A DNA stretch of 63,843 bases, filler included, from Lenisia limosa (taxonomy: Eukaryota > Protista > Breviatea), in the NCBI GenBank assembly GCA_001655205.1. It is 13 parts of 13 records of this genome, joined end to end, with 100 filler letters (N's around TTAATTAATTAA, not from the genome) between each part and the next. Parts side by side here need not be neighbours in the genome. Positions count along the whole stretch, not along the records: positions 15,243 to 22,821 come from LPNZ01010130.1; 12 more parts are not named here. The stretch is one strand, 5' to 3'. The translations under genes and the position numbers were made by a program. Shown piece by piece: positions 1-63,843 of the stretch (its first letter is position 1; each line of letters starts with the position of its first letter). The notes under the pieces are model-generated. The model was given only the letters and a program-made list of their open reading frames with translations, was not told the DNA's origin and made no database searches.

Positions 1-3000
1 TATTTATTCATTTCTGCAACTTACTCATTTTTAGGCACTTACCAAAGCCAATCAGGAAACATGGGACATCCCGGACACTTTTGACAAGCCCCTTGTTGTA
101 AGCTGTGACGTGCTTTTTTTCACAAGAATATTGGATTTAGATATGATACATTAATCAAGGATTTATAACATTCTCTTACAATTGAGGTAATCTCCAACTG
201 CGGTCACTCCACAAGCTGCTTCTATCGGGATGACCTCACTCCTCTCATTTGGGATGACCCCGAACTTCCCATTCGCCCTCCTGATGAAAGTACTACTACT
301 GATGATCTGCAAGATAGTGGGAAATCAATGAATATAATTAAGTGTTTTGTGAGTTTCTAGAAATATGACTTTGACCAAGTGTTCCCTCCTTAACTTGGCC
401 AGGTTCGTCATCAGGAATTGTCAGTGTTGCAGGTTCAGTCACCTCAAGAACACCTCTTCTCTTAGCAATCGTTTGCAGACTGTTTCGCGTTATTTCTATC
501 ACTTGATAATAGCAAGACTGACCCATTCAGCTTGGCGGTACCGCAATAATTGGCGTGGCTGCTGTTTTCATGGTTAAGAAGCGCAAGAGCAGCAAGCTCA
601 AAGACCCACCCTATGCCAACGAATTATCAAATAGCAGGGCCAGTAGGTCTCTTTGCTGACAAAACTGAGCTCACATTTAGATGCAACATTCAAAGATTCA
701 CCTTCACCTTTGGATTCTGTTGCCCCCCAGGTGTGTAATATGGGGACACCCAAAAAAAGTCCAAAATTGTAGGAGTTCTTGTATCTCATAACGTTAATGA
801 TGCGCAAAATAAGCTCTGTAAATGTGTCAGCAAGGGAATTGGGACCAGTTTTTGTATTAGTCATACTACATAGTTGTTATTACTAGTATAAATCGATACA
901 TTACATAATGTGTACAAATGATATGTATTTGCTTAAAATACTTATTCCTCAGCCTCGAAGACCACCACCTGTCAACCATGGACCTCCAAAACTCAGGTAC
1001 GCCTTGGTGCATTAATGTTTTCTCGACTGCGTAAGGGAACCCTTCAATACTTGGAAAATGCCCAGTTAATCTCTAAAAATTGGAACCGGGTTATCTAGAG
1101 GCTCTGAGAAAAGTCGTGAAGGAAGCTCCAGGCTACCTGGGGATAACATGACCTTATAAATGCGTAATAATTATGGGAGGCATTCGGGCAGACGAGGAAC
1201 CTATGATATACTTTTCTACCTCGCGGTGATAGCACTCCATAGAGAAGGTCCTTAAGGTAGTTCAGTTCATAACTTGACTTAAATTTCAGTCAAATATCTT
1301 CCTGCTATAATGGTTATTGTTGTTATTAGTCTTCAATTAGGGGTGCAGCTCTTTGGTGGAAACAATGATCAGTTTCAGACTCATAATTTCTTTATGAGAG
1401 GACACAACCCTTTTTGAACCTAAGCCCTTTACAAACTTCTGCTCAACGTTTATAATAAAAACGTAATTAAAACCTACTTTATGCGCCAAGGCGCATCCGT
1501 ATTGTATAATACACATTGGACGTTGATTGATAAAATGCTCACCCTTCTTAGGTACATCTATGTTAAGGAAACCTTTATGTATTATTATTGTACATTTCAA
1601 TATTGTTTTATACTTCAGATTTGGAGGTCCTCCCCAACCCAACAAAGCTCCCACTGGACCCCCCAGAAGAGCGCCTCCTTCTGGTTTGTTTGAGAATTCG
1701 TGCTATACACCCAAACATAAAATTGTAAGATCGTTGTTCAATCAGCCATACCAGACTCAAACGTAACACATCATGATGAGAAATGCACCTGGTTACCCCA
1801 ACTAAAAGCATCTGGTTACCCCAACTGTTTTGAGTGTACTTGGTTACCCATGATTCAATTTTCATTGCCCAGGGCCACCCTCAAGGAAACCGCCAGGCCC
1901 CCCGCCTCCAAGGCGGTNNNNNNNNNNNNNNNNNNNNNNNNNNNNNNNNNNNNNNNNNNNNNNNNNNNNNNNNNNNNNNNNNNNNNNNNNNNNNNNNNNN
2001 NNNNNNNTGATACATTAGTTGGGTTCAAAGATGCTTGGAGATTGGAGAGATAAGAAATTCGAAGAAAACAACAGTAATGAATCAAGGAGGCATTTCTTCC
2101 TTGAGGCACTGAGATAACCACGACCACTCTGAGCCATCCAGGTCTTACTACCTTTGTCGGCTCGCGCCAAGGTAGCCTCTGGTTGGTTCAGAGGGGAAGT
2201 CTCTGATTGGTACTGGGGAGTCCAACAACACCACAAATCCAACATAAAACCTCTCTCACACACAACACAAACACAAAACCTCCTAGGACTGTCCTCTAGG
2301 GGTTGCCTAGGGGTAATCCGCAAAAAAATGAGGAAGCCCGGTACCACCGATCTTGATCTTAAATGATCAAGAACAAAGGGAATTTTATCGCCGCGAGCGC
2401 AGCTGGGGTATAGGAGTATATGGGTATACAATGGCTATATGGTTATATTTGTATATTTTTTATATTTTTGGTATATTTTGAAAAGTTATCGCCGCAAGCA
2501 ATGTTAACTACATTGGGAGCTGTGGTGTGACCTTGACGTTACCACCTTACTACCACCGCCAGGTGATTGCCAGGTGAATATCTAGTATTTTGTTTGGAGT
2601 TGGTTTGGAGCTGCGAGCTTGGCTGGGGGCGGTGAAAACTTCCCCTGGCGGGCTACCACTAAAAAAATGGCGTGCAAAATTGGCGTAAAATATCTGCTTT
2701 TGGCCCGCTTTAACATAAAGTCTCTAAGGAGCCTGGAAAAAGAAAAACAGAAAAAATAATAAAAAATAAGACTCGAAACAATTAGAAGCACCAATGATCA
2801 ATTTATTTTCTTTTCATTGCACTTTGAACACATTGGGCGGTGACTGTAGTTTTCAGCTCCGCAAGAACACACCCAATCACCACTTTGTCGATCCCTGCTC
2901 AAAATGAAACAGAAGAAAAACAGTATATAAAAAATATCAAACAGATACTCTCCTCAACCTACGAAAAAGCTTCGGATAAAATGGCAGCAGAAGGAGGAAG

Positions 3001-3043
3001 CCTACAAATGGTAAGTTGATGAAAAGGCAATCGTTGTTATGAG

Positions 3044-4166
3044 TTACTCAAGAAGAAAAGCGTACTCTGACACTTCCCGCTTGTCATTTCTCCTTGGAGT
3101 GCAATGGCTTGAAAATTGAGTGAGGCGGGGGGAGAGAGTCGCATCATGATTGGTATCTCTTGGAGAGTCAGCCTCGAGTAAGGACTCAGCTGCTGAAAAC
3201 ACCGACCCATCTCTTGAACCTATAGAATCACACTCATAGATGTTTAACCAACAGATGACACGAGTAGCCTACTTAGGTTCTTCTGAGAGGCCTCAAGGGC
3301 TGAGCGTTTGTGTTGACTTGTTCGCAGGTTCACTCTATTTTTCAATTAATGGGACGCATTGAGTGTAGAAAAAGACAAAAATAAGAAAAGATTTGGGACT
3401 ACTTGGCTATTTCGAGGTCATGGGTCAAAGATGTGATGATTGTTGCTTGTTCTTTTACTCGCACTGCTTGTTCCTCCCTTGCCTAAACTGTCAATACAAG
3501 ACTCATAGAATCTTCTATGTACAAACCTCTTCAGCTGCTGTTTCTACCATTTTGAGAAGTTTCTGCTTTTCTTCAGATCTGAACTGTCACTTCACTTCAT
3601 CATTGTTGGTAATAATTTGATTATAAAGAAAAGCTCACCCCACCTTTCCTTCTTAATTTCCGAAATTGCCTCGGCGTTGGTAGACCGGGCGGACTGCAAC
3701 GAAGCTGCCAGCTTACGAGCCGCGTCAGCTCTGCAGTCAGCCTTGACACGGACGAGATCTGCGGCCGCCTGTCCCAGGTCTCTCTGTCATTTTAGGTCTC
3801 GAGAGGAAAAAAAACTCCAAGGGTGAGTACTTACCTCCATTTGCTGGGTTCGTGCTTTCAAACCAGACACTTCAGCAAGATGTCTAAATGTGTAACTTAA
3901 AGGACCCAAATATAATAACCTGCTTTGATCAACTATTGGGCCTCACTTCGGTTCGAAAAAGACCAGTATAACGATAATTTTCAAAGATTAATCGACAAAT
4001 TCTGTCTTTTTTCCGAACCGAAGTGAAGCCCTAGGTATCATTTACACATGAAAGCAGACCAACAAAGAGAAAAACAAACCTGGAAGCAGACGACTCAAGT
4101 GCCTGCCGCAGGTCCAAGATAATTTGCTTTTTGTTCGTTAACTCTGTCGATAAACCTGGATCGTAA
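3044..4166 (-). CDS. Hypothetical coiled-coil protein, multi-exon, 5' end lost at gap
   Basis: Exons bounded by GT/AG read LSTELTNKKQIILDLRQALESS, LRHLAEVSGLKARTQQME, DLGQAAADLVRVKADCRADAARKLAASLQSARSTNAEAISEIKKE, EQAVRVKEQATIITSLTHDLEIA, ending AFLLE-TAA at 3044. No family recognised. Confidence 0.5.
3936..4033. mobile_element. Family A hAT-type MITE (~95-100 bp), intronic
   Basis: Palindromic: (T)GGGCCTCACTTCGGTTCGAAAAAGAC...GTCTTTTTTCCGAACCGAAGTGAAGCCCTA. No target-site duplication (TSD) recognisable at this copy. Confidence 0.85.
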
Positions 4167-4231
4167 GACGAGGGGAGGGTAATAGGTNNNNNNNNNNNNN
4201 NNNNNNNNNNNNNNNNNNNNNNNNNNNNNNN

Positions 4232-4243
4232 TTAATTAATTAA
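4232..4243. other. Artificial contig-joining linker (six-frame stop TTAATTAATTAA between N runs)
   Basis: The same motif between N runs recurs at 15187, 22866, 25597, 34059, 36238, 38651, 41458, 44030, 55030, 56395 and 60553, dividing the window into 13 unrelated pieces. Confidence 0.97.
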
Positions 4244-4438
4244 NNNNNNNNNNNNNNNNNNNNNNNNNNNNNNNNNNNNNNNNNNNNGATCTCCGACAGA
4301 TCTCCCAAAAAAATAATGGTAAAATCCCCGGGTCTGTGGCCCCCTGCCGTTGTTTCCGTATCTCTGGAGTTGATCAACAGGATCCAGAACTAAAGCGATT
4401 TGCTTTTTTCAAGTAGGCCTTTTTCTTTTGCTAATAGT

Positions 4439-6257
4439 ATGACAAGGCGTTCAACACGTGTTAGAAGGCATAGTGGCACACAGGTGAAACGCAAGAACAA
4501 AATCAAAAACAAAGGACTCAGTTTGTTGCTCTCTTCTAAGGCTCTCTTACCGCCCCTTTTACAGACTTTGACTTTCCTGTGATCAAAGAGAACTGGGATA
4601 AGAAGAAAACGCTCAAGCAGAACTATCAGGTGGGCATTTTTCTTCCTCAACTTACTCTCACTCACATTCAAGGCACTTGGACTTTGCATGAACGCAAACG
4701 ATGTTACAAAGAACTCAGCTTCACCAGATGCCCAAGTGTATTCAACAATGACTATGAAGGAGGTGGAGAAGGTGAGATTGAGTACTTTTTATAACATTTC
4801 CAAATTGGCATGTGCCAACTCCATTATCATTCAATGATGTCAGGGCATTTGCCACACTGAACGTTCAAGAGAGAGTTCCAGAAAGGACGAGCCCTTATCT
4901 CGAGCTTTCTCTTGAACAATCAGCTTGAATTCATCCATACAATAAGAGATGCAATCTTTTGGATATTTGACTGACGTCCAACTACCCAACCTCAGATTGA
5001 GCAAATGTGTACAAAAATGATCCTTCAAGTTACACCTTACTTCTTCTAGCTTGGCAAGCGCAAGGGCCTTTATGCCCCTCTCGAAACAGTCACAAACAAA
5101 GTTAGAAAAGAGAAGCTCAGACATACCCCTGTTAACTCTGGTGGGTTATTGCACCTACCAATGGGTATCTTTGTGTCTCTTACGCAATTTGTCAGTAAAT
5201 CCTCAGCAAGAATTGATATTTTACCTAAGTTTATACATACAGTTATTCCCCAACAGCATTCATGCATAGTCACACTCTTGTTTTGCACCCCCCCCCCTGT
5301 CCTTTTGGGTTCTTAGCTGGCATAAGTGTCTCCTGGCCTTATGCTTGTATGATCTTTATGATCCTAGTCTCAATAGAGACTTACTTAATTTCAGCGCTCG
5401 AGAAAGCAGCTACGAGGCCATTGGCCCGAAGAGCCTTCATTTCGGAGGGGGACTCCACCTTTGCCGAAGCCTGTATGGCCAAGTATGGTGACGACTATAA
5501 GGTGGGGGGGGGGGGGACACTNNNNNNNNNNNNNNNNNNNNNNNNNNNNNNNNNNNNNNNNNNNNNNNNNNNNNNNNNNNNNNNNNNNTTTGTACAATAC
5601 ACATTGGCCCTCATTATGCCATATCAGAAGTAGATACCACAAATGCAATCTGCTTAACGTTTAGGCCATGACAAGGGACATTCAACTCAATGAGCTGCAA
5701 CACACCACCAAGCAGATTAAGAGGAAAATCGAAAAGTAGGCCAGGGAGGCCAAGGCTGCTTCTTTTGAATCTTTTTTACCATTTTAGCTACCAGAAGTTC
5801 CGTGAAATTGCTGCGGAAGAAATTGAGAGGGAAGAACGCAAATTGAAGGATGAGCGTTTCGCTGCTATTGTGGGTCTTTTGTTGTCCTTTCCCTCATCTT
5901 TTCCTTTGTTGTGGTGGTGTGGTCAGGGAACTATGACATATTACTTAGGTACATATTTCCAATTTCTAGATATTAACTTGGCTTCCTACACAATACCACT
6001 TACCTTCATTATGTTGGCACATATCACTCTTTTTTTATGTATTATTCTATGGTTCCTCCGGAAATTTGGTATTTTTTTTGGTTCAATATTCTTTACCCCC
6101 CCCCCCCNNNNNNNNNNNNNNNNNNNNNNNNNNNNNNNNNNNNNNNNNNNNNNNNNNNNNNAGGCTATTCAGTTCGTGATTAGTCCCTTTTTCTTCTTAA
6201 CTCCTTTATTTACCCCCTTCCTAGGCAGCAGAAGATGACGAGTCAGATGAGGACTAA
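4439..6257 (+). CDS. NOP16: Nucleolar protein 16 (ribosome biogenesis), multi-exon
   Basis: Spliced translation MTRRSTRVRRHSGTQVKRKNKIKNKGL|NFDFPVIKENWDKKKTLKQNYQ|ALGLCMNAND...KYGDDYK|AMTRDIQLNELQHTTKQIKRKIE|...AAEDDESDED*. Contains the Nop16 WDxxxTLxQNY and KYGDDYxAMxRDxxLN motifs. Confidence 0.85.
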
Positions 6258-6566
6258 GCTCAAAACACCCCTCTTTTTCTATGGTTATTGTGGCGCTGAT
6301 TTTATGTACATTTCCCCTGGCTTTCTTTGGTCTTCGATATCCCTTCAAGGTTTTTATTCAAAATCAGTAAAATTATTTAAAAAATTACTGCCTCCTCAGT
6401 TGGAGGTATAAAGAATTGTGCGCACCTATTTTTTTTATTATTATTTTTTTTATTTTTTTTTATTTTTTTTTGACTTTTTTTTATAGACATAACCGTCGCA
6501 CCACTATTTATGGAAGAAAATAAATAGTAATAGAAACCAAAGAAAATACATACGATATGCATATGC

Positions 6567-9500
6567 CTAGTCCAGCGACATGGTAGCAGCAACTGGTGCT
6601 AAATAGTGGGCGGAGGGGTCACTGGGCCTGTATTCGCCTAGGATAATGGCAGGCAAGGCAAAGAGGATCTCAACCTGGGAGGGGAGTAAAACTGGAAAAT
6701 TATGAAACAAACAAAAAAAAACCCAAATCAACACTGTTGGCTGACAACAAACAAGGGCTGATAACACAAAATAAACAAAGCCCAGGCCCTGGGGGAAATG
6801 AATGCAGTTGTTATCATCATGGTATACAGTATGATACATATGTATGTATGTATAACACAAATAAGGGCGACAGCTGAAGCAATCTTAGAACAAAAGAGTG
6901 ACGAACCTCCCACCCTGTCGCATCCGGTTTCGAAATACGGATGTGTCCAGTAGTTGCCTGGGTGAGCGCTAATATCCGACACGAATGACCAGGACGACGT
7001 CAAGGAACTCCCCCAAGCTAAGCAGTGACTTTAGTGTTCAGAAGACACTTCAGGGATTTACACTTTGGAATTCACATTCATGTCAAAAAGAAAAGCAAAC
7101 TACCGAGGCTTTCTCGAAATCCCCCCACAGTATTTAACCGCGCCATCAAGCTTCTTGGCAAACATTGCATGGGTGTAGGCTCCCTCATTTGAAACCTGCG
7201 GAAAATAGTGAAATTATGCTGAAGAGTAATGAAAGGTGCCCTTTCGATTCGTTTTAAGTTTCATTCAAATCCAACTTACTCTGAGTATCATATAAGGACC
7301 AAAACGAGGTTCATGTACTGATGATCCTCCACCTCGTGTACAAACTAGTCGATGAATCTAAAATCGTAAAATTAACATATTTTCTGAGGTTGAAATGAGA
7401 CCGAAAAGTGCAGGAAATATCACTTGTAACTGCCCACAGCAAAGTCGACAACAATTTGATTAGATGTGAGGTCCATGACAGCACGAAGCTCAATAACTAC
7501 AGGGAGTAAGGGTACCCACAATGGGAATGATTATAAATATTTTTCATATTTAGGGTTTCACTCCGGTTTGAAAAAGAACGGTAAATTATCGATAGTTTTC
7601 AAGGATTTATCGAGAAATTCAGTCTTTTTTGGAACCGAAGTGAAGCCCTATTCAGAATAGACTTGCCAATATTACACCACCACATTTGCCACAGTAAAAA
7701 TAAGGGTGGTAACAAAAGCGGTTGTCATAGGTCAGTATATGCTGCTAAGGTTGTTTTACAACGGAATGTACTTAAGTTCTGAACAGCCAACCTTCAGGGT
7801 CGGTTGGAGCGTTATTCATCTAAAGTGTGAGGGTGGTTAAAATTAAAACAATTGGACTTCAGAGCAAAATACTATTCAGTGCGTTTTCAATTTTGGCCTC
7901 GCCCCCCCCCCCCCNNNNNNNNNNNNNNNNNNNNNNNNNNNNNNNNNNNNNNNNNNNNNNNNNNNNNNNNNNNNNNNNNNNNNNNNNNNNNNTTCCCCAA
8001 ACGCTAAAGGCAGTAGGCATGTACATGGGGTAGTCCAACCGGAGGGGAGGCATACCAACTACACGTGAGTCGTATGTTGGGGTTAAAAATGACAGCTGTT
8101 GACCATCCACGCTACTTTTCAAGGCTTCCCTTAAGCTCATATGAGGTTTACATAACACATATCGAAGCATTACCCTCTAAGGCATGGTAATTTGTTTATG
8201 GTATCCCTATTTTTTCCCCAAGATTTCTAATGTATCATATATTATTTCTCTTGATTCAGAAAAAGATCACAATTTTGTTCAAAGGCAGGACATACCTCCA
8301 TAGTCTGAGACAACGTTACAGGTTGGCCATGCGTCCCATCCCCCGGTAACTGAACAGCCGAAATCGGCCGACCCTGAAAGGGTATGTGTCTGAAAGATGA
8401 GAAGAATATGACATTATGGGAAATCCTGACACTATTACTACTGAGACTATCCCCATTAAACTCTCCATCAAACGTAGGACACCCACTTTGTCACACGCCA
8501 TTGTGCAGGTCACGGAACCTGAAACATCGGGCTTGGAGCACTCAACACTCTCGTGCTTGAGGGGCACAAACGGCAGCCCGAAGCAGCGCTGTGACAGCAA
8601 GCCTGAGATATCAGTGAGAACTTGAAGTGAATAGCAAGAGAGGAAGTTGGTTGAAATGGTCATGTGTTCAAAAAACAGCCAAGTTTCCAATGAAAATGCT
8701 CATAATTCCCCTACTGTCAATTTGTGCTTGTGAAAGGTCGTGAGTCGCCTAAAGCCATGAGATGTCCATGTTATAAGAGGAAAATGGGCCTGTGAAGAAG
8801 CATTTATGTGTTTGGTTATTATTCGCTATTTGGTTTTAGATTATTTTTTTTTTTTGCAGTAAAGTCTCTATTGAAACTAGGATCATAGGGATGTACTGTC
8901 TTATTCTTGCAGAAATGTTCATTGTCCCACCTTATTGATTGGGTGCGAAGGGAGGGTTGCATCCTGCACCGTGGTGAGAAGCTCATTTTCCTTATTAATT
9001 ACCACAACGGAAAGGCTTCCTGAAAAGAGCAGCAGCAGGAAAGAGATGAATGGTGCAAACGCCATAGTGACGCGCAACTTTTGTTAGTTCTATTCGAATT
9101 TGAGAGTTTAAGCGTGTTTAATGAGTATAAAGTACAAATACACGTTAAAATACAGAGCAGGTGTCGAAAGGCTCGATTCATCGATTTTGGTACAAAAAGG
9201 GCCTCCGGCGGCGGACCACGGACAAATTTTGCAAAATTCCTCCGATCGACTTGAGAAGCAAACAGTATGTGGTTAAAGGTCTTATAGTAATCTAAAGATG
9301 ATGACACCAAAGGCATCAATGAAGCACCTGTTGGAGGAAGTGCTTCAAGTCATGTTTGTCTCCTTTCTTGTCATCCAAGGTTGGAATACAGTTACTATGT
9401 AAAGAAAAAAAGCATTCACATGGGAAAACTTGTAATATTTGCCTTACCACCACCTCTCCAGTAATCAGCTTGGTGCCTCGGATTGATGCTGCCTGTGACC

Positions 9501-9700
9501 TGCATACTCACATTGTTAATAGTCCGCAAGGTATTGTAACAGGTGAGAATGGATGGGAGATGAAGAAGTTCTGTTGTACAAAGGAGTAATTTTTGCCCCT
9601 ACAAGATCACAAAGGGCCCTCCTATTCTGACCAAATTGGAGGCGGGCACGTCTTCGTTAAAATCGGGGCGAGTGTATCCTAAGAAGACCAGATTATACTT
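6567..9700 (-). CDS. Hypothetical multi-exon gene(s), probably membrane-associated; may be more than one gene
   Basis: Stop-free segments with GT/AG ends: VTGSINPRHQADYWRGGG, DYYKTFNHILFASQVDRRNFAKFVRGPPPEALF, CFGLPFVPLKHESVECSKPDVSGSVTCTMACDK, GCDRVGGSSLFCSKIASAVALIC|VEILFALPAIILGEY. No family recognised. Confidence 0.35.
6675..6790 (-). repeat. Family B C-tailed dispersed element forming an intron 3' end
   Basis: Minus strand GGCCTGGGCTTTGTTT...GTCAGCCAACAGTGTTGATTTGGG...TTTTCCAGTTTTACTCCCCTCCCAG ends exactly at the acceptor of exon VEILFALP. Confidence 0.8.
7551..7650. mobile_element. Family A hAT-type MITE
   Basis: TAGGGTTTCACTCCGGTT...AACCGAAGTGAAGCCCTA; flanks TTCATATT / TTCAGAAT match at 6 of 8 positions. 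Confidence 0.88.
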
Positions 9701-9945
9701 TTGCTTTCCGTAGCAATATTGGGCACATTAGCGTATCGGATAGAAGAATTTCCTCCTCCTCCCCCTTGACTGGACTGATTTCAACTATCATCCTTGATTG
9801 TTGACACACTAACATTGCATTTGTTAATGCGGGGTGGACATCCTTTTTTGAATATGAATTGATTTTTTTTTTGCTATCAAACTATATTTTTGACGATCTG
9901 TTTCGTGATGACTGCTTTACTATTATTGGCATTTCCGTTTTACAG

Positions 9946-12900
9946 CAGCAGATGGTTCTGATGCGGCCGAGAATTACGTCTCCAACCTGTACTGCCAATG
10001 GCTGATTGAGGCACGCGGCCCGGGTCTCGAGGTAAGCTTGCTTTGGGATAATTGTTGTGGAGTGGTACTCTAACTATTCTCTCTGATATTCCCCAGCTTT
10101 GATCAATCAAGCGACCTTTTTATTTTCTGTTGTTGTTTTCATTAGCACCCTCAATAACCTCTGCAGCTGGTGGCGCAGATTAAGAGAGCTGAAGTCGAAA
10201 TTGGATGGGACTTCCTTCACATTGTTGGGGGCTGAAATTCGAAATATTTAATGAGTATCAAATCATCTTGTAATTTTTTTTGTACATTCCCTGACATATT
10301 GTGTGTTTTCGCTTTTGAGTCTTTTGACAACCTAGCATGACGGCTTTGATACCACTGCTCCTCTTGCAGCTACAGTTTCCGGTAAGCCTTCTTGGAGCAA
10401 TGAAATCATTCACCAATAACTCTTGCATTTCAATGTGTCTTGGCAATATAAGAGCGTGATAAGGTCGTTTTTCTGAATTTCTGGCTCACCATCTTCAGGG
10501 TCCTATTCAGAAGACTTCCCTCTGATCAAAAGCGCTTCAGGGGTAATGGGCGGGGGGGTGCAATGTTTGAAGAGTGAATGCAATCAGAAAGCTGAGTTAC
10601 TATGTTCATACACGACCCTACAACATTTAACTTATTATTATCTTTTGACCATCTTTTCGTTGACATCTTTTCACACCGCAATCTGTACCTTCCTGTGTCC
10701 AATCCATTCAGAGCTTGTTTGTTGTATTCAGCAGCGACGTGGGTCTCGAGTACACAGGCTTTGAGCTAGACTACCAGATATGTAGGTCAAGGGTCTTGGT
10801 TGGGTAAATACGGAGCTTCTATTGGTAAATATTGTGTCTAGTTGAAAGTGGCAGTAGAGGGAATAATGATCCAGCATCATCACACTATGATACGCTTTGA
10901 GTGCATCTAAACTGTCTATTATGAGGATATGATATAAGACACTCTCGTGTTTTGCTGACACACTCAGCGCCATGCCCCTCAGCGTNNNNNNNNNNNNNNN
11001 NNNNNNNNNNNNNNNNNNNNNNNNNNNNNNNNNNNNNNNCTGGACATGATTGTCACTACGGTGACTGGGATTGCGATTATTGCGTGTTGACACTGGGGAT
11101 AGTCGTGTGAGTAATATACCAAATTTTTCCATAATCATCACAGCACATCATTTTTATGGAATGAAAGTCCCCCACCCCTTTGACCCATCAAGCGAACTGC
11201 GAATCTTCATGCAAGTTCGGCTTCTGTGCCGACAACTCAACTTGTGTCTGCTCGGATGGCTTCTCAGGCCACAACTGCGATATCGGAATAAATGCAGATG
11301 ACCATGATATGACCTGGTGAGCTGGCTCGGTTGACTGTCTACGTATCCTGAACTGCTGTTTACTCTAAGAAATGGGGTTTTGTTTCATTGTTATACGCNN
11401 NNNNNNNNNNNNNNNNNNNNNNNNNNNNNNNNNNNNNNNNNNNNNNNNNNNNNNNNNNNNNNNNNNNNNNNNNNNNNNNNNNNNNNNNNNNNNNNNNNNN
11501 NNNNNNNNNNNNNNNNNNNNCCACTCTCTCGCGGTACTGAGTCGGAACATGTCGGAAGCTGCAGCTCTTCCGACGAACATCCGAAATGTGGGCTGCAGTC
11601 ACAATGTCCCGTAAATTGTCCTGTTCATAAACTGATGCAATTCACTTGTTATTTTACCATGTCAGGCAATGGAACAAGGCTATGACGCTGCAGTTCTGTT
11701 TTCTGGCTACTCAACCCAGTCCCCCTCAGGTAGTACTGACCTCTACCTCTGGACAAATGGTGTGGTTAACAATTGGACATCGCTTGGATCGCAGTTTACT
11801 CTACCATGATTATCGGGGAGGGGGGTCCAGCACTCACTTTTTAGTAACCGGGTGGGCGATTCAGACAGCGGCAGGGGATCCGGGCCCCCCTAGGGATTAT
11901 ACAGCCTCCGCAGTGCTGGGGACGAATTTCTACGTCTACGGCGGCAGAACCGTTTGCCGGGTGTTGTTTTTATGACATTATGTTGTTTTTTTCAAGAAGT
12001 ATAGCACATGTCAATATGTATGTTTTCAATCAATTCCTTGTAATTTTGTTGAAGAGTTTCACGCTTCTAGAAGGGCGAATTCCTTGAAGACCTCTATGTT
12101 TTCAGTTTTGGTAAGACCATGCTCCTTTCAAATAGAATTACAATGACTCAGTACCCGTGTTATACCGTCTAGAAACGGGAGCCTGGACCAAGCCTAGTAC
12201 AACCGGGTCCCCACCGGGTGCTCTTTTCGCATCCGCACACGTCACCTACAAGGGGTGCTTATACGTTCACGGCGGCCTGCGCAACAGTGTTATAATGGAG
12301 AGCGGCTTATGGCGATTCTGTCCCAATGGCCTATCTTGGTACCACTTTCCTAATGTGGACATACTGAGGGCTTTCCACGTGGGTTTGGATATGAAAAAAA
12401 ATAAATAAATAACGATTCCGTATCAATGGAAAGAGCAATAGTTGTCACAATGGAAGCAAAATAGAATCATAGGACAACGGGTGTTATTACCTCTGTTTTC
12501 AATCAGTTGACCACACAGTCCATGTCAGTTGTTGACGATCTTTTGGTCATTTGCGGCGGACGGAACCTCTACTCCCTCACCACGTCCATCTCAAATGAAT
12601 GCACCGTTGTGTCTCTTCGTAGGCTGGGGTTACGGGTTGTCTTCTTTGATGGAGGAAATAAAAATTACTGCTTCTTCCGCGATGTGAATGAATGATAACC
12701 CCTCACCCCCCCCCCAGTCACGGGAGTTGAAGTGCAGTGGCAGTCTTCTTTGGAACTACAGAAGACTCGAAGCCACTTTTCAATGACACCTTACGGCGGC
12801 GGAATAGCCCTCATCTCAGGCGTGACTGATTGTGGGGAAGGGGTAATGTGATTACTGAGTTGACGTTGGTGTAGCGTTTCTATTTGATACTGTATGCTGT

Positions 12901-14060
12901 GATTTGCTTTCTTCATATCCTACATTTCAGTCTCGGTGAATCCCGACATGGAGTTCATCACTCCGCATTGCACAACCAACTTTCACGCCACTGTAAATGT
13001 GAGTTCCGGCCTTTAAAACTCTAAAAACGCCACAATGGCTTCGTTTTCGAGACATTTTGGCGTATTTGGGTCCAAAATGAGCCCGGCCCTGGTCGCTTCT
13101 GAGATCAGTCTTCCTAGTTGTTCCCTCACCCCTTAGGCGAACCCCTTTGTTGATCAAATATCTATGGGCTCTCAGGTCCGTGCTACGACTCTGCGAACNN
13201 NNNNNNNNNNNNNNNNNNNNNNNNNNNNNNNNNNNNNNNNNNNNNNNNNNNNNNNNNNNNNNNNNNNNNNNNNNNNNNNNNNNNNNNNNNNNNNNNNNNN
13301 NNNNNNNNNNNNNNNNNNNNNNNNNNNNNNNNNNNNCCTGTTGACAATAACTTGGAACTGCTAAGAAGCAAGTCTACTTTTGAACACACTGACAGTACAA
13401 GTTAGCTCCAGTCACTACCCAGGTTATTCTTTCTTTTGGAGATGGTGTTAACCCGGGTACACACGTGGCCATTCTACACGGCACGCACTGCGCCACCATG
13501 TCCGATAACACCGAATGCACACTCCTGTCCGGTTGTGCGTGGTGCAATTCAACTTGTGAGGGGAGGGTCAAAGGGCGTATTATTGCGTTTGCCGTTGGAG
13601 TGTGGAATCACATTTTCTTCTTTTCTCTCGTAACCTCCCCCCCCCCCCNNNNNNNNNNNNNNNNNNNNNNNNNNNNNNNNNNNNNNNNNNNNNNNNNNNN
13701 NNNNNNNNNNNNNNNNNNNNNNNNNNNNNNNNNNNNNNNNNNNNNNNNNNNNNNNNNNNNNNNNNNNNNNNNNNNNNNNNNNNNNNCTGCGATGTGATTG
13801 TGTTTTGACAACCGAGACTTTATCGATAGCACTCCTTTAGAGAGCAGTTTATCTTGGCATAAACATAGTATCATACATAGATATATAACATATTAGCAAT
13901 AGTTATATTGCGGAAGAGCACTTGTCTCCCCCCCCCCCCCTTGCTAAGGTATCGATATCATTTCCAGATTGTGTCGTCGCAGCGTTGCCTGTCACCTTGC
14001 TCAGCGTTCCGCTCCCTCAGCTCCTGTCTGGAGGCTGGGTGCGGGTGGTGCGGAACTGAA
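9946..14060 (+). CDS. Attractin/MEGF8-like protein (CUB - EGF - kelch - PSI), partial
   Basis: CUB-like ENYVSNLYCQWLIEA and SDVGLEYTGFELDY; EGF-like NCESSCKFGFCADNSTCVCSDGFSGHNCD; kelch-like PPRDYTASAVLGTNFYVYGG and KGCLYVHGG; PSI-like CTLLSGCAWCNSTC and SCLEAGCGWC. Confidence 0.72.
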
Positions 14061-15284
14061 AGTGGGGGGGGGGGTAATTGAGATTCTATCTATTTTGTTA
14101 GTTTCAAAATTAACTGCACAGGGTCCAAACAAACTCACTTCATAGCATTTTATTGTCTGCATATCACTGATCGTTCACCCACACCCAAAATAGCAACGTA
14201 AACCACGTACAAAACTGTTGTATTGATATGGAAACGGTTGTTTAGAAGAGCGGAGAACATCCTCAGCCCTTCATGCGACGTGCGGCCAATGTCCCAGTCG
14301 AGCTCCAGGCTATAACTTGCCGGTCTGCGTACTGCTGGCGTCTGATTTGCCTTGGCCGAAGGCCAAATGAACTGATCCATCAGAACGTTCCTGTAGAAAC
14401 ACTGAAGTGAAATGTGCCAAGAATAATAAGAACAGACAAGAACAGCAATTCAAGCAAATTAAGACAGAGGATGAAACTCACCGAGTATGGTCGTCACAAT
14501 GGTCGTGCTCCGTTCGCTCACTAATTGCCTGTGTTTGCTATCAATAAGAATAAACACTCATATCACCCACTTGTCGTGTCCTTTGATGGCGGTCTGCACC
14601 CCTAGTAATGTCTCACGCACGACCCGAGACAGAGGAGGCCAACTTTGGATGTAGAGAACTATTTTGTAAGTTTATATATTGCATGTAGTCAGCAACGTGC
14701 CTAAGCCACCAGTTCTTCTTAAGCCTACCTCAGAAGAAAGCCAAAAAGTCCAACAGACTTTTCTCTGTAATGTTTGAAGCCACCCTCGTACATACCAATT
14801 CCAGACCCTTAGTTGGAGACCCCAAAAATGAGAAGGAGATAGCCTGGTTAGTGAAGAACACCACGCTGAAGGAACCCTAGCTTCCCAGGCTCCACTCCTG
14901 GGATGAGGAGATCAGTGCGAGGCCACCTTCGCATGACAAGGTAGTTCTAATGACAGTCAAATACTATCACGAACAATTGAGGTAGCTCGAAGGGTCTCCA
15001 CCGAGGGGGTAGAGGTTGGCGTCATCCATGTCCTCGGGGCAGAGAAGTACAAATGTCGACCACATTTATAGTGGGATTGTCTCATGGACAGTGAAATGTT
15101 GGGTCCGCTGGTGGGAAAAGAGTATAGGTGACCATACATAACNNNNNNNNNNNNNNNNNNNNNNNNNNNNNNNNNNNNNNNNNNNNTTAATTAATTAANN
15201 NNNNNNNNNNNNNNNNNNNNNNNNNNNNNNNNNNNNNNNNNNCCATCAGTTCATTACAATGATTGAAGTTTGAGATCAAGAAAA

Positions 15285-15525
15285 TACACGCTTATAGGAG
15301 ATATTGGATTATAGTATAATACTAATTCACTCAATCATTTGCCTAACAACTCTGTGCACCTCCACAGTATACACATCGGAGTTCATAAACAGTGACCATG
15401 TGGTGAGTCTTGACCGATTGAATCAGATTTCATCTCACACAGTGAAGTCTTCAGAGTAACATTGGTATTATACTGGAGTGAATATAATTCAATATCTCTT
15501 AAGCGTGATGGTGTGGACGGCTACG
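15285..15525. repeat. Two family D copies in inverted orientation with a family E fragment between them
   Basis: Forward CACGCTTATAGGAGATATTGGATTATAG...CAATCATTTGCC near 15285; reverse TCAATATCTCTTAAGCGTGATGGTGTGGACGGC near 15490; CAGTGACC...TTGACCGATT near 15390. Confidence 0.7.
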
Positions 15526-16066
15526 TCAAGATACAACCTATTTATTCCTCATTCTGGAGTGAACATTTAGTTAGAGAAGATCCACCCCCCCCCCCCNNNN
15601 NNNNNNNNNNNNNNNNNNNNNNNNNNNNNNNNNNNNNNNNNNNNNNNNNNNNNNNNNNNNNNNNNNNNNNNNNNNNNNNNNNNNNNNNNNNNNNNNNNNN
15701 NNNNNNNNNNNNNNNNNNNNNNNNNNNNNNNNNNNNNNNNNNNNNNNNNNNNNNNNNNNNNNNNNNNNNNNNNNNNNNNNNNNNNNNNNNNNNNNNNNNN
15801 NNNNNNNNNNNNNNNNNNNACATTCTCTTGAAAAGGCACAGTGCTGTTGACTGGGGGGTGGGGTAAACAAAGGACGTTTAGATGAATAATATTGGCTTAA
15901 AGGTATGTAAAAAGACGACAAGGGCGGGCGGTGGTTCAAAGATGGTCAGGAGGGGTAAACAGATGGTTACCAAAGGAAGCCTGGTAAATGAAGATTTACT
16001 TTATAGATAAAGATACGTGAGTTTGTCAAAGAAGTGATAAGATATAATAGTATAAATGCGTAGTTG

Positions 16067-16200
16067 ACTGGGGTGTGGGGAGTAAAATTGGAAAATTTAT
16101 GAAAAAAAAAGCCCAAATAAACTCTTTAGCCCAAAATCAACTCTACTAGTTAACAACCATCGAGGACTGAAAACAACAAAACAAAAGCATCCCATCACTT
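16067..16200 (-). repeat. Family B element
   Basis: GTGATGGGATGC...AGAGTTGATTTTGGGCT...TTTTCCAATTTTACTCCCCACACCCCAG on the minus strand. Confidence 0.78.
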
Positions 16201-16252
16201 GCGTATGATTTCAATATGGTACAGTAATGTCTTGCTGATATCATGTCATCGG

Positions 16253-16352
16253 TAGGGCTTCACTTCGGTTCAAAAAAGAACGGTAAAATATCGATGGTTT
16301 TCGGCGATTTATCGATACATTCAGTCTTTTTTTGAACCGAAGTGAAGACCGA
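16253..16352. mobile_element. Family A hAT-type MITE
   Basis: TAGGGCTTCACTTCGGTTCAAAAAAGA...TCTTTTTTTGAACCGAAGTGAAGACCGA; both flanks begin GTCA. Confidence 0.88.
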
Positions 16353-16548
16353 GTCACTCCTCTAGCTGTGAATATTTATTTTCCCCACTGATGCAAAATA
16401 CATGCTTGTGGGGGTTCATCATGGTTCAATGTAGTGTCACCCCCCTTATCCCAGGAGGATGGGTTGGGGTTTGCGCATCAGTACCAGTATATCATTTATT
16501 CACATTGTGATAAGCGTTCAAAAACTGCTGATTCAGAACACCACTAAC

Positions 16549-16999
16549 CTTCACTGTCGTGCTGAACTCAAACGAATTGCATGCCTCCACCAGTTTATGC
16601 AGGTAGAAGAGAAGCAGGTGGTTTTCCTCTTCCAGTTCCAATGGCGCAACCTCAACGTCTAACGGTAATGTGTAGACGGGTTCTGCGGTTGCAGCTTTAG
16701 GATCTGGGAAATATAAGCGTCCTATCGCCAAAGCACACTGTAGCATCCATCATTCGTCATAGAAGGCCTAAGAAGAGCTTACCAAAGGCTGGAGTTGGAG
16801 CAGGGATTGGAGATCCATCTCCAGTTACTCTCTTTTTGGGAGTTGAAGATGGGGTTTCCGGTGAATCAAGTGGTCTTTTCCCAGTATCTGTGAAAACTCG
16901 CCTTGAAAATGCTCTGTGCCACGCTGCTCTCCGCTTTTCGGCTATTTCCTCGGCCGTAAAGCTCCAGTTTTCATACTGCTTTGAATCAAAGTAGGCCAT
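16549..16999 (-). CDS. CCNH: Cyclin H-like, N-terminal exons only
   Basis: MAYFDSKQYENWSFTAEEIAEKRRAA and LELEEENHLLLFYLHKLVEACNSFEFSTTVK match the cyclin H/Ccl1 N-terminus (SxQxxxWxF; LxxEEExxL..Y). The following TAxxYFKRF exon was not found. Confidence 0.65.
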
Positions 17000-17212
17000 A
17001 GTCAAAGAAAAGGGAACAGTGAAAAATTTTCAGGATATAAAATAAAACAGGTAGGGGACACATCGTTTGATGGGATGTAGAGGTAAGGATGTGTTGCGGA
17101 TTTAAGTTGTTAATTGTTTTGTATTTTTTCTACCAACCACATATGATGTTTGGAATATTTCAAACCACAAAAGTTATTCAAGAGAAGGTTCTATTGAATC
17201 GAGAGAAAAGAT

Positions 17213-18828
17213 CTACTCGTCATCCTCCTCAGCGGCATCACCCTTGTTGGCCTTGTTGCGAGCAACACGACGGGCAACACGTCCGGGGCGGCCGGCAGCG
17301 AAGGGAGAGCTGGAGGCGTAGTCGATGTGCTAAAGGAATATTAGAGGAAATCAAAAAGTTCTGGATTGGGGGGGAGGGAAGTGAAGTGATCAGACAGTAT
17401 CTGGCTTAGATGAGGTAAACACCATCGTAACAATGAATACCCTCCCGAAAGTAATCTTGGTCGTCATACGGGGAAAGAATGTACATCATATCACATTGAT
17501 CCAATAGAGATGAAAGAATGCAAACCTTCTCGGAGTCGGTGTGGACGAGGAAGCTAGGGACAGTCACGAGCTGCTTGCCGACGCTGGAATATGAGATGTT
17601 GCCAAGAACACATAGAGGAGATGGAAGGTGAATGATCAGACAAAATCTGGCTTAGATGAGGTAAACACCATCGTAACAATGAATACCCTCCCGAAAGTAA
17701 TCTTGGTCGTCATACGGGGAAAGAATGTACATCATCTCATAAACATGTTGGGAAATAGAGAGCCCTCGTACCGGATATGACGCTGGCGGATGAGAACACG
17801 AGCGTGATGGATGGACTTAGCGTGGCCCTTCTTCTTGACGATAGTCTGAAGACGACGGTTCAGGAGATCCTCAATCTTGATGGAGAGGATGGAATCGAGA
17901 GAAAGGTCATCTTCGGAAAGGATGCCGAGACGAACGCAGCGACGGATGAGGGCGGTACCTTCGAAAACGCGGCGAGAGTCCTAGCAGAGTCAAGAAAAGC
18001 AACAAAAGAATTGTTTTTAAAAATGAATGGCGAATGATCAGACAAAATCTGGCTTAGATGAGGTAAACACCATCGTAACAATGAATACCCGCCCGAAAGT
18101 AATCTTGGTCGTCATACGGGGAAAGAATGTACATCATCTCATAAACATGTTCTAAAATAGCAAATACAACCGAACAAACCTTAGGCTCAAGGGTGAGGAG
18201 CTCACGAGCAGCCTTACGGAGCTTGGCGAGGGCAAGACGGCAGCGCCAGACTTCCTTCTTGCAGCGGAGACCGAACTCACCTGGAAAAGTTAGACTGGTC
18301 AAGAGAAGACATTAAAGAAATAAAAAAATGACAAAAAAATCGAGAAGATCATCACGCGCTTACCGAGGAGTTTCATCTCTTCGTCGAGGCGAGCCTTCTC
18401 GAAAGGACGCTTGGGAGTCTTGTAGGTCTTAGAGCCTGTGAAAAGGTAAAACCTAGACCCACGACAATCAAGCTTTAGCCACCATGCCAAGGAAACTTTC
18501 ACAACCACAACTCTCAAGGGGCCTAGGCTTGAGGGCAGTCAGAAATCCAAGAGGGAACTGCAGACATGAAAGTCTTTCAGGAAGTGTCGTTGGTTTCCCA
18601 TTAGATGCGTTACAAACAGCAACATTGCCGCAAAGAGTGCACCTCGTGAGAGGGAGAGCGATGAGGGTTAATGTGTTCATAAAAATCCATTCGTATCTCG
18701 AGGACCGCAGCAAAACTTCACCAGAACAAAGAGGGAATAAAACACATGAAGCCAGTTGGGTGACCGGCATTGACAAATACACACAAAAAAAAGTAGGAGA
18801 GTCTAGGTGTACAGTTAACACGAACCAT
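17213..18828 (-). CDS. RPS9: 40S ribosomal protein S9 (uS4), 6 exons
   Basis: MVRVN|[24 protein letters not shown]|[13 protein letters not shown]...LLTLEPK|[14 protein letters not shown]...RRLQT...[13 protein letters not shown]|[20 protein letters not shown]|[10 protein letters not shown]...EEDDE*. Confidence 0.97.
17388..17492 (-). ncRNA. Box C/D snoRNA, snR190/SNORD12-like guide, copy in RPS9 intron 5
   Basis: C-like box ATGATGT, D box CTGA (17390-17393), guide TTCTTTCCCCG directly upstream of D'-like ATGA, complementary to LSU rRNA CGGGGAAAGAA. Confidence 0.82.
17633..17740 (-). ncRNA. Box C/D snoRNA, snR190/SNORD12-like guide, copy in RPS9 intron 4
   Basis: Near-identical to the other two copies; D box 17636-17639, C-like box 17729-17735. 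Confidence 0.85.
18035..18142 (-). ncRNA. Box C/D snoRNA, snR190/SNORD12-like guide, copy in RPS9 intron 3
   Basis: One substitution relative to the intron 4 copy; D box 18038-18041, C-like box 18131-18137. Confidence 0.85.
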
Positions 18829-19165
18829 CTTGACGATAAAAAGGATTAGCAAGAAACAAAAATCCAATAAAAAGCAAATTGGGTATACACAGTTCAGTTC
18901 ATTTCAGTTTATTACGAAATTAAAATGTTTACGTAATCATCTTGTAGACTTATCTACCGCTTAAGTTTAGAACTTTTTTGAAGATATTAAAGGAAATATT
19001 AAGCAGAAGAAGAATTAAAATATGATTCCATTAAGTTTGGCCACCATTTAGCACAAACTGGTATTCTACAGATATCAGTCAATATTCGAAATTAATTGCT
19101 TTTAAGGAATTTTTTTCTCGAGGAGAATCGTTCGAATTGACTTCTCTCTGGTTTTTAATATCATC
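18829..19165. promoter_or_regulatory. Probable shared divergent promoter region RPS9 / PHB2
   Basis: 337 bp of AT-rich DNA between head-to-head start codons at 18828 (-) and 19166 (+). No specific motif identified. Confidence 0.5.
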
Positions 19166-22100
19166 ATGAATCAGTTTAAGAATGCAATGACAAGGGTAGA
19201 AGTCCCAAAGAGGGCTATTGGGGCTGGGTTGACCTTACTAATTGGAGGAGGACTCATTGCAGCTGGTATTAGTGCCTCAATTTACAATGGTAGGTCAAGA
19301 TTGCAGGTTAGCTGACGGTTGCAGTCGAAGGTGGTCATCGTGCCTTGAAATTCAACAGAATTGGTGGACTTAGGAATAAGATTTATGGAGAAGGTACTCA
19401 TTTCAGGCTTCCTGGCATGGAATGGCCAATCATCTTTGATGTTCGGTATGTAATCCTGTTTTGTGTAGCACCACTCACCTTTCCAGCTCAAAACCCCGCG
19501 CTATCACCTCAGTGACCGGATCAAAGGGTCAGTGTCACGATGGCGTTTCATATCTGACATTTGTAGATCTTCAAATGGTGAACCTTACTCTTCGAGTTCT
19601 CGCCAAGCCCAACACCTCAAAGCTTCCAGAAATCTACCGTCGTCTTGGATCGAATTGGGACGACCGTATTCTGCCTTCCGTGTGCCATGAGGTCATGAAG
19701 GCTACTGTGGTAGGTTGGGAATGTCTTTTATTTTTTGAATAGAGAAATTATTATATGTTAAAGAGGAAGATCGATGGGGGCTTGGAGGAGATCATCTGTG
19801 GGACATTATTGCAGATAACGATCTATGCGATATGTTGAGTGAGATAATCTTTTTAATTTTGAGAAGAGAGCTACAAGGGATATGTTGAAGATGATCAGTG
19901 GGATGGTTATTGAGAATAGAGCATCTGTGGATACTTTTAAAAATTATGATGATATGAGGAATGGAGTATCGGTGGATTTTTTGAGGGGATATACATATAT
20001 TCAAAATCTTGGGAAACAAGCGAGTTTTCATAGGGAAATGAGGAAGAAGATCATTTGGGGAATGAGATGAATTGAGCATCAATGATATGTTCTTCTTTTT
20101 TAGACCCAAATAATCGAACATCGTATTATCTGTGAAGTACTCTTTGGAGAATATATATATCGATATAGCTATATATATATATATAGTATATTTTATATAT
20201 ATACTAGCTATATTACTCTTGCTTTCAAAAATAAAGATCAGAAAAGAGTAGTTGACAACCAACAGAGTTTGGGCTTTTTTTTTTTTAATAACTATCCAAT
20301 TTTACTCTCCCAGGCTCAATACAATGCTGCCCAACTGATCATGAACCGTGCTGAGGTGTCACGCGCGATCCGCCGCCGTGTTATTTCAAGATGCATGGAG
20401 TTCGACATTGTCCTCGATGATGTTGCTATTGTAAGGGGGGGGGGGTGATGTTGCTATTGTATTGNNNNNNNNNNNNNNNNNNNNNNNNNNNNNNNNNNNN
20501 NNNNNNNNNNNNNNNNNNNNNNNNNNNNNNNNNNNNNNNNNNNNNNNNNNNNNNNNNNNNNNNNNNNNNNNNNNNNNNNNNNNNNNNNNNNNNNNNNNNN
20601 NNNNNNNNNNNNNNNNNNNNNNNNNNNNNNNNNTAATACAGCATCATTCACGCCACCCCCCTATCACATAAAATAGCGTCAGCATCATCCCTTACAAGGT
20701 ATTATTAGGATGATGATTGTATTGTATTATTAGAAAAGGATGATGATTGTGCTCTATTATTATGAGAGGATGAAAAGATGATGATGGTGTTATTATGAGA
20801 GGATGATGCTGTATTATTATTTGTGATGATTGTGCTGTATTATTATGAGAGGATGATGATTGTGCTGTATTATTATGAGAGGATGTCGCTATTGTAAGGG
20901 GGGGGGGGNNNNNNNNNNNNNNNNNNNNNNNNNNNNNNNNNNNNNNNNNNNNNNNNNNNNNNNNNNNNNNNNNNNNNNNNNNNNNNNNNNNNNNNNNNNN
21001 NNNNNNNNNNNNNNNNNNNNNNNNNNNNNNNNNNTTCTCCCACCAATACTCCGCTGCTGTGGAAGCCAAACAAGTCGGTATGTCGGGTATTTTTTTTTTG
21101 AGGGATTCTGTTAAGGGATCTGCTTCAAAAAAAAAAATGAAAAATGAAAAAAAAACAACAAAGTGTCGATATTCATTGGGGATGCCCACCTTTGGGCTTC
21201 ACTTCGATCCGAAAAAGGCTGGGAAAATATCGATAGCTTTTGACGATTTATCGAGAAATTCAGTTTTTCGAATCGAAGTGAAGCTCTACCCCACCCCCAT
21301 GGTTTTTCGCTGGCGTGATGAGATGCGGTGGTAGAAGCGACTGACCTGGGCTTTGTTGTTGTTATCAACCCTTGAGTCAACAGAGTTGATTTTGGGCTTT
21401 TTTGTTTCACAAACTTCCCTCCCCCCCTTTGATGAGATTTTTTTTCCCCCATATTTTTTTCATATTTACCCTTTTTGTTTTTTTTTTGTCATATTCACCC
21501 TTTTTTTGTTTTATTTTCATATTCATCCATTCACATTTATTTTTACATTTTCATTTTTTTTTACAGATTCTCACCTCCACAGCCCTTCAAGAAGCCGAGC
21601 GTGCTCGTTACCTTGTCGAGAGAGTAGGCGAACTTCTTTTCTTCCGTTTTCCTTTCTTTGCGTTTCCATTCCTTCTTTTCCTTTCTTTCTTTTCCTTTCT
21701 TTTCCTTTCTTTTCCTTTCTTTTCCTTTCTTTTCCTTTCTTTTCCTTTCTTTTCTTTCGTTTTTTTTGCCTTTTTGTTTCATAAACTTCTATGACAATAT
21801 CTTTTATATAGTATATTTCCATTACACCCTNNNNNNNNNNNNNNNNNNNNNNNNNNNNNNNNNNNNNNNNNNNNNNNNNNNNNNNNNNNNNNNNNNNNNN
21901 NNNNNNNNNNNNNNNNNNAAGCGTTCTTTCATTGTCAAGGCTCTTGGAGAAGCCAAGGCCGCCAAAATGATTGCTGAGGCTGTTGAGGGCAACCCTGGGT
22001 TCATTGCTTTGAGAAAGGTTGGCTTTTTTTACCATTATTTATAGTTAGGGGGGGGGGTATTGCTTTGAGAAAGGCAGGATGAAGAAGAGTGGGATATCTG

Positions 22101-22728
22101 TTACCGATAGGGCTTTCTTAAAATATCGATATTTATCGAGGTTTTATCGAGAAATTCAGTCTTTTTTTGGGACCGTAGGGAAGTCCTAGTTGCGGATATT
22201 AGGATATTATCGACTCCCCCTGATGTTGTGTTTCTGTTTAATATAATTTGATATCTATTCAATGGGCTTTGTTTGTTTGTTTTCAACCCTCTTGTGTTGG
22301 TAGCCAACAGAGTTGATTTTGAGCCCCCTCTCCCCACTTTTTTTTTTGTTTCATTCCGTTATTACGAAGTATAATATATTGTGCACTCTCGCGTCAGCCA
22401 ACAGAGTTGATTTTGGGCTTTTTTTTTAATATAAATTTTCCAACTTTACGTACGCTGGAGTGATGGGATGCGGTGTTGCAGAAGNNNNNNNNNNNNNNNN
22501 NNNNNNNNNNNNNNNNNNNNNNNNNNNNNNNNNNNNNNNNNNNNNNNNNNNNNNNNNNNNNNNNNNNNNNNNNNNNNNNNNNNNNNNNNNNNNNNNNNNN
22601 NNNNNNNNNNNNNNNNNNNNNNNNCCCTCCAGATTGAGGCGATGCGTGAAATTGCTGAGACTCTCGCAAAGGGCCAGAACCGTCTCTTCCTCTCTGCTGA
22701 CTCTCTTCTTCTTGATGGCAGCAAGTGA
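19166..22728 (+). CDS. PHB2: Prohibitin 2, multi-exon
   Basis: SIYN|[15 protein letters not shown]...EWPIIFDVR|[13 protein letters not shown]|[12 protein letters not shown]...[15 protein letters not shown]...|AQYNAAQL...DDVAI|...EAKQV|[14 protein letters not shown]|...ALRK|[27 protein letters not shown]. First three introns are 36, 41 and 39 nt. Confidence 0.95.
20253..20313 (+). repeat. Family B 3' part supplying the acceptor of PHB2 exon 5
   Basis: CAACCAACAGAGTTTGGGCTTTTT...CCAATTTTACTCTCCCAG|GCTCAATAC. Confidence 0.75.
20692..20908 (+). repeat. Intronic minisatellite, ~30 bp GATGATGATTGTGCTGTATTATTATGAGAG-like unit
   Basis: Degenerate tandem units ending in GATGTCGCTATTGTAAG followed by a G-run. 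Confidence 0.8.
21192..21288. mobile_element. Family A hAT-type MITE
   Basis: TTGGGCTTCACTTCGATCC...ATCGAAGTGAAGCTCTA; flanks GCCCACCT / CCCCACCC (6 of 8). Confidence 0.85.
21305..21427 (+). repeat. Family B element with its 5' head
   Basis: CGCTGGCGTGATGAGATGCGGTGGTAGAAG joined to CGACTGACCTGGGCTTTG...CAACAGAGTTGATTTTGGGC and a C-rich tail. Confidence 0.75.
21691..21755 (+). repeat. (TTTCCTTTCT)n intronic microsatellite
   Basis: About six tandem 10-bp units visible. Confidence 0.9.
22108..22188. mobile_element. Family A hAT-type MITE, internally deleted
   Basis: TAGGGCTT...GAAGTCCTA; flanks GTTACCGA / GTTGCGGA (6 of 8). Confidence 0.75.
22262..22484 (+). repeat. Cluster of family B fragments and a family B head
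   Basis: Two GCCAACAGAGTTGATTTTG segments (near 22300 and 22395), then CGCTGGAGTGATGGGATGCGGTGTTGCAGAAG before the gap. Confidence 0.7.
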
Positions 22729-22921
22729 GGGTGGTGGTGCAATGGCGGTAAAATGGATAGGATAAAGATGTGAAGTATGGGATATGTGGTGGTGATAATA
22801 GAAGGGGGTTAAGTATTGTTTNNNNNNNNNNNNNNNNNNNNNNNNNNNNNNNNNNNNNNNNNNNNTTAATTAATTAANNNNNNNNNNNNNNNNNNNNNNN
22901 NNNNNNNNNNNNNNNNNNNNN

Positions 22922-24475
22922 AGTACCGCTCTCAGCCGCCCCCGTCGGCGAAGAAGACCCCTCCGGCACTGGCAAAACCGGAGTTTGTCCGTTCCACTCG
23001 TCAAGGTCCTTACGGTGTTCCTCAACGCCGGACAAGAGTTCCTTCAACATGGACTGGCCAACCGCGTTGACGACTTCACCAATTCCGGCGGCTGGTGACT
23101 GGGCACTCTCAAGATCGGAGCTGATTCGCGCCTCTGGAGACTTTACGTTTTCGCCACCTTCAGCGCGCGGAATGCCGACACAGCGGTATTGGTCAGTGGA
23201 GTAGTCCATACTGATTGCGGCCCGGGTTGGCTTCGGCGATTCGGTGAAGCTCAGATCGCCGGTGCTGAAATTGAGGCTGTCGTTGTTCTCTTCCGAAGTG
23301 TGTTTGGAGCGCTTTGGTCGTAGATCGGCGCCCGGAGTGAGTGACGAGAACGGCCGCGCAAGACGATCGTCGTTCTTTTCGCGCCTCAAAGACTCCGCTG
23401 GATGCTCGGAGAACGTTAGCGGACTAGCGCCATTGCCGACCCGAGGGCTCGGAATATCTTCATGGTCGGATATGGCGGAAATGTCAGAACCATCACTGAT
23501 ATAGTCGCCCATTGTTTTGAAGTCGAAGGTGACGATGTCGTTGGAGGGNNNNNNNNNNNNNNNNNNNNNNNNNNNNNNNNNNNNNNNNNNNNNNNNNNNN
23601 NNNNNNNNNNNNNNNNNNNNNNNNNNNNNNNNNNNNNNNNNNNNNNNNNNNACACAAGCAACATCAAAAAACAATTTTTAAAAAAGCGCAGAATGACTTT
23701 GAAATCATCAAATTGTATTCCAGAAATGGAGCAATAGGATATTAGCAGTGAGAAAAAAAAAAGGTTATATCTGGCCGAAGCCGTACACACCATCACGATT
23801 ACAAGAGATATTGGATTATTGTTTTATATTAATTCACCCAATCATTTGCCTTACAACTCTGTGCACACAGCTTTCTGCGTGCCTCCCCAGCATACAGCTT
23901 ATAGCAAACATTCAATCAGCACGATTTTAAAGAGATACGAGCAAATGAGAAAAGCAATTCAAGTCTTATGTAAAAGAACATGGGGGACTGATATAAAGAG
24001 CTATAATATTTCCGTTTTATGTTGTAAAGTATGTCTATGTACTGATTTGTGCTTATCTAGAAATGCAGCCTTGTGCTTGGACCGAAAGGAGTAAATAACC
24101 AACCCAATTCCTTCGGTTTGTGGACAACAGTGTCGAACTCCGATCCGCCGGAGAAATGTGTCGGTAATGACAGAGGTGACTCCATCGCCACCGGGGACGT
24201 GGATCTATGGGGTCAGCTCGGCGGCATTGGGGAGTAAAATTGGAAAATATATGAAACAAAAATAGCCCAAAATTAACTGTTGGCTGCAATACAAGAGGAT
24301 GAAGAACAACACAACGAACAAAGCCCAGGCCAATCACTCCTGCCTAAGCATTCGGGGTAGGAATTCGTGTAATTTATTCAAAATATTAAGCTGTTGTGAA
24401 ACACAGGAGGCATTCCCACCTTGAAGAGACATTTGAAGGGTGTGGCATGTTGATGTGGTTGGTAGGTGTAGGTCT
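22922..24475 (-). CDS. Hypothetical Ser/Pro/Glu-rich protein, partial
   Basis: A GC-rich stop-free ORF of about 200 codons (22922-23550) plus upstream in-frame exons TYTYQPHQHATPFKCLFK|LNILNKLHEFLPRMLRQ|ESTSPVAMESPL. Confidence 0.55.
23745..23893 (+). repeat. Family D unclassified dispersed repeat
   Basis: TATCTGGCCGAAGCCGTACACACCATCACG...GAGATATTGGATT...CACCCAATCATTTGCCTTACAACTCTGTGCACACAGCTTTCTGCGTGCCTCCCCAG. Confidence 0.85.
24229..24337 (-). repeat. Family B element making up most of a 133-nt intron and supplying its GT donor
   Basis: Exon ...AGGCAGGA|GTGATTGGCCTGGGCTTTG...CCAATTTTACTCCCC, followed by CTGACCCCATAG acceptor at 24205-24207. Confidence 0.75.
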
Positions 24476-25199
24476 GTGGAACACGTGTGAAAAATGGCAG
24501 TGAAAATAAAAATGCCTGAAAAATGGGGAGAGTACAAATTAAGCGCTCTTTTAATGAAGAATCCACGAAGGCAAAAATAACTCTCAAAATAACAACAATA
24601 ATAAAAAAAAAAAACTGAATCAACACACTCAATTATTTGATAGTGTCCTTCATATGGCAATATATGAGGGAGACAGATGCGATAGCGGTGCATGATATGG
24701 AGACAATTGGCAAAAAAAAGAAATAAAAAGGACTATTCACGCAAAAAAAGAGAAAATATTTCGGTAAGGAAACAAATAAGGGTATTATGACTTACTCAGT
24801 TGTGAAAATATCAATACCTGGGGGAAACAGAGGCAACAGTGGTGCCTGATGTGGGAGATGGCTGGGGAATTGGAAGGCTAAGCGGAGATTGCACACTCCT
24901 AAAAGGTCAATGTGCCCCGTGTAATTAAATATGTGATGGAACTAATTGACAAATCAAAAAAAAAAGTGTCGGAAATGGAGTTCAAAGTGTTCCGTGGATT
25001 CAATTTATTTGATAAAATTTAATCTAAAAAAAAAAGGAAAAAGGAGTTCTCACTTGAAAATACAATTTCTTCAAAGTGCAGTTAGTATTAGAATACATGG
25101 GGTTGCATGTAAATACTGGTAATCCTAACTTCATAAGAATCCCTAGTCAATGCACTGTAGTGGAGGTGGGAAGGGGGTATGATTTTTAGCAATAAATAA

Positions 25200-25278
25200 T
25201 AAATAAGGATGTATCTGGCCGAAGCTGTCCACACCATCATGTTTAGAAGAGATATTGGATTATAGTAAAATATTAATT
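25200..25278 (+). repeat. Family D repeat, partial
   Basis: GTATCTGGCCGAAGCTGTCCACACCATC...CACCCAATCATTTGCC. Confidence 0.8.
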
Positions 25279-25377
25279 CACCCAATCATTTGCCATAATG
25301 GTATCCCTATGTATTTATTTATTTCCCGGATTTTAAATGTATATTTCTCATTCAAAAAAAGCCTTCTAACTCTGCAC

Positions 25378-25476
25378 AGGTTTTGTTTCACTTTCGTTTA
25401 CAAAAAACAAAATATCGATATTTTCGAGGACTTATCGAGAATTAGTCCGTTTTTGGAACCGAAAGTGAAACTCCTA
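25378..25476. mobile_element. Family A MITE, degenerate
   Basis: TTTCACTTTCG...ATATCGATATTTTCGAGGACTTATCGAG...GGAACCGAAAGTGAAACTCCTA. Confidence 0.7.
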
Positions 25477-26949
25477 TGATATTGTACCGAAGATCCGGAC
25501 TTACGAAGGGGACGGGGCTGTAGTCGTGGTATTGGCAGAAAGTGAGGGGAGANNNNNNNNNNNNNNNNNNNNNNNNNNNNNNNNNNNNNNNNNNNNTTAA
25601 TTAATTAANNNNNNNNNNNNNNNNNNNNNNNNNNNNNNNNNNNNNNNNNNNNTAAGAGAAAAAAAAAAAGCAGAAGTACTCGAGAAAACCAGAATTAGCG
25701 AAAAAACAAGAATTTTGAAAGGCCACATATTAAAATAATGAGAAAATATGACTTATGTTTTGCAAAAAATGAATTACAAACCGCCCGTAATAGCAGGGAA
25801 ACCATTGATAGAGAGGTAGTCCTCGTATGCAATTCAAGCATTGACACATGATTGGTCGACCCCAAAGAAGACCATTACCATATACCTGCGGTTCGTTGAA
25901 CGGTGACCTGTTTGTCTGAAATGTTAGAATCATTACACAGGTAAAAAAATCAATATTTATGACAATTGTTACATTAGTTTTTATTCAATGTATTTATCTT
26001 GTTCTAAAATTATTGATTTTACAAAACTATAATTAATTATATTTAAATTTCAATTGGAGAATTAAATTTGCGGTTCCAAAAACAAATTGTATTTCAAATA
26101 TAATATTATAAGCAACTATGCATCGGTAACAACCATTACTTAGGACTAGCGCTTTCTTTTTGCGATTGTTTTGTTTAAGCCCACTAATTTACAACAACTT
26201 AGTGTGCCCTCCTCACCAAGAGACCCGGTTTCTCGCACCTCAGTACCATTGAAGGCTGTGCCACTCAGCTCATGTCCGCTATCACCTCCTGCTTCGCCAG
26301 TTTCTCAAATACACTCTTTCAGTGGACCACAGGATTCAGATTTTGTAAGGCTGTTATTTTTAATTGTCAGATGATGCCGGCGTTACACCGAAATAGCTCC
26401 GGTGTATCCACGAGTCATGTTTGTATTTTTCATATTTTTACATTTAGGTTGACTCAATTGATCTTGATATACCTGATAGTCCTTCTGAATATGGCTCGGA
26501 AGATGCATCTGTTAATATGAGGTTTATTTTTTTATTGGAATCCAATCCAGTTCATTATGTTCTTTTACAAATATAGCAGTATCAGTGGAAGCCCTGCAGT
26601 TATGTTAGCCGGAAGTATTTACCTTCATTTAAAACCAAAAAATGATGTACGTTGTAAATTTTTTAATTGCTCTAGTTTCAAGAACTTCAAGATAACTTTG
26701 CAGACATTTTCACACTGCCACACCATAGAGCACTATGTTGGAGAAATCACTCTCTCTAACCTAAACAGTAATTCAATTTGAAAAATCTATGTTAAATAAT
26801 GGTTTCCTCACCAAATTCTCCAACAAACTATGTTTTCAAGATAGAGAAGTGAGCTTTCTAACGATGGTGACTGATCAGGCCGAATCCATTTTTTTTTTTG
26901 AATTTGGTCAGGCAGGATCGAGTTTCTTTAGACTTTTTTTTCTCCTTTG

Positions 26950-29900
26950 GTAGGAACAAATTGTACTTCATTGTCAAGGGGTTTTGTTTTCTCTTTTCTT
27001 CTTATCCAGGACGTGTTAGTTGTTTATAATGTTTGTGAAGACAATGAGGTGGGTTCACCAGAATATTTTTTTACAACAAAGGAGAGAAGTCGAAATCAAA
27101 CGCATTTAATGATTGACATGATCGTGAGTTTTGCTGAAATAAGCGTTGCAGTTATTTGCTTCATTATTGCATCTGTAACAACTCTCTCTGGATATAATCC
27201 TGACACACTACCTTCAGTTTTTTGCATGATGTCCTTGTTTTTTCAGGTTCGGATGAAGGGCTCTAAATTCTGTAGCTTTTGAATCTATTTGCCAACTCTT
27301 CAACTTCTTTTCAAAACAGGTTACTATTCTTGAATTGTAATTTCAGGTTTTTGATTTACTGGACGATTTTTGCACCGATGACAGTCATGTTAGCTGCAGG
27401 AAGAGTGAGTAAACAGTATCATAAATAATAATATTAAGGTGGTCGGTTGATGGGGTTTTGGTGAGTAGTTAAACCGTAATTGTGATTATTTCAGCTACAA
27501 TGGCCGACAGGAAGAGCTGTCATATAATCAGGTCAGAGATAAAACAATTAAGATGGTTCAGTCCTTTTTTTTATTTTGCAAAACAAATTGAAAAATTGTG
27601 TTACTCAAATGACCCGAGATAACTGGGAAGGCGAAGGGTAGTTTTTCAGATAAACAGTCAAGACATGAAATTCTAAAAATGAGTGAAACTGGCCTGGAAT
27701 GTGAGTAACCGAGGCTATATGAAGTCAATATTGTCATATAGGCAATAGAGGTTATGCGAAAAAAAAAAAATTTATCCCGTAAACTTTGTACAAGTTTTTT
27801 TAAAAAGTTTTCTGGCTGAAGATTTCCTCGCCAACTCTGGACCTCTGGATACAAGATGAGAATAAATTTTCCGCGAATAAAGACTTGTAAGAAGAGGAGA
27901 GCAGTTATTTTGACAGAGGAAGAACACTTGTTGAGTTGGAGATGCGGATGTCGTTGTCACTTCTCTTTTTACTGCTTCTAAATCCCTTTATTGTAATATT
28001 TTAATGTCAATAACGTAGCTCTCCCAAGGACAAATAGGCTTTTTATACTAAATACAACTTACATATTTGACATCCAGTAACTATATTGATTATTGGAAGG
28101 AAATGGAGAAGNNNNNNNNNNNNNNNNNNNNNNNNNNNNNNNNNNNNNNNNNNNNNNNNNNNNNNNNNNNNNNNNNNNNNNNNNNNNNNNNNNNNNNNNN
28201 NNNNNNNNNNNNNNNNNNNNNNNNNNNNNNNNNNNNNNNNNNNNNNNNNNNNNNNNNNNNNNNNNNNNNNNNNNNNNNNNNNNNNNNNNNNNNNNNNNNN
28301 NNNNNNNNNNNNNNNNNNNTTAGTTGTTTTATATGGAAAACTGCGGAATTATCCCACATACCTTCACCACCATTGCACTGTTGCCACCATACCTTCATAA
28401 ATTTATTTTTTATATTATATTATCACCATAATTGAACAAAATAAAAAGCTGGTTGCCATCATCAATCTCACAAACCCGACGAACAAACCGCTGATTCTAT
28501 CCACTTTCAAAACTCAAGAGATTGTGAGTCGGTCTACATTTTATTGATAAATTTGTTAGTTGCATTATCTTCTGTCAGTGAGAAAGAGAAAAAAAAAAAA
28601 ATTATGTTCCGCCTTACAGCTCATGAGTGCACTGAGTCTATTTGTTAGACCTTGCCTCTCTTGCTCCCATTTTCTAGTGACATAAGTTAAATGAACACAT
28701 TGCATTTTTCTAAACTTTAAAATTACCCACCAAAAATGACCTGATTAACCGACCGAAAATGGGTTGGACCAGCGAAGTACTGACCACCTAATAATTTCAC
28801 TTTCAGATCACAACAGCAGCATCCAAGCTAATAGTAATTTCAAGAGTGGTTTCTTTTTTTGGTAAGTAATTTTTATGTCTTGACTTTCAGTGTTCCTCTT
28901 TGTGACACAATATTTCATGGAAGTTCTATTAATGTTAATAGCACATTTTGTGGCTGGTCTTGGGGGTTGTTTGTTTGTTTCATGTTGCTTTGGTTCTCAG
29001 TAGAAAAAGGGAAGAGGATCAAAGGTTGCAATTTCTCCGCGTGAGGGCTGTCCAATCAGCCGAGGAAACCACTTTCTCACTACTTTCTTTGTTCATTCAC
29101 CCCTATATTATTCCAAGATTTCTTGATGGATACCTTGTTGCAGACTTCCATGACTGTATTACGTAAGACAAAGCGTTGTTTCACAAGTAGGGTGATGCAG
29201 ATTAATATTGTAAACTTTTCTCGAACAGCCGCTCAGCTAACTGCAAGCAAAGTATTTTGATAGTTTTGATATTGACATTCCTACTTTTGGACAGTGTGTT
29301 TCTCCATTGTGAAGAATTGGCCTCACAGTACAACCTTTATCGACTTTATTCATTTGCTGATCAATTGACTGTTTGGATAAGACCATTCTCATCTTCAGAT
29401 CGTAGGAGGAATTCCAAATACTACAAGCAATCATGAACTAAAAAGCACAGCTTGTGGCTGCGCAATAAGTGATGCGTGCAGTATCATCAATATGGTGGAC
29501 GTTCTGTTTAATTACAGTTCAGGCAAATCTTGAAGAAGACCTTCCAATTATTCAGTATCGCATAGGTATCGCGTCTGGAAGCGTGCTCTTGGGGTTTGTT
29601 AATCAGTGATTTCTCTGACAGCTACAGAGTACTGACTGAAAGATGCCCTCGGTTATTGATGTGGGGAGATCCAGTTCAGCGCGCCCAGTTCCTTGAGAGA
29701 AAAGCGTCCCCATTGCAGGTTTGTATGGTCACTTTTGACCCCGACAGGTTCATATTGATTCTTCAACTGTTTTTAATGGTGGGCTTCAAAAAGCTTTTGA
29801 CCTCAAATTGAGTGCTACGGTTTGCTTCTTGTTTGTCCCGTTTAAGGTGGTTCAGTCCTTTTTTTTTATTTTAATAATAAAAGTGTGGTAAGCAATTAAA

Positions 29901-30680
29901 ATGAGCCTTCGGAATAATTCCGCAAGGTAATTTTTCGTATAAAACAGCCCTGATGGAAATTCTAAAAATGGGTGAAAATTTCCTGTATTTTGTGCCTAAC
30001 CGAGGTGATGTGAGGCCAATACTGCATTATATCGACAATGAGTAGGTGTTGGTTTTGCATAGTCACTTAAATTATTCAAATTCTATAAGCCCAAAAAAAA
30101 CGTCTAAAATTGGAAGTTCGGAAGTCGGGAAAATGGGCATTTTTATGTTTTTCTTCCCGGAGCTGTTTCATACGGAAAATTACCGTGCGGAATTATCCCG
30201 AAGGGTCTTTTTAATTACTTACCACATTTTTATAACTATTTTCCAAAATAAAAAAAGGACTGAACCACCTTAACTTTTACAGGACCATGCATTCCTCATT
30301 GATGTTTCATCTATGATGACTGGTCTTAATAATAACTCTGATATCAATGTAAGTTTTTGCTGCTATTGTTTTTCTAATCATTCCCTTTTATTTTTAGCCT
30401 GCCAATGTTCTTTCTGCTGAAACACTTTCCCGAATTAAGGCCTCTCGAACTCGACCAGGATATATTTCTGACCCCACAACCCGATCTCTGATTCAGAGTA
30501 GACGAATGAATGCATTACAAGCAGCACGCAAAACGGGTCTTCAGGTTTGTTTCCCCCTGTTTTCTGTTGACTGTCAAGGCTGCTCAATTTCATTGCAAAA
30601 CAACAGCTGCAATGCTGAGTCTTGGCCAAATGCAAGAAGAATCTGAAGAAGAAAACGAAGACGACTTACATTTAGGATGA
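26950..30680 (+). CDS. Membrane protein with degenerate class III nucleotide cyclase domain; 5' end uncertain
   Basis: Hydrophobic segment at 27090-27240; pre-catalytic helix TFSLLSLFIHPYIIPRF; TVMQINIVNFSR, VFLHCEELASQYNLYRLYSFADQLTV, YRIGIASGSVLLG, PRLLMWGDPVQRAQFLERKASPLQ|VHIDSST align in order with the cyclase fold motifs; TGA at 30678. Confidence 0.68.
27552..28465. mobile_element. Kolobok-like non-autonomous element, right end degenerate
   Basis: TTAA|GATGGTTCAGTCCTTTT left end, homologous for about 190 bp to the 29846 element; GCGGAATTATCCC right-subterminal motif near 28343; internal part homologous to 49890-50340. Confidence 0.6.
29846..30269. mobile_element. Kolobok-like MITE (424 bp) with TTAA TSD
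   Basis: TTAA|GGTGGTTCAGTCC...GGACTGAACCACC|TTAA, with imperfect inverted repeats extending about 100 bp. TTAA TSD with purine-purine termini is the Kolobok pattern (piggyBac starts with CC). Confidence 0.8.
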
Positions 30681-30843
30681 AAGCAGCTATTAGTGAGGAG
30701 GTACTCCTAGCTTGTAGATTCTTGAATACATTCTGATACATCATTTTTCTTTGAACTTCTCACATGTTTTTCAATTACTCTTCTTTCAGGTTTCTACAAT
30801 ATCCCATACACACTTGGATAACAATACATGAACCATATTACAA

Positions 30844-33724
30844 TTAAGAGAGAAGCTGCATATTTTTGAAGTAACTTGGAAATCATAAATGGGAATGCCT
30901 ACTTCGGAGCCATTTGAAGCAGCCATGTTGAATCAATACATGAAACATCCCTCATGAATTTGTTGGTCGTTTGAACCTAATACTCATGAATACTACATAT
31001 AGTAATCTCTCACCAGTTCGCCATAGAGTACGCAAGCCGGTTTCTTATTACACATTGTAGACAAAGGATGGATTCTCACTTCTTCCCTTTTGGTTCTAAA
31101 ATAAGTCAGAAAAATCAATTTGCCCACTTTGACACCACCAAGTATCTTCCGTCTGGCTGAAGAAGAGCAACTTGGGTGAAGAATCCAGACACAAATGATC
31201 TTAGTATCCCATCTTTGGTTACAAAGGGGAAAAACCTTCAGAAGAGTTTGAAATAGGGTTGATATTCATGCTCCTGCAATATTCCAAAAGCTGACCACGG
31301 ATACTAATAAAGAAGGGGGTGAAACTCAAAGCGACTAACCTCAATGCTTTTCTCAAACACCTTTGGTTGATGAAGTTACTTTGACACCACAGTTTTTGGT
31401 CTCTTGAAGGTTGCTTTATAAACTCATTGAAAACCATGAGATAAGTTAAGTGGTCTCCTTGGGGAGAAGATAATCTTTGATGAGATTTATCCGCATCTTG
31501 GCTCCGTTCCTTTGGCCTATAGAAGATGGCATCATTGGCTGACATGATAGAGATAATTGTCACAACATCATCAACAACGCCTTCCGCATCCGCAGTCAAA
31601 AGTGTCTGTATGTAAGTTGAATGCCACTTGGAGAACCTTAGCAAAAGTAGGTTCTAAAGGTAGTTCTGCAAGTCTTTTTCCCAATGGGGAAAGTGAATGG
31701 TCACGATTGAAAGCACCAAGAGCATTTAACTCAGCTAATGCTTGGAGCACTAGATATCAGTAAGAATAAAGACACAAGAGACCAACAGAAGGCATCTGAG
31801 GGCTTAGTTATGAAGTTGAAAGAAAGAATATCAACACCAATTGCAGAAAGTTGGAGAACAACTGCAGACAAATTTGTTCTGCAAATTAAGAGACACAAAA
31901 GCAGACCTGAGAATCTCTGGTGTGGAAGCCTCTGCAAACTTCTGGAATTCATTTTCAGGGTAGAGACGGAAGCACATTCCAGCCTGTTCACGGCCTTCCA
32001 AATAAGTCAACAACGATGGCTAACCAGCACGTCCGGTTCGCTGACGCGCCATTGCCTGGGAAATGGGCTGGACCACCAAGGCACTGATTACTGTTTTGGG
32101 ACTGAAAAAACGAACCTAGACTGTCAGCAGCAGCTCCTACCCAAACCTTGACATTTCCGGGGTCAACAACGTACTTGATTCCACTGATAGTCACCGAGGT
32201 TTCTGCTACATTGGTTGCTACAATTACCTACAGCTATGATGAAACCCATTTTACAAAATAACCTTTCGTTTTTCTTCTGGAGTTGGTTCAAAAACTTTCC
32301 ACTGCTCTTCTTGGGGTAGAGCAGCGTACATTGGACAAACTACCACGATAAATTTATTAATGTTGTGAGTTACTAATCATATCTTTAGGGAGGGGCAAGT
32401 TGTTCTCCACTGCAACTCTTTTTGCAAATTGAATTCGCTCATTTAGAAGACGACACTGAATTCATTAAAATCGAAGAACGAAGTTTACTGTTCCTTCAAT
32501 TTCCTCTTGACCAGTTTGGAAAACAAGAATATCACCTCCAGGTTTACTGGTATGGATCTGAAGAATAAGAAAATTAAGTTGGAATTATTTATGAAGATAC
32601 TTACTTGCATGACGGAAGATATAACAGCTTGAAGGGTATCATCTTGTGGTTCCCTTGTATACAGGATCTCAACAGGAAATTGACGCCCTTCAACAAACAG
32701 AATTGGAGCACTACAGGTAAAAAATATTGAACAGCCTACCTTGGGAAAAAGTTCGCAAAAGCTGCAGTCTCAAGTGTTGCACTCATGACTAATGGTTAAT
32801 GAACTCCGAAGTCATACCAATAAGCTTGAGATCACTTCTTTTGACCAGAATGCCTTTTATGACACCGAGAAGAATATCAGTATTAACAGACCGCTCGTGC
32901 GCTTCATCAAGAATAACGTACTACGGAATAATATGCACTATGACACAAACCTTATAACTCTGTAAAAGAGGATCGACCATCGCTTCTCTTAAAAGCATAC
33001 CTTGATATTTATAATTTGAAAATAACAACTACCGTCAGTCATGTATTTAACAACTGTATGTTTACTGGTTTCATCTTCAAATCTGATGGTATAGCCAACC
33101 TGAGAAATAAGGAGTGCTCTACAAACACTGTCTCAAGTTGAATGTAAATCAACGGCAAGAAATCAACATACCCTAGCACCAAGTGTTGTCCCTGCTTCTT
33201 GGGCCACGCGCTTAGCAACCGTCATTGCCGCCACTCTTCGAGGCTGCGTAACTGCAACCATTCCTCCGTCTAAGCAAAGAAGGGTCACCTTAGTGAAACA
33301 CAAACCCGTTCGTCTATTTTTGGCATCATTTTGAGAGCAAACGAGATTGTCTTCAAGTAAAAATTGGGGGATTTCTTTGAAGTAACATAGTCAAGGAGAA
33401 AGCCTACGTGTTGTTTTACCTGACCCTGTTTCTCCGATTAATATTGTGACGCTGTTTTGAGAAATTGTTTTGAGTATCGAAGATTTTGCTTTAGCCCATC
33501 AGAAAAATGTCTCTGATCATACCTTCATAGACAGGCAGCTTTTGACGATCAGGAATAAGTCTGATCATGAGATATAATATCTTCTTCTTACCTTTGTTTC
33601 AATTCATACCGCTCCTTTTGTTTCCACCTATATACATGTGAATGAAATAACAATTAACAATTACCAACATCTCTTTATTTTCATCAAAGGGAGAAGAACG
33701 TTTATGCTTACGGGATTGCCGCAT
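30844..33724 (-). CDS. DEAH-box RNA helicase (short form, DHX33/Dhr2-like or related)
   Basis: [18 protein letters not shown]|[91 protein letters not shown]-strand QRAGR region, [22 protein letters not shown]...VLYGEL. Subfamily not fixed. Confidence 0.93.
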
Positions 33725-34199
33725 CTTGCTTTGTTTTGGGATAGGATAAAGATTGAGGCTGGATTCTGGCTGGATCAGGGCCATGACCCTGGTGCCGGGC
33801 GGGTGTCGAAAATGATCCGGGCACAAATAGACATGGGGGGTCTATACAACATTTTTGGAATGTAATAAAGAAGCTTAGAACATTGGGAAGCCCCTTTCTG
33901 AGAACATCACTTGAACCTCTCGGTGGATCATAAGCCCTTCTTTCGCAGTTCCTTGTCGATAGACTACAGATGTGTTCACAGGTTAGTTTTTGAGGCTTCT
34001 TTCACTTCTTCCATNNNNNNNNNNNNNNNNNNNNNNNNNNNNNNNNNNNNNNNNNNNNTTAATTAATTAANNNNNNNNNNNNNNNNNNNNNNNNNNNNNN
34101 NNNNNNNNNNNNNNACCCCTCTCCTTCACTTGCCATAACCCTCCCCCTTTTTCAGATCGCTAAGTAGCAATTATATACAAAATTTGTTTTGCTTTACTC

Positions 34200-34420
34200 C
34201 TCCATCACCATCATCATCAGCGTCATCATCAACAACTATCATCATAATCAGCAACATCATCATTTATCATCATCATCATCATCATTTATCATCATCATCA
34301 CCACATAATCATCATCAACAACATCATTACCAGCACCAATCAACATCATCATCACCACCACCCACCATCATTTTCATCATCATTTTTCAACATCATCAAC
34401 ATCATCATCATCCAAATACC
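34200..34420 (+). repeat. Degenerate (CAT/CAC/CAA)n intronic microsatellite ending in a C-run plus AG acceptor
   Basis: Low-complexity tract directly before CCCCCCCCCCCAG|CCTGAAAAAG. Confidence 0.85.
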
Positions 34421-34431
34421 CCCCCCCCCAG

Positions 34432-35855
34432 CCTGAAAAAGACAACCAACGCTGTTTGCCCTGCGGAGCTTCTGAAACGACGCTTGTTACTGGAGCAGTT
34501 TCGGCGGCGGAGTGTGTTTGCGAAGAGTGGGGGGGGGTTGTTATGTAGGGCTTCACTTCGGTTCGAGAAAAGACTGAATGTCTCGATAAATCCTCGAAAA
34601 TTATCGATGTTTAACCGGTATTTTTCGAACCGCAGTGAAGCCTTAGTTGTCAAGAGTGGGGGGGGGATTTAGGAAACAAAAAAGCCCACTATCAACTCTG
34701 TTGGCTGACAACACACAAGGGTTGATAACAACAAAACANNNNNNNNNNNNNNNNNNNNNNNNNNNNNNNNNNNNNNNNNNNNNNNNNNNNNATAGTGTGT
34801 GAAAATAGCGTGTATTTGATTAAGACTTCCTTATAAGTCAGTTACATCCGTATTAGGCAACTTGGTCAGGTTTACGAATTTAGGGGCGCGTATCGCGCCT
34901 CAGCAACCGGACTTTGCACGGAGTGTATGGATGGAGGCAACTGCCCCGGTGGCGAACTCTTGAGCAACGGGTGCGTTTCTTTTGTTTTTTTTTTTTCTTC
35001 TTCTTTCTCTCTTTTCTTTCTTTTTTTTTTTCTTTGAATTGTTGAATGAGTTTGTTTCTTCGTTTTCTTTCGACTTGTTTTAAAACTTGCCAGATAAGGA
35101 TGGTTTGACAACTAACCGTGAGCACCCCATTTTCTTCTCCCTTCATGACCCTCTTTTTATCCCCTTTAGCACAGCGGTTGATATCCCTCCGACAAGTATA
35201 CCTGGATACTACAGCTCAACTGAGGATGATGAAGGTGGGAAGGAGGTGGTGGTGGTGATGATGATGATGACGATAAAGTTGGAGGGGGGGGAGTAAAATT
35301 GAACAATTTTTAGAGAGAAAACAACTCTGAAGGTGGGGTGAAGATCACCCTGCTCATACACGCGAGTATATCAAAAGAACGGTCTTGCATTTTCCCCCTA
35401 ACTTCCCCCCAACAGTTTTCATCCAATGTTTGCTTCGCGAAGCTTGTGTTGGGGATTCTGAGTGCGCTTTCGGTTACCAAGGCAACCTGTGCTCGAATTG
35501 TATTGAAGTTGGCGAGACGGTACAGCTTATTTGTAGCAAAAATCATTGGGGAGGCATGAACAACTTACACTGCGTATTTTATCCCCCCCCCCCCAAATTT
35601 TGGGCTTTTTTTTCTGAAATTCCTTTTTCTATATTGATAAAACGTAAACTATAGTAAGTCCTGGCCGATTTGCTCTGAGATTTCCCAAGGAAAATAGGTC
35701 AAGACTTATCCTGGTCACTGACTCATTCACCCCTCCCCTCAGGGATACTTCAAGATCGAAGATCGTTGCTCTGAATGTGGCGATAGCGCCACTTTTATTC
35801 TTCCCTTGGCCTTGGTTCTTGTGGTAGCTTTCCTGACTTTCCTCTTCTTTAACAG
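34432..35855 (+). CDS. Cys-rich (GCC2/GCC3, ephrin-receptor-like repeat) extracellular protein with a transmembrane segment, partial
   Basis: RCLPCGASETTLVTGAVSAAECVCE|...CTECMDGGNCPGG|IPGYYSST|CLLREACVGDSECAFGYQGNLCSNCIE|GYFKIEDRCSECGDSATFILPLALVLVVAFLTFLFFN. Confidence 0.7.
34546..34645. mobile_element. Family A hAT-type MITE
   Basis: TAGGGCTTCACTTCGGTTCGAG...TCGAACCGCAGTGAAGCCTTA; GTTGT appears on both flanks. Confidence 0.88.
34658..34738 (-). repeat. Family B element antisense to host gene, contributing a G-run near the donor
   Basis: Plus strand GGGGGGGGGATTTAGGAAACAAAAAAGCCCACTATCAACTCTGTTGGCTGACAACAC. Confidence 0.75.
35655..35720. mobile_element. Family E Tc1/mariner-type hairpin MITE, left end truncated
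   Basis: AAGTCCTGGCCGATTT...TTCCCAAGGAAAATAGGTCAAGACTTATCCTGGTCACTG. Confidence 0.7.
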
Positions 35856-35872
35856 GTGGGAAGGGGGGTAAC

Positions 35873-35980
35873 TAGGGCTTCACTTCGTTTCGAAAAAAAC
35901 ACTAGATTTCTCGATAAATCCATTAATCCTCGAAAACTATCGATATTTTCCCGGTTTGTTTTCGAGAGTGAAGCGCAGGG
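35873..35980. mobile_element. Family A MITE
   Basis: TAGGGCTTCACTTCGTTTCG...TCGAGAGTGAAGCG. Confidence 0.8.
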
Positions 35981-35984
35981 GATT

Positions 35985-36095
35985 AAGTTGTTAGGCAAAT
36001 GATTGGGTGAATTTATATTTCACTATAATCCAATATCTCTTATAAGCATGATGATATGGACGGCTTCGGCCAGATAAAACCTTATTTTTTTTACT
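35985..36095 (-). repeat. Family D repeat
   Basis: Plus strand GGCAAATGATTGGGTGAAT...ATCCAATATCTCTTATAAGC...GGACGGCTTCGGCCAGATA. Confidence 0.82.
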
Positions 36096-36327
36096 TCCGT
36101 TGCTATATGAAATACTATATCAATGAGAAATAAGCAATAATTGTTTATTAATAATTGACATGGTTGATATTATCTATGGAGTGATGGGATGCGNNNNNNN
36201 NNNNNNNNNNNNNNNNNNNNNNNNNNNNNNNNNNNNNTTAATTAATTAANNNNNNNNNNNNNNNNNNNNNNNNNNNNNNNNNNNNNNNNNNNNAATAAGG
36301 AAACCCGATTCCTATGGCCCGGCTCAC

Positions 36328-38580
36328 GCTACTCGCCATAATTGCAGTAAACACGGATCTGCGGGTGGACGTATTCATGCGTTGCGCTTGCGCCATTTTT
36401 GTCATTTTCTTTTGTTCCAGCTCAGCCAGACCAGAGGGCTTTGGGGCTTCTTTAAGGGAAAATAAAATAATCTGTTATTCTCCGAAACCTTCCTCATTAG
36501 GCAACCCCCTCCAAGCCAACCTTCCTTTTTAGGCAGTTCCTCCGCAGCCTGATTGCCAACCCAGGCGCCTCCTACCACCCACCACCGCCCTTTGGACGAG
36601 GCATCCGTGATTTCGGCCCATGAGGCTCGGAGTAGGCCGTCATCCCAATCTGAGGCTGCGAGGGGTGAGGAAAAAATTATAAAACAAAACAAGGAATTTT
36701 CAAGAAGTGGAGAGGATAACGACTTGTGAGAATATCCACTCCATCCCCCCCNNNNNNNNNNNNNNNNNNNNNNNNNNNNNNNNNNNNNNNNNNNNNNNNN
36801 NNNNNNNNNNNNNNNNNNNNNNNNNNNNNNNNNNNNNNNNNNNNNNNNNNNNNNNNNNNNCATCGGAGTTTCAAGATGCTCTAAATATAGTAAAAGGTGA
36901 TGGGGGAACAGCAAAAACAAAAAATTACTCTGAGAGCAATAAACATGTTCTACTCTTCCTTCCAAAGCACAAGTTAAATATCGAAATATAGACCTACACC
37001 CCCTCCCACGTCTTTTTTTGTTGTTTTTGATATCCTGCACCCCCTCCCACGTCTTTTTTTGTTGTTTTTGATATCCGTGATGAGGTCGATCATAACACGC
37101 ATGCGGCCAGGCATCTTCTTTCCCTAAAAGAAATGTAAATAGCCACACATTCTTTCCTAAAAGGGTAAACACCCACAACTTCTTTCAAGGAAAGAGTAAA
37201 GGTCCCCATCTTCTGGCCCAAAAAGGAAATTAGAAGAAGGAAAGATATTTTTTGAAAGAAAAGACAATAAACAAATAAAAAAGGTGTGCACTGTATTCCA
37301 AAAAGCAGACTTACCATATTTCTCCAATATATCATTTGATGAAACAGATGAAAAATAAAACAAGGTTGTATCTGGCCAAAACCGTCCACACCATCACGCT
37401 TAGAATTGATATTGGACTACAGTATAATCTGAATTCACCCAATCATTTGGTTTACAACTCTGTGCACACAGCTTTTTGCGTGCCCCCCTGGTATATTTAT
37501 CCAATCATGCATAGAGTCAACTTACCGCGTGTTTTCTTGCCGACTGTTGAGAGAGTTCCACAATTTCCTTCAAAACAGCAGGGTCATCTTTTCGCAGTTG
37601 GAATCCGCTAACTGGGGGGGGGGGGGNNNNNNNNNNNNNNNNNNNNNNNNNNNNNNNNNNNNNNNNNNNNNNNNNNNNNNNNNNNNNNNNNNNNNNNNNN
37701 NNNNNNNNNNNNNNNNNNNNNNNNNNNNNNNNNNNNNNNNNNNNNNNNNNNNNNNNNNNNNNNNNNNNNNNNNNNNNNNNNNNNNNNNNNNNNNNNNNNN
37801 NNNNNNNNNNNNNNNNNNNNNNNNNNNNNNNNNNNNNNNNNNNNNNNNNNNNNNNNNNNNNNNNNNNNNNNNNGTTCAGAAGAAGTTTAATGAGGTCAAA
37901 GAGGATCGTGGAGTGGATGAGCTGAAGGGTAATACTTGCATAAAGCCAATAATGATGATGAATAAAGCCAATAATGATGATGAAAAAAGCCAATAATGAT
38001 GATGAAAATAGCCAATAATGATGATGAAAAAAGCCAATAATGATGATGAATAAAGCCAATAATGATGAATAAAGCCAATAATGATGATGAATAAAGCCAA
38101 TAATGATGAAAAAAGCCAATAATAATGAAGAATAGGATGATTCTGCGACAACCCCCCCATACTCCGAAATTGAAGGCATGCGCCATGAGCATGCATAAAT
38201 TGCTGACGGCGACTGGCTTTAGCGGGGACTCAGACACGGAAGCTGCCTAATATGGTAAGTAGGCTTGTGGAACCTGCCAAATATAGTAAGGAGGCTTGCA
38301 CAACATCAATAAGACGTTTATAAGAGATAATGATTGGGGAAATATTAATCCGCCCGGACATTTGCCTGTCAATATTGTGAAAAACTGTCCTTCAGGTTAC
38401 AATACATGCATAACGGGGTGACACCCCATTATATTATTATAATTTTTGCTACCAAGTTATTTCCTCTTAAATTTATAACCTTCTTTCTAATCTTAAAAGT
38501 GGACAAGAAGGCTGTCGAATATCCACCAACCCTGAGACACGGGTCCAACTCGTGGACCACTCGATCAATGAGTCTGCCGG
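36328..38580 (-). CDS. NOM1: Nucleolar MIF4G domain protein (NOM1/Sgd1), internal exons
   Basis: SNLCMLMAHAFNFG|LIHSTILFDLIKLL, GFQLRKDDPAVLKEIV, RMRVMIDLITDIKNNK, LLRASWAEITDASSKGRWWVVGGAW, QRMNTSTRRSVFTAIMASS, all in NOM1 order. Confidence 0.88.
37340..37490 (+). repeat. Family D repeat in a NOM1 intron
   Basis: AAAACAAGGTTGTATCTGGCCAAAACCGTCCACACCATCACGC...TGTGCACACAGCTTTTTGCGTGCCCCCC. Confidence 0.85.
37935..38125 (+). repeat. Intronic minisatellite, AATAATGATGATGAATAAAGCC-like unit of 19-23 bp
   Basis: About eight degenerate tandem units between two NOM1 exons. Confidence 0.9.
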
Positions 38581-39365
38581 CTGGGGGGGAGGGGTAAACG
38601 ACGGAANNNNNNNNNNNNNNNNNNNNNNNNNNNNNNNNNNNNNNNNNNNNTTAATTAATTAANNNNNNNNNNNNNNNNNNNNNNNNNNNNNNNNNNNNNN
38701 NNNNNNTTGCACAGACATGGCAATCATCAGCCACTGCAGCCACAGTCGCCATTAAAGTAGGAGTTCCCCCTGCTTCTTCCCTCCACCCTCCCTCTGCGGA
38801 GAATAAGACGAAATAATTTTTTAAATAAATCAAAATACGCCGCTTTTGAAACAACTATAAATGTATTTATAAAAATAACATTCAGTAAAAAAGAAAAGAT
38901 AAAAGAAAACAAAAAACCAAAGTATACAGAAATACAGAATAGGCTTTTGAGGCGGNNNNNNNNNNNNNNNNNNNNNNNNNNNNNNNNNNNNNNNNNNNNN
39001 NNNNNNNNNNNNNNNNNNNNNNNNNNNNNNNNNNNNNNNNNNNNNNNNNNNNNNNNNNNNNNNNNNNNNNNNNNNNNNNNNGACAATGCTCTTTGTGCCC
39101 AGTTCCATCTCCGCCACAACAGGAATCCCTCCGCCACCTGGTCTCCGTTTGCCAACATCGAACCATGATCAGCTTAAGGCGGGAAATTGGCCCGTCCATA
39201 AAGAACATGGTCGTGGAAGCTCAAGCAACAAGAATAGAGCCATTTCGGCATATAACGATACCACCAGACCCTCGTCGAGGGCTAAAGCCCCCTTTTTCAG
39301 TCACACCGGAGGCCTGGCAGCAGTATATGCCCTTGCCTAAATAGTGACTCAATACAAGCAGAAAA

Positions 39366-40322
39366 TGAATGAATTTCTCGATAAATCATCGATATATATT
39401 GATAGTCAACCGGTCTTTTTCCGACCAGGGTGGAAACCCAAGTAAGTTATGAAAGCTGAACGGAGGGAATAATTGACTCAATACATGCACTGGGTATACG
39501 ATTACTGTATTATCGCTCACATAGAGAAGCCCATCGGCTTCGAAAAGAAGCATGTTCGTTTCACATCCGTCTACATGGGGCGGCTTTGGGAAGGCTGACC
39601 ATGTTCCTGGGAGGGGGGGGGGATCAACTATGTAGCTAAACATTTGTGAAACACACGAGGGTATTAAAACAACAAAACAATTTTCCCGTCAAATTTCAGA
39701 AAAAGTGGGCTTTGTGTAATATCAGTCATTCTTCACACCCCCGATCCCGAAAATGACTGCATTTCTCGATAAATCATCGATATATTTCGATAGTGTACCG
39801 ATCTTTTTAGAGCCCTTTAATAATACCATTTCAACACCTTGATACCCCTCTACACATATCATACACTGACCGCGATAAATCCTCGATAAATCCTCGATAT
39901 TTTACCAGTCTTTTGGAACCGAATGTGAAGCTCTAGCTTTTACAATGAGGTTACACTGACCATTATAAGTATTCACCGATTTTCCTTGGGAAATCATAGC
40001 AAATTGGTCAAGACTGATCCTGGTCACTGTATACCATACAAGCATTGACTGCGATCAGTCCTGATACGAGTATTGCACTATCTTCTTTTTTGGAACCGAA
40101 AGTGAAGCTATGTAGAAGCACTCAGCAAACCGCTGTTGGAGTCCCATCGTTTTCCATCCGCGCGTACTGCTCCCCTAAGAACCGTAAAATCTCTCTCTCA
40201 GTTTATGTAGTTTATTTAAATTTCATTCAGAATATAGATATACACAGTGACCGCGATAAGTCCTGACACGATTGACTGAGGATAAAGCTCCGTAATCGAG
40301 TCAGGACTTATCGCGGTCAGTG
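39366..40322. mobile_element. Dense cluster of family A fragments, family E MITEs and two E/A hybrids
   Basis: A-internal pieces at 39366 and 39752; E-left/A-right hybrids at 39865-39935 and 40043-40110; E copies at 39954-40029 (TA on both sides) and 40243-40322. Confidence 0.75.
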
Positions 40323-40517
40323 TATATCATATCATATGTATACTTGAGCACCACTGCAGTTGAAGCCATTCCCTTTGGGGGGCGGAATGAGTGCCATCTG
40401 CGAACCAGCTGGACTATCCCCTCACTTGTTTCCACTAAAGATGTTCAACGACAGTGGTAATGCCAATGAGGGGCTAAGCAACGCTAGCCAAACTGCAAGC
40501 AATGCGACTGTAATCAT
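39490..40517 (-). CDS. Hypothetical secreted protein, partial
   Basis: Signal-peptide-like MITVALLAVWLALLSPSLALPLSL, then GT/AG-bounded exons (DGTHSAPKGNGFNC; GTWSAFPKPPHVDGCETNMLLFEADGLLYVSDN). Confidence 0.4.
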
Positions 40518-41975
40518 TGTGAGCTTCTTCTACCTCTTCCCCTTCCAAAATCAAGAAAATAAAGAGCTCGCTCTGAAGCATGCAAGGGTTGTCATTTAAT
40601 GTAATAAATGTAACAAATGTAGAGTGCCTTCCTTGTAACTCATTTTGCCATTCCAGATTAGTTATAGTATTAGTTTAATAAATTAATTAAGATATTTAAG
40701 TGATATATTCGAAGTGTATTAGCGCTATATTGGTGGGATGCATAAGTAGCCAAAAAGGATAACGTATTGTCCACACTCATCATCCTCCTTCCACCAAAGG
40801 TAATTAGTGTTTGATGAATTATAGTGTTCGTAAAGGCATACGCTATAGCGTCTTGCCCCTCCTCGGTCTTGCCTGTTGATGAGTTATCCTATGCTATATC
40901 GAATGTTATACATCTTCAGCTGATGTTGAGACAACCTTTTTCGCTTCTCACTTGATTCAGGTTGAAATGCTTTGTGTCATCGCATGAAATGCCAACAACT
41001 CGTAAGCTGGGCTGATATTTTCAGGTGTTTTTGGAGTTGAAGCAAAACAAGGAAATTGGATCTGTAGGATTGCTAAGGCTGTTTTACCAACATAAAAATA
41101 CACATAAACGTACATTGACCCAAAGGTCTGACCCCATGGTCAAACAATTTCTCGGAAAGGTTAAGTCTGTATGGGAAGGATAGTGTATAAATTCCTTTTA
41201 GATAACGAACCCCTGCTTAAATGTGGGGGGATGTTTCAGAGGGTTTCATGACTCACCCCCCAGGTTATTTCCGTTTTTGATCCGCAATGCCCCGTCAAAT
41301 GACAGCACTTGACCATGTGGGCGGATTCTTAATGGGAAATGGTATAACCTCATGTCATGGTAAACGATCGGATAGCACGTTCTAGAATAGGATACCCCCT
41401 CAGTACATCCTCGNNNNNNNNNNNNNNNNNNNNNNNNNNNNNNNNNNNNNNNNNNNNTTAATTAATTAANNNNNNNNNNNNNNNNNNNNNNNNNNNNNNN
41501 NNNNNNNNNNNNNGACATCTGAGAAATACAATGACGATTGGCCAAAGATAAAGCTCAATATCCGTGCAAGGACTTATAGCAGTGTGCTGACAGCACATCC
41601 CCCCGTAGCTTACCGTGAGAAATCCAATTCCACGTAGTAGTAGCCTACATAATGTGATTATATTTTTTCAAATATTTTTAGTAAAGCACCCCCCCCCCAC
41701 GTATTGAGTAGGAACAAAGATAACGGTTCGATCTTTGATCATGGGTATCAGGCAAGACGGCCTTGTTTGGTCCAATTCGGCATGGGGGGTCACTATACCG
41801 TCAAATCTGAGAGCAAGGATATAATTATTATATGTATGATATGATATATGTTTTGATATCGATTTTTATATAACATATCATATAATATGATATAATAGAT
41901 ATAAAATATATGCATTACAATACATATAATACATGTACATTAAGTAAAATCGAAAACATTAAGTATGACAATATA

Positions 41976-42052
41976 CAATGACCGGGATAAGTCCTAACCG
42001 ATTGCTATCTAATTTCCCAAGCAAAATCGTTCAAGACTAATCCCGGTCACTG
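41976..42052. mobile_element. Family E Tc1/mariner-type MITE (77 bp)
   Basis: TA|CAATGACCGGGATAAGTCCTAACCGATT...AATCGTTCAAGACTAATCCCGGTCACTG|TA. Confidence 0.85.
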
Positions 42053-42369
42053 TATATTTGGTATATGATTTGGTCCCATATATAGAAGGTCTTCTATATT
42101 TTGAGAACTTTTAACTGTTTCCATTCAGCATACCCTCCTCCCACTCATACGTTATATGTATGTATATACATATAGCAATGAGAAATAAAAAANNNNNNNN
42201 NNNNNNNNNNNNNNNNNNNNNNNNNNNNNNNNNNNNNNNNNNNNNNNNNNNNNNNNNNNNNNNNNNNNNNNNNNNNNNNNNGCGTGCCTCCCCAGACTAT
42301 ACATAAACACCCCGCCGTAGAATCACCACCCGCCATTATATCTTTATATGGTATATAAGACATAATCCA

Positions 42370-43980
42370 CCCCCACCATTACAGGCAGAATCACTGGAAT
42401 ATGACGTGACGAATATGTCTGAAAGGTCAAAACAGAGTTTTTTTTTATAAATCTTCACAATCATCATCACCACCATAACATCACCACCATAATCATCATC
42501 AACAACAAAGCCAACAACAACAACACCACCACCACCATCATCATCATCATCAAAATAGGATACCACTATAATACCTTGAGTATATCCTACAAAACCTAAC
42601 ATACTATATATGCATATGGCGTTTGCTCTATTGAAATTGTTGGAAAGCACGTGATCATGTTCTTACAAGCTAAGGAGACATCATCACCATCACCACCATC
42701 ATCAACATCATCATCTTTAACTCCACCCACTAGCTGAGTTCTTGAAGCAAACAACATGTACTGTACAGTCGTTGGGAACCAAAACTGCAACCTGAAAAAA
42801 TAAGAAAATAGCCAGCTAGCCACACTCGGTTATCCTGTTTCTCGGATTTTGCACTACCGTCCCCTCACCGAGGCTGTGGTTTCAGCAGGGTTCATGAGAC
42901 CGCCAAGCCTAAAGAGAATGACGAGAAAAAATGGATTTTTTATTTTGCTTTCTTTAATAATAAGTAAACTCACTAGGGCTTCCTTCGGTTCGAAAAAAGA
43001 CTGAATTTCTCGATAAATCCTTGAAAACTTTCGATATTGTACCGGTTTTTTAGAGCCAAAGTGAAGCACTACCCCCATACATTGAGACTAAGTCAAGGTC
43101 TTGTGTACTCGGCGTTTCGTCCTGATGTGTGAAGTGGTTTACTGTATCCTGAAAAAAGCTCATGTCATGTTTTTTTACTCTGCTATGTGAATTGGTTTTT
43201 CATATCTTGAAAAAAGCTCTTTTTTCTGCTTTGAAGGAAAAATCGTATATTGCCCCCTTTATATCATGTAGTAAATCAAAGTTTGTATCTGGCCGAAGCC
43301 GGCCATACAATCACGCTAATAAGAGATATTGAATTATAGTATCAACTCTAACACAGCTTTCTGCGTGCCTCCCCGGCACATTAATTCACTCAATCACTTG
43401 CCTGACAACTCTGCACATAGCTTTCTGCGTGCCTCCCCAGCACATTAATTCATCCAATCACTATTTGTTTCCTTATTTAATTTATATCATAGTAGTATTT
43501 CGATATAGAGATGAGAAGTAAAACAAGGTTGTATATAGCCGAAGCCGTCCACACCACGCTTATAAGAGATAGTATATGATATATACTCTGTAATATTAAT
43601 TCACATGTAATGTAAATGTATATCATATGATATGGTATTCATGCTCTGGAAAAAGGTACGTATAACCTCATGTACCTAATGAAACAGAGAGTCTATATTT
43701 AACTAAGTATGAGATTATGATGCTCAAAGGGTTGTAGATCTAGGGAATATGATGTTCAAAGAACTGTAGAGCTGCAGCCCTTTGATCATCTTAATTCTTA
43801 GCTCAGAGTTTTAAATCATCATAATAGTCTCTAATCCTCAGATCTATCAGATCTACATTCCGATGCTCACAATGGAAAACTCCAGGGAGTTCTGCTCGCG
43901 AAGAAAGTAGTATCCGAATAACATGGTCAGGATGAGGCACAATGCAGCAATCATTACGGCCCATGACGGCTGATACCGCG
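42370..43980 (-). CDS. Hypothetical signal-anchored protein, partial
   Basis: Hydrophobic exon WAVMIAALCLILTMLFGYYFL, then small GT/AG-bounded exons (VAVLVPNDCTVHVVCFKNSA; IFVTSYSSDSACN). Confidence 0.35.
42974..43071. mobile_element. Family A MITE
   Basis: TAGGGCTTCCTTCGGTTCGAAAAAAGAC...GAGCCAAAGTGAAGCACTA. Confidence 0.85.
43280..43572 (+). repeat. Family D repeats with internal tandem duplication of the 3' part
   Basis: TATCTGGCCGAAGCC head, CAGCTTTCTGCGTGCCTCCCC twice, second head near 43530. Confidence 0.8.
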
Positions 43981-46059
43981 TGACCNNNNNNNNNNNNNNN
44001 NNNNNNNNNNNNNNNNNNNNNNNNNNNNNTTAATTAATTAANNNNNNNNNNNNNNNNNNNNNNNNNNNNNNNNNNNNNNNNNNNNTACACTCTAATCTGA
44101 TTGAGACTCTACTGATCTGTGTGCTTTCTTACAAGAGAGCCCTGCATCGGAATACGTGTCCCTTTTTGAGATTTTCCTGTCCCAACTCCTGTAATTGATA
44201 TTCATCTTTTGACTGTTCAGAGATGGTGTAGTAACCATACCGCCCTTGTCTACCCTGACCACAACTGAACTGACAAGGAGACACTGTTTTTCATCTATTA
44301 CACCCTTAGTGAAGCCCTCGGACTTCTGTCAAGATCTCCTTATCCAGCTCCAAAGCAAAAATCCGGACAAAAGCCCCCCAAATAACCCAAATTAATTTCA
44401 GTTTGTCCATGAAGGCGCGTGTTTTTTTGAACATATATTATTAACAATCTTGGGAAACAAATATTTCAACAGGGATACCAGAAAGACAAATTATCATGCT
44501 CCGCACCCACGATCCTTGGCGCCCCCCTCCCCCGAAACACGCAAGATGCTCGGGGACCACCAGTCGTAGCTAAGTGAGTACTGGCTACCCAGTCTCAGTC
44601 TGTAGTACCTCTCTGTGATTTCAGGGAAGGGAGAAGGAAGCATCAGTTGTAATAGGTCTCCAAGGAAATTGAAAATAGTCCCATCCTAAAAAATAACAGA
44701 TGATAGGTTAATATCTTTTACTCTTTGATTGAAATAGATGGTGTATATAACGAAATCTCTGAGCGATATATATATCATATTATAGAGTATAGTATATTTT
44801 ATAGTATATTATGTAGTTGAAACCGCGAACATGATTAAAACCTCGAACAAAAAGGAGGCTTATCTTTCAAATTACGCTCCTTATTTACGCCTCTTTCGCA
44901 TTTTTTGCAAATTATCGCCCGAAACACTCCTTTATATAGGGTTTTATTCATAAGAATGGGCAGGGGTATCAACATACATGCAAAATACCACCTTCATGGT
45001 ACATCAATTTTCCATGCGAAATACATTAAAAACACTGATTATGAGCCTAGAATTGTCCCTGCGATAAAGTGAAGACGTTCTTGCACCATGAGATTTGATT
45101 TTTTTCCACTCTTGAGTAACCTAGAGGCATTTAAGTAGAGAATACAAAACAAATTGGGCAAAAAATGAACGTACATTACCCATAAATGGGCGAAAATATG
45201 ATAGAAGATGTTAATAAATCAAGAGAATTTGACTCTTACCTTTTGTGCCGTTCCAAAACGGTAAATGGGTTATTGACGCAGCATATACTTTAATCAGACG
45301 TCTATTTCGTTCATTGGCTCCATTATAGAGACTGAACAAGGAAAATTCTTGAAAAAACCGTTACAAAAGTTGACTTAAACACCTCAAAACCACTCATTTT
45401 CTCCAAAAATGGACTTCAGATTCGAATTCTCCTTAAAAATCGCGTTTCCATAGTGGGGCACTTTAATAGGCTCAAAATGCTATTATTCTGAAAGAAGGGG
45501 GGTTTCAAAAAATATTTTCGCGAAAAGGAAACTGGGTGACCCCGGCCGGGTTCGATTTTGATCAAAAGATCTTTTTTTTGATATTTATATCTCCTCCTTT
45601 TTTTCTTTTTGCTCAAAATTTCTTTGTTTTGATGTTATTGATAGTCTAGTACTNNNNNNNNNNGTTTTAAATACCAACCTATATATGCCAGGCAACCTGA
45701 ACTCCGTATTCTATTCCAAAACTCCGTATTCTATTTTTTTTCAAAAACTTACCAAAAAATCTCGCTTTTTCTCCATTATTACTCATGAACACTTCATTAG
45801 TATCGTATTTCGGAATGTATAAAAACAGAAAGGTTAAAAAAATTTAGACTCAATTCTAATTATATACTCAAAACAACAACAAAAACACACAAATCTAAGC
45901 AAGTGCGATTTTGGCTTTTTTGTTCTTGAAGTTATCAGCAAGTTTTGCAGCTCCTCCGACACGCAAGCATGTCTCCGTCGTTATGAGTTCCCCTCGGGCA
46001 GTCGACAACTTCAAATTGCGCTTCACTGGAGGCTTGACATCTTCTGGCTGAACAATGAC

Positions 46060-46128
46060 TTGAATAATAAAACAATGTGGTATCTACGAAGCCATCCACA
46101 CCATCACGCTTATATGAGATATTGCCTT
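46060..46128 (+). repeat. Family D fragment
   Basis: GAAGCCATCCACACCATCACGCTTATATGAGATATTG. Confidence 0.7.
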
Positions 46129-46719
46129 TTGCTTTGGGCCCGCTTTAATGACTTAATTTAGGACTTTGAGCTTTTTTACAATATATGATATAAAAAAATA
46201 GATTAATGAAGTTAATAATTGTGGAAAAAAAACAAACAAATATAGCTGTTTTTTTGTTTTTTTAATATAAACTTGTCTTATATAAGAAAGAGATTGTCTG
46301 AGATATTAATATATCATATGAAATGTAAAATAAGAAGGGTTCTTATTCTATTTACTTATGTTTCCATAAGACTTATAGTTAGAGTGCAAGACAACATTCA
46401 AAACTCCAGACAAGCTTTTTACGTCTGAAATTAGTGATATGACACAATTTACCAAAACACCGAAAACTAGAACTAAACACTATCCGTAGAAATACTTTGG
46501 GACAAATGTCCATCTTAATGGTGAGAAGGAGATCAACATAAGCTTGTCCAGGAGTTTTGATGTGTCCAGTTCATTTTGAGTGCTGTTCTGCACTATGAAG
46601 AACCACATATACATTTTGTCTATCATTGTATATAGTATTATACATCATATTTACATATATATGATATATATATGTCTATTTCTCTCTATATATATATAAT
46701 TATATGCATATATACTGTA

Positions 46720-46860
46720 TATAGCAATGAGAAATAGAAAAAAGGATGTATCTGGCCGAATCACGATGATCAGGGATATTGGATTATAGTATACTATTAA
46801 TTCACCCAATCATTTGCCTTACAACTCTGTCTCTGCACACAGCTTTCTGCGTACCTAGCA
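46720..46860 (+). repeat. Family D repeat next to a (TA)-rich tract
   Basis: TAGCAATGAGAAATAG...GTATCTGGCCGAA...CACAGCTTTCTGCGTACCTAG. Confidence 0.82.
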
Positions 46861-47387
46861 AGAAAGTTCAAATGGCTTATGAAGTTGGTAGAAAACCACG
46901 AAAATCAATTGCTCCAAAGTCTCCTAAACATTGGTCTGAAGTTATGGCTGAAGAAAAGAAAAAAGAAATGTTTGATAAAAAAAGGTAAGTTCTCATTTTT
47001 TTACAACTTATTCAAAAATTTTGATCAAAAAAACAGCTAGGGAAGTCATGAGGACGAAGACAAAAACATTTCCTCGCTCTCGCAAACGCTAGTTTTTGTG
47101 TTTTTACCCTCTCTATGTTATGTTTTATATCTGTATGAATATATACTTCTAATTATTATTTTCCAAAAAGTTTTTTTTGATAATTTCTTTGAGATAAATC
47201 GTTGCTGCTCCCCCTTTTGGATTTTTAATCTAAAAAAATGGAAAAATGAAAAAGTGCCCACACTCATGTGCCTCCACCTACCATGTGTTGGAGAGGAGTG
47301 TGTGCCTAAATAATTATTCGGCTATGATAAATGAAGCATCACACATATCAGATAGTCCATGAGTAGAAGAATATAATAAATAACTTA

Positions 47388-47575
47388 CATGAGTTGGGTT
47401 GAATAAAAGGCATGATTGCCTGAAGGGCTGCATTCATCCAGCATGTGTCCTGAGGGGTAAAAACAACGAATTATATTGCAGCATTCCACCCTGGGGCCTG
47501 AAGGTGCGATTTTCAACCTCACTTACCAGCGTTTCTCAGACCTTTGTTGTCCCCTTTGTTGCTGACAAGAGCTGC
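47388..47575 (-). CDS. Ubiquitin-specific protease (peptidase C19), Cys-box exons only
   Basis: NKGLRNA|GPR|DTCWMNAALQAIMP resembles the USP Cys box GLxNxGNTCYMNSxLQ. The frame requires an 8-nt exon at 47490-47497. Confidence 0.55.
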
Positions 47576-47989
47576 CCATCTTCGCTCAGACAATAAGATA
47601 ATCAATACAGTATTATAAGAAGACCCGTATAGATAGAAGAGGCGTAGGTTCTGCGCAGGTTCTGCGCAGGTTGTTCGTAGGTTGGGCGTAGGAAGGAGTG
47701 AAGGAGAGGGGTTCCCACAATGAAGTAAGCAACAAGTAAGCAAAACGGGGGCCTACAAAGTCTTGCCGGGCTACCTGAAGGGTAGGTAGCCCCGGCCACG
47801 TGAACACTTACTCAAAGCTTCACTGTATAGTAATATCCGGTTTACCAGATATATATGTATCTTTTACTAACCTTTTCTAAGTTAGAGGGATTATTAGAAG
47901 GAAGGAAGCACCCGGTGTGTGCTGGAGAATTAGCATTTTTTTTTGATTTCTTGATTCTGATATTCTGATTTTGATTGAAGTGATCGATC

Positions 47990-50900
47990 ATGGCACTGCG
48001 AACGTTTTTGACTCATAGACCAGCTGCTGTTCAATTTGGGGTGTTTGATAGTGATGAGACAAAAAGAATATCTGTTAAAAAAATTGTTAAAGTTGTTTGT
48101 GGTTTTAAGCCAGCCTTCATTATTTGATGAATTACATTGTCCTGTTATTGGAGGACCTTATGATCCTGCTTTAGGTCCAATCGATAGAGAAATGTTTGAT
48201 GTTTTGTTTTACTGGATGTTTCACTTGTAAGCAGAACGGTGATAAATGTGGAGGGCATTATGGACACATTGAGCTTGTTTTACCAGTTTATAATGTCATG
48301 TTTTTTGATGAAATGTTCAAGGTTTTAAGGATGACTTGCTTGAATTGTCATCATCTAAAAGCAGGAAAATTAGCAGTACGTGACGATTTTTCTAACTGAA
48401 GGTTGCACTGTTACATCAGCAATTGAGGTTACTTGACCTTGGGTTTTTTACTGAGGCAAATTCACTCAGTGTTCCAAAATGTGACAGTCTTGAGGAAGAC
48501 GTTTTGATTTTGTTGTTATTAGGAATTGAAGCAATTTGGGGACATTGAAAAGTTCCAAATATCTCAAATGAAGCTTTATGTTGATGACTTTCTGAGGACG
48601 TCATTTACACAAGATAGCTGTCCACATGATGAGAGTGTTCAAAATTTACGACGAAGCGTTTGTTTTTAAATGAGAGTTTAATGAATTCAGTTGATCAGAG
48701 AGTTTATTCAAAATTCACCAAAATTGAAATGTCAAAACTGTAACCAGTATTTTTTTCTTTTGTTACAGCAGAAAATGTGCTTTAGTTAAAGCATATGGTA
48801 AAGAAAAGGTATTTATTCAAACTTCTAGCGAAGGTTCTTTGCAGGTTTGCAACAGTTCACATGTTTTCTGGTTTTCTTCGCCGAGCTAATGAGACCTTTT
48901 CTAAGTGGAGGCCACGAGTTTAGCGGTTTAGTTGTACGCTGTAGCAACGGAAAGGTCGAGTTAGCGGAGCAGAAGAAAAGCAGTCGAGCAAGTCCAAACA
49001 GGATTTCGGGATTTTGTGGGATAATGTCTCCAAACTGATTCCCTGTGATACAATTCCCCCCTCCCCCCTTCTTTTATTTTTTTTACCCCCTATGTCGCCG
49101 ATTGTCCATCATCCTCAGAAAAATATTAACGATGCCTCTCAGTATTATATTTGTATGTATCCCGAAGTAAGAAATCAGAAGTCGATTGGATAATTGATAT
49201 TTTCCATGGACAGATATGATGTCTGAAAGGGCACACTTGAGAAATTTTATATAGTTATGCCTAAATACGCCTCTGCAGCATTCTTAGCCATAATTTAGAG
49301 GGTAGGAGACTGAAGAAGTACGTAACACTTTAAAGCTGTCTTCCCTAAAAAGCTTCTTTGAAGCCTCGTTAACTACTGCCCCTCCTGATTCAACTAGAAA
49401 AAGCAGGTTGCGGTTGGAGAAAATTGTCACGGATATCCGAACAGAAACTTTCAGTGACGACATATTTTTACTACTTTTTACGAGAATTAACTAAAATTTT
49501 GGTCATTATGAAAATCGTAATTGTTGTTCTCTTATCTCAATATAATTACTTTTAATACACTAAATCTAAATTACGCAAGTTACGCTCGTTTACGGTTCTT
49601 TTTGTCCTTCGAGCCAGGTTCTCCAACCGCAACCTGCTTTCAGGAGAATCTGTGATGCTTGCATGGCGCACCCCTCTTTGCTCTTTCCTTCTCTTCATAC
49701 CTGATCTGACCATTTCTGTTCTCTTTTTGCTAAATTATCACAAAGAAGTGGAATCATTATCTTGTTGGACATTTTCAGGCATGCTTTGAGAATAGTTCTT
49801 GTTGAATAATGTTTTTTCGAGTACATATTGTTTTTCTTGTTTGCTTTCCCGCAGAAGTCAGCAGATCAGATGTCTGCCATGGTGCTGTTTATGTAATAGA
49901 GGTTATGCAAAAAAATAACTTTGTCCTGTAAACTTTGTCCAAGTTTTTTTGGATAGTTTTCTGGCTGGTTTTTTGAGTTTAGGTTATGCCCCAACTCTGA
50001 ACTATTTATATACAATGTTGTTTTTCTGGATACAAGATTTGATTAATTATCCGCGAAAAAAGACTTGTCAGAAGAGGAGAGTAAATATTTTGACAGAGGA
50101 AGAACAGTTGTTGAGTTGGAGACGCGGATGTCGTTGTCACTTCTCTTTTTACTGCTTCTCAATCCCCTGTAATATTCTTATGTCAATGACGATGTTTTTG
50201 CTGAAGAAAAAGACTGCTGCCTTGTAAAAAACTCAACGTAGCTCTCCCAAGGACAAATAGGCTTATTATACAACATACAACTAATATATATTTGATATCC
50301 AGTAATAAATATTGATTATTGGAAGGGAAATGGAGGAGAAGAAGCTCTAATACATCCGAGGACCATCCGAAGAGGAGAAAGTTGCCTGACAAAACTTGTT
50401 TTCAAAATCAGCTTTTCTGAGACTTTCCTTGCCGGAAGCCTTCGAAAGCGCAAAGTTTTTACTTCCGATGGTCATTCACCGGCTACAATATTCACAGAAC
50501 CAATTTTAAATTGTAAACATGAATATCAAAATGTGTGTCTTCTGCGGACTACGTCTTTAAGGTGCCAATTATTTTCTGAAACCAGCGATCAGTTTTTTTT
50601 TTTATGATTTCAAAAACGTATTAAACACAGCTGCAAAGGGGCACTGTCTTCTGAAACCAAGGAAGTGAAGCAACAATTTGAAACACTTTTGGATCATAAA
50701 TGGAAGGTTCTTCAACCCCAACTATTATTCTTTCTCTCCACTTCTCTGAGGGATACTATTCAACATTAAATAAGCTCTTGAATACTGCTTCGTATTTCTT
50801 ATAACAACTATGAGCCTCATTGAGCCGATGGGATCAAGAGCCTGGAAGAGACGTTCAGAGTTTCAACAGCGGCCTTGGACTTGGACTTGAAGAGTGTATC

Positions 50901-53900
50901 ACGGTGGAGGATGGCAAAGACAACGATTTTACACGATGGCAAAGAGGGAATCGTTTGCATTCCAATCATATCTCTGTAATTATAGTTCTAATGTTTCGAA
51001 AACAAACCTTAGACCAGCGGGAGTCTACTAACACCCAAATCTTCTCACGAAATCACCTGCTTATTCTCCCACACCTTCATATGAAAATTGTACCTTTACA
51101 ACGGGCTTGTAGCGCGGTTCATTTTGGGTGAAAGTCCTCTCAGTGGAGGCGGCAATCATGCCGAAATTGGAAAATGATAGTCCCCTTAGATTTAACTAAC
51201 CGAAAAGCATTGAAGGCAGAGCCTGAGAGGACGCAACGGAAGGTCTCCTTTATCAGAGCCTCCTTGCGGTGGTTAGGGGTCTCAACGCGATTCTTGAAGC
51301 AGGGTTTCAAATGGCAAAGTTGTCTCGGGTATCCGAAGCACGCTATTCTTTTCGCGAATGTTGTGACAATTTGGACAGCAGTGATTTCATTTTTGGTATT
51401 TGCACATGTTGTACTGGAAAATGGATAAGTTTTCCAACGTAGGAACTAACCAGCACTGCATTCAGCGCCCCTGTCTCTCTGTAAAGATTCAACGGCCTGC
51501 CGTGTATGTGTAAACTGCACTATGCAATCTTGCTTGAAGGACTGGGAGGAGTCTCGGAGGAGGAGGGGGGAGCTTCTTGGCCTCGTTTTCAGCGTCCTGG
51601 ACGCTTCCAACAGTCGTCTACAAAAGAGCAGATAATAACGAGGGGGAGAAATATTAGATTTGAGGAAACATACAGGGATTTGCTCAAAAATTGGTTGAAT
51701 TTGTGTTGAAAGCTTACAGTGGGACACTGCAAGACTTGCAAGCGTTATAGTTCTTGGCATTGGGGTGGAGGAAAGCTTCGGTGATGTTGGGAGGTTTAGC
51801 TTTCTTGAGCTTCTTGAGAAGATCAAGGAGAGCAGTTAAACTAACAATTGCGTGGGTTTTTGCAAACTTCTTTAGCTGTGGCATGTTTAATCATAAATAT
51901 TTTCTCCATAAGTTACTTGTCTTGATCAAAGAAACATTAAATTCATCAAATTAAGTTATTAAGGCCGCAAGAAGACTATTTACATATCGTTAAAGGGGTT
52001 ACTGAGGTTTGAGGGTCAAACACTGGGGGTCTTCAATTCAAAAAAATGTAAAAAATGAAACCCTTACTAATTTGTGGAAGCAGTTTATTTTCAAAAAGGT
52101 TTCCCATTTCTGGGATGACACCCTGAACGACCACTTTAAATGGCCTAGTATTTTTACTACTATATATTCTATATATCATATATATACATATTATATGATA
52201 TGATATAGTATATAGTAAACTTACATAATATATCGATATCGATATCAATTGTAGATGTACATACCGGGATTAGTCCTGACCGATTTGAAATGTGATTTCC
52301 CAAGGAAAATCGGTCAATACTTATCCTGATCACTGTATATGATATGTACTATTCATCGAGATATCATACTATCTATCTATATATGGACAGTGAAAATAAA
52401 ACTCCCTATTTTCCTAATTAGGCAAGCATCGAACTTTCTGGAACATTTGCGTCCCAAATAAAAAAAATATCGCAATGTGCAACTTTGTTTCACATCTAAT
52501 TACATCGTAGAAGCACAAACAAAAATACAAAGATTTTTGGCTGATTTTAAGAAAAGGGCGGTGTACGGAGTGCTAATTTTCTTGGAAATTGTGTATATCT
52601 TCACATTTGGTCGTAATTTTCCATAGGTTTTAAATGATGTTCATGTTTTTAGGAAATTGATTCACAAAGTCAATAGTGGATTGGGAAGTTGGGTATGTTT
52701 CCTTACACGGAATCCCAAAATACAAAGTCAAAATGTGTGACCGAAGTCCAAATCCTGCCCATATGGTCTCCATCACGCCAAAATGGAATTATAGACTCCC
52801 CAGAAAGAGAAAGAGGCGAGGAAAAAGAGAATAAATATAGAAATAGTGGATTGAGAAGTTAGCTATGTTTCCTGAAACGGAACCCCAAAAAAACACAATC
52901 CACCTTATAAATTTGGCCCTTTTTCATTTTTCATGAGTTGCAAAAAAAACAGAAAAGGTGATGGTTCCATGTTGGGTATCTTATTATATACGCCTTACTT
53001 GCAACTTTCCAAGAGTTTACCTGGTCGAGGTTGAAGAGTATCAAAATCAAGGATCGCGAAAGGCTTGGGACATGATAACGAAGATTCGCAAATGCTTGAC
53101 GGAAGACTTTAGAGTTCAATACTCTAAAATAGAACCGCTAATACACTTACGGGGGAGGAGAGAGACGTGAGATGCCGTTGGGAACACCACATGACGCTTC
53201 TGAACACCCTCAGGTTCTCTACTTTATGCTTTTACTGGCTAATCACTGGATTAAACTGGATAGGAGGCAATCTCGATTTGTTCAGAGGGGCATTGAAGGT
53301 TGGCGCCAGAGCGCCAATTTTTCTTTTTTTCCAGAAAATTCTCGATTTTGTTCCTCTTTTCTAGTTTTGCATGTCCCCCCCCCCCACCCTCGCTAATTTC
53401 CTGTAGTCCGAAGTGAGCAGTATTGAAGGTTTATCAAAAGCTATTTCGGGAGATAACTCATGCTATCTCACACCTCTCTCTGTGTATTCACATCTGAACG
53501 AATTGTGGAAAAATGAAGTTTCATTGCTTTCAAAAATGTGGGGTGACTCAAGAGGTTGTACAGACGGTAGTTTTTATTCTATATTACTTGTAGGTGTTTC
53601 AGGGTTGAAATACTCAAGGAGGGGCTATCGAGTGTTCTTCATAAGGTCTCTTCTGGTGATTCCAACGAGATTTAGACCCGCAAATGAGCAGGGAGGCAAG
53701 GTTTGATCATTTGATTTATTTAGACAATTGATCATGGTGTAACCAAGTCGTATTGCAAAATATTGGATTTAAATGGTGTTTTAACGCATTTAGTGGAAGA
53801 CAACAATTTTGTTAAGAAAGTTGAAGGTTGACAATTATTCAGAATTCTGATATGTCCATTGACACTGATAATTCTCAAGAAAGTTTGCTTTTCCGTTGGC

Positions 53901-53926
53901 AAGAACTGCAACACATTGTTAATTCT
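47990..53926 (+). CDS. RPA1: RNA polymerase I largest subunit, 5' part
   Basis: GGPYDPALGP, CFTCKQNGDKCGGHYGHIELVLPVYN, LRMTCLNCHHL, LKCQNC, YLTPLSVYSHLNELWKNE, VFFIRSLLVIPTRFRP, WQELQHIVNS. The YDPALGP and LWxNE motifs are Pol I type. Downstream exons are absent from this contig. Confidence 0.88.
49400..49640. mobile_element. 241-bp element with perfect 22-bp inverted repeats, unclassified
   Basis: AAAGCAGGTTGCGGTTGGAGAA (49400-49421) and its exact reverse complement (49619-49640). No TSD found. Confidence 0.6.
49890..50340 (+). mobile_element. Segment homologous to the interior of the Kolobok-like element at 27740-28090
   Basis: Long shared stretches such as TTTTGACAGAGGAAGAACA...GCGGATGTCGTTGTCACTTCTCTTTTTACTGCTTCT and ACGTAGCTCTCCCAAGGACAAATAGGCTT. 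Confidence 0.8.
50817..51894 (-). pseudogene. Nested spliced gene or pseudogene inside an RPA1 intron, family unknown, possibly transposon-encoded
   Basis: GT/AG-bounded coding-like segments (KLKKAKPPNITEAFLHPNAKNYNACKSC; NEITAVQIVTTFAKRIACFGYPRQLCHLKPCFKNRVE; FGMIAASTERTFTQNEPRYKPVVK). I could not join them into one uninterrupted frame. Confidence 0.4.
52260..52335. mobile_element. Family E MITE
   Basis: TA|CATACCGGGATTAGTCCTGACCGATTT...AAATCGGTCAATACTTATCCTGATCACTG|TA. Confidence 0.8.
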
Positions 53927-54263
53927 GTAATTGATAGGTGATTTTTATTTCTTTTTGAAACAATATGCATATAATCAATATACTACATGGAAATATATTA
54001 TGTATACATATCATATATACTACATGTACATAGTAATAGTAGTACGTATTGTACTATATCATATCATAGCGCGAATAATGTTTGGAATTTTCAGAAGCGT
54101 ACTATTTGAGATTATTATTATAGGATATGTCACACATTTGTCAAATATTTGAAAGGCTACACCGACATATTACATGTAGAGAGATTATTTTTGAAGATTT
54201 GGGAAGTTTGTGTTGCTGAATGTAATAGCATAAGTACAATGATTCTTACGTTAATTATTCAAG

Positions 54264-54985
54264 CCTGATGGAAACGCTCGTGTCTGAAGGCAGAAAGGAA
54301 CCGCATGGGAAGAGAAACACATTGTTCCGACTGTCAAGCATGGAGGTGGAAGGGTTCTCGTTTGGGGAGCAATCGGCAAGGGAGGTGTTCGCAAACTTTA
54401 CCAGATCAAGTCAATTATGACAAAAGGGGTGTACCTCAACCGAATCCTCTAAGTCAAGCTTTCGTTTGAGGTAGGTGGGAGTGGTTCTGTTAATTTGATA
54501 CTTTTGTTTTAAGTCTCTCTTTCACATTTCAATACAAATGTGAATCAAAAAATACTTCAATTTTTTGAATGACAATGATGCAAAAAACTAATTTCATCAG
54601 ATGTGCTGTGACCATGTGAATCTTCGAAATGCTGTTTTTCAGCAAGACAATGATCCAAAACACACTGCGAAGGTAAGATTACTTTCATCATGTCTAATGG
54701 AATAAATTTGTGGTTTGTGTTAGTCGAGTGTGAAAAGAATTGACAAAAGGTTAATTAACTAATACAGATTTGTAAACGCTACGTTGAAGCGGCCCCCTAC
54801 GAGCTACTAGATTGGCCAGCACAGAGCCCCGACCTGAACCCAATTGAGCATGCGTGGTACCTTCTGGACCGAGATCTTCGTGCGTCTGGCATCAAGCCAA
54901 CATCAGAATCAGATATGATGGAGCATTTACAAGCTGCTTGGTCCAAGGTACCCAAAACCGACATAAAACACCTAATTGAGTCCAT
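54264..54985 (+). mobile_element. Tc1-family (DD34E) transposase pseudogene with spliceosomal introns, 5'-truncated
   Basis: VPTVKHGGGRVLVWGAI, VFQQDNDPKHTAK|ICKRYVEAAPYELLDWPAQSPDLNPIEHAW. D-to-E spacing is 34 after removing the 54673-54766 intron; in-frame stops at 54285 (TGA) and 54450 (TAA). Confidence 0.92.
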
Positions 54986-55429
54986 NNNNNNNNNNNNNNN
55001 NNNNNNNNNNNNNNNNNNNNNNNNNNNNNTTAATTAATTAANNNNNNNNNNNNNNNNNNNNNNNNNNNNNNNNNNNNNNNNNNNNCCCCCCACAGACGAT
55101 CAGCAGCCTCGCAAAGAGACGCGGTGTGGAAGATCGTAGTTGAGGCTGCCTTGGATAACGGACTATCCGCCTCCACCACTACCACTGCGTCCCCCCAGGT
55201 TAGGGGTATTAAAAATTGTTTTTTTATATCATGTTTTTATTTTTTATTTTTGTTTTAATTTTATTTTTATTGTTGTTTTTATTTTTCCTTTTTATTTTTT
55301 CTTTTTATTTTTTATTTATATTTCAGGGGGAGGGGTGACAATGGGAATATTAAATTGTGGGAGTATTATTTAAACGCACATGCAAACACCACATTATTCT
55401 ACACCATAACACCCCTCTATTTACCATGC

Positions 55430-55542
55430 AGAACGCCCATATTCTTCCGCCGGCGGATCTGAAGAACTCCATTTCCGAGGCCGCACTTTGGGCATGTTCT
55501 TGGCCAGGCCTGGACCCTTCAACTACTGACTTGCCTTATCCG
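55430..55542 (+). CDS. Isolated exon of an unidentified gene
   Basis: CAG|AACGCCCAT...TTATCCG|GTAGGGGG reads NAHILPPADLKNSISEAALWACSWPGLDPSTTDLPYP. Confidence 0.4.
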
Positions 55543-56726
55543 GTAGGGGGAACTTGCCTTATCCGGTAATTGGAAACATTAAAGTCAAACAAGTTCTTAA
55601 TTGAGTGGTTGCTGTTGTTTTCTGTTGTATTGGTTGTAGGGCTAGCTAGCTACACTTTGGTCTGAACAAGTCCGATAAAATATCGGTAGTTTTCGAGGAT
55701 TTATCGAGCATTTTGGCCCTTACATTGTAGGACCCCATTCTTCGGTCACTGCTGCACTGTACCGCAATTTTAGCCGCTATCAGCCCTGTAAAGGTAAGAC
55801 TCAGGTCACGTTTATCACTGTGTATGTTTAATTCTCTGAGTGTATCATACCAAGATTTTATTGCATAGACAGTAAATGGGATAAATCTTGACCAATTTGC
55901 TATGTGTTCTTCCATAAGCGTTTTTGTTGCCTTACTTCTCCAAACATGCATATCACACCACACACACAATCATACTATCATAACAACCTTCCTTGGCTTA
56001 CCCTCTAGGCTCCAAGCCAACTTCCGTCAAACAAAAGCGTCCCGAGTCTCATAATCACTTTGGAGGTAGGGGAAACATTTGATGATGTTTGTGTTGGAGA
56101 TTTCAGTAGAGTGCTATCATTATTCCCTTCCCCAAAACGGCTGGTCAGTGCTTTGCTTGTTATTATTCAACCTTCGTGTCTTCAATTTAGCTCACTTTGA
56201 TTTTGGGCATACCCTAACTTTGCCTTTTCACAAATTTTCCTCATATTGCAGCCTTCCTCCCACAATAAATTGACGTTCTTTCCCCTTTCCCCAACCCCTG
56301 TTAAAATATGTCCCCCTCCCCCCAGGCTTTTTTGTTCAAAAATTTTCCAANNNNNNNNNNNNNNNNNNNNNNNNNNNNNNNNNNNNNNNNNNNNTTAATT
56401 AATTAANNNNNNNNNNNNNNNNNNNNNNNNNNNNNNNNNNNNNNNNNNNNTGGAAAAATAAAATTCGGAGTTATATTATAAAATTCGGAGTTTTGGCGCT
56501 CCAGCATATGAACTTACAATTATGGAGGTTTATTAGGCAATTCAATCCTTTTTGGGATCGTAGGGAGGCATAAAATTTGGTAATAAAATAATTCAATGAA
56601 AACTGCTTTTAGGTCCAACTTCAAATTTCAAAATAAATTTCTGAACGCATTGCATGAGTCTTATCACACCCCACCCCTACGTCAACTGTTGAAAAGCTTT
56701 CGAGGGCGACAGCCAATTGAACCAAG

Positions 56727-56790
56727 CTGGGTGAGTAAAATTGGAAAATCTATGAAGCAAAAAAAGCAGCCCAAAATAAACTCTTTTGGT
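56727..56790 (-). repeat. Family B 3' fragment
   Basis: Plus strand CTGGGTGAGTAAAATTGGAAAATCTATGAAGCAAAAAAAGCAGCCCAAAATAAACTCT. Confidence 0.7.
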
Positions 56791-57694
56791 AAGGAACACA
56801 CAAGGGGGGCAAGGTGGGGGGTGGAGAGTGGAGGTGGTAGCACATTTGTCAACAAGCTTCTTTAATATGGTAAAAAGAGTTAAGTGGTGAAGGGGTAAGG
56901 CAATTAGGAAACATGGGCGCGGCGGAGGCATGGTAATTTGTTTATTGTATCCCAATGCATTTATTCGTTTCTCTAGATTTTTAATGTATATATTTCTCTT
57001 GTTTTTAAAAAATAAATAAGCAACCATGAAACAAACAAAAGTATTAAAAATCACCAATACCTAACAGGAACAAAGTTGTCTTAGGTATAATCTACAAAAT
57101 CTGTTCTTGGTAACTGTTCAGACTTCCGATTATCCTTATCTTCAGTAGTTGATGCCAATCCAGTTGTTAAAAGGCACTTTTCCGTACCAAGTAATACCAG
57201 AGATAGAACCAAGTATAATCTTTCGGGCATAGTCCCCTTCCACCAAAAACTTCCCCTCAAGCAGCAACCGCATCAAGAGCAAGCATTATCAAACTTTTCA
57301 CAAAAGGGTAATCTCCAAAGATGAACTACTTTAAGCAATCCGAGACAAGCAACCAACGAGGGTAAACTCCCGACTTGTTAAGGATTGCATCCAGTTAGAA
57401 CTATCTAGCTACGAAGAGAAACGTCTTGGAAATAGTATATGCGCTAGTAGACCAAAGAACCGGATTTTTATATGACGTCTTATTGATGTCTTTTTTTTTG
57501 GGTTTCACAATGCTTTTTCGTGGATACACTATATCATATATCAAATATCAAGATATAGGTAATATATATATACTATATCACAGCTCCGGACATCATTCCA
57601 AATTCGGAAAGTCACAGATTTTCCAAAATTAGCTATCCCAACCCAACCATACAGGTGGTGGTGATGGAATCTAAAATCAGAGTAAACTGCATTC

Positions 57695-57786
57695 GGTAAT
57701 ACGCTTTTTTCGTTAACGAATTTCTCGATAAATCCTCGACAACTATCGATATTTTACCGGTTTTATCGGACCGAAGTGAAGCCCTA
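57695..57786. mobile_element. Family A MITE, left end degenerate
   Basis: GAATTTCTCGATAAATCCTCG...CGGACCGAAGTGAAGCCCTA. Confidence 0.78.
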
Positions 57787-58131
57787 ACGCCAATACTACT
57801 GCTGCTTTTTATTGAGATACAAGAACAGCTCTGCCGAATATGAGAGCATTCTATTCAATCTTATGTAAACCTTGCAAAATGAACAAGATCGTAAACACAA
57901 TACTCCAAGGTTAAGAGAAACAGGAACAAAAAAAATATCAGGTTATAATAGAGGAAATCTGTCCCTGCTGAATAGATAGGAAAATAGGCAAGTGGTCAAG
58001 ATAAAAATTACTACTGAATTGTGCAACTACAAAATAATTACTCAGTGCCCCCACAACAAAAATGAAATCAAAATAATAAAAAAAAGTAAAAAAACAAAGT
58101 CAAAAAAAAAGCAAAAATAAAAGCCAACCTT

Positions 58132-59190
58132 TGCCCAGAAGGGAGAGTCTCATTGGGGTCAAGGCCAAACTGCAGAAGAACCAAGAGGCATTTCGGGGCA
58201 TTTAGCAGAATAGCAAATGTCAGGAGACTGGTGCCCGTGTCAGAGGTAGATTGGACCATGTGCGGGTCTAGGAAAGTAGTGAGATTCGCCTGTTTGCCAA
58301 GTTTGACACCGGTGGTCTCCCTCCTACACGTGGAACAAATAGCTGCAACACAGACGGACGCTTCGGCTCTAATTGCGTCGATCATTAGATCATTATTAAC
58401 CTGAGGTGATATTGTTAGTAAGGCCAAAGCTGATTATTAAGAATGATAATGAATGGTGTAATATGATCATATTAACATTGTGTGCATTTAAATAATATTA
58501 CCAATCTGAGGATACAGCAAGTGATAATGATTACTCGGGCTTCACTTCGGTTTGAAAAATACCGGTAAAATACTGCTTAAATATCGATAATTTCGAAGAT
58601 TTATAGAGATTTTCAGTACTATTTCGAACCAAAGTGAAGACCTAATGAATATGCTGGAGATGGCCTCCATGACCCACTAAATCCGGGAACACTTTGACTT
58701 CGAAAAGAAGAGAAGTTCCATCATCCGCTTCGAATATGGGTGATAAATGCTGCCTAAGAGAATAAATATTGAAATTGTAGTGTGTATTATAATATATAAG
58801 TTAATATGTACCTGTGTGTCGGTGTGTGTTGAAAACGGGATAAAGGAAAATTTATGAAGGCTCTACAATAATGAATACACCCAAACATCTCAGAGGTCAT
58901 GCATGACGACACCGTTTGGACCGATCTTGGCGTTGTGATACCTGGGGAAATGGGTAAGTTTATCCAACTGTATGCTTGGAGACAATGGGTAAAGGTATTT
59001 TGCTTGGGACATGAATATTCGATTTAATTAATTGGAACACTGAATACATTGTATGAAATGTTGCAAACATACCATCCTATTCGTAAACAAGCACAACTCC
59101 CACAGCATACCAGGTAGATCAAGTGATCGTGTGAAGCGTGCAAAGGACTTCATGTCCAAACTCAGCTCTTGGTACTGAAGGTTCGGGTGC
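58132..59190 (-). CDS. Ankyrin-repeat-containing protein, partial
   Basis: DTGTSLLTFAILLNAPKCLLVLLQFGLDPNE fits one ankyrin repeat; upstream GT/AG-bounded exons at 58660-58750 and 59110-59190. Confidence 0.5.
58535..58644. mobile_element. Family A hAT-type MITE
   Basis: TCGGGCTTCACTTCGGTTTG...CGAACCAAAGTGAAGACCTA; flanks ATGATTAC / ATGAATAT (6 of 8). Confidence 0.85.
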
Positions 59191-60407
59191 TGAGGGGGGG
59201 GGGTAAGAGGNNNNNNNNNNNNNNNNNNNNNNNNNNNNNNNNNNNNNNNNNNNNNNNNNNNNNNNNNNNNNNNNNNNNNNNNNNNNNNNNNNNNNNNNNN
59301 NNNNNTGTTCAGTCAAGTCTTTCTTAAAACTAGAATAAGTGGCGCATATAACATAATGAAAAGGTGACCCCACTCTCTCTTCAAAACCACCACAAACAAG
59401 CTATAAAACTATGAAGCCCCCTTTGTTTTTTTTTCCAACACAAGCAACAAAACTACGTAGGATCACACCNNNNNNNNNNNNNNNNNNNNNNNNNNNNNNN
59501 NNNNNNNNNNNNNNNNNNNNNNNNNNNNNNNNNNNNNNNNNNCGCTCAAGGAAGTCCTTCAGTACTTCAACGAAAATTCTGGATTGTTGATGTGATTTGC
59601 ATAGGCAGCAAGAAGATCCTTAGATACATCGCGAAGAATATGATATTGCCCCTTAAATATTGATAATAAATAACAATCATTGAGTGTGATAATTGAATAT
59701 CGATGAAACTTCAAATTTCGACCCCCCTCCATAAGGCTGCCATAAATCCTTGATGACTAGCGACGCATCCTCGACAAACACTGATAAAATTCTCGATTTA
59801 CAAATATCGATAAATATTTGATAAAGTTTCGACCAACACTTTGAGAAGTAAGGCCTACGAAGATGTTTTCTTGTCCGCATAGAGGAGCGCTTCGTGAAGA
59901 TGGGCTGAGAACGCCACGGCAAGAACTTTGTTACACGCGAGAATGCACAGCATCGTGTAGCGAGCAAAGAGCTGGGTGGAGTGTCATGGCACGAAAAAAA
60001 GATTGTTTTTGAAGATGTCATTTTTACAAGAATAGTGATGCAAGTCTAAATAGGAAGGGCAAGGATATATTGTCTCAAAATGGGGTGTATTTTTGACCTT
60101 TTTGTTAAAAAACTACGTTCAAAAAAATAAGACTTTTATCACGTTTTATGTTTTTAATTATAGACGATAAAAACAATGCCACACCATTTTTAGAAGAGCC
60201 ATACAGCATACTATATCGATATAGCCNNNNNNNNNNNNNNNNNNNNNNNNNNNNNNNNNNNNNNNNNNNNNNNNNNNNNNNNNNNNNNNNNNNNNNNNNN
60301 NNNNNNNNTGCGGACTTTGTGTCAGTTTCACTGAAAGTACTGTTTGAAGGGAATGTCATAATCTAAGAAAATGTAAGGTAATGTGACATTCCGAGGACGG
60401 AAGGTTG

Positions 60408-60508
60408 GGGGGGGGTATTGAAACAAAAAAAGCCCAAAAACAACTCTGTTGGCTGACAACACACAAGGATTGATAACAACAAAACAAACAAAGCCCGGGC
60501 CAGTCGCT
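60408..60508 (-). repeat. Family B element
   Basis: Plus strand GGGGGGGGTATTGAAACAAAAAAGCCCAAAAACAACTCTGTTGGCTGACAAC...AAAGCCCGGGCCAGTCGCT. Confidence 0.8.
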
Positions 60509-60634
60509 NNNNNNNNNNNNNNNNNNNNNNNNNNNNNNNNNNNNNNNNNNNNTTAATTAATTAANNNNNNNNNNNNNNNNNNNNNNNNNNNNNNNNNNNN
60601 NNNNNNNNTGCACAGAGAAACACCCAATAATGGC

Positions 60635-61623
60635 TCTGTAGTGTGCAAGCGGCTATGGTGAAACGCGTCTCGCTGACGACACCGTGAAAAGGTCCGTACC
60701 TGCTTGTTTTGTTTTTTGAGAGAATTGTTTACCCAATAACATCTGAGGATTGAGATAAATGTATCATGTCAATCCGTAGGGTACTATTGATGTGTACTGT
60801 TTGATCATCACGATCGCTGGATCTGTGTCTCTTTACTCATAATGTAGGATAGAGCAGGACTGCGCAAGAGTGGTCAACCCTTCGTCAGAGATGTTCCGAG
60901 CTGTTATTGAAACAGGTGGGCCAGGTTGTATTTATCTATCTTAAATTCGGATCATTATTCATTCTTATACTCCATCATTTCAAATACATTATTTTGGATT
61001 CATTCAAGGTGTCTAATATATAATAGCCATTGCAATGAATATATTCATGATCCAGCGTTACAATTCTCCGAACACAACAATCTGATGGCAGCTATCACCC
61101 CGGCTGCTGCGCTGTACCCCGTTGCTGTCCTCCCATGTACGCACCTTTTTTTGAGAGACAAATTTCCTATAATAGTATAATACTACATGAAAGATATAAA
61201 ATCCAGCAATTCAAGAAAAAAATATATATGTACATGGTAGCCTGGGGTTTGACCTGTGGGACTTGGGGGGAGGGGGTAATGATTGCAAAAGTCTGTTGAG
61301 CAGGCTTGATGAGAGAAATATTCATCGGCATAATATATGATATCATATCATATGCTATACATATCATTTCGCCTGACATGAAAATGGATGATTGATTTCT
61401 TTGCTAACTACCTAGGTCTGGGCCAGGCATCTATGCGACTCTTTAAGAAGGTTTGTACCGCACTCATACCCCATTTTAACAGAATAAAAGAGGATTTGAA
61501 GTGCAATGGATATATGTCAACCCCCCCCCCTAGATTGCCGACTCAACGTTGTTCTCTACGGAAACTTCCGAAGCTATTCGTGAAATGACCAAGACTCACC
61601 ACAATAACGTGAAGGAACAACAG
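60635..61623 (+). CDS. Hypothetical multi-exon gene, partial
   Basis: GT/AG-bounded exons such as FSEHNNLMAAITPAAALYPVAVLP and GLGQASMRLFKK|IADSTLFSTETSEAIREMTKTHHNNVKEQQ. No family recognised. Confidence 0.35.
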
Positions 61624-63792
61624 GTGCGATCCTGAGTACATTTTCATTGAATTGCTGTTCTTTTTAAGCCAAATCTATGCCCTCCCCCTGTCTTGTTTTG
61701 ATGATGTTTAATGTGGTTCTGTTTCCTCCTTTTCCTTTCCCCTGTTCTGTGTTCTTTTTTCTTTTGCGTATTGCGCTTAACATTTTACCTATTTTACCCA
61801 TTGATGTGTTATACTATTACCATCACTTCTCTTAACGCAATGGTGTGAAATGGTGTGAACCAAACACTGATCGTTTTTTTTTCTCCATTTCCACATTGCC
61901 ATTCCCTATCTGACTGGTCAGGTTCGACAGCTTGAGGAAATGGGGGAGCAGCACATTGAAGCCGAGGACTAAAGTATTGTGTAATATTGTATCATTAAAG
62001 GTAGTTTGTTTCTTACTCGGGTCAGGTGACAAATACGCTCAAGAGCAATAAATAAATAAGAACTTAAATAATCCGCAACGAAAGTATCAAAAAAAAACCT
62101 TGTCTTCCTTCAGTTTGTGAGTAGCCAGAAGATCGCTAATGCAAAAACCGTCACACAGCCTAAGTTGTAAGATGGTGTCACTTTATTGAAACAATCATTT
62201 TATCCCAATAAAACATTTGAACATGATCACTGAAATTTCTATCGCATACCTGTCAGGATCATTAGAGGTGCCACGCCAGACTGCACAGGGGAGTCTGCCC
62301 ATTCTAAATGTTTTTATTTACAGTTATAAAAGCAGTTGTTTGGAAATGTTGTGATTATCATGCTAACCAAAATCTTCTTTAAATTCTCAAGAAAGTAGTT
62401 AAAAGATGACGTCACCGATAATTTTTGTTCAGATATCGCTGACAATTTTCTGAGGTCCCTTGCGTTAACACCGCCCCCCCCCCTCCCTACTATCAGTGTT
62501 GCTTTTGATACCCTGACGGGCTCGAAGCTGTGANNNNNNNNNNNNNNNNNNNNNNNNNNNNNNNNNNNNNNNNNNNNNNNNNNNNNNNNNNNNNNNNNNN
62601 NNNNNNNNNNNNNNNNNGATTACCAATAAAAGGGGTGAATAAAAAACATGGCCTATGGGAATGGCAATAAAAGAGTATGCTATACAACAGTAGGCCAATG
62701 GGGGTACCACTCAAGATGTGAAATAAACACGAGAATATCTGGCCTCAGCCAAGGTGAATATACAGCAGCATGGTCCATGACGTTACCAAAAGATTATTGT
62801 CTCATGGTTTCCCTCAAAGATTTTTCTATTTTTATATCTCCTCTCAATCTGAACTGATTCACATAGTCACACATTTTCATTAATATCCCAATTTTGGCAT
62901 TGCAAAAATGAAATAATAATAATTAAAAAAAAAACGATTAACGTATCAATATAATTCACAGTAACATAAATAACTGACAAGAAATATATATAAAAAAAAA
63001 TGGAAGATGTGAAAATGAAAGAAGAAAGTCCTCAGAAGAAAGTCCTCAGAAGAAAGTGTGTGTTAATTGAATATTGGGTTCCATGATAACAACATCCCCC
63101 ACAGACATCTATTGCGAAGCTCTGACGCACTTAAACTGTCTGACATTGTGTGGCAAGTCTAGAGGTATCAATACAAGTAATTGAAAAGGAATAAGAGTGG
63201 AGGCAAGGTGAAGGGATGCCCAGGACAAACTTTGTAGGACCGAAAGTCTCCCCTTTCTTCGTTTTCTTTGCTACCCTTGATACAATGATCAGACGCATGG
63301 CGCAAGCCTGGAGGAACATATTACTTATAATGTTACGTACCCCCAGGTTTTTTTACGGGTTAAATGTTCTACAGCCTTCCAATTCTCTCTTTGGCATTAT
63401 AATTCACAAAAAACAATATAAAGGAGACATAAAGAGAGAAAACACTAAAACACCGCATTAAATCACAGACTAATAAATGACGCTATTTCCTCGTTGCTTG
63501 CTGTTCATTCTAATGCTCGTGACCCACATTACTACTAACTGAGAAATTGGAATTTTTGGCGCTACTACTCTGAGGCTTCATCGGCAACATGCCAGAGATC
63601 GAGGACGGTTAGGGGGTAACTGTTGTCTTCAGTCTTGCAATACCAGCTACGCCCGTTTGCTCACCTTTGGATATGCTCTTCCTACTGGTCATTCATCTGG
63701 TTGCTTTATTGAATTTAACATGGGTCCTTTCACATCACAATCCTATCTCAGTCACTGATTGTAACATTCACTGTCTTTTACCTCTTTGCCAG

Positions 63793-63843
63793 ATCGTGTG
63801 CGGGTGGTTGTCAGAATTCGTCCGCCATTTCGCTCCGAAGTGT
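63793..63843 (+). CDS. Start of a kinesin motor domain, truncated by window end
   Basis: TTTGCCAG|ATCGTGTGCGGGTGGTTGTCAGAATTCGTCCG reads RVRVVVRIRPP, the kinesin VxVxVRxRP motif. Further exons probably lie upstream (about 63000-63725). Confidence 0.7.
   Translation, partial: MVCGWLSEFVRHFAPKC

Follow-up and report, generated by a model that had tools for sequence, protein, structure and literature searches.

Exon ends duplicated beside G runs in PHB2 of Lenisia limosa, and an associated repeat family with homopolymer ends

The window described here, the whole stretch of DNA that was analysed, comprises 63,843 nt from the breviate Lenisia limosa, joined from 13 parts of GenBank assembly GCA_001655205.1. 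One of these parts (LPNZ01010130.1) carries a cyclin-like gene, an RPS9 gene and PHB2 (Table 1). Three of the PHB2 introns are short (35-41 nt) and several are longer (260-600 nt). Each longer intron is a densely packed mosaic of more than one repeat, with word depths of 10^4 to 7x10^4 vs about 35 for single-copy sequence. At two PHB2 donors, the end of the exon and the first intron bases are found a second time in the intron, directly or 1 nt beyond a long G run. We refer to these duplications as echoes and present their anatomy, the evidence that they are real, the repeat family with which such runs are associated, and the explanations that may account for them.

Table 1. Features of the PHB2 region, with positions counted along the window; a slash marks a splice junction
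Feature	Position	Strand	Basis
Piece with cyclin-like gene (-), RPS9 gene (-) and PHB2 (+)	15243..22821		
C12 run adjoining an N gap; reads as a G run for the neighbouring minus-strand gene	15585..15596	+	
Element-C 3' part; its end ..TTTTACTCTCCCAG is the exon 5 acceptor	20251..20313	+	RNA joint
PHB2 exon 5 (..DDVAI)	20314..20430	+	RNA contig joints 19708->20313 and 20430->21035; translation
Echo 1 first copy (X1): 13 nt of exon end + first 3 nt of intron (GTA of used donor)	20418..20433	+	
Echo 1 insert: A + G11	20434..20445	+	
Echo 1 second copy (X2), intronic; decoy donor GTATTG, unused by the RNA contig	20446..20461	+	
Inverted, gapped exon-end copy + A + G6, in loop of long palindrome	20653..20689	-	Local alignment score 29; inverted repeats
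Locus-specific ~30-nt repeat related to exon end: right arm and extra units	20707..20880	+	
Third module copy: GGATGTCGCTATTGTA + A + G11, 2 mismatches to echo 1 first copy	20881..20908	+	
Element-C copy, consensus 4-134, in intron 6	21308..21419	+	Depth ~10^4
PHB2 exon 8 (..GFIALRK), visible part; start inside N gap	21919..22017	+	RNA joints 21624->21919 (+11 nt) and 22015(+2)->22631
Echo 2 first copy: 15 nt of exon end + first 1 nt of intron (G of used donor)	22003..22018	+	
Echo 2 insert: 29 nt (TTGGC-T7-..GTTA) + G10/G11 + T	22019..22058	+	
Echo 2 second copy; next base C, decoy AAAG/GC	22059..22074	+	
Three Element-C copies, intron 8	22263..22484	+	

Both echoes follow the order X, 1 or 29 nt, run, 0 or 1 nt, X. 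In echo 1, at the end of exon 5, X is the 16-mer TGATGTTGCTATTGTA, and its two copies (16 of 16 nt identical) are separated by A and G11; together with the GTA that precedes it, this insert reads GTAA-G11, the reverse complement of a C(n)-TTAC repeat end of the kind described below. In echo 2, at the end of exon 8, X is the 16-mer ATTGCTTTGAGAAAGG, again identical at 16 of 16 nt, and the copies are separated by 29 nt, G10 and T, the run being G11 in two other assemblies. The repeat is thus exactly 16 nt long in both cases. No microhomology was found at the four echo junctions, where the neighbours of the copies differ in every instance, and the spacer is not recopied after the second repeat, which is followed instead by TTGG.. 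or CAGG... Both layouts had been noted in an earlier sequence-only reading of the window and proved exact, both being present also in the k=31 and SPAdes-type contigs. Of the five loci named in that reading, the two in PHB2 are those covered here.

The echo observation is confirmed by other assembly products. An N-free SPAdes-type contig (L001; ENA ERZ3820729; 10.7 kb, coverage 28) contains both echoes, is colinear with the PHB2 piece, and fills all five of its N gaps with sequence that matches the letters between exons in the RNA contig. A 2,653-nt k=31 contig from DNA run X1 of the same study equals positions 18122-20464 with zero differences, bridges the N gap that follows, and resumes after just 90 nt into 20634-20853, while a 405-nt k=31 contig equals 21919-22148 with one additional G. 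Neither echo was made by the scaffolder. Chance was rejected as their origin by 300 first-order Markov simulations of L001, which produced 0 exact direct repeats of at least 16 nt within 100 nt; with minisatellite arrays and the copies of one repeat family excluded, the two echoes are the only isolated pairs of such length in that contig.

It is very unlikely that amplification, sequencing or assembly at homopolymers created the second copies and that the true genome has one copy at each site. Such an artefact would suit the position of the N gaps, all five of which adjoin or conceal a G/C run (three of the four long G/C runs of the piece lie within 20 nt of a gap), the very probable derivation of the three assemblies from one read set, with all reads from one sample, and the difference of 1 in run length between assemblies. 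The occurrence of every gap at a G/C run, however, indicates that true homopolymers caused the gaps. Since the k=31 contig has no differences, the 31-mers across the junctions have to be present in the reads; the multi-k assembler agrees, no contig without an echo is reported, and the five contigs sampled below are evenly covered at 21-34x, unlike amplified DNA. The runs moreover form part of splice signals that the mRNA employs and occupy a constant position in a repeat consensus. Assembler stutter, which the sequence-only reading had itself named as a way to dismiss the echoes, is contradicted by the presence of both copies in k=31 raw-read contigs and in the output of a second assembler. 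Artificial poly-G read tails taken up by the assembler were considered separately and rejected, because flanks of one and the same type carry G runs as well as C runs; their location inside used splice signals and at a fixed repeat-consensus position rules out such tails further.

A single 1,094-nt RNA contig joins 20430/GT to exon 6 and 22017/GT to 22633, so splicing takes the first copy as donor at both echoes. No joint from a second copy is listed for this contig, and the use of an echo donor that had been envisaged earlier does not appear at either locus. Echo 2 was also considered as an introner inserted into a continuous exon, a candidate that was rejected as the sequence after the second copy reaches a stop codon and is absent from the mRNA.

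We regard as least probable of all that the second copies are kept for a function, either as an intronic U1-binding site beside a G-run enhancer or as part of an intron-end zipper stem, their origin being secondary. The G11 run of intron 8 pairs with the C10 run just before the acceptor in both the predicted minimum-energy and centroid folds, closing the intron, and the second copy of echo 2 sits just inside this predicted stem; the perfection of both echoes would also fit selection for function. Against this, intron 8 is the only intron with both a G and a C run, the decoy of echo 2 is GC and not GT, and perfect identity is equally well explained by youth.

G/C runs were counted as a class in five contigs (35.2 kb), namely L001 and four contigs found via a repeat-derived open reading frame (ORF; an exhaustive profile search gave four ORFs). 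There were 26 runs of 6 nt, 8 of 7, 1 of 8 and 3 of 9, followed by 3, 10, 9, 8 and 3 runs of 10, 11, 12, 13 and 14 nt, respectively, plus one of 16 nt. Runs of 10-14 nt therefore form a separate length class, at about 1 per kb, and A/T runs in the same 35.2 kb have no second length peak. GT occurs in the 4 nt preceding a G run in 19 of 36 cases (null 0.15; P=1e-7), and the GC content of the adjoining 60 nt on the G strand is 0.47 on the 5' side vs 0.36 on the 3' side (P=3e-4). These two asymmetries place the runs at exon/intron borders, the exon lying 5' of the run on the G strand. In sense orientation, they appear as a donor-side G run (..GAAG/GTGA-G11 in L002; ..CGGC/GT-G14 in L003) or as an acceptor-side C run. 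The donor-side G runs noted in the sequence-only reading are therefore correct and general.

Echoes are much less frequent than runs. Exact repeats were sought beside every run up to 300 nt away, together with tail-only repeats, and echo-type repeats were found at 2 of 37 runs, with 0 of 27 in the four unselected contigs; the earlier proposal of a recurrent mutational process is thus not shown by this sample. Except for one 10-mer, no repeat of at least 9 nt was detected at the other 35 runs or at the 24 copies of the repeat family described next. The absence of a convincing mirror image at acceptors, also noted earlier, stands apart from one weak candidate in contig L004. A 10-nt repeat around a truncated copy and C11 is one further case that resembles a target-site duplication (TSD).

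One third of the G/C runs touch a repeat that we call Element-C. Its consensus of about 142 nt extends from GTACGCTGG.. to ..TTTTCCAATTTTAC and leads into a C-rich run, and the 24 copies on the five contigs (35 kb) lie in introns of unrelated genes. Copies begin anywhere between consensus positions 1 and 100, but almost all stop at 134-142, where the C run of about 10-14 nt follows. Nine runs are Element-C 3' ends, and three more C runs are fused to a truncated 5' end vs 0.05 expected (P=1.6e-5). G runs had been treated earlier as a free-standing intron feature; they instead belong to a repeat family, of which they form one end, and this family carries splice signals. Polar truncation together with a homopolymer end gives Element-C, we infer, the look of a retroposon. 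It lacks terminal inverted repeats, contains no tRNA-like gene and matches no Rfam family above threshold; weak Rfam hits of hairpin type were obtained only with the palindromic repeat. The 35 kb showed no RT or endonuclease gene, the repeat core had no exact match among JGI metagenome contigs, and word-index protein searches with repeat-derived ORFs returned nothing or the query alone.

The bases that follow the C run of Element-C are often TCAC, TTAC or TAAC. Read on the reverse strand, this end is GTGA, GTAA or GTTA and then a G run, a good donor; read forward, it is a polypyrimidine tract and AG. The same end can thus serve as an acceptor in one orientation and as a donor in the other. Element-C ends are the used PHB2 acceptors of exons 5, 8 and 9 (..CTCTCCCAG/, C11-ACAG/ and C10-TCCAG/, respectively). 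The last Element-C of intron 8 crosses an N gap and ends in C10-TCCAG, the used acceptor (visible at 22625-22632; RNA joint to 22631(+2)). Apart from echo 2, there are no sense-oriented, G-tailed copies. Word depths of 10^4 to 7x10^4 vs about 35 correspond to thousands of copies with common exact 31-mers, which implies recent activity, and all sampled copies differ from the consensus by about 8% or more. No TSD was detected on any of the 24 copies, which is weak evidence given their divergence; erosion of old TSDs in diverged copies is possible but unproven.

The form of the echoes bears on how they arose. Repeats of 16 nt, the lack of any shared junction base and the unrepeated spacer take the form of a TSD rather than that of a slipped or switched copy. 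Two mechanisms had been offered by the sequence-only reading, and one of them, a TSD of 16-18 bp from insertion of a short G/C-tailed sequence, fits the anatomy best. We tentatively favour a version of it in which each echo is the 16-nt TSD of a tiny, abortive, antisense, target-primed retro-insertion at an existing 5' splice site, made by the machinery that would spread Element-C, which lies in the same introns; antisense is the orientation that would fit an RNA ended by a C run. Under this reading, the sense strand would be nicked just after the donor GT(A), and the primer ..GTA-3' would pair with the ..UAC-3' of an RNA that ends ..C(n)-UYAC, or that reads slightly beyond. The cDNA would consist of A and G11 in echo 1 and of a 29-nt read-through, G11 and T in echo 2, halting right after the run. 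A second nick on the other strand, 16 nt upstream, would then allow fill-in to yield X-insert-X. The upstream copy would retain the exon and acquire a GTAA-G(n) donor context, and the downstream copy would become an unused decoy donor. A nick placed after the donor GT(A) would also explain why GT is frequent before G runs and why donors are the targets.

Several observations weaken the TSD reading. Only 2 of 37 runs have an echo and 0 of 24 element copies have a detectable TSD. The lack of any RT or endonuclease gene seen in the 35 kb counts against it as well, as does the origin of all reads from one sample. The 29-nt body of echo 2 has no match to any sampled element and, if taken as the 3' end of an element, carries a homopolymer of the wrong type, a G run in place of the C run of the family. 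Intron 5 adds a further difficulty, as the exon end recurs there a third time in direct and once in inverted orientation. Extended by the TGAT that follows, the third copy matches 20415-20452 as a direct repeat of 34 nt with two mismatches. The intron also contains some ten diverged 30-nt units of the repeat related to the exon end, in both orientations; the left arm of this repeat falls in the N gap at 20465-20633, the true size of which is 90 nt. These exon-end-related copies have single-copy depth and so arose locally. Intron 5 is therefore more complicated than one event: a single TSD cannot explain the third and inverted copies, which point to local duplication and strand switching, either afterwards or in place of a TSD.

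Local duplication of DNA is the main rival for the echoes as a whole, and we consider it rather unlikely. In this alternative, the other of the two mechanisms proposed earlier, replication or repair would stall at a donor-side G run and the nascent strand would recopy the exon end by template switching or by templated insertion of the polymerase-theta type; repeated rounds, some on the opposite strand, would build a minisatellite or a palindrome. The intron 5 copies favour it (the third copy with A and G11, the inverted copy with G6 and the roughly ten 30-nt units, all at single-copy depth), as do the proximity of the template, which is 12 or 41 nt upstream and within 45 nt of the insertion point, and a background of short duplications, with 8 isolated run-free pairs in 35 kb. 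It is opposed by the absence of microhomology at all four junctions, the lack of a spacer copy after the second repeat, and the length of exactly 16 nt of both repeats. Echo 2 has no further copies, and short duplications never enclose a run in the unselected contigs. The G tract is also kept here, in contrast to G4/dog-1 deletions, in which it is reportedly lost.

A more specific form of the TSD reading, which we think improbable, would make donors the preferred targets of a retroposon. The 3' end of its RNA, C(n)-UYAC, would be complementary to 5' splice-site DNA of the form GTRA-G(n), in a manner resembling U1 snRNA, so that nicked donors would prime RT. Each event would place a G run beside the donor, leave a second exon end that acts as a decoy donor, and create further targets that bear runs. 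If true, this could account for 1 G/C run per kb at intron edges and for an introner spliceable in both orientations.

Should the favoured TSD reading hold, the echoes would be recent traces of the process that shapes introns in this genome. A homopolymer-ended retroposon would then supply an acceptor in one direction and a donor in the other, and might home to existing splice sites, so that the gain of introns and the reshaping of splice sites by mobile elements could be tested directly. On a practical level, G/C runs explain the assembly breaks, including every N gap in the piece, and decoy donors can mislead gene prediction.

The echoes and Element-C resemble several known systems, and the earlier claim that no described system has this signature overlooks introners and LINE/SINE-type TSDs. 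As in the TSDs of LINEs and SINEs (L1/Alu, including extremely 5'-truncated, tail-only inserts), exact repeats in the 7-20 nt range bound the echo insert, which ends in a homopolymer that reaches to within 1 nt of the downstream repeat; Element-C, the family associated with the runs, shows polar 5' truncation, and the priming end can pair with the 3' end of the RNA. Unlike in LINEs and SINEs, the homopolymer is C/G of 10-14 nt and not poly(A), the echo inserts have lengths of 12 and 41 nt, no autonomous partner turned up in 35 kb, most Element-C copies are without a TSD, and the apparent target is the 5' splice site.

Known intronic features include G-run splicing enhancers and intron zipper stems. 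The runs described here are similarly placed, with G runs just 3' of donors and C runs just 5' of acceptors and with pairing predicted in intron 8; enhancers and zippers, however, concern function and not origin and leave the duplicated exon end unexplained. Polymerase-theta end joining with templated insertions occurs at G-tract breaks (Caenorhabditis elegans dog-1/FANCJ). The echoes share with these insertions a G tract beside a short insert copied from the flank within about 50 nt, and differ from them in having no microhomology, a retained tract and no evident deletion; the G tracts here also belong to a repeat family and are not free-standing. Simple tandem duplication or minisatellite formation differs in that the second copy of an echo comes without the spacer, yet additional copies are present in intron 5.

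Most known introners are DNA transposons with terminal inverted repeats, of protists and algae. Introners are intron-generating transposons, found in Micromonas, Aureococcus and dinoflagellates, and non-LTR retrotransposons gave rise to about 5% of the classified families (PMC12130899). Like an introner, Element-C is an abundant, near-identical short element in the introns of unrelated genes, where it supplies used acceptors (PHB2 exons 5, 8 and 9). Unlike in introners, no whole intron was seen to consist of one Element-C copy and a TSD, and the splice module is the homopolymer end, which reads as an acceptor in forward and as a donor in reverse orientation. A further difference is the host, which by its RPS9 is an opisthokont. 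The literature yielded no earlier example of introners with homopolymer ends. The echoes and Element-C are not a new category and represent a variation on introners and retroposon TSDs. The more interesting result is the homopolymer-ended repeat itself, readable as a splice signal both ways and present about once per kb at intron edges.

A G or C run of 10 to 13 nt adjoins or is hidden in all five N gaps of LPNZ01010130.1. Each gap is too large, the true lengths being, in order, 192, 90, 50, 68, and 112 nt. Coordinates are given in the table below, with contigs L001 (N-free and colinear with this piece), L003, and L004 taken from one assembly (ENA ERZ3820729).

Coordinates of the features in the window and on the assembly's contigs
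Feature	Window	Contig	Details
N gaps	15597-15819, 20465-20633, 20909-21034, 21831-21918, 22485-22624
Palindromic repeat	16255-16350, 21195-21285, 22110-22185	L001 8850-8945	~90 nt
RPS9 introns	17334-17523, 17585-17771, 17980-18178		consecutive; minus strand
PHB2 short introns	19289-19323, 19445-19485, 19527-19565		GT..AG
PHB2 intron 7 microsatellite	21634-21762		TTTCC/TTCTTTTCCT, ~130 nt
PHB2 intron 8 G11	22048-22057	L001 7595-7605	29 nt past donor
PHB2 intron 8 C10	gap/22625-22627	L001 8138-8147	5 nt ahead of acceptor
Further PHB2 intron	22724 onward	L001 8224-8662	RNA contig
Compact series		L003 7207-7292	G14, 36 nt, T23, GTA, C13
Flanked Element-C copy		L004 738-818	minus strand; CACATTTAGT either side of 5′-truncated copy + C11 + TTCT
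Isolated short duplications		L003 3162-3207, 8728-8761; L004 490-528; L001 10369-10397

The plus-strand gene PHB2 contains three introns of just 35 to 41 nt alongside introns 260 to 600 nt long, and intron size is therefore bimodal. The two runs of intron 8 pair in both the predicted MFE and centroid folds, and this pairing would zip the intron's ends together. An RNA contig exits PHB2 at AGCAA/GTGAGG, directly before the apparent stop codon, and picks up again at L001 position 8663 (GGATCTCG..). This additional intron, which includes a G13 run, gives PHB2 a longer or alternative C-terminus.

The L003 series begins directly past exon-like DNA (CGGC/GT) and may represent two run-bearing ends, opposed. 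The L004 arrangement, built around Element-C (an abundant ~142-nt repeat ending in a C run), immediately precedes exon-like DNA and is a possible mirror-image echo (exon-end copy) at an acceptor, the 10-mer alone not being significant. Isolated duplications of 14 to 21 nt, with copies 1 to 7 nt apart and no G/C run, constitute the genome's background of small tandem duplications.

The palindromic repeat (GGGCTTCACTTCGGTTCGAAAAA..TTTTTCGAACCGAAGTGAAGC) reaches a 31-mer depth of 7×10^4, versus 35 for single-copy DNA, and is therefore present in thousands of copies; Rfam returned only weak, miRNA-hairpin-like matches. Three consecutive introns of the minus-strand gene RPS9 have in common a ~105-nt core (>97% identity), for which Rfam gave no match. 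Because each core carries a C-box-like ATGATGT close to its start and CTGA close to its end, the three introns probably hold one copy each of a C/D box snoRNA.
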